The translations under genes were made by a program, and so were the position numbers. This document shows positions 1 to 64,000 of a stretch of DNA of 64,000 nt, in pieces. This DNA is from Octopus vulgaris (lineage: Eukaryota): the NCBI GenBank assembly GCA_951406725.2, contig OX597822.1, positions 9,920,001-9,984,000 of the forward strand. The letters are read 5' to 3'. A model generated the notes under the pieces. It searched no databases, was not told the origin of the DNA, and was given only the letters and a program-made list of their open reading frames with translations. Position 1 is the stretch's first letter; each line of letters opens with the position of its first letter.

Positions 1-71
1 TGTTTATGTATGTGTGTATGTATGTGTGTGTGTATGTGCGTGTGTGTATATATATATATATATATATACAT

Positions 72-122
<51 letters not shown>

Positions 123-151
123 CACATATATATACACATATATGCACACAA

Positions 152-250
<99 letters not shown>

Positions 251-259
251 TTTCAATAT

Positions 260-462
260 GTGAGCGCGTGTGTATCGTTGGCGATTTTCTTTCTCCGTCT
301 TCCCTTCTTTGGACTTTTTCTACATTTCTGACGAAGAGCTCCGCTCGAAACGTTAAATCCTCTTTCTTTTCTTTCCTTTCCTGCGCGTCCAAAAACACTG
401 TACTTATTCCACGTGCTCGCGTTATTGTTTTTTTTTGCTTGTTCACGTTTGGATTAACTATA
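260..462 (+). mobile_element. PLE-type terminal repeat fragment carrying a minimal hammerhead motif
   Basis: Near-identical copies at 8235-8440 and 25428-25636, partial copy at 14420-14512 (-); flanked by (TA)n; contains CTGACGA-A-GAGC-TCC-GCTC-GAAA-CGTT. Confidence 0.7.
325..357 (+). ncRNA. Minimal type I hammerhead ribozyme motif (PLE type)
   Basis: UUU CUGACGA A GAGC ucc GCUC GAAA CG UU AAA: intact core, 4-bp stem II, palindromic ACGU stem III, short stem I. Confidence 0.65.
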
Positions 463-477
463 TTATATATATTATAT

Positions 478-516
<39 letters not shown>

Positions 517-519
<3 letters not shown>

Positions 520-870
520 GGCGGCCCAAAAGTAAGTTTACAGTTATCCAACTATTCCTTTCGCATTCATATTTTAACAGTTTGATCCTAATTATTAAAA
601 AAGTTTGAACCCATTATTCTATGCTGATTTAGTTTTATATATATATATTATTGTTGTATTTTTATATAATATATATATATTATTGTTGTATTTTTTACGC
701 CAAATAAACACTCGTTTATTACTGTTCTTATTCTAATTCGTCTAGCCGGTTCTGAAGATATCACAGGTTGGGTGGCCTTTCCATATATTTTCAGTCAATC
801 AATCGATCAGTTGACAAGATTGAACCATGAATACATTCAAACGCTCTAATAATTGAATTATTTCTGCCGA
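517..870. mobile_element. Tc1/mariner-like remnant (one TIR)
   Basis: TA-CAGGGCGGCCCAAAAGTAAG terminus typical of Tc1-like TIRs; second TIR not found. Confidence 0.4.
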
Positions 871-876
871 TTTTCT

Positions 877-885
877 ACACACACA

Positions 886-917
<32 letters not shown>

Positions 918-1148
918 TACACACACAGACATACACATATACACACATGCACACACACACACACATACACACTCACATACACATACACACACACATACAC
1001 ATACACACACATACACACACATACACACATACACACACACATACACACACATACACACACATACACACATACACACACATACACACAGACACACATACAC
1101 ATACACACATACACATACACACACACACATACACATGCACACACACAC

Positions 1149-1179
<31 letters not shown>

Positions 1180-1192
1180 TATACATACATAC
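877..1192. repeat. (CA)n/(CATA) microsatellite
   Basis: Direct reading. Confidence 0.95.
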
Positions 1193-1212
1193 AGATACAC
1201 GTTTTGTACACG

Positions 1213-1390
1213 TAGGTGCAGGCGTTGTTGTGTAGTAAGACATTTGTTTTCTGCCCATGTGGTTCCGAATTCAGTCTCACTACCTGGTAAATTGAGCAAG
1301 CTTCAGGCCGATCAAAATAGTTGTATTTGAAGACGGAAACTGAAGGAAGCCAGTTGTGTGTGTGTATATATGCTAGGGGGACAAACACAA

Positions 1391-1427
<37 letters not shown>

Positions 1428-1598
1428 CATATATACGACAGGCTTCTTTCAGTTTCCGTCTACCAAATCCACTCACAAGGCATTGGTCGGCCCGGGGCTA
1501 TAGCAGAAGACACTTGCCCAAGATGCCAGGCAGTGGGACTGAACCCGGAACCATGTGGCTCGTAGGCAAGCAACTTAACACACAGCCACTCCTACGCC

Positions 1599-1676
<78 letters not shown>

Positions 1677-1820
1677 TGTGTGTGTGTACTTAAGTACATC
1701 TGTGTATCTATCTTTGTGTCTGTGCTTGTTTCCCACTCCCACTTGACAACCGGTGTTGGTGTGTTTACATTTCCGTAAATTAGAGGCCTGTGGAATAATT
1801 ACCAGGCTTAAAAATAGTAC
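1213..1820 (+). mobile_element. Old SINE family A copy, interrupted by a younger copy
   Basis: Degenerate head at 1213-1353 and tail at 1700-1820 match the family at 59630-60052. Confidence 0.6.
1370..1600 (-). mobile_element. SINE family A (5' half)
   Basis: Reverse complement of GGCGCAGGAGTGGCTGTGTGG...GGTTCAGTCCC...TTGGGCAAGTGTC head. Confidence 0.9.
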
Positions 1821-1844
1821 ATATAGATGCATATACATGTTTTA

Positions 1845-2223
1845 TTTTTATCTTTTAACTTGTTTCAGTTTTTAGACTGCGGCCATGCTGGAACACCGCC
1901 TTGAAGAAACTTAGTCGGACGAACTGACCCCAGTGCTTATTACCTTTTGAATATAATAAGTACTGGTACTCATCCTTTGGTCGGAGGGCTTGGTCCAGGG
2001 ACGTAAACACATCAACACCGGTTGTGAAGCTATACACAGTCACACACAGATATACATACATATACGATGGGCTTCTTTCAGTTTTCGTTAACCAAATTCA
2101 CTCACAAGACTTTAATCAGCTCTAGGTTATAATAGAAGACAATCTGGGCAAGGTGCCACGCAGTGGGACTGAACCCGGAACTGTGGTTAGAAAGCAAACT
2201 CCTTACCACAGAATCATGTTTGC

Positions 2224-2228
<5 letters not shown>
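1845..2228 (-). mobile_element. SINE family A
   Basis: Head and CAGCATGGCCGCAGTC...CTGAAACAAG tail both present. Confidence 0.85.
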
Positions 2229-2288
<60 letters not shown>

Positions 2289-2308
2289 CATACATTCATA
2301 CATACATT

Positions 2309-2339
<31 letters not shown>

Positions 2340-3045
2340 GCACATATATATATATACATATACATACATATTCTCACATACACACGTATATATGCTCAAT
2401 TATATTTACTCACACAGACACACACGCTCTGGCAGATATGAAAACAGTCAGAGAAAGTGAAAGAGATAGTGAGTCAGAGGGAGGGAGAGAAGGTGGGTGA
2501 GAATGAGTACGAAATCGACCCAAAGTCTTTTGATAGGAAGTGTCATTGGGTACCCAGGTGTAAAGTTCACTTATCGTATTTTACGGAACCAGGAGAATAG
2601 TTGAGAAGACCGCGTTGCTATGAAGGAAGGACTTGTACATATAGAAATATAAATGTTTATTAAATTGCTGTATCTTTACTGCGTTGGTGCGTACGTCTTG
2701 TATGTAGGTTCGTCGTTGTATTGTGTCCGTGCGTGTATTGTTGTGTAAACATGTGCCTGCATACAGACAGACAGACATACGTACATACACACAAACCACA
2801 CACACACACACACACACATATACACAAACACATATATAAAAAGGCGCAGGTGTGGCTGTGTGTTAAGAAGCTTGCTTCCAAACTACATAGTTCCAGTTTC
2901 AGTCCCACTCCGTGGCACCTCGGACAAGTTTCTTCTACTATAGACTCGGGCCGACCAAAGCCTTGTAAGAAGATTTGGTAGACGGAAACTGAAAGAAGCC
3001 CTCATATATAATAATAATAATGATAATAATAATAATAATAATAAC

Positions 3046-3089
<44 letters not shown>

Positions 3090-3091
<2 letters not shown>

Positions 3092-3627
3092 TTAGGGAAT
3101 AAATATTATTCCAACCTTACAGGTAAAATTCAGTATAATAATATTAGACCGAATTTCGTAATATATAATATATAATATATGTAAATAAGTAATTTAGAGA
3201 CGAACCTAAAAAAGTTTAGGAATTTGACCTGAGGAGTGACTGCTTTTGGGAGTAAAATCATTTTCCCGTTCTAATGAACTTGGATATGGTTCTCTTATAT
3301 GATTTTATATAGTCCTAACTCAGCCATGATACGCGCGTAGTCAATGTACAAGTACTTTTATACATTAATTTATTGTATTAATTTTATTGTTCAATTTATA
3401 ATTTATTTGACTTTAAATTAATATTTTTATGACGAATGTTTCTTTGTATAGTATTCACTGTGATTTTAAAAGTATTTGCCCTTATATATTATATGATTGT
3501 AATAATCTTACTGTTCAATATTACATATTATTAAAATTTTAGATTAGAATTCTGTATGTTATATGTCTCACAGAACGGCTTTGGACGGGTTCTTTGACTG
3601 AGTTGTGGAGTGGTGGTTCATCTCTAA
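3090..3627 (+). mobile_element. AT-rich PLE-type terminal fragment
   Basis: Start TAGGGAATAAAT...CTTACAGG resembles 40460 (+), 49918 (-) and 14350 (-); contains a decayed hammerhead. Confidence 0.55.
3224..3344 (+). ncRNA. Decayed type I hammerhead motif
   Basis: UUGAC CUGAGGA GUGACUG ... CAGCCAU GAUA CGCGCG UA GUCAA: perfect stem I and palindromic stem III; GAAA mutated to GAUA. Confidence 0.6.
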
Positions 3628-3892
3628 TATATATATATATATATATATATACATGCATGCATGTATAATTTTATGTGTGTTTGTCTTTGCGTCTGTATTT
3701 CTCCCCCTTGTTTTTTTTTTAAAAAGGCCTAGGGTCGTTTTGTTCGACTAAAACCCTTCAAGGCGGTGCTCCAACATGGCCGCAGTCAAATGACTGAAAC
3801 AAGTAAAAGAATAAACGAATATAAATATATATATATTTATCGTTCTCTCGTTGTTTTTTGTGTTTGCTGCCCTTCTTTTTTGTGATTTACTA

Positions 3893-4391
3893 CGAGGGAC
3901 GTTCAATACGTAATGCCTCTGACCCACTTTACATAGGAATCACCCCGAGTTACGCATTTCTCCCATCGTTTGATGCAGCTCTGGAGACCGTTTTTGTAGA
4001 AGACCCCAGCTTGGTCCTCCAACCACGACATGACTTCAGAAATCAAGGCTGCATCATCTGGGAAACGCTATCCTTTCAAAAACAATCTCATGGCTGGGAA
4101 GAGGTGAAAATCAGAGAGTGCAAGGTCAGGAGAGTAGGGGTTGGAGTTCATCAAAAGTCTCCCGTGGTGTGCGTCCTTTCAAATACAAAAACCGGATCAC
4201 TGCTCGACACTCAACAGGCTCCATTTCACACTTGACTCAGTTCAAACACCTGTACGTCAGAAACCACAGTAAGTTCAGAGCTGTAATTTGCCACTTACTC
4301 TATAGAGATATAAATAATTGCACATGCAAAATTTCAGCTAGATCAAACAACTGCAAGTGGGTCAGGGGCATTACTTATTGAACATCCCTCG
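3893..4391 (-). mobile_element. Internally deleted mariner element
   Basis: TIRs CGAGGGACGTTCAATACGTAATGCC / GGCATTACTTATTGAACATCCCTCG with TA TSDs; minus strand encodes PYSPDLALSDFHLFP. Confidence 0.9.
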
Positions 4392-4407
4392 TATATATAT
4401 ATATTCT

Positions 4408-4512
4408 CAGACACTGGGTGGCACCTTGGGCAAGTGCCGCTTTATAGCCCCGAATCGATCAAAGCCTTGTGAGTGGATGTGGTATATTGTGAACGGGATA
4501 TTGAGATGTATA

Positions 4513-4576
<64 letters not shown>

Positions 4577-4815
4577 CATCTGTGTGTGTTGTGTGTGTGT
4601 GTGTCTGTATCTTTGTGTTTGTGTTTGTCCCCGATCACCGCTGGACAACCGATATTGGTTTGTATGTGCGCTCACTCTCAAACGGTTCGCGCCCAAAAGA
4701 CCGATAGAATAAGAACTAGGCTTAAAAAGTAGTAGGGTTGATTCATTCGACTAAAAATTTTCATAATGAAGCCTTAGCATGGCCGCAGTCCAATGACTGA
4801 AACAAGTAAGAGGTT
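4408..4815 (+). mobile_element. SINE family A (5'-truncated)
   Basis: GGCACCTTGGGCAAGTG core and family tail. Confidence 0.8.
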
Positions 4816-4897
4816 AAGAAATAGATGATGATGATGATGAAGATGTATGTGTGTGTATGTGTGTGTGTGTTAGTTTCTCTAACAGTTTTTTTTTTTA

Positions 4898-4992
4898 TCA
4901 GCGCGTGGCCTAGTGGTTAGCGTATTGCACTCATGATTGCCAGATCCCGTTCCCGGGACTGGGCGGTGTGTTGTACTCTTGAGCAAAACACG
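4898..4992 (+). mobile_element. tRNA-derived SINE head (family C)
   Basis: GCGTGGCCTAGTGGTTAG A-box and CTTGAGCAAAACAC, as at 44195 and 14535. Confidence 0.65.
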
Positions 4993-5849
4993 GCGCGTTT
5001 CTCTGGTGCGGACGGGGGACCAGAATGTGAAAGTATATACCCAATATTTCCTCTACTTGACGTAAAAGGCGACTAAAAGGGGCTGAAGTAGGATTTGCAC
5101 TCCGACTTCTTAAAGTTCTCACCAGCGATGTCTACCCAAACAGACTCATGAGTTGAAGGGCTGTCGCCTGAATGATGCAGAGGCAAAATGCCCCCTCCCC
5201 TCAAGTGTAGTAGGAAATCAACAATGAATGGTGGATGAAGCGATGGGTTGTTAACAGTCCATGCTCCCCACTGCTGCTGCTACTATTAACCCTCCACTTC
5301 TACGACTACTACAACTACTACTACTACTACTACCACCACCACCGCCACTACCATCACTCTTACTATTGTGGAAAACTTTGTCGAAAGCCCTACTGAAGTC
5401 GAGATAGAAGGCATCTACAGTGGAGGCCTCTATCAGAGCATTTGGGATGTCCTCAAAATGATGCAGGAGTTCTTTTAGGCAGCCCCTGCCACTGCGGAAG
5501 CGATGCTGGTTGGGAATAAGGAGGCTGTTACTTTACAGGAAGAGAGTTACACGAGATCACACCACTCTCTCAAATAATTTGATGATATGAGTGAGATCGG
5601 ACGGTGATTTACTGCCAGCGATTTCTTGGCCTATAGGAAAACTGGGACAATCGACAGGGATAGGAAATTATCGTGATGTGCTCGCGCGAATAATCGGGAA
5701 TACACACATATATATATATGGTTATAAATGTTTATGTATGAATGTCTACCTACCCCCCCCTACTTACCGATCTACTTACCGATCTACCAACCAACCAACC
5801 TACCTACCTACCTACCTACCTACCTACCTACCTACCTACCCACAAACTA

Positions 5850-5924
<75 letters not shown>

Positions 5925-5955
5925 CGTATATATATATATAATATATTATATATAT

Positions 5956-6061
<106 letters not shown>

Positions 6062-6125
6062 ATAGTGTGTATGAACTGAAAGAAAGTGAAAGAAAGAAAG
6101 GGAGACACAGAGAGACAGACAGAGA

Positions 6126-6241
<116 letters not shown>

Positions 6242-6686
6242 GTGCGAGTAAGCAATACGTAGATATTTATCTATCTAAGATAGATAATGCTTTGTTTTCT
6301 CTGAAATTCCTGGAGCCTTACCAGACATAGAATCTTTTTGTTTTTGTTTTTCCTTTTTATTTAATGGCAAAATATGTGCGTTGGGTTGAGGTGTGTTATG
6401 GGTGAAGTTTTCTCGCGGCAGCGGCATTGAATAATATCAGATTGGGTGGGAAGGAAGCAGGGGTAGTAGCTAGATTAGTCATAGAGTCCAGGTTGGTCAG
6501 CAACCATTTCTGATTGATTACTCTTTCTAGAAGAGATTTGCACTGTGTAACTCACTCATTCGCGCGCACACACCACATACGCGCATATACGCACGCACAC
6601 ACGTACACACATACCTCCACATAAGCATATAGGAGATATGTCTCTATATGCATACACACACACACACAAACATATACATACGTATA

Positions 6687-6719
<33 letters not shown>

Positions 6720-6884
6720 GCATGTATACATAAAAATATGTCCATATACATGTGCATGTGTGTAATTGGTGAATACTATGCGCGTGTGCTTGTTTAGGTC
6801 ATACATTTTACATATATGTGTGTATATACATATATATGTGTGTGTGCGTATACATACATACACACACACACTCACGCATATAAC

Positions 6885-7645
6885 ATCTGTCTGTGCGCGG
6901 ACTGGCTTTGCACAGGGGCCATCCGGACTCCCGCCTTCACAGTGGACAGGGATTAATCTTCTCGCTTCGCTCTTTTGCACCACATGGGCTCATCTCATAT
7001 TCTCTCTTCCTCTGGCACCAACCTCATCTCCTCTCTTCGCTTGATACCAAACCCACACCACTTCACACACATTTGCACTGACCACTTCCCAGCACCCTCA
7101 CCACACACCAGCATGCACACTCCCACACCTACACAAGCACATAATAGCGGAAAAGAGACAAGATATACTTTCATATCCATGCAAGCACGTAATACCTAAA
7201 CACAGACTATATATGCATATACACACAATACGCATTAACACACGCAACATACATAGACAAAGATAACTTTCGCCCACATACATACACCACAGACATGCAC
7301 ACTGTTTGGTCACAGACAGACACACACACACATTTCACACGCACACCATTCTCACATATACATAAACGCACGCGTACCTTCTCTTGTTGGGATCACTAGC
7401 ACTTTATTATCTCCCTTTCATTCAACCTCTTTTTTTTTCCCAATCATTCGCCATGTTGGACTGCTGAAATTTTCAAGATTTTTTCATTCTCTCTCTCTGT
7501 TTATTTCATCTAATTCCTTTCTGTTGAAGAGCGTAGACTCGAAACGTAAAAGACTTTTTCTTTTTTCCTGAGCGTCAAACTAATACACTTGCCTCTTGTT
7601 TATACACCTGCCTTCATCTCATGTTTTTCTATCAATTTCAACTAT
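6885..7645 (+). mobile_element. Penelope-like element 3' end (GIY-YIG C-terminus, UTR, hammerhead)
   Basis: Encodes QGLIFSLRSFAPHGL, matching the RE..I..L....P.GLN end of PLE GIY-YIG endonucleases; hammerhead motif at 7517-7552; ends in (TA)n; second copy at 28491-29285. Confidence 0.75.
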
Positions 7646-8099
7646 ATATATATATGTATGTATGTATGTATATATGTATGTATGTACATTCGTTTATATA
7701 CACACAGTTAAATATACATAGTTAAATACTTGTATGCAAATATGTACATGCACACGCATTATGTTTATATGTATATATAGATATATATGTGTGTGTATGT
7801 GTGCGTACTATATCCACGCACATAAATATGCATGCAAAAAGTATGCATTTATCATCCGTAATTCAGATACACCATAACACGAAAGACGTATATCTAGACA
7901 GATCCAAGCGCCATAAATTACTTTTAAATTTAGCAGATGTCTCTAAATAATGGCCTGAAACAGATGTCACTCGAGAGTACTTTTTCGCAGTAGTAGCCTA
8001 TCGACCTAGACATTCATCTCTCTGTATACCTCTCTCTGTTTCAATCTCTCACTCTCTCTATCTTTCTCTCTCTCTCTCTTTCTCTCTATTTATCTAGAC

Positions 8100-8220
8100 A
8101 TTCTTTTATTGTTTTAAATGTTTCAGTCATTTGACTGCGGCCATGCTGGAGCACCGCTTTGAAGGGTTTTATCGAATAAATCGACCCCAACGCTTATTTC
8201 TTAAACCTAGTACTTATTCA
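8100..8220 (-). mobile_element. SINE family A tail
   Basis: TGTTTCAGTCATTTGACTGCGGCCATGCTGG. Confidence 0.85.
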
Positions 8221-8234
8221 CATACATACTTTAT

Positions 8235-8440
8235 GTGACCGCGTGTGTACCGTTGGCGATTTTTTTCCCTCTAACTTCCCTTCTCTGGATTTTTCCTTCT
8301 CCTATGTTTTCGACGAAGAGCTCTGCTCGAAGCGTCAAACCCTCCTTCTTTCCTTCTTTCCTGAGCGTCCAATAATACTATATTTGTTCCACGTCGTCGC
8401 GTTGTTGTGGTCTTTTGTGCTTTCTTGTTTGGATTAACTT
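8235..8440 (+). mobile_element. PLE-type terminal fragment with decayed minimal hammerhead
   Basis: Homologous to 260-462. Confidence 0.7.
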
Positions 8441-9417
8441 TCCGCGTCGGTTCGATTTTTGAGCTCCTTCTCTCGCAGGGAACCATCAGGACGCTTGAAA
8501 AAGTGGTTGTCAATAGGAGAAAGGTGAGGAGAATAAGCTGGGTGGGGGAGAACTTCGTAGCCAAGTTCCATCAACTTCTGGATCGTTATTAGGGAAACAT
8601 GTGGTCGAACATTGTCATGAAGAATTATTGGCTCTCTTCTGTTGACCAGTCCGGGACGAATGAGTAGCAGTTTTTCGTTCATTTTGACAATTTGATGGCA
8701 ATATGTTCCTGTACTAATGGTTTTTCCGGGCTTTAAGAAATTATAGTGGATGAGTCCAGCAATACCCCACCAAACAGTCACAATAACCTTCTGTTTGAAG
8801 ATCTTGGGTTTAGGGAAAGTATTCAGTGCTTCATTTTGGTCCAACCACTGCGAAGAACGTTTTTCTTATTATTGTACAGAATCCACTTTTCATTGCAAGT
8901 TACAATACAGTCAAGAAATGGATTACAGAGAAGAAGTGACGAGCAAAGTTCATATCTGCGCATTTTCTGATTTTCATTCAAATCGTGTGGTACCCATTTC
9001 TCGAGCTATTCTGATTTTCCGATCGCATGCAAATTGTTGCAGGCAGTTTTCTGTCTAACTTGAAGTTTTTTTTAGCCAGTTCTCCCTATTCTCGAGTGGT
9101 TTTATGTGGATCTTTCTTAATAACGGTCTTTAATTGACCGTCATCCATGACAGATGGGCGTTCACTAGGCTCACGATCTTTAAGGGTTAGGTCTCTACTG
9201 CAAAATCGTTTTTATTTTCGAGCTGACCACTCACTGGTCAGTTCCTCACCAAAAGTTTCGCTGATATCGCGAGCAGTTTCAGCTGTTTATGTCCTTTTTT
9301 ATTGATGCACTTAGGCAAGTCTATGTCTGTATTATCAGACAATTGCAAAAAAATGTTTTAAAAGATTAAAAACTGCAAAATCATAGTGGGAAACATTGCT
9401 TATTTTTTACTCAACCT
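8441..9417 (-). pseudogene. Mariner transposase remnant with one TIR
   Basis: ORF 8434-8844: VWWGIAGLIHY, LHDNVRPH, LPHPAYSPHLSPIDNHFF; upstream part frameshifted; AGGTTGAGTAAAAAATAAG TIR-like end at ~9417. Confidence 0.9.
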
Positions 9418-9478
9418 CTCTCACACACAAACACACACACTCACGCACACACACACACACACATATCAAAATAAGCAA

Positions 9479-9630
9479 CGAGGATGTCCAGAGGTAATGC
9501 AGTACAATTGTTTCATGCAACTCCATGTAATTGAACAATGCAGTCCTTACATCAGTTTAAAATGCATGCATTCTTCAGTTAAATGAAGTTGCATGAAACG
9601 ATTGTACTGCATTACCTCTGGATATCCTGA
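9479..9630. mobile_element. MITE-like fold-back, mariner-type terminus
   Basis: ~60-bp inverted arms at 9481-9541 and 9568-9628, starting CGAGGATGTCCAG. Confidence 0.75.
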
Positions 9631-9759
9631 GTTTAAATTTAAATTTAAAATAATAAGAGTGAGAAATTGAATATCAATTTGATTAATACGAACTGAAAAC
9701 CAGTGGTGTAGCATATAAGACCATAGCAGACCTTCTAGCAAAATGGATGTCCACTGTTA

Positions 9760-10064
9760 ATGGTTCATCCCTCTTATATAAAAGTTTGACTTTAATAGTT
9801 TCAATATTAAAGTGAAAGTATCTGACATTACAATAGAGAGATGTTTTTGTTTCACTTTTAACACGTAATACTGAAATAGTAGAGAATATATGATATTGCT
9901 GTGGGCTCGCCTTTGGCAAGGAGTTAGCCCATAACACTGCATGGACCCTAAGTAAGGCATGTGTAAAATTTGAATAAAATTGGTTGGGTAGTTCTCAAGT
10001 TTTAGGGATTCACACAGACAGACAGACAGATAAACAGACACATTCTCAGTTTTATATATATAGA
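9760..10064 (-). mobile_element. Non-autonomous Helitron-like fragment
   Basis: Minus strand starts TCTATATATATAAAA followed by (TGTC)n; homologous to 63395-63752. Confidence 0.6.
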
Positions 10065-10149
10065 TGAATGTATATATTGATATATGTGTATTTATAGACA
10101 TAGAAGAGCGCGCACACACACATATATATATATAAAAACACATATACAT

Positions 10150-10269
10150 GTATGTAAATATATAAGAGAATGTTTCTGTGCATGAGTGTGAGTGTGTGTG
10201 TGTGCATATGTATGTATGTGTGTATGCATATATGTGTATATGTTTGCATACACAAACATATACACTTAA

Positions 10270-10317
<48 letters not shown>

Positions 10318-10462
10318 CATATCTATACATGCATATATGTATACATATATACATATGTACATACGTATATAGATATATTCAGACATACATATATATATAC
10401 ATATATATACATATGTATGTCTATAAATACACATACATCTATATATACATTCACACACACAG

Positions 10463-10493
<31 letters not shown>

Positions 10494-10563
10494 CATATTC
10501 ATATATATATATAAGTATATTTGTTTGTGTATGCAGACATATATAACATACACACATACATAT

Positions 10564-10599
<36 letters not shown>

Positions 10600-10716
10600 A
10601 TACCTTCTCTTATATATTTACATGCATGCATGCGTGCGTGTGTGTATATATATATATATAGGTGTTTGTGTGTGTGTGTGTGTATCTATACATATGTGTG
10701 TGTGCGTATGTGAGTG

Positions 10717-10763
<47 letters not shown>

Positions 10764-10772
10764 ATCTATCTA

Positions 10773-10806
<34 letters not shown>

Positions 10807-10901
10807 GATAGATATATACATGCATACATACATACATACATACATACATACATACATACATACATACATACATACATACATACATACATGTGTGTGTGTG
10901 T

Positions 10902-10973
<72 letters not shown>

Positions 10974-11348
10974 ATTGTAATCATCAATCACTTGAATCAC
11001 TATGCCCGTTGCTTGTTCGCCTGCATTAACCTTTTAATCCAGTTTTCCGTACAGTGTTATTGAGTAAGTATAGATAATATAAATTAGCAACCGGCTCAGA
11101 AATACCACATGTCAATCGAACCCGGTCGATGTTTAGTGCAAACTACTTATAAATCACACAAACAAGTTCATAGACGGATTTATTGGTGACACCTTTTCTT
11201 TCCTTGTGTTTGTATTTGTGTGGATAAATATATATATATGTATATGTATATGTATATATATATATGTATGTATATATGTATATATATATATATGTATATG
11301 TATATATACATATATATACATATATGTATATGTATATATACATATATA

Positions 11349-11391
<43 letters not shown>

Positions 11392-11466
11392 GTGCGTGCG
11401 TGTATATGTATATGTATATGTACATGTATATGCATATATATATACACATACACAGACACGCTCATA

Positions 11467-11501
<35 letters not shown>

Positions 11502-11638
11502 ATATATATATATATATATATACATCTATACACACACACACACATATATATATACACATGTCAATACATATTTACATACATACATAGACACATACACACA
11601 CGCATATTCATTTATACACGTACGCATTACCTTGAATA

Positions 11639-11689
<51 letters not shown>

Positions 11690-11780
11690 CGTACACATAC
11701 ATGCACAGCAGAGTTACACACAGACACAAACACACACAGATGCAGACACACACATACACAGACACACACACATACACTCA
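10150..11780. repeat. Compound TA/CA/CATA/TATC microsatellite field
   Basis: Direct reading. Confidence 0.9.
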
Positions 11781-11802
11781 TATATGTTCAAATAATAATT
11801 AG

Positions 11803-12370
11803 AAACAGCGCTAGGGTTGTCGATATTATCGACCGCAAATAACCAACGCCCGAACCGCGATCGTTCGCCGGTAGGCTGTGGTTTAGCGCGATGGGGATGA
11901 CACCCTCAAAGTGCCGGTGTAAAAAAACACCTGGAAGTCATAGATAGGCAAGACACCTCGCCCCAAATCCCATTCTAGAGAGATGGATATCGATATTTTG
12001 TCATTTTTGTTGCTCATGAGCATGACTTAGCTGAACCGAATTGGAGGCGAACTGGATGACCAGTCTATGACTATATGCAAATAGTGTAACCCCTCCCAAA
12101 AAAATCATTTGGTGGTGTACCACGACGATGCATGCGCAAGAATGAATTCAAATATGAATTAAAAACAGCGCTAGTGTTTTAAACATAATCGGCAACACAT
12201 ACTGCTTGTTCGCAGGTAGGCTGCGGATTAGGGAGGCGGGAGGATGTCTCCCTCAAAGGGCTTTAAAACACCTGAAAGTCGTAGACTGGCGAGACAACTC
12301 GCTCCAAATCCCATTCAGAAGCGATGGATACCAAGTTTTAGTCATTTTTGTGGCTTATCAAGTATGAAAT
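11803..12370. repeat. Diverged tandem duplication, period ~360 bp
   Basis: AAACAGCGCTAG at 11803 and 12163; shared GGTAGGCTG, CCCTCAAAG, AAACACCTG, CCAAATCCCATTC, GATGGATA, GTCATTTTTGT. Confidence 0.8.
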
Positions 12371-12459
12371 GTCGATAATGCTTACAACAATAGCATTGCT
12401 TCTTATTCCTATTTGAATTTAATCTTACGTATACATCGTCAAGACATACCAGTAAATTG

Positions 12460-12632
<173 letters not shown>

Positions 12633-12689
12633 ATAAAATAATATCAATAATATATATGTATATATATATATATATGCATGTATGGGTAT

Positions 12690-13215
12690 AGGACGTCACA
12701 AACAGTAAACAACATGAAATACGAAAATAAAGTTGAATACGCAAACAACGAGAGAAACAATGGAAAACAGGAGAAGAAACTAAAGAATGACCCTTCATCA
12801 GTTGTCGGCTGCCTATCTACTCCTCATTTCGAGCATTGAACGACAATATGAATCTCGAAAAGGCAGTTGCTCCTACAAATAGCAAAATAATATTTGGGAT
12901 TTATGGAGGGTCAAAGTTGGGAACAAAAACAGGACAGTGGGGATGTATAAGAAAACCGAACGAAAAGAAACACGGAAGATCGTTAAACCCGAATGAGTGT
13001 AAGATAGCGAACGCTGGAGAAATATTTTCTTTGACTTAGAAGAGAGAAGTATATAGATGCGCCCAGCCTCTAGGACAGCCCTGAAAGCAAAGAAAGAGGG
13101 ACGATGGTCACGTGTGAGCAACGAGAGAGAGATGAAAGGAGAAAGAGGAGGAGAGAGACAAATAGAAAACGGTGAAGGGGAAAATGGAATTAGAGAAAGG
13201 ATGAGAGAGAAAACG
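12690..13215 (-). mobile_element. PLE-type terminal fragment with permuted hammerhead
   Basis: Pyrimidine-rich body between TA-rich tracts; T-rich 3' end like the other PLE termini. Confidence 0.55.
12788..12913 (-). ncRNA. Non-circularly permuted hammerhead candidate, copy A (best preserved)
   Basis: P2 GAGCA/UGCUC, P3 UUCAU/AUGAG with extension CUGCCU/AGGCAG, AUA site, P1 UUGUCG/CGACAA, CUGAUGA, closing helix UGACCCU/AGGGUCA. Confidence 0.7.
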
Positions 13216-13599
13216 ATATATATATATATATTTATATATATATACGGCAAATAAGAAAATGGAGGGGATACAAGACTTCATACATCAACCGGTAGGTATT
13301 CTAGTATGTCAATATTAGTCTAGTGTACTAGAATATATTAGAAGAATACATACATATGTACTAATATTACAGAAAAGAGCAAAAGATCAGATTGTCAGTT
13401 TCTGCCAAGAGCCAACGAAATCCTCCTTGCCTACTACAACTCTTCAGTCTTCTGTAGTGATGGGCAGATACAGTTTGGATGATGAATGTGCCCCTAGGCT
13501 TCTTCAGAGGGTCTAAGTGATTGGTAGGGCTAATACATATAAGAAACAGTTAACAATAGGTACAGTGTGTTTGACTTTTTCTTAAAAAGGGCAGAAAAA

Positions 13600-13745
13600 G
13601 AATATGAGCAAGAATAAGAACAAACATGATGATGTGGGTGAAGTATTTTACTCAAGGATACAACGCATCGGTCGCTCCAGAAATCGAAACCACAAACTCA
13701 TGATCATGAGTCCAACACTCTAACCACTAAGCCACGAGCTTCCAC
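13600..13745 (-). mobile_element. tRNA-derived SINE head (family C-like)
   Basis: Reverse complement GTGGCTTAGTGGTTAGAG...GGTTTCGATTTC. Confidence 0.65.
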
Positions 13746-14133
13746 ACTCCAGTATTTAGTTAGGTTATTCGACTACCACACACACACACACATTCAAACA
13801 CGCTCATACAGTGAAACTCTTACACAAACTCACACACATCACGCTCATGCGCAAACACTCCTCTTTCTACGTCTTCTTAGCACATCATTATATTTTATGA
13901 CTTCCGTGAACGATTGTCGTTTCAGTCCTTTCAAGACATATCTAAGTTTGTTTCTCCTCAATTAATAGATATTTCTCAACTATCGAGCATATCTTCATCC
14001 GCAATTTGAGTGAATGACATTTCTATTTTTTTCATATCTTGGTTCCAAATTATGATAAATTTAATCTTTGATTGATTCGTTATATCTATCTATCTATTTT
14101 ATGTGTATGCACACGTGTATGTATATATATATT

Positions 14134-14355
14134 TATTTAATTTAGAGATAGTAGGCCCTTACATCTCACCATATAAAAAGAATTTTTATTTTAAATACCT
14201 ACTGTTTTAATACTTGGCAACGCGTGTTTCATGAGGTACATCCTCCGGTTCCTAAACCACTCCGGGTCTACTATCTCTAAATTAAAATATATTTCTTCAT
14301 TGGGAATAATTTGAACCTCTGTTATGCCGGAATTTTTTATCCCCTAACAAATAAA

Positions 14356-14360
<5 letters not shown>
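14134..14360 (-). mobile_element. PLE-type terminal fragment with short inverted duplication
   Basis: TTTAATTTAGAGATAGTAG at ~14135 and its reverse complement at ~14268-14286; GAAACACGCGUU motif on minus strand. Confidence 0.5.
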
Positions 14361-14420
<60 letters not shown>

Positions 14421-14534
14421 AAGTTAATCCAAACAGGAAAACAAAAAAAACACAACAACGCGAGGACGTGGAACAAATAAAGTATTATTGGACGCTCAGG
14501 AAAGAAGGGAAGAAGATACGCATACGCACACATA

Positions 14535-14860
14535 TGTGAAGGCGGTTAGAGTGGTTAGATGTAGTGAGTTCGATTCCTGGACCAGGCTGTGTGTGTTGTG
14601 TTCTTGAGCAAGACACTTTATTTCACGTTGCTCCAGTTCACTCATCTGTAGAAAAGGGTTGCGATGTCACTGGTACCAAGCTGTATTAGCCTTGGCCATT
14701 CCCTTGGATGACACCGGTGGAGTGGAGAAGGGATGCTGGTATGCGTGGGCAAGCTGCTGGTCTTCTATAAACAACTTTACCCGGACCTATGCCTTGGAGG
14801 GTAACTTTCTAGGTGTAATCCCATAGTCATTGATGACCGAAAGGGGTATTCACCCTTTAC
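14535..14860 (+). mobile_element. tRNA-derived SINE (family C-like)
   Basis: GTGGTTAG, GTTCGATTCC B-box, TTGTGTTCTTGAGCAAGACAC. Confidence 0.7.
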
Positions 14861-14879
14861 ACACATCTATCTATCTATC

Positions 14880-15042
14880 TTTTTTTTTTTTATTTTATTC
14901 CCCCCTTTTTTTGTCCTCTTTCTTTCCCTTTACGATCCCTTTTGATCGAAAACCAAACCCCCTTTTTTTACCCCCAAAAGAAAAGCTCTACCTTGTAATT
15001 TGTCCTGTCTATGTGCAGCCCTGTGTGGCTAATAAAGAAACA
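14880..15042 (+). mobile_element. Non-LTR retroelement 3' end inserted in (TATC)n
   Basis: Second copy ending at 46462; ends AATAAAGAAACA-(TATC)n. Confidence 0.7.
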
Positions 15043-15112
<70 letters not shown>

Positions 15113-15156
15113 CCTACCTATCTGTCTGTCTATCTGTCTGTCTGTCTGTCTATCTA

Positions 15157-15236
<80 letters not shown>

Positions 15237-15276
15237 CCTACCTATCTGTCTGTCTATCTGTCTGTCTGTCTATCTA

Positions 15277-15340
<64 letters not shown>

Positions 15341-15357
15341 CCTACCTACCTACCTCC
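15043..15357. repeat. (TATC/TGTC/TACC)n compound tetranucleotide repeat
   Basis: Direct reading. Confidence 0.95.
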
Positions 15358-15699
15358 CTCGTATCCAGATTCCTCTATTCAATGTTGTATTACATCCTTG
15401 CATTGAATTTAGCATTGCGTTTCGTATTGTAATCTATTTGGTGTGATTCGATTTAATTTCTATTCAATAATTCCCTTATCTTGCTTCAGAAACACATACG
15501 CCAGCAGATACAACAAACACAATGATAAATGACAGTGAATACTTCCTCGCCACCCTCCACCCGGTCCTATGAACCAACACTTACTAACCACCACCCGGAC
15601 ACTCTTCTGACCTCTTCAATGTTAATTCGTACCTGCTGACATCCAACCTACTCGACACACGTTCGATATAGGTGTGACAACACCACCACCGCCAACCAC

Positions 15700-15834
15700 A
15701 GAACCCAAACCCCTCTGTCGCCACCGCTCACACCGCCACCGCTCACACCGCCACTTCCAGCACCGCCGCTGCCGCCACCACCACGATCACATCTCGCCAC
15801 CACTAAGACCAAGACAACCGCAATGATGGCGACA

Positions 15835-15893
<59 letters not shown>

Positions 15894-16255
15894 AAACATT
15901 ACTACCACAACCTCTCCACTGCCACCACTATCACCACAACCACTACCACCAACACCACTGCCACTACAACCACCACCACAACCATCAACACCTGCACCAA
16001 CAACGCCACCACCACCACCATTCCCTCCACCACAAGTACCATCACAGCCACCTCCACCACCACAACCACCACTATCACAGCTACCACCACAAGCACTACC
16101 ATCACAACAACACCATAACGACAAACATGACAACAACCACCACTACCACTATCACCGCCGCCACCACTACCACCACCACCACCACCAACACCACCACTAC
16201 CACCACCACCACCACCACCAACCCCATTGCTACCACTACCGTGACACCCTACCAC
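15700..16255. repeat. (ACC/ACT/CAA)n low-complexity trinucleotide tract
   Basis: Direct reading. Confidence 0.9.
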
Positions 16256-16480
16256 TAGCACAAGACACAATAGCAAGAACAACAACACAAACAGCGTCAT
16301 CAGGATGAACGTAGTTCAGAGCGAAATCTGTTGAGGTGATCCGGGTGGTTACGGATGGGGTATGAAGGTCTCAAAATATTTTCGTTGTCAATGGAGAAAC
16401 ATTGCATAAAGTTGGTATCGAGAGTTCGAACGGTTCTGTTAACATTTGTGTAACACAAAGTGCACCGCCTAATTCTCTCT

Positions 16481-16552
<72 letters not shown>

Positions 16553-16584
16553 GTTTGTTTGTCTATCTGTTTGTACACATATAC

Positions 16585-16983
16585 TCTTTTACTAGTTTCA
16601 TTCACCGCCTTTTAGTGGAAGAAGTCGACCCCAGGACTGATTCTTTGTAAGCCTAGTACTTATTCTATCGTTCTCTTAACCGAACCGCTAAGTTACGGGG
16701 ACGTAAACACTCCAACATCGGTTGTCAAGTGATGGTGGGGGACAAACACAGGCACAAATACACACACACACATACATACACATACATACACATACACATA
16801 CATACACACATATATATATACGACGGGTTTCTTTCAGTTTCCGTCTACCAAATCCACTCACAAGGCTTTGGTCGGCCCGAGGCTATAGTAGAAGACTTGC
16901 CCAAGGTGCCACGCAGCTGGACTGAACCTAGAACTATGTGGTTGGGAAGCAAGCTTCTTACCACACATCCACTCCTACGCTTA
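16585..16983 (-). mobile_element. SINE family A
   Basis: Matches family consensus. Confidence 0.9.
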
Positions 16984-17065
16984 TGTATGTATGCTTGTAT
17001 TGCTTGTATGTATGTATGTATGTATTTATGTATGCATGTATGTATGTATACATAAAATAAATATT

Positions 17066-17446
17066 ACAAGACCACTCAGAGAGCGCAAACCTCTGCCAAG
17101 GCAGCACCAACGTCCTCTCAACGATTAACTGGGGATGATTTTTGAAATGAAAATATTTCAAATAAACTCGACTGCTCTCACGAGAATACTAACAGTGAAC
17201 CCGATCGCTCTCAAACATTAAGTAAAAAAACTGGAAAAATAATCCAGAATTCTTGTCCGGCACTGGATTGATCCTAAAATCTAATCAGTTCGTGCCAGTC
17301 ACGAGGCCAAACATCCCTGAAACTTTCATCCGAATCCATCTTGCAGTTCTTGAGATATCTTGTCCACGGTCAAACAAACCAACCAACAAAGAAATACGAC
17401 TGAAAGAAACAATACACCCCCACCCTTCGCTAAGGCGGAGGTAATA
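17066..17446 (-). mobile_element. Helentron/DINE-1-like non-autonomous element
   Basis: Subterminal inverted repeats ACCTCTGCC / GGCGGAGGT; ends TTATTACCTCCGCC and CTTGT; short (AACC) repeat. Confidence 0.6.
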
Positions 17447-17449
17447 ATA

Positions 17450-17830
17450 CTTTCTAATACAGGTATAAGGTATGAAATCTGGTTGAAGTGGACTTGTCAA
17501 TCTTGTTAACCCCGGTGCTCAACTAGTGCTTTATTTATCGACCCCGAAAGAATGAAAGGCAAAGTTGACTGCAGTGGAATCAAGACTCAGAACGCAAAGA
17601 CGGATGAAATAATGTTAAGCATTTTGTCCGGTGTGTTAACGATTCTGTCAGCAAGTTTTAATGATAACTATAGGCACAGGGTCAGCAACAGCGAACCCAG
17701 TAGTTATTTAATCGTCAGTGAAAGGATGAAAAGCAAAGTCGACCGCAGCGTAATTAGAACACAGAACGCAAAGATGGACCAAATGAGGCTAAGCACTTTC
17801 ACCGGCGCGCTAACGATTCTGCCAGTTCAA
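17450..17830 (-). mobile_element. Two tandem SINE family B copies
   Basis: GACCCCGAAAGaATGAAAGGCAAAGT and GCTAACGATTCTG motifs twice. Confidence 0.8.
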
Positions 17831-17834
17831 TGCT

Positions 17835-17887
<53 letters not shown>

Positions 17888-17890
<3 letters not shown>

Positions 17891-18414
17891 CATGGCTTCT
17901 GATCTTAACTGATTGGAAGTGTTATCATGTACATTGTTTTGTCTTGGTATAAAAGATGGGCTACAGCAAATATTCTGCTCAATACCACAGATTTGCTTGT
18001 CAGTTGTTTGACCTTAACCGGTTGAGCATGTCCCTTAGTGGCTGACAATACGTGCATCTCTGATCACGAGCAGAAGTAGTGGGGGAGCATCATAGCCATG
18101 TGTTGAGAGGGATTCTTTGGAGTTTGAATAATTCACCTCTGGAAACATAGGTGTTTCGTTCAACATCCTAAAGCAACCCTTATTCAGGGACCTTTTGAGC
18201 AGGATGGGCTACTCGACCTGAAGAAAATTCTAACTGGGCCCACCTGCAAGGTCATGTGCTGTTTATCTTGATATGAGATCACCATGTCGCGCACATATGG
18301 TTGTGATGCATGTGCCTGGTGTACCTTTATCAGACGGGTAGTCATGATGGGTATGCTGGGCTTCGTATATTTTACCCCAGTGTCACTTTGATGGTATGCA
18401 CTGCTCTCTCACTC

Positions 18415-18415
<1 letters not shown>
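17888..18415 (+). mobile_element. LINE 3' end in (AAT)n, copy 1
   Basis: High identity to 18498-18969; flanked by (AAT)n on both sides. Confidence 0.75.
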
Positions 18416-18497
<82 letters not shown>

Positions 18498-18498
<1 letters not shown>

Positions 18499-18969
18499 TG
18501 GTATAAAAGATGGGCTACAGCAAATATTCTTCTCAATACCACAGATTTGCTTGTCAGTTGTTTGACCATAACCAGTTGAGCATGTCCCTTAGTGGCTGAC
18601 GATATGTGCATCTCTGATCACGAGCAGAAGTAGTGGGGGAGCATCATAGCCATGTGTTGAGAGGGATTCTTTGGGGTTTGAATAATTCACCTCTGGAAAC
18701 ATGGGTGGTCTTTCAACATCCTTAAACAACCCTTATTCAGGGACCTTTTGAGCGAGATGGGCTACTCAACCTGAAGAAAATTCTAACTGGGCCCCACTTG
18801 CAAGGTCATGCACTGTTTATCTTGATATGAGATCACCATGTCGCGTACATATGGTTGTGATGCATGTGCCTGGTGTACCCTTATCAGACGGGTAGTCATG
18901 ATGGGTATATTGGGCTTCGTATATTTTACCCCAGTGTCACTTTGATGGCATGAACTGCTCTCTCACTCA
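18498..18969 (+). mobile_element. LINE 3' end in (AAT)n, copy 2
   Basis: Same 3' end CTCTCTCACTC-(AAT)n, different 5' truncation. Confidence 0.75.
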
Positions 18970-19009
18970 ATAATAATAATAATGATAATAATAATAATAA
19001 TAATAATAA

Positions 19010-19215
19010 TCCTTTCTATTAAAGGCTCAAGACTTGAAATCTAGCGGGGAGGGGACTAGTCGGTTATTTCGACGCCAGTCTTTCACTGGTCCTTAATAAT
19101 TCGATCCCGAAAGGATGAAAGACAAAGTTGAATCGGAATTTGAACTCAGAACGTAAAGAGCCGGAAGAAATGCTGCTAAACAGTTTGTTCGGTGTACTAA
19201 CAATTCTGACTAATC
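19010..19215 (-). mobile_element. SINE family B
   Basis: CCCGAAAGGATGAAAG...GGAATTTGAACTCAGAACG. Confidence 0.8.
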
Positions 19216-19481
19216 TCCATCCTTCAATAATAATAACAATAATAATGATGATGGACTCTCTCGTCGAAGTCGACATATATGTGTTCAGCTTTTGCCGAAT
19301 GACCTGCACAAATGCTTTGCTTTAAGTAATCAATTGTATGTGCTGTACATCGACTCACTCAATCCATGAAATCGCCATTGCCTGAACAAGTGCACGCTGT
19401 ACCACGTGCCAGATGTCGAAGTGAACACAGAACAACGTGAGATGAAGTGGTTTGCTCAAGAGCACAGCGCACTACCCGGTC

Positions 19482-19526
<45 letters not shown>

Positions 19527-19537
19527 TAATAATAATA

Positions 19538-19584
<47 letters not shown>

Positions 19585-19589
19585 TAATA

Positions 19590-20045
19590 ATGATTATTTC
19601 TTTTATTTGCCACAAACATGAAGGATGAGGTGGACAATACAAAGACAGACATAAAGTGTGGGAGCTTACATATAATGAAATGATAAAAAAAAATGGTGCC
19701 CCAGCATGGCCGCGGCCTTCGGGCTAAAACATTTTTAAGGATTTAAGGATTTATACACGGTATGCACTGAAAAAGAGAAAAGGGACAACTGCACAGCATA
19801 CAAAGGTTTAAAAAATAGTGGCGGGGAGGATGATAGAGATGTGACCCCTAGAGATAATCGAGGGCCCCCGCTCTCCGAGATTTCCCTGAAACCCTAGAGC
19901 AAGTGCTCTCTCCAATTCCTTCTCTCCCACTCACAGGTCTACACTTAGAGAGGTACCATCCACTCTCGCCAGTTTCGTAACTTTCACCCACCTTTCAATA
20001 CGCTCACTCGGGGACAGCACTTCCCTCTTCACACTCGATTTTCTT
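19590..20045 (-). mobile_element. Probable LINE 3' fragment
   Basis: Ends TTTGTGGCAAATAAAAGAAAT like the 15042/46462 tail; non-repetitive purine-rich body. Confidence 0.4.
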
Positions 20046-20050
20046 CATAA

Positions 20051-20094
<44 letters not shown>

Positions 20095-20136
20095 GAAATA
20101 TGTTACAAAAAGAAAATATAAAATACACGTGGAATG

Positions 20137-20541
20137 TAAGGGTAAAATATGAAAAATCAACGAAAATGCACATTGCAAATAAAAAAAAGGCTATTTGTGA
20201 CAGGTAACGACAAATATATACATTTAGAATGACTGAGGTAGTAATATGAGTCATAAAAGTCATTATTATGAGATGATTAAAAGATGATAATAAAGTAAGA
20301 GAACAAAGCGAACCATGTGTATTCGCCGGTGTCTTTCAAGCGATGAATAGTTTGCGTAAACTATGGTTCGCTTTGTTCTCTTACTTTATTATCATCTTTT
20401 AATCATCTCATAATAATGACTTTTATGACTTGTATTACTACCTCAGTCATTCTAAATGTATATATTTGTCGTTACCTGTCATAAATAGCCTTTTTATATT
20501 TACAAAGTGCATTTTCGTTGAATTTTCATATTTTACCCCTA
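20137..20541. repeat. Long inverted repeat (~180-bp arms, 46-bp spacer)
   Basis: 20137-20316 is the reverse complement of 20363-20541 with few mismatches; between (TA)n tracts. Confidence 0.95.
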
Positions 20542-20718
20542 TATATATATAGTGCAAACAGAGTTAGCAGTTGTAGTAACCGACTAAGGGATAAAATATC
20601 TGTATGTACTATCGGTATCCATTACCCGTGTTATCTCTGGGCATTGGTGTGCAGGCATACTATACACGTGGATGACAGGTAAGAACAGGATAAACAAGAG
20701 TTTATCAGGAAATAAATG

Positions 20719-20769
<51 letters not shown>

Positions 20770-21084
20770 TCACATATATATATGTATGTATGTATACATA
20801 TATATGCATGTATATGCATGTATATACACACATACACAAATACATATACATACATACACACATGTGTGCGTGTGTACGTGCGCGCGCGCGTGTGTGTGTG
20901 TAAGCAAGGTGTACATTATGGTAATCTAATAGCATTTATGATTTTAATCGAAATCCAAGAAGTCTAACAGAAACGTACAAAATAGTTACGAAGCCATTAT
21001 TAACGGAATTACGTAAGAGACTATTAATAAACGAATTAGGAATTTCTGTTGTTTATGTCTTCTGCGAACAGTGAAGAAAAGTAT

Positions 21085-21306
21085 ATCTATTTCTTTACTA
21101 CCCACAAGGGGCTAAACACAGAGAGGACAAACAAGCGGATTAAGTCGATTATATCGACCCCAGTGCGTAACTGGTACTTATTTAATCGACCCCGAAAGGA
21201 TGAAAGGCAAAGTCGACCTCGGCGGAATTTGAACCCTGAACGTAGCGGCAGACGAAATACCGCTAAGTATTTTGCCCGGCGTGCTAACGTTTCTGCCAGC
21301 TCGCCA
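21085..21306 (-). mobile_element. SINE family B, near full length
   Basis: Reverse complement GGCGAGCTGGCAGAAACGTTAGC...GGTTCAAATTCC (Pol III boxes)...GCCTTTCATCCTTTCGGGGTCGAT. Confidence 0.9.
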
Positions 21307-21321
21307 CAGTGAAGAAAAGTG

Positions 21322-21856
21322 TATGGTTGAAACGCCGCCCGTCCAATGGACGGTGCTGAATCATATCTGCGAAATAAAAAGCAATCAGTGTTTTCTTTCC
21401 ATTAAAAAATAATAAAGCATGCCTTTATTTCAATAAAATTTTTGGTTTTGTTAAACGAAGTTGAGGCAAAAAAAAATAATAATTGAGAAACCAAATTGTC
21501 TTTCCTTCCTTCATGCCAAGTTTGAAGAAAATATCTGTTTTGCATATCACATTTTTGGTCTCTTAAGTATACTGCATTTTGTGGTATTATTTCAAGCCAG
21601 CGCTCTTTTTTTGCGCAAACTGCACGTGCATTTTTCTCGCGTACGCGTAGTATCGGTCGCAACAGCTGATGTACTTGTGCGTACAAATGCACGTTCCCAC
21701 GGCTTTATTGATCGCATTCTCACCTGGATTAGATTTTTGTAATTTTTTCAAGACTTATACACGCCCTGATACCGTCGGTATCAACATATCAAATTTGAGC
21801 GCAATTGGATGGAGGATGCCCGAGATCCTAGAAGACACACAGACAGAACGGATTAT

Positions 21857-21860
<4 letters not shown>
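21322..21860 (-). mobile_element. Non-autonomous Helitron-like element
   Basis: Homologous ends to 27401-27972; CCGTCCATTGGACGG subterminal hairpin. Confidence 0.7.
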
Positions 21861-21927
<67 letters not shown>

Positions 21928-22199
21928 ACGTATATATATATTGTCTACTCCGTATGCAGAGTTGACCAACCACCTCCTGCACTTACACCTTAAAACCGTC
22001 ATGGCATCTGATGTAGCTTTTTAAAGTTATATATATATATATACATATACATATACATATATGTATATATACATATATAAATATATATATATATACATAC
22101 ACATATATATATATATATACACACACACACATACACACATACATATACACACACACACACACATACACACATACATATATATACACACACATATGCATA

Positions 22200-22325
22200 T
22201 ATACGACGGGCTTCTTTCAGCTCCCGACAATCAAATCCACTCACAAGGCTTTTGTCGACCCAAGGCCCTAGCAGAAGCCGCTGAACCCGGAACCATGTGG
22301 CAGGGAAGAAAACTTCGTACCACAC
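22200..22325 (-). mobile_element. SINE family A head
   Basis: Family match. Confidence 0.75.
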
Positions 22326-22360
22326 ATACACACACACTCACACACGCACACACACGCCCA

Positions 22361-22421
<61 letters not shown>

Positions 22422-23151
22422 TATATATTTGTCAATATTATTTTATTTATCGTTAATGATTTATGAGATTCCGTTTTTCTGAGTAAATTTATCTTCCAAT
22501 TTGTTTACTTAAGTTTAGATAGTCTTTTATGAGAATTTTGTTTTAAGTGATGTCCACCTCCTTTTATGACTACCGCGGCTGCTGTCTCGCTTAATTGATT
22601 TTTCTCCAGGTGATATCGATGAACACATCTGTTTCCACTGTATCTATACTTGCCGACGTAACATTTATCTTTATCTTCCTTTTATAAATCCCAGTTATTT
22701 TGCCATCCTTATATCTCCGGGAATCTCTTATATCGATAGGTGGTCCCTGGTTGTTGGTCCCATACACAATATCACTATATTGTTTCATTCCAAGAGTCTA
22801 TCCCCAGATATTTGTTTCCCTTCTCTATATTTTCTTTCATATTCACACATTTATTTTCTTTGGTATAGATCTGTTTCAGATTTCGTAGATCGATATTCTA
22901 TAAGGATGTTATAAAGATTCATTGTTTTGTTTTCATATATCTTTTGTTTACTCTAGCCTTATCTTTGTGATTTATATTCTCAATGTTTACCGTTTTGACG
23001 ATATTATTTCTCCTGCTTTTATTTATATTCGTACTTTATTTATTCCCTATTTTTATTCTTTTTAAATATTATATATTGATATATCTTTGCTATTTTAAAC
23101 AGATGTATGCTATGCATATATAGATATATACATACATACATACAGACATAC

Positions 23152-23216
<65 letters not shown>

Positions 23217-23251
23217 ATATAATATATAGTACATATATTCATATTATATCT

Positions 23252-23292
<41 letters not shown>

Positions 23293-23295
<3 letters not shown>

Positions 23296-23690
23296 CGCAG
23301 GAGTGGCTGTGTGGTAAGTAGCTTGCTAACCAACCACATGGTTCCGGGTTCAGTCCACTGCGTGGCATCTTGGGCAAGTGTCTTCTGCTATAGCCCCGGG
23401 CCGACCAATGCCTTGTGAGTGGATTTGGTAGACGGAAACTGAAAGAAGCCTGTCGTATATATGTATATATATGTATGTGTGTGTGTCTGTGTTTGTCCCC
23501 CTAGCATTGCTTGACAACCGATGCTGGTGTGTTTACGTCCCCGTCACTTAGCGGTTCGGCAAAAGAGACCGATAGAATAAGTACTGGGCTTACAAAGAAT
23601 AAGTCCCGGGGTCGATTTGCTCGACTAAAGGTGGTGCTCCAGCATGGCCGCAGTCAAATGACTGAAACAAGTAAAAAAGAAAAAGAAAAA
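23293..23690 (+). mobile_element. SINE family A, full length
   Basis: tRNA-like head (TGGCTGTGTGG, GGTTCAGTCC), TTGGGCAAGT core, internal (TA)/(TG) tract, tail TGACTGAAACAAG. Confidence 0.95.
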
Positions 23691-23698
23691 GAAATATA

Positions 23699-23735
<37 letters not shown>

Positions 23736-23799
23736 ATATATAATACATATATATATATATGTACAAACATAATGTGTGTACACACACTCACACACATAT

Positions 23800-24010
23800 A
23801 TACTCTTTTATTATTTTATTTGTTCCAGCCATTTGACTGCTGCCATGCTGGAGCACCACCTTTAGTCGAACAAATCGACCTCAGGACTTATTCTTTGTAA
23901 GCCTAGTACTTATTATATCGGTATCTAATGTCGAATCGCTAAGCTATGGTGACATAAACGCACTGACATCGGTTGTCATGCCATGGTGGAGGGGCAAAAA
24001 CAAACACACA
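23800..24010 (-). mobile_element. SINE family A tail half
   Basis: Family match. Confidence 0.85.
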
Positions 24011-24204
24011 AGCACACACACATAAATATATGTATATATATTATAGCGTATTTCATATATATATATATATATATATGTGTGTATATGTGTGTATGTGTAT
24101 GTGTGTGTGAGTGTATGTGCATATGTATATATGTATGTATGCATGTATGTATGTATGTATGTATGTGTGTGTGTATGTATGGATGTATACATACATATAT
24201 TAAG

Positions 24205-24566
24205 TTATAAAAATAGGGTAAAGTAAAATAATTTACTTTACCACACACCGAGCTTTTTAGAAATAGCAGCCAAAAACGTGGCTATTTTTTCCACTGCAAG
24301 AAAAGTCTCCAAGACAATGCATACTCAGAAAGGATGGAAATGTTGGCGCTTAATCCACTAATCCAGAAACAGGGTGTCCTCGGGTGATCTCATATGGATG
24401 TGATCCTTCGTTGTTTTTCCCTTATACCTATGTGAGTTATTTCTGAGTATGCATTGTCTGGGAGACTTTTCTTGCAGCGGAAGAAATAGCCAAATTTTTG
24501 GCTGCTATTTCTAAAAAGCTCGGTGTGTGGTAAAGTAAATTATTTTACTTTACCCTATTTTTATAA
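24205..24566. repeat. Long inverted repeat (~127-bp arms, ~108-bp spacer)
   Basis: 24205-24331 versus 24440-24566. Confidence 0.95.
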
Positions 24567-24789
24567 AGTAATATTTCAAATATACCGTAAATGGTCGTTT
24601 TACATACCGAACACTGCTCGGTCGAATTAATTAATAATTAATTAATTCTACCCTTTTTTATTGACATACATATATTAATATATTAGACGGATATACATAT
24701 CTATCTTTTCAGTGAAAAACTGAAGTCATTTATAAGACCAGGGATATTTTGCGTTCAATAATCGTTCCTAATTTAAGCGCATAAGGTCA

Positions 24790-25365
24790 GCAAGTTGGAA
24801 TGCGAAGTATCAGAAGATACCATCGACCTCCAATACTTGTGTGTAGCTTACTTTAACGATTTCTAATGGATGAAAGGCAATAACGGCTAAGATGACCTCG
24901 GTGAGGCTTGAACTCACAATGTAAAGAGCTGGTAGAAATACGGCTAGACTTTTCTTCCGACTATCTAAAGATTCTGGCAACCCGCCATCTTTAGTATTAG
25001 TTTCTAATACAGACTGAAGGCAGCACATCGGGCAAAAAGCTTTGCGATATTTCGGCCGTCTTTACGTTCTGAGTTGAAATTCCGCTCAAATCGATTTCAT
25101 CTTCCATCCTTCCGAGGTCGATAAAATAAGTACCAGTTGAGCACTGGGGTCGATGTAATCGACTTGCCCATTTCACCGAAATCATCGTCCTTGTGCCAAT
25201 ATTTGAAACCAATGTAGACAGAAGACCAGAAATTTGGGTGGAAGGTTTTAGTAGATATCAAATTCAGATGTTAATCGACCCTGAAAGAATGAGAAGCAAA
25301 TTTGGTCTTAGAAGGATTTAAACTCCGAACGTGAAGATTCCGTGCTCAAATGATCCGGCTAATTC
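24790..25365. mobile_element. Cluster of three SINE family B copies (-,+,-)
   Basis: GGATGAAAGGCAA (24869), CTTCCATCCTTCCGAGGTCGATAAA (25101), CGACCCTGAAAGAATGAG (25276). Confidence 0.7.
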
Positions 25366-25427
25366 ACTGTTCTTTCTCTCTCCCAAATTAAACAAGTATG
25401 TCAGTTAGAGTTGATATATATATAAAA

Positions 25428-25632
25428 TGTGACCGTGTGTGTACCGTTGGCGATTTTTTTCCCTCCGTCTTCCCTTCCTTGAATCTTTCCTTTTCCTATG
25501 TTTCTGACGAAGAGCTACCCTCGAAACTTTAAATCCTCCTTCTTTCTTTCCTTTACTGAGCGTCCAATAACACTGTACTTGTTCCACGTCCTCGCGTTGT
25601 TGTGTTTTCTCCTAGTGTTTTCATGTTTGGAT

Positions 25633-25636
<4 letters not shown>
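25428..25636 (+). mobile_element. PLE-type terminal fragment with minimal hammerhead remnant
   Basis: Homologous to 260-462; CTGACGAAGAGC at 25504. Confidence 0.7.
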
Positions 25637-25697
<61 letters not shown>

Positions 25698-25708
25698 ATA
25701 TGTATATA

Positions 25709-25749
<41 letters not shown>

Positions 25750-26257
25750 ATATATATATATCAAGTATAGAATATCAAAAAGCCAATAAAGAATATACCG
25801 TGCGATGAAAAAAGAATGATATTAGCCAATGTTTAATATTTAATTTCCTTGGCATGAATAAAAAACTCTCTACAAATACTTCGACCTCATCTAGTATGCA
25901 TATACTTTCCAATGCCGAATTAGCGATGAAAGGAATATTATTAATAAATATCCCAGATGATTATAAATTTGTTAATATAAGAAAATGAAATTGCTTAGAA
26001 ATCCAAATAATTCAAAAGAGTCATAGAATCGGTGAATGGCAATTTTTGGTTCTTGCTCTTTGCACTGTTAGTTCTAATCCCGTTAAAGCCAGTTTTGCTT
26101 TTCATCCTTACGAGGTCAACAGATAAAGTACCAGGATCAGGTGAACTGCATAGCGTTGTGAGGATAAGAATCGAAACCCATCGCCGTATCTCTTTCCTCC
26201 AAGACAACTAATAACTTGTACATCAACTGCAGAGGATGAAATGAGGTCACTGCGTCT

Positions 26258-26440
26258 TTAATAGAATATAGCATTTCGCTTGTCTTCATGTTCTGGTTTC
26301 AAATTCCGCCGAGGTCGACTTCGGCTTTCATCTCTTTCGTGGTCGATATAATAAGTACCATTTGAGCACCGGAGGTTAAATGTAATTGATTTATCCCCCT
26401 CCCAAGGAATTGCAGGACTGGTGCCAAAATTTGAAATCAA
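26258..26440 (+). mobile_element. SINE family B
   Basis: TTCAAATTCCGCCGAGGTCGACTT...GTGCCAAAATTTGAAA. Confidence 0.8.
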
Positions 26441-26696
26441 TATTTTTTAAGAATATTTATCCAGTTCAAGGTAAATAGTAAAATATTCTTTAAACTCCAA
26501 ACCCCAGAAACAGCAGCAACAGAAGGGAAACGAAAATAACAAACGAAATAATGATACATACGGTATTTCGTACAAATAAGATATAGAGTGAACGGGTATA
26601 TAAACGGAGTGTAAGGGTGGGAGGAAATTTGAAGGAAACGTAAATTTCCATAGTTATTTTTCTTCTTATTTTGAGGTTATTGTAATTTCAGAATTG

Positions 26697-26709
26697 GTTG
26701 CTAGGCAAC
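26697..26709. promoter_or_regulatory. RFX X-box-like motif
   Basis: GTTGCTAGGCAAC in non-repetitive sequence. Confidence 0.4.
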
Positions 26710-27163
26710 CGATATCTGATGCTTAGGATCCACACCTGGGTCGATCATTTCATTATTTATTTCAACCACGCCCTTTACAATACTTTCATTTTGGTAAAGT
26801 AGTTTTATGCCCTTTTTTTGTTTGTTTCTTTGGTTTAAATTTTATACTTAATTGTTTATCTTTTTAATTGTGTCTCCGGTAGGTTAAGTGAAAAAAAAAA
26901 ATAAACAAAAATAAAGAAGTAACAAAAAATGATTCCAAGACGGAGTATCTGTCAACAGTAGAAGTAGCAGCAGCAGCAGCCGTAGCAGTAGCTGCTGCAG
27001 CTGCTGCAGCTGTAGCAGCAGTATTCGTTGGAAGAAGAAAAAAAGACGGAGGTAAAGGAGGAGAACGATGAAAAGGTGAAGGAAGAGAAAGAAGAGCAAT
27101 GAAAAAAGAAGAGAAGGCAGAGAAAGAGGAGCAAAAGAGTACGACGATAATGATGATGATGAA

Positions 27164-27234
<71 letters not shown>

Positions 27235-27400
27235 CGTCGATGACGTGGAAGACGACTACGACAGAGGCGACTTGAATACGTCTGCGTTTAGGTTTTTATA
27301 GATAAAAGAACTGGTGAACTTTGTGTGATGATACATGCAGTCACACATGCGCACGTGCAAACACTCACATAATGTATGTTTGTTTGTGTGCTCGCGCGTA

Positions 27401-27969
27401 CTATATATATTTATATCTTATATAAAATCCGTTCTGTCTGTCTGTCTGTGTGTGTGTCTTCTCGGATCTCGGGCATCCTCCATCTGATTGCGCTCAAATT
27501 TGATATGTAGGTACCGACGGTATCAGGGCGTGTATAAGTCTTGAAAAAATTACAAAATTCGATTCCAGGTGAGAGTGCGATCGGTAAAGCCGTTTTTGTC
27601 CTGCTTTTCTTCCGTCGACCTGTACATAACTGCACCTTCCATTTTTTGTTGTTTTTGTACTACATAAAAGCACGTTTCTTTCCTGCCAAGCTTACTATTT
27701 AAACCATGTTTGTGTTCTCCCAGTCAACAGCCTTATCACAACTGGTACTTTAAACTCTTCGGTTGCATATTTGTGTAAATAAAATCGTTTTTCTTTGGAA
27801 TAGAAAAAAGTCTATCTTATTTCTTCTTTTGCTGGTGTCTCAAAATTAGGTTAAATCAGTGTTTCTGAAATGGGACGTCTATGGGATGGTCGGATAAGTT
27901 GTTTTGAGAAAATTTGGTTTAAATGTTTGACAACTCAGCACCGTCCATTGGACGGGGGGCGTTTTGCTC

Positions 27970-27972
<3 letters not shown>
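27401..27972 (+). mobile_element. Non-autonomous Helitron-like element
   Basis: 5' CTATATATAT...TATAAAA-(TCTG)n; 3' hairpin CCGTCCATTGGACGG (27941-27955) followed by CTCG-T. Confidence 0.7.
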
Positions 27973-28031
<59 letters not shown>

Positions 28032-28044
28032 ATGTATCACTTTA

Positions 28045-28409
28045 CACTCTTACACTTTTACTTGCTTCTGTCATTTTGACCCTGGCCATGTTGGATCAGC
28101 ACCTTTTAGTCGAAATCGAGCCCGGGACTTATTACTTTTAAGACTGATATTTATTCTATAGGTCAATTTTGTTGAACCGCTACGTTACGGGGATGTAAAT
28201 ACACCAAGATCGGTTATCAAGCGATGATGGACGGATAAACAGATGCAAACACAAATATATATATACATTCAGTTTCCGTCTACCAAATGCACTCACAAGG
28301 CTTTCGTCGGCTCGAGGCTGCAGTAGAAGACTCTTGCCCAAGGTGCCACGCAGTGGAACTGAACCCGGAACCATGAGTTTGGGAAGGTTTTCACACAGCC
28401 ATGCCTACG

Positions 28410-28412
<3 letters not shown>
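28045..28412 (-). mobile_element. SINE family A
   Basis: Family match. Confidence 0.85.
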
Positions 28413-28478
<66 letters not shown>

Positions 28479-28490
28479 GTATATATATAT

Positions 28491-29285
28491 AGGGAGAATT
28501 CACAGAAAACAAAAGAGGAAGACAGGTGGTGTAGATAACAAAAAGATGTATTAGTTTAACGCTCGGGAAGTGAAAAAGGCTTTAACGTTTAGAGTTTACG
28601 CTCTTCAACAGAAAGGAACACAGAAAGAACCAAGGAGAGAAAATAAAGAATGTATAATGGTTAGCGATCTAGCATGCCGAATGCCGGACAGAGGGGTTAC
28701 ACAGGAAAGCTAGGAAGAAGAGGAAATAATAAAGTAGTGGTGATCCTAAAACAAAGGTGCGCGTGCGTGTGTATAAGAGACCATGTATGTGCGTGTGGAA
28801 GAGGGCTGGTGACCTTAACGTGTACGTGTGTGCGTGTGTAGCTGTGTGGATGATGGTGTCGGGCTGGTTAGTGCTAGTATGTGCATGACGGTGTGATGTG
28901 ATGTGGTGTTGTGTGGTATGGTGATGTGTGTTGTGGTGTGGTGGTGTTGGAATGTTGGGGAGGCGAGTGTGTGTAAAGCAAGGATGGGGTGTGGGTTAAG
29001 CTGAGGGTGGGGGTAGAGGTGGGGTATGTGGGAGTGGGTGTAAGGGATGGGGTGGGATGGATAGGAAAGGTGTGGTTGGATTGTGTAGGGGTGAGGTTAC
29101 GAGGGCGGGGTGACGATGATGGGAGGGGGAAGGGAGAATGTGGGGAGAGGAGAGGGAAAGAAGGGTTGAGCCCATGTGGCGCAAAGGAGCGAAGAGAGAA
29201 GATTAATCCCTGTTCACGGCTAAAACGGGAGCACGGAAGGCTCCTGTGCAAGGACAATCCGACGAAAGGACAATCCGAACTGAAT
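28491..29285 (-). mobile_element. Penelope-like element 3' end (GIY-YIG C-terminus, UTR, hammerhead remnant)
   Basis: Encodes SREQGLIFSLRSFAPHGLN; hammerhead-like motif at ~28580-28615; flanked by (TA)n. Confidence 0.8.
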
Positions 29286-29424
29286 ATAATATATATATCA
29301 TAATGATATTTATTCTCCGATTTGAAGCGACCATTTTTACATATAAACAAATTACTGAAAAATGATGAGCTAACCTCAGGCAGAATCGGACTCACAAATC
29401 GACGCTTTCATGGCTCACTGCGAA

Positions 29425-29525
<101 letters not shown>

Positions 29526-30395
29526 GTGTATATACATATATATATTGTAAAATTCCGGTTTCATTTGGGTACCCCATCGTATATATATTTACACACTCAC
29601 ATATAGCGTACAAACACATACATAAATACGCATAGACATACTCACACTCATTCACACATTCACACACACACACTCGCATGCATGTATACTAGTGTATGTG
29701 GCGTGTTTGGAAATATCCAAACAGGCAACGTGCGCTCATATACTATCAGATGATCTATGTAATTTTTAGTTGAAAGCGGGAAGGTGGAAAGTTTATGCTT
29801 CAAATTGTTATAACGAACTTACTTGTACAACACAATCTCACCCGCTGACGATGCAAATTCAATTAGACCTCATTGCAGCACATTATAGATCAATAAATAA
29901 AACAACCCAAACCAAAGAACGGGCAGAAATAAACTTTTTATCATAACACAGCCATACAACTTAGAATTTCACAAGCATTTATAAGATTTGCCATAGAAAG
30001 TTTATTACGCTATATTCCTTAAATGAAGCAGTTACAAATATTTATGACTCATAATAACTCGGAATTAAGTAAAAGAAATTTAAATATTGTTAATGATTAA
30101 TATTATTTACAATGGGGATATGGTTAAAAATACAATAATAATGCAGCAATTAAAATATAATCGTGACTAATTCTTTAAGAGAGAGGGTTTTAAAATATTG
30201 ACGAACCTAGAGACGTTATTGTATCAAAGTAAGCATAAATAACAAATTAAGATCTATACATAAATCACTTGATAAAAAATTTAACTCAGTCATGTTTATA
30301 AGGGATTCTGTTTGAGGGTAATGCAGTTCCCTATATCCACATACTCAAACATATATCCCTATATCCCTCTCCACTTAAATGTGTATCAACGTATC

Positions 30396-30424
30396 TTGAA
30401 GAGGGACCATTGTCCTAAACGTTA
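30396..30424 (+). ncRNA. Decayed minimal hammerhead-like motif
   Basis: UUGAAGA G GGAC cauu GUCC UAAA CGUUA; two core substitutions. Confidence 0.35.
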
Positions 30425-30694
30425 TATTTTCTTCGGCTTTCTTCTGAAGTCGCAAAATCTGTACCCCTGGCTTGATATTTTTTTATTACTGAGATATTTT
30501 TTTGAATAGACATAATTAGCTTATCAGTTATTTAATTATTATGAACTGAGTGAACAAAATATTCAGTATGACAAAAAGCAAAAAACAAAATAAAAACATT
30601 AGTAACAAAGTATTCACTGTTCAAGACGAATATTTTATCCAATTAATTATATAGCCATTACTCTATATTTTCTTCCTTGTATCAACAAATCATA

Positions 30695-30853
<159 letters not shown>

Positions 30854-31189
30854 ATCATTCTCCCTACACTCGCTGCCTCTCTTCAATGTACCGACCGTCC
30901 CATCTATTTACCTTATTTCATGCTTGTTTCGTTTCTTTCTTTTATTTATACCAACCAACTAATGTCCCTTCCCAGTTACTTGATATGCGGGAATTTACAG
31001 CTAAGTATGCGGCATACTGTCAGAAAGATAGATATATTGTCTCTTTCAGCCTCTCTCATTCTCTTATTACATACATAATTACACACACACACACACACAC
31101 AAACATATATACACGCGCACTCTTATATATTCATAAATTCATCTAACCATCCACATCTCGGTCTCTATCTCTATTTGTCGGTCTATCTC

Positions 31190-31615
<426 letters not shown>

Positions 31616-32048
31616 CTGTTTGTGTGTTTGTATGTGTGTTTGTGTGTGCATCAGATGCGTGTGTATGTGTCATTGAGTGTGTATGCAAGTGTATAATTCA
31701 TACGAGTACCTGTGCGCGTATATAACTACCGACGCATCTAGCTCTCTAATTGGCCCATCTATCAATCTCTCTGTCTATCCATCTATCAGTTTTATATATC
31801 TATCAACCCTCATCTATCAATCCATCTCTTAAGCTTCCATATTTTACTGCAATATGAAACTACACTAAAACCACAAATTTATTACCGCCGCTGTTGTTTT
31901 ATAGTAATCGCCGTTTTCTCTTCTAAATCCTAAAAGTATGAGATTTAATAGTCAAATTCTTTACGAAATATCACAGTCTAAACTTCTCTTATTACAATTA
32001 GATATAATTTATTTATATATATATATATTTTTATCTATATATATGAAG

Positions 32049-32116
<68 letters not shown>

Positions 32117-32597
32117 CACACACATACATATACATATATACTTGCATGCGTACATACGTACATCCATCATCCATCTATCCATCCATTCATCCCTCCATCC
32201 ATACATGCATATATATATGTGTGTGTGTGTGTGCGTGTGTGTGTTAATGTTTATGGCTTTGTTGCTTGTGACTAAACATGTTAAGATTTATTATGTTTTT
32301 TTCGAGTTTGTTTCCTCCTTCTGTTGGTGTTGTTATGGTTATTATGTACGAGTGTTGTATTTGTGGTTGTTGTTATTGTGCAATTTGTTTTGTTTTTTTC
32401 TTCTTTTTTTTTTCTATTTCCTTCCCTATTTGACTATAAGGATTTAAAATTAAGATAATAACTAGGAATATTTAGTCATACGAATATGGAGGAGAGCTGT
32501 AACGGAACCAAATAAGGCAACACATAAGAAAAAAAAACAAGAAAAAAAACATGAGAAAAACTAATAAAATTACTTGTATTGCCAAACTGTCAATGTA

Positions 32598-32638
<41 letters not shown>

Positions 32639-33074
32639 CATACACACATGCATCTATATATCACACGCACGTATGTAAAAACATTCAAACACGCACACAC
32701 ATATCTATATGATTATGATATATACTCTGTGCGTATGAGTGTGTGTGACGGTTTCCACATGCTTTACGGAGCTCCACTTAAAGCATATTGCTTTAGGAAA
32801 ACCGAGACTATAGATTAACTGGATGCCCTGGTTGTCCTTTATTGGGATTGAAACTGAAACCATCGTTGCGAATCGGACTTCTTAAATACATACCCATACC
32901 TGCACCCTCTTATAATGACATTCTATCTTTCAATGAGATTAAGATATCCCAGTTGATATACTATTTAAGTTAAAAGTCTGCTAAGAGAAGAATAACGTGG
33001 TAATGATACGTGAAAAAATCGTGATATGATATGAATGGGTGTTATGATAGAGAGAGAAATAATAATGATATCAA

Positions 33075-33505
33075 GTTATAGCACAAGGCCAGCGATGTTG
33101 AGGGTTGACGATTATATCCATCTCAGTATTCAACTGGTACATTTTTTTGTCGACCCCGAAAGGATGAAAGGCAAAGTCGACCTCGGTGGAATTTGAACTC
33201 AGAACAAAAGGACGGACGGAATGCATTGAAGCATTTTGCCCAGCATGCTAACGATTCCGCCAGTTCGTCACCTGTATAGAAATAATAATACTAATCATTT
33301 CTACCATAGGTACAAGGCCTGGAGTTTGTGGGGAGGAGGATAGTCGATCACATCGACCCCAGTACTTGACTGGTATTTAATTTATCGACCCCGAAAGGAT
33401 GAAAGGCAAAGTCAACCTCGGAGGAATTTAAACTCAGAACGTGAACACAGACGAAATACCGCTAAGTATTCTGCTCGGCGTGCTAACGATTCGGCTAACT
33501 CGCTT
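33075..33505 (-). mobile_element. Two tandem SINE family B copies
   Basis: CGACCCCGAAAGGATGAAAGGCAAAGTC at 33151 and 33386. Confidence 0.9.
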
Positions 33506-33880
33506 CTTGCTCCTAGTTATAAAATATTAGTGTCAGATTTTATTTTTAAGGCAGCTTTTAAATATTTTCTCACTAAAAGAACTTTAAATAAATGAAAATT
33601 CTCACGAGTAAAAAAAAGTAATAATTAATAAAGGGAACCAGAATATAATAGTAGACCAGTTCGTGAGATAATACAAGAAAAAAATTCACCGACAGACATC
33701 GAAATATCAGATGAAGTAACTAGTAAAAATATACACAGATCGCACATACTGATACTGCAGGAACCAAAGGCACCTTAATTAAATAACGGATGAATATGCC
33801 ATTAAAATATCATAAAACAGGGCTAAAATATGACATCTGACCAGAATATATTACTAAAACACAATGATAAAAATGTCCTC

Positions 33881-34008
33881 ATAGGCGCAGGCATGGCTGT
33901 GTGGTAAGATGCTTGCTGCTCAACCGCATGGATATAGCTTCGAGCCGATCAAAGCTTTGTGAGTGGATTTGGTAGACGAAAACTGCAAGAAGCCCGACAT
34001 GTATGCAC

Positions 34009-34054
<46 letters not shown>

Positions 34055-34275
34055 ACAAACTCACAGACACACACTCACACGCACAACTATGTTTGTGCAT
34101 GTGTGTTTTCGTGTCTGTTACTGTCCACCGTCACCGCTTGACAAACGGCTCTGGTGTGTTTACGTCCCTGTAACTTAGCGGTTCGGCAAAAGAGACTAAT
34201 AGAATATGTACTAGGTTTTACAAAAATAAGTACTGGAGTCGATTCGTTCGTCTAAACTAGTTCAAGGCGGCAACC
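33881..34275 (+). mobile_element. SINE family A (internally deleted)
   Basis: Family match. Confidence 0.85.
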
Positions 34276-34849
34276 CAACTAGAAACAACAGAGCGAATTT
34301 CGGACTATTAATGTAATTTCACTGTAAATTAGAAATTTGTAAATTTCATGACGCAGTCAGACACTCACTTACCCTACATATAAGTACTTTATCTGCTGTT
34401 ATATAAGACACACAGGTACCCTGCTTTCTGTTACAGAAAAGAAGAAGACATAGGTACCCTATTTTATGTTAGATAAAACACACAAGTATTCTGCTTTCTC
34501 GTTCGTTGACTCTGCATTTACAAGAAACCATTACAGTTCATTATAATAGATTTTTTTTATAACTTATAAAATTTGACACAAGAAAAAAGAAAGAAAATTT
34601 GTTGACCGTTTTACAATTGTATATAAATTCTACAGAAGAAAAACATGCAAACAATAGCTGTAGAAGGAGCGTTACTAATAACAGCAGAATGCAAACCCAA
34701 AAAATCAATGCTCAGCTCCGTCACAATTAAAATAAAACATAAAATCTATTTTTTTCGAGAATTCTATTTTTGAATAATTTTGGAATCTATTTTGTTTTTG
34801 TTTTTCTAGTTAATTTTAGTTATTTTTTGTTTATTTTCAGATCGCTAAA

Positions 34850-35886
34850 ATGGAATGTCAAGTTAAGAAAAACGAGCATTTTCGACACCTTCTTTTCGCT
34901 TTTAATCAAGGTTCTAAGGCTGCAAAAGCTGCTCGCGACATTTGTGCTGTGTATATAGAGGATAACATAGCTGAAAGAACCGCTCGTGAATGATATGCTA
35001 AGTTGGAAATTTTGACCTCAAAGACGCCTCTCATTCTGGCCGTCCAGTTGAGTTCGATGAAGAGCGATTAAACCAACTTTTGCACGAAAATTCTCGTCAA
35101 ACGACAAGGGAACTGGCAAAGAAAATCGAATGCTCCCACACTGCTATAGAGAAGCAGCTTCAACCGATGAGAAAGTTTCAGCAGTATGGCGCATGGGTTC
35201 CGCATGGTTTAAGTGACAACAACAAACATCAACAAGCCACAATCTCCGCTGGTTTGCTTGCTCGTCACCGCTCAACTCATGGACACAAGCAACGCTTTCT
35301 TTACTGAATCGTTACTGGCGAGGAAAAATGGTGCCTGTACATCAATATGAAGCAGCGTAAGGAATGGCTTAGCCCCGGTAAAAAAGCGACACTGCACGTG
35401 AAACAAGATCTTCATCCACGTAAAACGATGTTGTGCGTATAGTGGGACTGGAAAGGGATTATCCATTACGAATTGCTTGAACGTAACCAAATGGTCAACG
35501 CGGGACTCTATGTTCAACAGATGGAACGACTCAACACGGCTATTCAAGAGGAAAGACCTAATCGGCAGCATGGAGTTCTTCTGCAGCAGGACAACACCTG
35601 CCCTCATAGCACCAACATGACCAAGGAAGCCATTCAAACGCATGGCTGCGAAGTGCTGCCACACCCGCCGTACTCTCCTGATTTGGCACCAACGGATTTC
35701 CACCTCTTTCGATCTCTTTCAAATGCTATGCGCGGAGTTTCGTTCATTACTGATGCAGAATTGAGAGCTTGGTTGGATCAATTTTTCGAGTCGAAATCGA
35801 GTGATTTCTACCAACGAGGTATTGAAAATCTTGTTGAACGTTGGGAAGAAGTTGTAAACAACAAGGGGAAATACATTATTGATTAA
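34850..35886 (+). pseudogene. Mariner (DD34D-type) transposase pseudogene
   Basis: MECQVKKNEHFRH start, WVPH, VTGEEKW, QQDNTCPH, HPPYSPDLAPTDFHLF; stops and frameshifts; right TIR CATGAACTTAGTTGCCAACCCAA-TA to ~35965. Confidence 0.95.
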
Positions 35887-36299
35887 TTAATTGTCATTAT
35901 TTATTAAACCTTTAAAAAAATTAAATTAAAAAAAAAAAACGACATGAACTTAGTTGCCAACCCAATATGTATGTATATATACATGTATGTATGTATGTAT
36001 GTATGTATGTATGTATGTGTGTATGTATGTATGTATGTATGTATGTATGTATGTATGTATGTATGTATGTATGTGTCAGCAGTATCAATGCGAAGTAATG
36101 TTTAGGCAAAAGCGAAATTCAGGTTAGTTAAAATATATTTTAAATTGTAAAGGCAGATTCGCTGCATTTACCGTGGAGAAAAAAAATTTCTCCCTTATAG
36201 TGAAATGTGTTAAAACATCATACCTTCCTAATGTTGTCCCCTATCGGATTCCCACACCCAGCTCAAAGTTCGCTTATTTCTTTTCTACTCGAAATTTTT

Positions 36300-36475
36300 T
36301 GGAAGAGGGCCAGTCGATTAGATCGACCCCAGTACGCAACTGATACTTAATTTATCGACCCCGAAAGAATAAGACAAAGTGGACCTCAGCGGAATTTGAA
36401 CTCAGAACGTAAAGACAGACGAAATACCGCTAAGCATTTCTCCCAGTATGCTAACGTTTCTGCCAGCTCGCTGCC
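36300..36475 (-). mobile_element. SINE family B
   Basis: Family match. Confidence 0.85.
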
Positions 36476-36827
36476 TTTAACATTTAAAATCATCGTAAAT
36501 GAATGCTTGGCGCTGGTGCTGCTGATTTTTCTCGACTGTGCGGTCCAATGGTGCAACTTAGTCAATGTTGTTGACTGTTTTCGCTTAAAGCCACGGCTTT
36601 AAATCTGCCCAGAGTTACCTCGCTTTGGTATTTCCTTATTAATAAAGGCTAAAGAGCTAGAAACGCCGCGTCTGAGAATCCGACACAAGTTAGCACTTTT
36701 TATACATCTTTTTACTATGAGAGAAATTTTCTCCACAACAATGAATTTGCCTTTAGAAGCTAAATTCATAAACATAATTTAACGAACCCATTTTAAGAGA
36801 CATATTTTAACAAACCTAAATTTCTTA

Positions 36828-37702
36828 CGAGGTGGTATTAAAACGTTTCTGGAGTAGTTCTTTGACGCGCCAGCAGTTTGCGGCACAGTCTCGTGCTAGC
36901 AGTGCCCTTCATGAGGCAGAGTGCCTAGAGACATCGCTTGTGTGTACTTCGCAAGTTGTGTTTTTGTGATCACGTGTATGCTGTAGTCTGCGATCTTCGT
37001 CATGGACAGGAAGCTGGAACAAAGAGCCAACGTAAAATTTTGCCTTAAACTAGGGAAGTCATAACCGGCGACGGGAGTTGGGTCTACGGGTATGATTCCG
37101 AGAGAACACAGCAGTTCTCATAATGGAAGAGCCCTTCATCTCCACGACCGAAGAAGGCACTACAGAGCCGCAGCTCAATCAAGAACATGCACATCGTTTT
37201 CTGTTTTCGACATGCGTTGTACTGTGCATCGAGAATTCGCCCAGGGCCTTACCGTTAATCGAGAGTTCTACTGAGATGTTTTGAAGCATCTGGGGGAGGA
37301 CATTAGGCGAAAGCAACCGGATCTGTGGAATGCGAAGAATTGAATTCTTCACGATGACAATGCACCCTGTCACCAAGCTCCCGTCGCTTGTGGGTCGCTT
37401 CCGCATCCGCTCTATTCGCCAGATTAAACATATGCGGATTTCCATCTCTTCCGCAAGATGAAAATGCAGTTAAAAGGTCACCGTTTTAGCAGCGCTGTCG
37501 AAATAAAGAACCAGTCACAGAAGGTCCTCAACTTGGTTATGGAAACAGACTTCCAGGCCGGAGTTTAAAAGTGTTTGAAACGCTGGCACCAGTGTAGTGC
37601 TGCGCAAGGTGACTATTTCGAGAGAGATGATGTTAGAACTTAGGTAAATAAGTTATTTTTTATCAAACATAACTAGTCCGGATACTTTGAAATACCACCT
37701 CG
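36828..37702 (+). mobile_element. Internally deleted mariner element
   Basis: TIRs CGAGGTGGTATT / AATACCACCTCG with TA TSDs; MDRKLEQRANVKFCLKLGKS fused to ITGDGSWVYGYD; LHDDNAPCH. Confidence 0.9.
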
Positions 37703-37717
37703 TATATTTAGATATAA

Positions 37718-37751
<34 letters not shown>

Positions 37752-37973
37752 GGAGAGAGAGAGAGACAGAGAGACGGACAGAAAGAGAGAGAAACATAGT
37801 GATGTATATATATATATGCATGTATATGTATATATATATATGCATGTATATGTATATATATATATGCATGTATTCCTATCTATAAATGCATGTATGTATA
37901 GACACAAACACACACGTTCATATATATGTGTGTGCGTGTGTGTGAGTGTGAGTGTGTATGTGTGTGTGTGTTT

Positions 37974-38011
<38 letters not shown>

Positions 38012-38240
38012 GTGTGGTAGTGCATGTATGACACGTTTGAACGTTTCAACCAAAGAACACACATAGCGTTCTGTTTGAAAAATCAAGTAAGGAAATTTGC
38101 CAACTGGTTCCACTTGAATTCCATCCAACCCGACACCACAGTTAGTGTCAAACTTTCAAACACTTCACAAGTATATTAATAAACACCCATTTATGGACAG
38201 CTTTCGTTGACATGCAAGTTTTCTCATCATTCTCTATATC

Positions 38241-38472
<232 letters not shown>

Positions 38473-38599
38473 ATCTGCATAGATAGATCTCTCCATAGCT
38501 CTCCATCTACATACGCGCACACGCACACGCACACACGCACACACGCACACGCATACAAAAGATCTTCTGAATAAATATGACGAATTTACATGTCTAATT

Positions 38600-39060
38600 C
38601 ATTTCTTAGGAAGAGTTTGATGTATTGGTAAACAGTCAACGTCGTTGGAGAGCATCAAGATCAAAGTTGTAGTTGAGAAAAAAGTCAGTTGACACGGAGG
38701 ACTGGAAGCCATCTGAGTACTGGAAATATGTTATCAGTATAACAATGATTCGCGACGGATATCAAAATGCCGATATCATGTCTGATTTTCAATGCTCCGT
38801 GAACACTATAATGGTTGTAAGACGCGACATGAGCATCATGAAAGCCAAGTTTTCCCAAACTGTGATGGTCTCTGTGTGTATCTTGAGAGAGGGTGACGCC
38901 ATACCACTCCAAATCTTCGAACTGGGCTCTAGACCTAGGCTTAATTCAGACGGCTATGTGAAACTGTTGGCGATTATTTTCTTTCCGTATCATGAAACAA
39001 AAAAGGAATATTTTGAAATTTTCATCTGAATAATTGTCAAGGTGTTCACGTTATGAAACA
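38600..39060 (+). pseudogene. Tc1/mariner-superfamily transposase fragment
   Basis: MKAKFSQTVMVSVCILREGDAIP and RLNSDGYVKLL resemble the K(F/H)P..VMV.G....G region. Confidence 0.55.
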
Positions 39061-39234
39061 TTTCTGAAAGATGTCTTTGCTTTGTTGCTTATGTACCCTA
39101 ACACGATCTATTAATTATGATCCCATCTTTGCATTGTGGGCAGGGGATGTAGTAAATGAGATTTTCGTTTACTAGTTCATATTTTCATTAACTTTCACTT
39201 TCAAATTGTTTGGTTTTCCCATCTTTTATCTGTT

Positions 39235-39673
39235 ATCTGTTACTTGTTTCAGTCATTTGACTGCGGCCATGCTGGGGTACTGCCTTGAAGAGTTTTAGTC
39301 GAAAAAATCGACTCCAGAGCATAATTTTTAAGCCTGGCATTTATTCTATCGGTTCTTTTTGTCAAACCGCTAAGTTACTGGGATATAAACATATCAGCAC
39401 CAGTTGTCAAGTGGTATTGAGGGTCAAACCGACACAAAGACGCACATAGATATAAACACACACACACACACACACTCACTCACACGCACACGCACGCATC
39501 CCGCACGCACGCACACATATATACACGGCGGGTTTCTTTCGGTTTCCGTCTACCGAATCCACTCACAAGGCTTTGGTCTGCTGAGGCTATATATTTACCC
39601 AAAGTGCTACGCAGTGGGACTGAACCGAGATCTATGTGGTTGGGAAGCAAACTTCTTACCACACCTGTACCTA
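39235..39673 (-). mobile_element. SINE family A
   Basis: Family match. Confidence 0.85.
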
Positions 39674-39699
39674 TATTCAATGTTTTGGGTTTGCCTCTG

Positions 39700-40150
39700 A
39701 GGAAAACAGTTTGAGCGAGTCCGAGCCAGTTGGGCGCACAGTGGAAAGAAAAGTGGTTTCCTGTATGCCTATCTAGTAGAATTACGGGAAAGACCAGGTC
39801 TGAAGAATACAGGCTATCAGAATAGCGATAGAAAAGACAGCACAACTGTTAGTCAGAGGCTAGTGCATGGCCCTTATTGAATTAATACTAGTCAGCAGAG
39901 TGGTCTTTCTCTTGATGCGGTCCAGAATATTTGTGTGCGTGTAAGCAGTACCGTTTCAGATATGAGTGCAGTACTTCATTGTGAACTTCATTTGCGTCTT
40001 GCAGAGTGTCAGCAGGTCTTTGGGCTGAAAATATTGATGCTCTGAAGACAAGTACTAATATTTGAAATGCGGCGCTATGTTAAGAATAGGTTTTCGGCTG
40101 AAGAAATCTTCACTGACAGTGAGGTCCAGCATTTGGAGCGACTGTGAGGG
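39700..40150 (-). pseudogene. CR1/L2-like LINE ORF2 C-terminal remnant
   Basis: Minus strand translates LLTLCKTQMKFTMKYCTHI*NG...ILDRIKRK, matching the L..LYK..IRP.MEYC..IW...LDRIQ.R pattern. Confidence 0.65.
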
Positions 40151-40404
40151 CAACGGCTAAGTGGCATATCACACACAAACATGCATGCATATATCCGTGT
40201 CTGTATATGTATAGCTGTATATATATATACACACAAAATATGGGGGTTTAGTTCACAAGTGATCTAATCGATTAGGTACGCTAGGTAAGTGGTGTAACAG
40301 ATTACTAGGGCACCAATGTTATAGCCGAGACCATAATTATGGAGCCATTGTCGATATCCGATACAGCGGATATATGATTGTTAATTATATATATATGTAT
40401 ATAT

Positions 40405-40442
<38 letters not shown>

Positions 40443-40528
40443 GTATGTATAATAAAATATTAAGGAATAAATCCAAACTTACAGGGAAAAATCAGATTTA
40501 GGATTGAATCAATTTTATAGTAAAATAT

Positions 40529-40899
<371 letters not shown>

Positions 40900-41181
40900 C
40901 GCATAGTCGAAGTGTATTCCCTTAAGAACTTATTAGAGTACAAAATAGAGCTCGTTCACCCTTAGAATTGCCAGATACCCAGCGGTATTATGGTATACTA
41001 TAAATTCTAGGCTTAGGCATTCCTCTAGCGTCTGCTAGATTCAAACGACCCAGTTGGATGTGATAGCATCGAAATCAAACGTTTACTTACAGAGGCAGCA
41101 ATTTCTTTGGCCGATCGATAAAATGGTGAAACAGGTCTGTTCATCCCAAATTCTTTGTAAACTCCTAAATATATCTCCTTC

Positions 41182-41245
<64 letters not shown>

Positions 41246-41565
41246 ACCAAAATATGACCTTTTTGAACGTTTAATTTTCTGTGTATATATATAGATACTT
41301 CCAAACAAACATGATTTTAATGAAATCCTAATATTTATAATGAACTTGTTAATATTTTCTCGAGATTTTTCCTTGTAAACTGTTTTAACATTTTCTTATT
41401 ATTGTCAAAGAATGTATATATGTATTGTAATATTTGGTGACAACCATTACTTAACACAACAAAGCTTTTACAAAGCTTTTACATTTTACTTTGACAATCT
41501 TTTTCTAAAAAAGTGAAGCTGATCAAGTGAATAAACATCTTTTAAAATTGCATTTTCAAACCTTT

Positions 41566-41651
<86 letters not shown>

Positions 41652-41660
41652 AGTAGGCTC

Positions 41661-41753
41661 CCTTTCTTTCCTGATGAGAAGATTGCATAATGCACCCTTT
41701 ATTCCTTTGGAATGAGAAAATGCTGTCTTCGAAACATGTGTCGAGAGTAAAGG
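41661..41753 (+). ncRNA. Intact type I hammerhead ribozyme motif
   Basis: CCUUU CUUUC CUGAUGA GAAGAU..GCAU ... AUGC..GUCUUC GAAA CAUGUG UC GAGAG u AAAGG. Confidence 0.85.
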
Positions 41754-42312
41754 AATTTTGTTAACGTCTTCGTTCGACTCTATTCTTTCATTTATTCATA
41801 TATATATATATATATATATATTTCTGTACACACACACACACACACATGTATATGTATATGCCTGTTTTTATTCCTGCCTCCACGTATTCTCGTTGATGTT
41901 ACAGAGTTGTCTCCATCCCGTATTATATACTTGATACAGCGATGGTTACTTATGCTGTTGTTGTTGTTGTTGTTGCTGTTGCTGTTGTTGTCGTTGCTGC
42001 TACCGCTAGCATTGTGTTTACTGTTATCAATCACGAAACCAGCCATCTCCCCTTATCCCTCATGCCGTTTTGTACTCCTAAGTTATTCTCTCTCTCTCTC
42101 TCTCCCTTTCTCTCTCTCTCCCCTTCTCTCTCTTTCTCCCCCCCATCTCTAAGTTTTTATCTGATCTCTTCCATGTTTCTTTTGTCATCCTCTCTCTCTC
42201 TCTCTCTTTTCTCATTCTCACTGTCTCACACACTTTTCATTTTAGTATTCTCTGTTTTCTTCTTTTATATATTTTCTTGCACATCGTCTTACTTTCTTTC
42301 ATAATTCATTCA

Positions 42313-42470
42313 TTCTTCTTCTTCTTCTTCTTCTTCTTCTTCTTCTTCTTCTTCTTCTTCTTCTTCCAATTCTTGTTCTTCTTGTTCTTCTTGTTCTTGT
42401 TCTTGTTCTTGTTCTTCTTCTTCTCCTCCACCTCCTCCTCCTCCTCCTCCTCCTCCTCCACCTCCTCCTT
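42313..42470. repeat. (TTC)n/(TCC)n tract
   Basis: Direct reading. Confidence 0.95.
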
Positions 42471-42548
42471 CCCATCCACATTTTTCTCCCCTTTTCTAAC
42501 GTTTACCCTCTTCTCTCTCTTCCCTTTCTGTCACTGACTCTGTCTTCC

Positions 42549-42604
<56 letters not shown>

Positions 42605-42946
42605 CTCTCTTTCTCTCTCTGGATTAGTGTCAAGAGCTAACATGGGAAGAAGGATTAAAACTTAATTGGAAAACAAAATATTCTAAGATCCACAACCGAC
42701 ACTACATCATTTTTGTAACAACCGTAAACAAACGCAACAACAACAGCAACAACAGCAACAATAACGGCAACAGCAACACCACCGCCACCACCACCAGCAA
42801 CAACAACAACGACAACAATAATGGCAGCGACAGTGATAACAGCAATAAGCATTACCATAATAATGATAATTATCATTATGACCATATCTGTACCAAAAAG
42901 CATAATTGCAACACAGCTCAACTATCATTGAGACTATGAGCCATAT

Positions 42947-42947
<1 letters not shown>

Positions 42948-42977
<30 letters not shown>

Positions 42978-43967
42978 AAGAAGAAGAAGAAGAAGAAGAA
43001 GAAGATGAAGAAGAAGAAAGTGAAGAAGAAGAAGATGAAGAAGAGGGTGAGGAAGGTGAAGAAAAAGAAGAAGAAGAAGAAGGTGAAGAAGAAGAAGAAG
43101 AAGAAGAAGACGAAGGTGAAGAAGAAGAAGAAGAAGAAGAAGAGGAAGGTGAAGAAGAAGAAGAAGACGGTGAAGAAGAAGAAGAAGAAAAAGAAGAAGA
43201 AGGTGAAGAAGAAGAAGGTGAAGAAGAAGAAGAAGAAGAAGAAGAAGGTGAAGAAGAAGAAGAAGAAGAAGGTGAAGAAGAAGAAGAAGAAAAAGAAGAA
43301 GAAGGTGAAGATGAAGAAGAAAAAGAAGAAGAAGAAGAAGAAGAAGAAGGTGAAGAAGAAGAAGAAGAAGAAGAAGAAGGTGAAGAAGAAGAAGGTGAAG
43401 AAGAAGAAGGTGAAGAAGAAGAAGAAGAAGGTGAAGAAGAAGAAGAAGAAGAAAAAGAAGAAGAAGGTGAAGATGAAGAAGAAAAAGAAGAAGAAGAAGA
43501 AGAAGAAGGTGAAGAAGAAGAAGAAGGTGAAGAAGAAGAAGAAGAAGAAGAAGAAGAAGGCGAAGAAGAAGACGAAGAAGAAGAAGAAGAAGGTGATGAA
43601 GAAGAAGAAGAAAAAGAAGAAGAAGAAGAAGGTGAAGATGAAGAAGAAAAAGAAGAAGAAGAAGAAGAAGGTGAAGATGAAGAAGAAGAAGAAGAAGAAG
43701 AAGAAGAAGGTGAAGAAGAAGAAGAAGAAGAAGAAGAATTGGAAGAAGGAGATGAAGAAGAAGAAGAAGAAGAAGAAGAAGAAGAAGAAGGTGAAGAAGA
43801 AGAAGAAGAAGAAGAAGAAGAAGAAGAAGAAGAAGAAGAAGAAGAAGGTGAAGGTGAAGAAGAAGAAGAAGAAGAAGACGAAGACGAAGACGAAGAAGAA
43901 GAAGAAGAAGAAGAAGAAGAAGAAGAAGAAGAAGAAGAAGAAGAAGAAGAAGAAGAAGAAGAAGAAG
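42948..43967. repeat. ~1-kb interrupted (GAA)n tract
   Basis: GAA units with in-phase GGT/GAT/GAC/AAA interruptions. Confidence 0.95.
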
Positions 43968-44191
43968 GAGAGCAACAACAACAGCAACAAAAAACAGCAG
44001 CAAGAAAAGACACCCCTATACCGAATTCTACCTCCACCCGAACTACCACTCCAGTGACCATCATCACAACAACAATAAACGCAACAGCAATAATAACTAT
44101 AGCAGCGTAAATAACAAGAATAATTATGACGGTCACATCAAAAGTAACCATAAAAGAAAAAGGACAAAAATCGCTACCAACACCATCGCTG

Positions 44192-44682
44192 TGTGGAGGC
44201 ACATGGCCTAGTGGTTAGAGCAGCGGACTCGCGGTCGAGTGATCGCGCGTTCGAATCTCAGACCAGGCGATGTGTGTGTTTATGAGCGAAACACCTAAAC
44301 TCCACGCGGCTTCGGCAGAAGGTAATGACGAATTTACTGTTCACTCTTTCGCCACAGCTTTCTCTCACTCTTTCCTCCTGCATCTTGGAGCTCCCCTGCG
44401 ACGGTCCGGCGTCCCATCAGGTGGGGAACCTATACACCAAGGAAACTGGGAAACCGGCCTTTATGAGCTTGGCATGATCCAAGAAGGAACATTGTGGAAG
44501 CACATGGCCTAGTGGTAAGAGCAGCGGTCTGGCAGTTGAGGGATCGCGGGTTCGAATCTTTTTCCTTCTGCATCTTGCAGCTCCCCTGCGACGGACCGGC
44601 GTCCCGTCAAGATGGGGAACCTATACGCCAAGGAAACCGGGAAAGCCGCCCTTATGAGCCAGGCATAGCTCGAGAAGGAACA
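44192..44682 (+). mobile_element. Two tandem tRNA-derived SINEs (family C)
   Basis: GCACATGGCCTAGTGGT..GAGCAGCGG...GTTCGAATC heads at 44199 and 44500; shared tail ending AGAAGGAAC. Confidence 0.85.
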
Positions 44683-44689
44683 AGCACCG

Positions 44690-45530
44690 TCGCTGCCACT
44701 ACTACTAGTGCCACCAGTACTACCACCACTACTATCACCAGTACTACTACCACGATCAGCGCCGCCATCATCATCACCAGTAACAGCAACATCAGCAACA
44801 CCATCAGTAACACCATCAACAAAAACATATTTATCATCAACACCATTATCAGCATCATCAAGATCAGTATCGACCACAGCCAATACAATCACCAATACTA
44901 CCAAACTACCAATAAAAGTACCAACTCCAAGAATACCCAGCTAGCACCGACGCTGTCAATACCATAATTAATAGCATCAACATCACTGCAACAAGCATCG
45001 CCACTATCACCACCATCACCATCACAATCACCAGCACCAGCAGCACCACCACCACCACCACCACCACCACTCCCAGTACCACCATCAACACCAGCACCAC
45101 CACCAGCACCACCACTACCACCATCATCACCACCACCACAACCACCAGCACCACCTCTTCCACTACCACCATCACTATCACCACCACCAGCACCATCACC
45201 ACCAGTAGCACCACCAACTGCACCACCACTACCACCATCACCACCACCACCACAACCAGCAGCAGCAGCAGCAGCAGCAGCACCAACAGCACTACCACCC
45301 ACAACTACCACCAGAACCACCACCATCTCCATCACCACCAGAACCATCTCCACTTTCACTACCACCAGCACTAGCAATACCACTACAACCACCACCACCA
45401 CCACCACCACCACCATCACCTTCAACAATGCCATCACCACTCACAAAACTGACAACAATGACGTCGTCAAAAATACCACCAAAAATATACCATTCGACCA
45501 CAAGGAGAAATGGCGGCAGCAACACCACTA
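44690..45530. repeat. (ACC/ATC/AGC)n low-complexity tract
   Basis: Direct reading. Confidence 0.9.
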
Positions 45531-45814
45531 GAACGAAATCCCCTCCAACACAACCACAACAAACACCGCAGCATCAGCATCAGCATCAGCATCGCTAGCG
45601 CAAAGAAACCCTTACTTAGAGACCAACATCACTGAATCCCCTCAATGTTGAGAAGGGTACTACTTAAACATACTTCAATAAACAATTTCTCTCATGCGAA
45701 GAGATGTCATTTTTATGATTAAGCTAGATTTCTTTCTCACTATATGGTAAGTATAGGCGGTGTTTTTGTTGGGACATGACTAATTTTAAGTGTACGGATA
45801 TACGGGCGCTATTG

Positions 45815-45845
<31 letters not shown>

Positions 45846-45911
45846 CGTGTGCGTCTGCAAAATTGCCATATGTATACATCTAAACTTCGTAGACATACAC
45901 AAATTTGAGCA

Positions 45912-46001
<90 letters not shown>

Positions 46002-46006
46002 ACTAT

Positions 46007-46070
<64 letters not shown>

Positions 46071-46134
46071 TGATTCTATGAACCGTAAAAATTAATACAG
46101 AGAGTTGCTTATTTGCAAAAAAAAAAGAAATATA

Positions 46135-46462
46135 ACATGTGACTTCATTGACCGAGGTTACCGTGGTCTTTTTCCGTAGGCTTTTCTTTCCACGGGTAAA
46201 CCTCACCTGTTCTCCCCTTTACACTTCATATTGACATTTCTGTGATAACGATCCCTATTAATCAATTTTTTGCTCTCCCCCACCTTTTTTTTCTTTTCTT
46301 TTTTTTTTATTAACCCCTCCCTTTTTTTTAGTCCTCTTTCTTTCCTTTTACGATCCCTTTTGATCGAAAACCACCACTCCCTTTTTTTTTACCCCCAAAA
46401 GAAAAGCTCTACCTTGTAATTTGTTCTATCTGTGTGCAGCCCTGTGTGGCTAATAAAGAAAC
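46135..46462 (+). mobile_element. Non-LTR retroelement 3' end followed by (TATC)n
   Basis: Homologous to 14880-15042. Confidence 0.7.
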
Positions 46463-46633
46463 ATATCTATCTATCTATCCATCCCCCACTCTTTCTATAT
46501 ATATACATATATATATATATATATTTAAATACATGCGCACGTATGTACCCGTGTGCGTGCGCGCGTGTGTATAAATATGTGTATATGAATATATCTATAT
46601 GTATATACATGCATATGGATATATATATTTATG

Positions 46634-47378
46634 TATATATATATATATATATATGGAACAAAAACGCAATCGAGGACATTAAAACATTCGGACAGATAGA
46701 CAACACAAAGACGGACAAGAGAAAGAACAATTAGAAGGACAGGCAAAAAGACGGGTTATTTTTGGCTTCTTTTCTTCAGTCAAGTTCCAGAAGTCACGAC
46801 CATTTCGGACAGTTACACTTGAGATGGTTCGATCTGGTTGTCTCACAAAAAGGCTAAGCTAAGAGCATTAGACCCCTTTGTAAGAAAGCTAGCGAATGTG
46901 CATGGCAACAAAGACAAAAAAAAAAAAAACGGAGAACATGGTACAGGATTTCGAATACAAACAAAAATAACAACAGGCGTCTTTCGACTGAGAACGAGTC
47001 AAGTTGAGCAGGCGTGTATGAAGTGAAAGCCTAAAGGCAGGAACATGGGAGATGGACACAAGACGTGTTGACGGTCGGCAGTCAGGCCAAGAATGATCAT
47101 GGCTAGCCGGACACCAGTCACATGGAAAGAGGATTATTGGGTAGGGGACAGCGGGATTGAAGGATTAGAAACAAATCAGAGACAAAGGGAACGATGCAAA
47201 GGAGATAAACGAGCGGGAAATAGTGGGAGTTAAAGAAAGAGGGCGAAGAAATGAGAGAGGGGGAGCGAGAGAAAGGAAGAAAAATGAGATGGGGAATAAA
47301 AGAAGATAGAGTAAGAGTCGTACAAAATTTAGATGCATACCTACTATAAGGTGAACACAAGGGTGTACCTACGCCGCT
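46634..47378 (-). mobile_element. PLE-type terminal fragment with permuted hammerhead
   Basis: 46634-46963 is the reverse complement of 50432-50745; flanked by (TA)n. Confidence 0.65.
46760..46864 (-). ncRNA. Permuted hammerhead candidate, copy C
   Basis: AGACA/UGUCC (one mismatch), CCAGA/UCUGG, ACCAU/AUGGU, AUC site, UCAAGU/ACUUGA, CUGAAGA. Confidence 0.65.
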
Positions 47379-48018
47379 ATATATATATATATATATATAT
47401 ATAAATGGAATAAAACGCAATAGAGGTTATTAAAAACGTTCAGACAGATAGATGACACAAAGGTGGAAAATTAAAAAAAAATAATTCATCAAGTGGTCAG
47501 CATATTAAAATACATTTTAAGGTGAAGATTATAAACAATTATATACAAGGGCAAAAAAAAAAATTCTATGCCAATATACTGATAAATAGACTTCAAATCG
47601 TCAACCGCCACATACAATATGCATCACTATAAATACACATCCTGTTGAATCGAGTTATCGCTGTATCGATTGATTTCAGGTTTAATCCAACGGATATTTT
47701 CTTCTGCAGAGAATACGATAAGAAATAATGAAATACTTACAAGCACCCATGGAAAAAAGCAGAAGCAAAGTCATGTGTACACATAAGTACCCAAAATATA
47801 TCTAAATATAAATTCCGTAGCAAACCTTAACACACGTGTAATCGGTAAAGAAGCATATATTTAGATATATATTCCTTCTTTATAAAGAATTAAAAAAAAA
47901 TAAAGAAGGAAACAAGTGGAGAGAATGACTCTCCCCAGACACAAGAGTATATGCTTCAACACACAAACTCACATAAAGAATCTTGCAATCTTATGTATAT
48001 ATATGTGTATGTGTGTAT

Positions 48019-48058
<40 letters not shown>

Positions 48059-48626
48059 ACACACACAAATATATATATATATGTATATACATATACATGC
48101 ACATATGCATGAACGTAGTTTCCGTCTACCCCCTCACAACCTTCGGTCGACTCGAGTCTATAGTAGAGCACATTTGCCCAAGGTGCCATGCAGTGGGACT
48201 GAACCTTGGACCCTGTGGCTGCTGAGCAAGCTTCTTACCACACAGCCACGTCTGCGGCTATATAGAATTATTTTGCATAGTATATTATTTCATGTATTTC
48301 CTACATGTGTTGATATATGTCACGTCACACGAATATATGTCTTCACATTCATTCTACATGTAGGAAAAATAAATAAACTGACGCTAAACGAGAGAAACGT
48401 TTAAAGGATTTTTTTTTTTGCGTTACACTCTGGTTCATTTAATATATGCATACACACAGGGACAAACTAACATACAAGTATACTAACACACACACACACA
48501 CACACACACATACACTCGCAAACACATCCCCACACAAACACACATGCACAACCCCCCACACACATACAAAGAAACACACAGACACACACACAAATGCATT
48601 TTTAAAATATATCACATATAAACTCT

Positions 48627-48706
<80 letters not shown>

Positions 48707-48737
48707 TTTAAATAAATGAATAAATATTTGCTTTTGA

Positions 48738-48774
<37 letters not shown>

Positions 48775-48957
48775 TATACATATACATATATACATACACA
48801 TATACATATATATATGTAGATATGTATATATATATATGTATAAATGTATATGCATGTGTATATACAAATATACATGTAGATAAGTATATATATACATATA
48901 TATATACATATATATATATATACACACACATACATGTATGCATGCATATATATGCAC

Positions 48958-49005
<48 letters not shown>

Positions 49006-49030
49006 AAGAAAGACGTTTTAGAATGCCTCG

Positions 49031-49071
<41 letters not shown>

Positions 49072-49459
49072 TATATATGTAAAAGCGCGTATTTATGCAT
49101 CTGTACGTATATGTGTGTGTAGACATACATGCACACACACACATACACACACACACACACTCATGCATACATGCATATATGGTACCATAAGACATTTGAG
49201 AAGCCGAAAATATTGCAGTAGTCTGAGAGTTGTTTAATAAGGTGATATGATATGATCCTTGGCCAAATTAAAAGCTAAATAAACAAAAACCTCTAAATTA
49301 CTTTAACATGTTGTTTTCAAATAAAAAAAAGATTAATCAAAAGATTTGAATTGGAAGTGTTGTGCCAAACCAATATAAATACACATAGAATTTCGCTAAA
49401 TTATGCACCCACCCACACACATAATATGTCGCCAATCAACTCCGCTCCAACAACACATA

Positions 49460-50101
49460 CTCTTTTACTCTTTTACTCTTTTACTTGTTTCAGTCATTTG
49501 ACTGCGGCCATGCTGGAGCACCGCCATTAGTCGAGCAAATCGACCCCGGGACTTATTCTTTGTAAGCCCAGTACTTATTCTATCGGTCTCTTTTGCCGAA
49601 CCGCTAAGTGACGGGAACGTAAACACACCGGCATCGGTGTTCAAGCAATGCTAGGGGGACAAACACAGACACACAAATACATACACACACACTTATATAT
49701 ATATATATACAATATTAATTAGAGACAAAATTTTATTTAATTTTATTTACTTTATATTAAATTTTTTTATGTATTGGATTAAGTCTTTCTTTGTTTGATT
49801 TGCAAAGTAGTGGTTTTGTCTCTCATTAATATTATATAATATTTTACTATAAAATTGGATTCAATCCTAAATCTGATTTTTCCCTGTAAATTTGGATTTA
49901 TTCCCTAATATTTATTATTATATATATACATATATACGACAGGCTTCTTTCAGTTTCCGTCTACCAAATCCACTCACAAGGCATTGGTTGGCCCGGGGCT
50001 ATAGCAGAAGACACTTGCCCAAGGTGCCACGTAGTGGGACTGAACGCGGAACCATGTGGCTGGTTAGCAAGCTATTTACCACACAGCCACTCCTGCGCCT
50101 A
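49460..50101 (-). mobile_element. SINE family A with an AT-rich PLE-type insertion (49710-49918) in its internal microsatellite
   Basis: Both SINE halves present; insert homologous to 40460-40600. Confidence 0.85.
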
Positions 50102-50431
50102 TGAAATATTTCAGCAAAACCATGGTGGTGCTCCAGCATGACCATGGCAGCATGGCTGAAATGAATAAAAAAAAACGAAAATCTAAATTTTACATGTTTC
50201 AGTCAATATACAGTGGCCATGCTGGGGCATCGCCTTGAATTTTTATTCGAAGGATTGAATCGATCTTGACTCTTCTTTTGCCCGAATCGCTTTTGCACGA
50301 ACCGCTAAGTTACAGGGAGGCGAACACACCAACACCCGTTGTCAAGCGGTGCTTGTAGGACAAACACAGGCACATGACTCACACACACACACACGCGTGC
50401 ACACACACACACACACATATATATATATACG

Positions 50432-50745
50432 TTGTTTGTATTCGTAGTTGTGTACCATGTTCTCCGTTTTTTTGTTTGTTTTTGTCTTTGTTGCCGTGCA
50501 CATTCGCTAGAATTCTTACAAAGGGGTCTAATGCTCTTAGCTTAGACTTTTTGGGGGACAACCAGATCGAACCATCTCAAGTGTAACTGTCCGAAATGGT
50601 CGTGACTTCTGGAACATGACTGAAGAAAGAAAGCCAAGAATGACCCGTCTTTTTGCCTGTCCTTCTATTCGTTGTTTCTCTTGTCCGTCTTTGTATCGTC
50701 TATCTGTTCGAATGTTTTAATGTCCTCGATTGCATTTTTGTTCCA
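50432..50745 (+). mobile_element. PLE-type terminal fragment with permuted hammerhead
   Basis: Same family as 46634-47378. Confidence 0.65.
50535..50639 (+). ncRNA. Permuted hammerhead candidate, copy B
   Basis: GGACA/UGUCC, CCAGA/UCUGG, ACCAU/AUGGU, AUC site at 50576, UCAAGU/ACAUGA, CUGAAGA at 50620. Confidence 0.7.
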
Positions 50746-52560
50746 TACACACACACACACAAATACATACATATATTTATATGTATATATATATATATTT
50801 GCATATATGGGTGTGTATATATACTTGTTTGCACTTATGTATATATGTATGCATGTATGTATATATATGCATGCATACAAATGTGTATGAATGAATGGGT
50901 AGATGGATGTGTGTTTGTGCATGCATGCATTTGTTAGATAATTTGACATTATTGTATGACCGTGGAATAAAATAGTTAGTCATAATGATGTTTGTTCTCG
51001 CTCTGTGGCATGTGAGCTCAAATCCAGTAATTCTTCCTCGCTTGAATAAATAGCGGAGCAGTCCAAGAAGTCACCAACAGTCTTTGCACTCCTTGAATAA
51101 AGTATTATTAATAAACGTATTCTAGTTTCCATTACGCTTAGTGGTAGCACAGACATACAGTACCATAGATTCACGAAGTTTGACATTCTAGAATTCACAC
51201 TTTTCATAACTTAATATTTCTTCACAAATTCTTAAATCTGAAATGAAGATCATTATGCAAACGAGGCAATCTCTATTAGTTTTCAATATCTCACTTCGAG
51301 TACTGAAAAAAATGAAGTGTGATTTGATGTTCCTTGTGAAGGCACTGTAGTGTTGTATTATGCGAACTTTATTGGATTCTATATTTTAAACCTTTTGATT
51401 ATCATATTTTCTACGTTTAAAACAAATAGTGGTTTTATTGTTTCGGGCAATATAAACACAGTCATGAGCTACAAAGATTTAAGAAAAGAAACTGCATAAA
51501 ATTATTTAATGGAAGAGATTTAAGAATTGTAGCTGGCACTGAGCTCGCCAAAGATAATTATTTGGGTATAGCCTTAAACTTAGGTACGAATTTATTCTAC
51601 ACATGCCGAAATCCTACAGAAAGATTGATATTTAAGCAAAAATTCGAATCTCATTCACTCTGTTGTGATACGAAATTTCATCCCCAAATTTGTTATCTTC
51701 ATATGAGGCCACATTCATTGGTGCTTCACAAAACTAGAGTGAACCAACTCGTTATAGAAATAAATTAGAAAACATAAAATGCTTAAATGCTCCCAGCCTG
51801 AAAATTAACAAAGAAAGATCATATAGCATAATCCAGTCTCCAGTTTAAATGTGCTGACCGACATTGCTGGCCAGAGAGAAGAGCAGCCACCACAACGCTA
51901 TAAAGAAGCGAAGAAGTTATCCTTAAATCACAGACCTAGCCAGGATGCTGGCAATAGGGTAAAATCTACTAAAAGAAATCATTTAAGCGAAAAGTTATTC
52001 ATATAATTTCAAGATATTGATGAATTAAATGCGCGATCAGAGATGTCAGGCCATGGTAGACTTAAATCGAAGTATATACTTAGCAATTATGTACTCCTAA
52101 GTAACTTACTCTGTGTGTTCTACGGATGGTTAACTATTAACTTTTATCACTTACAATTATTAAAAAAAAAAAATTGACTCCTAGATAACTCAAGTTATTT
52201 CTCTTGCAATGTTACATTTCTTTTGCGCACATATAAAGATCCAAATTTTACATTTGTGCAACACTACATAAGTATGGTTTTTATACACATTTAATTTTCT
52301 TCTATCCGACACATCATTTTGTATCATTTATATCTCTCATTCTAAGTGTCAAACGCTTCTCGCTTTTCAAACAACAGCTATATAGAATGTTTTCCCCGCA
52401 TCATCCAATCGGTGTCCGTTACGATATTTAAACATTTTGACTGCATGCCTGTTGTATATCAAATTTCCGCTTACAGCTTTTTTATAATCATCCAAACATC
52501 GCAAGTAACCATTTATAATTACGACTCATAGACTGTAGTACTTGCAATATCTTATATATA

Positions 52561-53630
52561 CGGGAGTGGACAAAATTATGAAAACATATAGCAAATAAGA
52601 TATTTAACTATTTTTATTTGCTATATGTGAAATTCAGAACTATTCTAGATTTGGCATGTGTGATCATATGCAATTTATGCCTTGTAGATCAGGTATAGCC
52701 TTCTGCTCTTGTTTAGCAGATATTTATATTTAAATAAGTTAAAATATGTGATCTATCTAATGACAACAAATTGTTGGAGCACGGATGACTGGAACATCAG
52801 TCATTAAAACTGCTTTTGATATTTCGTGAGGTGCAGTCTCTAAAATCTTGGTAGTATTCGAAAACCAATGTAAAACCACCTCTGGCAAGAATAATTCTAC
52901 ACCAAAGGTAAAACCCCTCAGAAAAGGATCGCAGAGTAATCAAATGTATTGTGTATAAAAATCCCATTGAACTACGCTACAAAAGCTTAACCATCACCTT
53001 GTTAAATTTCTTATCTCCCATCAATACTGATAACCAGAAAAAGAAAAAAAAATCTATATCTAAACTATTGGAAGTGTTCAATGGCTCAATGAAACAACAT
53101 TTGCTCTGATGAATCATCAATCATCTTTTACCACTTTGGGTCTATTTTATGTCTGGAGACAGACCAAAGAAACTTCCAGCTCTGATTCATTATCCCCCAT
53201 CGTGAACCATGGCTCTGTGATGACTAAGGCAGGAGTATCACGAAATTCTGTTGGCCTTTTTGTTAATACCAAAAACTGTTCCCTGATGGTAGTTCAATCT
53301 TCAGTGATGATAATCCACCAGTTCACACGGTTAATATTAAACAAAACTGGTGAGAAGTTAAGTAGACCATTTCGACTGGAACCCACAATCACAATCAAAT
53401 CTTGATATATTCGAAAAATTGCGGTGCATTTTTGGAGCAGCAAGTAGAAGCCACTATCGTCGCTGAAAGAGATAAACAGACCTTAGTTGAAGAAGGGCTC
53501 AAATTTCCCCCAACAGCCGTTCAGAACGAGCACGTATTAATTCCTCGACGCATTAAAGCAGTGATTAATGCCAAATGTGGAACAACTTTGAATTAAACTT
53601 CCATTCTACAAGGTCTTCCCATTATTTTGG
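52561..53630 (+). mobile_element. Decayed Tc1-like element
   Basis: TA-CGGGAGTGGACAAAATTATG terminus; remnants SDESS, VNHGSVM, DDNPPVHT, IPRRIKAVINAKCGTT. Confidence 0.75.
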
Positions 53631-54109
53631 AGTTAGAACCAAATCATACAAGAGAAGCAAGAGGTGACATTCGTAGCAGATGTAATTCTCATTATGAAAC
53701 GATTCCTGTTGTTAACTGTTTAGTTTGACCACTGAACAATTACATTATACATTGTAGCAATCGGGTCTCTGAAGACGAGAATGCTTCAATCATCCGCTTG
53801 GTGACGATAGTTGACCTTAACGTATGCTTTAGGTTAATCTACTCTACATTTAATGACTTAGAAGATTTAGTGGGGAGACATGTCCAGAATCGCATACGTT
53901 TGTGCATCTCCAAGTATACAACCAAAAGACAAGTCACAGCTTCTAGTGAAGTGTCTTTACTAATGTCTTTAACTGTATCCTGAACAGAGATATGCGCCTA
54001 ATGTTATGTTGTCCCCTATTCCTTCCTATAAACTAATGGTCCCAGTCGGTTACCAGTTTCAAGACACATTTACTAAGACAGTTAAAACAAAGAATAGCAT
54101 GTAATAATT

Positions 54110-54320
54110 CGTTCTAATATCGGCACATGGCCAGCAATTGTGAGAGGCGGGGAATAAAGTCGATGGCATCAACCTCAGTGTTCAAGTGGTACTTATTTTA
54201 TTCACATAGAAAGGATGAAAGGCAAGTCGACCTTGGTTGGCATTTGAACTTAGAACTTAAAGAGCCAGAAGAAATATCACTATGCAATTTTGTCCGACGC
54301 GCAAATACCTTAGTCTGCCA
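54110..54320 (-). mobile_element. SINE family B
   Basis: GAAAGGATGAAAGGCAAGTCGACC. Confidence 0.75.
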
Positions 54321-54857
54321 TGTTATGATAAATGTTGCAGAGAAGACATTAAGTTTCCATCATCTGTGCAAGGCTCGGATGCTCAACGCGTCCACTATAT
54401 CGTATGTTTTACTTTCTTTCTCTTTTTTCTTTCGTACAGCATTCTCTGTTTTTGGTCAAGTGTTGCAGCAGACCATTGAACCGCCACCAGTCAGTTGTTC
54501 ATAGCGAACAGTTTGGCAAAGAGATGCTGACAACCAATATACATCCACTTGGAATTTATAGCACTAGCTTACTGCAGCTGCCAGAGATCGAAAAGTGAAT
54601 TTTTGCATATGCTAATTCCTTTGACCGGACTTATTCTGCGAATTTTGTGGCTTAGTGTGCCAGAGCATGTGCCTCTACGCAAAAAAAACGCACCCTTCAT
54701 GTTTAACGTTGAAAAAGGCAGCAATGGTCACTCACGCTGCAAGCACATGGTAGCATCTCACTTCACCTCTTCCAAATAGTTAACTAGCCCTTTCTCATAT
54801 ATAACCTTCTGTTTGGCTTCGTCTTTACTGAAACTATTAAATTTAATCTCAACTCAA

Positions 54858-55783
54858 GAACCTTTGTGGTTATCGTCACTGCATGTCGAAATCTTTAAAG
54901 ATTCTTTTAATGTATCTTATAGATGTAATTTTTGATGCTGAATCCGAATTTGTTATTCATTTATTCCCGAAAAATTTAGAGAAAATGTTACAGGTGTTCA
55001 GAGTTTGATAATTTTCAGAATTTTCAGCCAATCAGAAAACAGCGCGTTCGTTGCCTCTTCCATCATCTGTCACAATAGCGAGAAAGAAGCATTAAACTAG
55101 CTGCAGTAAAAAGTGAAAAACACTAAAAGATTCGGGAGCAAATTTAATATTCAAAAGCTACGAGCAAATCAACAGGAGTTGCTAGAAATAGCAGTCAAAA
55201 CATTAGAATATACACAAGCAAAGTAAACAGAGAAAAACATTAAAACATTCGCAAGCAAATTAGATATTTAAAAGCTACGAGCAAACCAACAAGAGTTACT
55301 AGAAATAATAGTTAAAACATTGCTTAAAACACATTTATTAGTTAAAAAAACTAAGTTTACTCTTATCTCCTTTTCCACATAAATTCTTAAGATAAGAGCC
55401 AACCATGGAACGGTGTGTTCCACACCGGCGTTTGTTTCCACGCTTTAAAGAAGCCCAAGTATTCTCAATTTGGTGGTTACACTCCTTGTGGGCACGCGTA
55501 ACATCTTTGGCTACTATGGAAACAGAGTTCTTCGCAATCAGCAATGGAACACCTGGTGCTTCTTTGCTTGATATATTAACAGAATTTCACGCTGATGTGT
55601 AAAACACTCTCTTCTGATTGGCTAAAATACCCGAATTTTGCAAATTTTAAAGGCTAGTAACTTTTTAATTATGAATTTATAGGAAAAAGGAATTTGATTT
55701 TCATAATTAGTATACAAAACTTAACCCATATACCCAATTTGAGACCAATTGGAACAAAACTGTGACGATAACTACAAAGATCT
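54858..55783 (-). mobile_element. Non-autonomous Merlin (IS1016/ISXO2-like) DNA transposon
   Basis: ~22-bp TIRs (CTTTGTGGTTATCGTCAC / GTGACGATAACTACAAAG); flanking direct repeat TCAACTCA; minus-strand peptide QIENTWASLKRGNKRRCGTHRSMVGSYL. Confidence 0.85.
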
Positions 55784-56635
55784 CAACTCAGCTCTGCTTC
55801 AGATCTTGGTTCTAAAAGTCAATTCGGCCCATAATATCTTGCTTTATTTCTTTTTATTTTATTTCAAGCATAGTATACTTACAATTACCTTACACAATGG
55901 GGTCTCAACATTTTAATACAACAAACCAAGAACAGAAAGAATTCTGGGTGCTATTTCTAGCATTTGTAACGACTACGTTGAGGGACCTTCGTTTTCTCGT
56001 AGAAATAATGTAGTTATGAAATGAAAGAAATAACACAAAAAAAAGTTGGATTCTTGGCGACGGAATGAGAAAATAATGGTGTGTGCATTGTTAGTGTATG
56101 TGTTTGCATGTATATATGTATGCATGTATACATGTGTATATATATGTGTGTGTATGTGTGTGTGTGTATGTATATATATATATACGCACATTTATATATA
56201 TATATATATGTATATAATTGTGCGTATATATATATACATATAAAATGTAGTAGTCATTAGAAAGCGAGAAAAAGTGTAAGCGAATCGACCTCAATATGGT
56301 TGCGTGCACAACATGACTGCGCAAATGTTCCATGGTTCAAGTATTCTTCATCACCACCCATTTTATATACACGCGCACGAGTACACACACACGCACACAC
56401 ACACACATGCGCATACAGACGCATAGACAAGAACACAAACGCTTGGAGGCATACATATACACACACAAACGTCAGCACAAATATGTATACATTAACATAT
56501 GCATACTTATACATACGTATCCATATAAAAATGAACGTATATGTATGTGTATAAATATGTGTGTCTGTGTAAGTATGTCTCTATATATGTGTGTAAGTAT
56601 ATATACATACATACATACGTACATACATACATACA

Positions 56636-56714
<79 letters not shown>

Positions 56715-57139
56715 TCTTTACTCTCTTTTACTCTTTTACTTGTTTCAGTCATTCGACTGCGGCCATGCTGGAGCACCGTCTTTAGTCGAGCAAATCGACC
56801 CCGGGACTTATTCTTTGTAAGCCCAGTACTTATTCTATCGGTCTCTTTTTTGCCGAACCGCTAAGTGACAGGGACGTAAACACACCAGCATCGGTTGTCA
56901 AGCAATGCTAGGGGGACAAACACAGACACACAAACACACACACACATATACATATATATATATATACATATATACGACAGGCTTCTTTCAGTTTCCGTCT
57001 ACCAAATCCACTCACAAGTCATTGGTCGGCCCGGGGCTATAGCAGAAGACACTTGCCCAAGATGCCACGCAGTCGGACTGAACCTGGAACCATGTGGTTG
57101 GTTAGCAGGCTACTTACCACACAGCCACTCCTGCGCCTA
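56715..57139 (-). mobile_element. SINE family A, full length
   Basis: Family match with (TTTTACTC)n tail. Confidence 0.95.
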
Positions 57140-57316
57140 TATATATATATATATATGTTGTTGTTTTTGTCTCCTTTGGTCTAAAGTCGTATGACAACCA
57201 TCGTTATATATATTTTGTTTATTCATTACTGTTTTCAATTTCGTTTTCGTCTCTTGTATTTACATCCGTCTTGTGCGTTCACATTCCTGTCTTCTACCAA
57301 GAAATCTAATGCTTAC

Positions 57317-57420
57317 AGCTTAGTTTTTTTTCTTGGGGCTGGCCGAGTTGGAGCAAATATCAGAATTGAACAGCCGAAATTTGCTATGATGATTCGGTGT
57401 GTGACTGAAGATTGAAGGCT
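57317..57420 (+). ncRNA. Permuted hammerhead candidate, copy D (in repeat fragment ~57157-57475)
   Basis: GGCUG/CAGCC, CCGAGUU/GAUUCGG, AGCAAAU/AUUUGCU, AUA site at 57359, UCAGA/UGUGA, CUGAAGA at 57405. Confidence 0.65.
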
Positions 57421-57600
57421 TCGAATGATTTGTCTGTGTTCCGTGTTCGTCCCTTCCTGTATTTCACGTTCATTATATATAAAAACATTCATTCTTATAT
57501 ATATATATATATATATTAGAAGAAATGAGGTACTCAGAAGATCGGATGGTTTATATTTACAGATATTTATTTGTATATTACATTTTTTATACATCATATA

Positions 57601-57728
57601 ACTTAGATCATTAGCGCTTTCTCCCATTCTAGTGGGGTTTTCAAATCAAACTTAGTTTGATTTGAAAAACCCACTTAGTTTGATTTGAAAACCCCACTAG
57701 AATGGGAGAAAGCGCTAATGATCTAAGT
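57601..57728. repeat. Perfect 52-bp inverted repeat with partial third copy in the spacer
   Basis: 57601-57652 versus 57677-57728; 57654-57675 repeats the arm start. Confidence 0.95.
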
Positions 57729-57845
57729 GGGGACAAGAACGCAAAACATTCGGACAACTTGGTGAAACAAAAGGAGACAACAAAATCAGATAGACAATAC
57801 AAAAAAAAAAAAAAAAAGCACGGACGGGTCATTCGAAGACTTTTA

Positions 57846-57896
57846 TCTTCAGTCAAGAACCGGATCATCCTCGCGATTTCGGCTGATTAATCTTGA
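57846..57896 (-). ncRNA. Permuted hammerhead candidate, copy E (3' cleavage-product half only)
   Basis: UCAAGA uuaau CAGCC GAAA UCGCG...GAUCCGG u UCUUGA CUGAAGA; abuts (TA)n at the predicted scissile bond. Confidence 0.6.
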
Positions 57897-58235
57897 TTAT
57901 ATATATATAACGTATGCAAGTGTGTGATTCTATATATTACATATTCATTATTTTCTTCATGTGGTATAATTGAGGAGTATTTCTGACATTTTTAAAATTG
58001 ACATAGGCGTAAAATCATAGCACCGATGACCTTAAGTTTCGTTGTGGATGCTGTACATATTAATTATAGTTGGTTCGTAAGTTGATCTGCATTGATCCAC
58101 TGTAGAGCTATACATGGACACACTCACACAACACCCACACACACATTAATATGTGTTTTTAGGTCGAGTCACTGTGCGTGAGTGTGTGTATGTGTATGAG
58201 CGTGTGTGTGTATGTATAGACATAAATATGCTTGC

Positions 58236-58315
<80 letters not shown>

Positions 58316-58328
58316 ATATGTATATATT

Positions 58329-58368
<40 letters not shown>

Positions 58369-58563
58369 CACATGTATATAAGTACACACACATACACACT
58401 CGCACACACACACTTATTCACTGGCACACACGCGTCTACCAGTCACCCTTAGTTTGCCTGTTGTTTCTCTCTCTCTCTCTTCCTCTCTCCTCTCTTCTCT
58501 CACAAGCTTATATATATGTATATATACACAATATATCTATTTATCTATCTATCTATCTATCTA

Positions 58564-58627
<64 letters not shown>

Positions 58628-58644
58628 TATACTCATTTATTAAT

Positions 58645-59020
58645 TTAATTTTTCCAGTCATTTGACTGCAGCCATGCTGGAGCACCGCCTTTAGTCGAGC
58701 AAATCGACCCCAGGACTTATACTTTCGGGCTCTTTTGCCGAACCGCTAAGTTGCGGGACGTAAATATACCACCATCGGCTGTCGAGCGATGTTGGGGGGA
58801 TAAGCACAAACACACAAGCATGTACACACACACATACATATATATACATATACACGACGGGCGCCTTTCAGTTTTAGTCCGCCAAATCCACCCACAAGGC
58901 TTTGGTCGGCCCGAGGCTATAGTAGAAGACACTTGCTCAGTGTGCCACGCAGTGGGACTGAACCCGGAACCATGTGGCTGGTTAGCAAGCTACTTACCAC
59001 ACAGCCACTCCTGCCTCCTA
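58645..59020 (-). mobile_element. SINE family A
   Basis: Family match. Confidence 0.9.
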
Positions 59021-59392
59021 TAGATATATAGATATATGTTTCTGTGTGCGTGTGCTAATGTGTGAACTGTAGTTTCAAAATTTTACCCAGCGAAGATCTG
59101 ATTCAAGAAAGTTAAGTAGGGGCGCATATGACGGGGTGGAGTTTTATATATATGCTATCTGCGTCTTTCTCTATCTCTCTCCCATATTTATTCCTTCCTG
59201 CTATCAGCTCACCCTTTTTTTTTTCAAGTAGATGCCAACCATAAAAATTTTTTATGACTATATGTGGCGAAGGAATCGCCGTTGTTCGACCAATGGAACG
59301 ATACACTTAGTTACGGTCAATAGTAAAAAAAATTAGACACACACAAACACATACACAAATATACATACATGCATACATACATACATACATAT

Positions 59393-59423
<31 letters not shown>

Positions 59424-59629
59424 CATACATACATACATACATACATACATACACACACATATATACATATACACACGCACACACATATATATAAATATGC
59501 ACACACATATACACACACACATATATATGCATATTCAAACTTACATTATATATATATATATATATATGCTCGCGGCCACCAACGTTATTAGTTTTAGAAA
59601 TAGGATCTTTCTTTTATATATGTATGTAT

Positions 59630-60052
59630 AGGCGCAGGAGTGGCTGTGTGGTAAGTAGCTTGCTTACCAACCACATGGTTCCGGGTTCAGTCCCACTGCG
59701 TGGCACCTTGGGCAAGTGTCTTCTACTATAGCCTCGGGCCGACAAAAGCCTTGTGAGTGGATTTGGTAGACGGAAACTGAAAGAAGCCCGTCGTATATAT
59801 GTATATATATATATGTATAGGTGTGTGTGTATGTTTGTGTGTCTGTGTTTGTCCCCCTAGCATTGCTTGACAACCGATGCTGGTGTGTTTACGTCCCCGT
59901 CACTTAGCGGTTCGGTAAGAGAGAACCGATAGAATAAGTACTGGGCTTACAAAGAATAAGTCCTGGGTCGATTTGCTCGACTAAAGGCGGTGCTCCAGCG
60001 TGGCCGCAGTCAAATGACTAAAACAAGTAAAAGAGTAAAAGAGTAAAAGAGA
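59630..60052 (+). mobile_element. SINE family A, full length
   Basis: Head, CCTTGGGCAAGT core, internal microsatellite, (GAGTAAAA)n tail. Confidence 0.95.
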
Positions 60053-60293
60053 TATATTTATGTGTGTGTGTATGTATGTCTGTGGGTTTGCCTCTATGTC
60101 TGAATGTTGTAGCAGGAAAACTATGATTATCAGTAAATATGACTTGGGTCCTAAAACACCTACATTACTAGAAATAAGAGCTAAAAAGCTCTAATGCTGT
60201 AGTTAAGCACACAATTGTATATATATACTAATACAATTGTTTGTTTGTATTCCACCTGCCTTCGTCTTTTGTTTATTTTCATAAAGCTTCCCG

Positions 60294-60404
<111 letters not shown>

Positions 60405-61019
60405 TGCGTGTATGTGCGCGCGCGTATGTGTGTATTTATGTATGTATATCATTATACTGGTCCAAGGTAAGAGGCAGATTGTGAAGAGTTAGACTCAACT
60501 GAGCCATGGTGATTCTTACATTGATGCTGAATGGTGGAATCCGAGAAGATCAACCGTCAGGATCACTACGCTCGTTCAAGAAAGTTGGTTGTGTAATCAG
60601 CTAATGAAAGATTCGCTATGACTCCAGTCTGAGGACTCTATTCCCATGATCCTCTCAGGAATAGTGGGCGGGGTAGCGAGGGAGAGTCAAGGGGGGAATC
60701 AGCACCACCGAGATCAGATACGGATTCTTTAGATTTATTTGCCATTGTCCGAAAATAAAAATTAGTAAGCCTGATTTAGACAAGTGCAGGAAAGACGCAC
60801 AGACGGAAGTGTTAAGTTTTCAATATAAAATATTCTGCGTATTGCGATAGTCAATAAATAAAAATTTGATTTAAAAATTTATTTTTTCAGTGCGCCCTGG
60901 TGATGGGGCCTCCAGTGTTAAAGCATACTTTCGTCAGTGGCATTTAGTAGATTTTCTATCAAGTTAGCAGCATACCACAGGAATGTCGGGTTGCTCAGAG
61001 CTGCCATAGGTCTTCACAG

Positions 61020-61169
61020 CCTCCACCAACACCGTCACCATCGCAACTACTTTTACAACTACTAACTCCAGCTGCCACCGTTGCCAGTAATCAACCACCA
61101 CTGGTACTTTTACCACAACTATCGCCAGTAACTCCAACTACAATTACCTACCACCTCCCCTATTATCAT

Positions 61170-61200
<31 letters not shown>

Positions 61201-61790
61201 GCCGCCGCTGCCACCATCTCTATCGCCACCCTTACTATCGCTTCCACAATTACCATCACTAACACCACCACCACCATCACCACCACCCCTACCCCCCACA
61301 CCCACCACCACCATCAGTACCATCACCAACATCACCACCACCACCACCACCACCACCACCACAACCACCACTACCACCACCAATACCACCAACACCATCA
61401 AACCACCACCACCACCACCACCACCACCACCACCACCACACCACCACCACCACCACAATCACTACCACCACCACTACCACCACCACCATCACTACCACCA
61501 TCACCACCACCACCACCACCACCACCACCACCACCACCACCACAACCACCACTACCACCACCAATACCACCAACACCACCAAAACCACCACCACCACCAC
61601 CACCACCACCACCACCACCACCACCACCACCACCACCACCACCACAATCACTACCACCACCACTACCACCACCACCATCACTACCACCATCACCACCACC
61701 ACCACCACCACCATCACCATCACCACCATCACCACCACCACCATCACCACCACCAGCAGCACTGTCATCACTACCACCATAACCACTACG
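61020..61790. repeat. (ACC)n-rich tract with internal ~180-bp duplication
   Basis: ACAACCACCACTACCACCACCAATACCACCAACACC at ~61361 and ~61542. Confidence 0.9.
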
Positions 61791-62510
61791 CACCAAGCAC
61801 CCAAAACTTAGCACACCCCTACCATTCCACACTCTTTTATCTACATCTTCCCCTATTTAAACAACACCTTGCCGTCCATTAAACACAAACTACACTCGAT
61901 AAACTTAACAGATTCATTCTTGTCAACCTTACAATTACCCAAGTGGCCAACACTCTGAATCTATTTCTACTTCTCTTTCTGTTGGTATTCTCACTCCACA
62001 ATTCTCTCTCTTTGACAATCATTCTCTCTATTTCCCTCCTCTCTCTCTCTCTCTCTCTCTCTCTCCGTCTGTCTTTCTCTCTCTCTCTCTCTGGTAATGC
62101 ATTCCCCACGTACTCTCTGTATCACTTACTCTCATTCTCTGCCTCTCTTTCTCTTTATACAGCTCTCCATTTGTGTCTCCCTGTCTCTCTGTCTCTCTGT
62201 CTCTCTGTCTCTCTGTCTCCCTGTCTCTCTGTCTCCCTGTCTCTCTGTCTCTCTGACTCCCTGCTTTTGCCTGTCTGTCTCCGTCTGCCTGGCTGTCTTC
62301 TTGACTGTCTGACTTTCTGTCCGCCTGTCTGTTTGTCTCTCTCTCTCCCTCTCTCTCTCTCCCCCTCTCTCTCTCTGCCTCTGTCTGTCCGTTTGTCTAC
62401 CTGCCTGCACCACAGTCTATCTATATGTCTGTTTGACTGTCTGGGGTCTGTCCCTGTCTTTCTGTCTGTCTCTGTCTCTCTGTCTGTCTCAGACTGACAG
62501 ACAAACATCA

Positions 62511-62777
62511 GTTATTACCAGTCACTTGAGAGAAAGAAGCGGGAGAGAGACAAAGCTGTCTGTCTGTCCCTCTGTCTGCCTGACTGTCTGTCTGCCTGAC
62601 TGTCTGTCTGCCTGACTGTCTGTCTGCCTGACTGTCTGTCTGCCTGACTGTCTGTCTGCCTGACTGTCTGTCTGTCTGTCTGTCTGATATCTGTCTACCT
62701 GTCTCTCTCCCTCTCTCTCTTTCTCTCTGTCGCTTTGTCTCTCTCCCGCTTCTTTCTCCCAAGTGACTGGTAATAAC
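62511..62777. repeat. 46-bp inverted repeat enclosing a 16-bp tandem array
   Basis: 62511-62556 versus 62732-62777 (one mismatch); (CTGCCTGACTGTCTGT)n inside. Confidence 0.9.
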
Positions 62778-63394
62778 AGATACTCAGATTTAGCGTAAGT
62801 GATCCCCACCCAGCGAGACATCAATATCATACACAAGAGCTATAGAGTTATTCACGCACATACATGCGCACGCGCACACACCGGCACACATGCAACGCAT
62901 AAACATGCGTACACACACACACACATACACATATATGTTACAATTATATGTAAACTCATACACAGTTTTGGGGTGTAATACTATATAGTCATACACTCAC
63001 ACACACACATAGACACTCATATACAGAATGTGGCATTGTCGTCGAATGCGGAAATACACACACACTGACAGACACATGCACCCTCATACACTCACCGACT
63101 ACACTGACAGACACATACACATTCATATACTAAATGTGACGTTGTCGTCGTCGTCGTCGTGGTATAAAATGTCCTGTACTATATTTGACTGAGAAAGATT
63201 CTCTCTATCAAATGTTATATTGTTTTAATGGAAATGTAAAAAGAAATACTTATTGTCACTTTTGGGTGTGACACTGTAAAATTTGAGTTGGTGGAGCCAT
63301 TTGAGAAAGCACTGGAAACAGACAGAGAGAGACAAAGGATTTTTTATGTATAGATTAAGCACGTATTAAATGTTAATTTAAGGGTTAATATGTA

Positions 63395-63752
63395 ACTGTA
63401 AATACCTTGCAACATTGCAACTGCTGCGATAATTATTAACTGCTAACTAATCGGTGTATGTGTGAAATAAGATGATCTTCGTGTTATCACATTAGAATTA
63501 AATTGAAAATAAAAGTGAAACAATATTATATGACATTACAATATAGATCTTATTTTTCACTTTTGACACATAATACCGAACCAATCTAAAAGATTGCTCC
63601 AGGACCGCATTACGTAAGACGTTGAAATTTTTTGCCTCATGACACTTCATGGACCTTAAGTAATGCATGTGTAAAGTTTGAATGAAATCAGTTGGGTACT
63701 TCTCGTGTTTGAGGGATTCACCCATACAGCCAGACAGAGAGACACATTCTCA
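63395..63752 (-). mobile_element. Helitron-like fragment
   Basis: Homologous to 9760-10064; TTGCAACATTGCAA hairpin near its 3' end. Confidence 0.55.
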
Positions 63753-63915
63753 GGCGCAGGAGTGGCTGAGTGGTAAGTAGCTTGCTTACTAACCACATGG
63801 TTCCGGATTCAGCCCCACTGCGTGGCACCTTGGGTAATGTGTCTTCTACTATAGCCTCAGGCCGACCAAAGCCTTGTGAGTAGATTTAGTAGAGGGAAAC
63901 TGAAAGTTGCCTGTC

Positions 63916-63920
<5 letters not shown>
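63753..63920 (+). mobile_element. SINE family A head
   Basis: Family match; runs into microsatellite at window end. Confidence 0.9.

Positions 63921-64000
<80 letters not shown>

Follow-up and report, generated by a model that had tools for sequence, protein, structure and literature searches.

A repeat copy in Octopus vulgaris that starts at the predicted cut site of a putative rewired, Naiad-type hammerhead

Family copies in the window and the 5' boundary of copy A

The window analyzed here is a stretch of 64,000 nucleotides of Octopus vulgaris DNA (assembly GCA_951406725.2, contig OX597822.1, positions 9,920,001 to 9,984,000 of the forward strand), and its SINE and microsatellite content resembles that of octopus genomes. 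It contains several pieces of a repeat family that carries a predicted hammerhead ribozyme motif, among which the related copies A to D were found by BLAST and core scans. The family pieces and two further repeats are listed below in positions of the window.

57730..57896, minus strand: copy A, the 167-bp 3' part of the repeat, its first base being hammerhead position N1.1 (contigs have loose ends behind 57896 and before 57730)
57160..57482 (ends approximate), plus strand: copy B of a sister subfamily, spanning the predicted cut between 57359 and 57360
50432..50747, plus strand: copy C, spanning the predicted cut between 50576 and 50577
46652..46964, minus strand: copy D, 92% like copy C, spanning the predicted cut between 46823 and 46822
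12680..13215 (ends by eye, between TA tracts), minus strand: copy F of a distinct subfamily with different stem letters, spanning the predicted cut between 12847 and 12846
47402..47470, minus strand: 3' fragment of the C/D subfamily that starts ~104 nt 3' of the cut and serves as a control for truncation away from it
57526..57728, no strand: short repeat of high copy number that contains a fold-back duplication (arms ~57601-57655 and 57674-57728) and abuts copy A directly at the 3' end of the latter
255-472 (plus), 8232-8439 (plus), 25424-25658 (plus), 14401-14514 (minus) and ~7518-7600 (plus): second short TA-flanked family, with the canonical minimal type-I Penelope hammerhead

The copies measure 70-540 bp, are mostly TA-flanked and carry the motif ~120 nt from the 3' end, and the predicted cut is spanned by four of the six family pieces. 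The motif of copy F lies at 12776-12895 (minus strand) inside a TA-flanked piece of ~540 bp, whose upstream words resemble, by eye, the 3' UTR of Naiad_Obim. Upstream of the motif, copies B, C and D share a conserved CTAAT...CTTAG stretch (57307-57324, plus; 50528-50549, plus; and ~46850-46872, minus, respectively) that forms a small hairpin and also resembles a branch point with a 3' splice site; introns of Penelope pLTRs end near the hammerhead. In the second, type-I family four of the five copies extend across the cut; the remaining one, at 14.5 kb, is truncated and begins, by eye, ~7-8 nt 3' of its predicted cut. Both arms of the fold-back repeat at 57526-57728 lack the same four letters, which are present in the family contigs, so one arm was copied from the other.

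Copy A reads on the minus strand from its 5' junction through the 3' strands of the motif and into a T-rich tail, which runs from the core to 57730, where TA-rich loose ends were found in 26 contigs of run X2. Its parts are as follows.

57897..57909, no strand: one extra base (57897) and (TA)6 at 57898-57909, followed by single-copy flank according to contig depth
57896..57897, minus strand: junction, equal to the predicted scissile bond between C17 and U1.1, with no microhomology to the upstream sequence of the family according to the run contigs
57891..57896, minus strand: P1a (UCAAGA), which pairs with P1b at six of six positions in a core-anchored pair count
57873..57885, minus strand: P2b (57885-57881), G12-A13-A14-A15.1 (GAAA, 57880-57877) and P3b
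57846..57864, minus strand: I strand (57864-57860), P1b (57858-57853) and core CUGAAGA (57852-57846)

A preliminary description of this DNA had placed the minus-strand start of the copy, UCAAGA, directly against a (TA)n tract. These letters do occupy 57896-57891, but a single A (57897) intervenes before (TA)6. The same description was right in that P2a and P3a are missing while everything 3' of the predicted cut is kept, and the I' strand is absent as well. Consistent with this loss, P3 pairs at one of five positions in copy A versus 20/20 in the four intact copies (core-anchored count), and 16 letters taken from the absent 5' part have no match anywhere in the window at up to three mismatches. 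Within P3b, position 57875 of copy A carries a private change that differs from >99% of the family depth. Nested folding of copy A alone yielded a z-score of -0.25, the motif being crossed and copy A being without its 5' strands. CGTT and a TA run occur together both in the 5' flank of copy A (57899-57912) and in subfamily B (57202-57213, ~155 nt 5' of the cut), probably by chance.

The boundary was checked with contigs of four public runs (X1, X2, X4 and X9, out of 24 listed), which were placed on 57160-58130 with a likeness cutoff of 80%. Each of the four runs has contigs that diverge from the reference behind 57896 (22, 20, 45 and 12 contigs; consensus agreement 0.67-0.88), and the diverging letters, taken in the orientation of the element, contain the strands that copy A lacks: GGCUG as P2a forms five of five pairs with P2b, CCAGA as I' forms four of five pairs with the I strand, and GCAAU as P3a, followed by C17, forms five of five pairs with the family-majority P3b. 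At 57897 of the plus strand the family has G and the window has T; because the two differ at the first base beyond 57896, the break lies exactly between C17 and U1.1 without microhomology. Single-copy contigs cover 57881-58130 without a gap in three of the four runs (X1, X2 and X4), a hint that the junction of copy A is not an assembly error, with just 16 element-side letters held by these contigs, below the 31-letter bar for bridging. The start of these contigs at 57881 instead of 57867 was considered as a hint at other sequences with the same junction and was rejected, since chance truncations in a family of this size would give the same branch.

The predicted hammerhead in the window and in Naiad 3' ends

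From 5' to 3', the motif comprises P2a, I', P3a, UH, the cut, P1a, a short linker, P2b, GAAA, P3b, I, P1b and CUGAnGA. Both halves of the core, C3-U4-G5-A6-N7-G8-A9 and G12-A13-A14-A15.1, are present in all five motif copies, and the spacing from N1.1 to G12 is 16 nt in each of them. The letters before the cut, which include U16.1 of the U16.1-A15.1 pair and H17, are AUA, AUC, AUC and AUA in copies B, C, D and F, and AUC in the subfamily of copy A as read from contig loose ends. The 5' strand of stem II does not follow A9; instead, in B, C, D and F, P2a precedes the cut by 21-26 nt, and no conserved partner of P2b was found by eye after the core in the window copies. The motif departs from the canonical type-I order of Penelope pLTRs with its minimal palindromic stem III.

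Closer examination of the pairing revealed four covarying helices. In the core-anchored count, paired cells numbered 27/30 for P1, 19/20 for P2, 20/20 for P3 (copy A left out) and 20/20 for I, while two-sided changes were seen in five of six, four of five, three of five and four of five columns, respectively. The MAFFT alignment gave 12 of 18 pairs that change on both sides, compared to one to four when the partners were slid. We preferred the core-anchored count, as MAFFT offsets the 5' strands of copy F; the sample in both cases consists of five related copies from about four subfamilies, with C and D 92% alike. A descriptor written from copies A to D matched three loci in the window (B, C and F, the last of which had not been used in writing it) and had no match in 300 block-wise dinucleotide shuffles. 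Copy D was missed by the descriptor, its G10.1 being changed to A.

Two candidate elements of the fold were examined and rejected. A P2a strand downstream of the core had a partial match in copy B only and showed no conservation, and a fourth helix that would close the opening between A9 and G10.1 was weak and inconsistent in B, C, D and F (-4.3 to -7.6 kcal/mol, in different registers). In an Rfam scan of the window, the 150 matches listed out of 319 included no hammerhead family. A 22-base degenerate pattern was absent from the genome contigs and from the viral contigs searched, and its one match in a metagenome contig (L001) was judged to be chance, given a GC-rich bacterial-type reading frame and no 5' partners.

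Naiads are Penelope-like elements that often target (TA)n and have been reported to be without canonical hammerheads; in the parts of that work consulted, the supplement flags core words only, eight as 'half core' (HHR_half_core) and ten as 'core' (HHR_core) (Craig et al. 2021, PMC8557442). The last ~380-420 letters of all 54 Naiad consensi in its File S5 were read by eye. Within these letters, the window layout with different stem letters was recognized in nine of the 54 ends, from four phyla and with about six independent stem sets. These were Obim and Ovul (cephalopods), 2_Movir, 3_Chem, Amil, Aacu and Anas (cnidarians), Plae (acanthocephalan) and EuTe (crustacean), with 13-17 nt from N1.1 to G12 and the motif located, where seen, 80-200 nt from the published 3' end. 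A partial fit was noted for two more, Esco and Bfor. Six ends, all from nematodes (1-3_Nbra, Hcon, Hpol and Asuum), have an intact type-CSG order with an I helix, and the other 37 have neither arrangement within the part read. The bivalve and hemichordate 3' ends of File S5 carry other conserved words that do not form a hammerhead layout.

The cut site and strand assignment that had been predicted from the window hold in light of the covariation in the five window copies, the read-derived 5' partner for the subfamily of copy A and the same layout in the consulted Naiad 3' ends. As a prediction from sequence, we consider the cut site credible.

Origin of copy A

Copy A represents the final 167 bp of a TA-flanked repeat of high copy number, likely a derivative of a Naiad-type Penelope-like element, and the reading that we favor is that reverse transcription probably produced it from an RNA already cut by the predicted hammerhead of the element, and ran up to the 5' end of that RNA. 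In general, the window copies probably represent either 3' fragments of such an element or non-autonomous derivatives. In the proposed course of events, the fold would work as a hammerhead despite the break between A9 and G10.1, with an upstream strand serving as P2a and held beside P1b by helix I. The 3' cleavage product would retain the 3' end of the element and would serve as a trans template for target-primed insertion by a Penelope-type reverse transcriptase. The cDNA would then run off the cut end and become attached to a TA tract, and the additional A at the junction would be either untemplated or derived from the target. Uncut RNA would be the main template under this scheme and cut RNA a minority route at most.

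That reverse transcription ran to the 5' end of a self-cleaved RNA had been proposed from the window alone, and the proposal stands in part: the break does coincide exactly with the predicted site, but a footprint cannot be demonstrated from one copy, and most copies in the window span the cut. A cleavage origin of copy A is nonetheless likely in our judgment. Under uniform 5' truncation, the chance of a start exactly at the cut site amounts to 0.3-0.4% when one truncated copy is considered and to 0.9-1.2% when three are, before allowing for the many windows read. A structural stall of the enzyme at N1.1 would not be expected, since a reverse transcriptase moving 3'-to-5' has by then displaced all 3' helix strands. 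A precedent is provided by R2 elements, in which, according to the parts of the report consulted, the types of 5' junction follow the ribozyme cut (PMC3774820).

The strongest alternative, which we nevertheless regard as unlikely, is an ordinary 5' truncation during target-primed reverse transcription that stopped at N1.1 by chance; the fold may then be real and copy A silent on cleavage. The family is so abundant that some copies starting at N1.1 are expected by chance, the summed contig depth over copy A being 47,000-83,000x that of the unique flank (a rough value that is not a copy number). A scan of many windows would select such exact starts, and copy A is a single case that was found after the fact. 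Of the three truncated pieces of hammerhead families in the window, copy A alone starts exactly at the cut, while the other two start 104 nt and ~7-8 nt 3' of theirs, and the majority of copies span the site. For a Penelope element of Anolis, uncut RNA predominated as the in vitro substrate and RNA-seq showed no reads with either end at the cut, as far as the consulted parts of that study go (Frangieh et al. 2024, PMC11167929), which also fits chance truncation. Against it stand the exact and microhomology-free match, with a per-window chance near 1% or less, and the independent definition of the site by covariation across subfamilies and phyla.

Contig depth in subfamily B was also compared on the two sides of its cut. 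The ratio of 3' to 5' depth was 1.06 in X1, 1.35 in X2 and 1.03 in X4, with several-fold noise between bins and no clear step, and no loose end at the B cut (57360) was present among the 24 of 488 rows listed. The ratio of 1.87 in X9, as well as the X9 contigs across the cut, were set aside, X9 being only guessed to be RNA.

Far less probable is that a longer copy later lost its 5' part by deletion or TA-tract-mediated rearrangement, or that the junction arose together with the fold-back at the 3' end of copy A: the locus is indeed rearranged, with the 3' end of copy A joined to the fold-back arm of another repeat and no TA tract between them, and CGTT beside the TA run in the 5' flank recurs by eye inside subfamily B, but nothing of the 5' part is left in the window, contig depth beyond the TA run is that of single-copy DNA, X1, X2 and X4 (three organism labels) all have this flank next to identical letters of the element, and a deletion would still need to strike the scissile bond by chance.

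Significance and comparison with known systems

With reverse transcription of a cut RNA as the preferred origin of copy A, the rewired Naiad-type hammerhead is the stronger and more solid result of this analysis, while a footprint from one copy is plausible. In the published literature searched, with subscription journals mostly outside the search, we found no description of a layout opened between A9 and G10.1, of a permuted hammerhead in Naiads or of Penelope copies starting at a hammerhead cut. The wider proposition would be that another natural way of wiring a hammerhead exists in Naiads, which opens the chain between A9 and G10.1 and is a circular permutation of the type-CSG of nematode Naiads, that it cuts in living cells, and that a countable share of copies starts at the cut as a genomic fossil record of cleavage feeding Penelope-type retrotransposition. 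Taken as a whole, we advance this proposition tentatively, at slightly less than an even chance.

On whether Penelope-type hammerheads cut in vivo and whether the cut RNA is mobilized, the one direct test in the literature consulted was negative (PMC11167929). With its very high copy number and sharply defined cut, the present family makes the question accessible to plain counting of 5' ends. The motif itself would explain the 'missing' hammerhead in part of the Naiad clade, extend the range of non-circularly permuted hammerheads from environmental RNA to animal genomes and run counter to the assumption that no opening is possible within the CUGAnGA block.

Like Naiads, as far as the consulted parts of their description go, the window copies end at TA tracts (except for the 3' end of copy A) and have the motif near the 3' end; this likeness refers to the layout read by eye and to the TA ends. 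Unlike full Naiads, the window copies (70-540 bp) are too short for an ORF with N-terminal GIY-YIG, CxC and RT. As in the HDV-like ribozyme of R2, the cut would define the 5' end of the reverse-transcribed RNA (PMC3774820, parts consulted). In R2, however, the HDV-like fold lies at the true 5' end and copies are full-length, whereas the window motif is of hammerhead type, lies 167 nt from the 3' end and is spanned by most copies.

Minimal type-I hammerheads have been described in Penelope pLTRs and in non-LTR retrozymes, where they lie near the element end, have been proposed to process precursor RNA and can accommodate a single additional base between positions 9 and 10.1 (PMC4209133; PMC7229834; bioRxiv 10.64898/2026.07.22.740005; PMC11167929; each in the parts consulted). 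The window hammerhead shares the location near the element end. The type-I motifs have a tiny stem III and work as dimers, in contrast to the 5-7 bp stem III and crossed helices of the window motif. A genomic or RNA 5'-end peak at the cut of these type-I hammerheads is not reported in the portions of the literature consulted, and the Anolis test was negative.

The closest resemblance in the order of blocks is to types SGC and CSG, which are crossed hammerheads with a short linker between stem I and stem II and an extra helix I, and which cleave in vitro (Eckert et al. 2023, PMC10085705). In the consulted parts of that paper, the blocks are assumed to be uninterrupted, including CUGAnGA with its flanking strands, and six layouts are tested or proposed; the SGC and CSG examples stem from metatranscriptomes or metagenomes, none from the genome of a known organism, and type-CSG from just two metagenome sequences. 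The window motif has the same crossed circular order of blocks S, G and C with the full core, the extra helix that joins the other sides of stems I and II (20/20 cells) and the short linker. Unlike SGC and CSG, it is interrupted within block C, between A9 and G10.1, and has P2a and I' 5' of the cut; an opening at this place falls outside the six layouts. Since its ends lie inside block C and not between blocks, we file the motif as neither SGC nor CSG. Activity of those types is proven in vitro, while that of the window motif is predicted from its letters, and by this prediction it would work in the same way as SGC and CSG.
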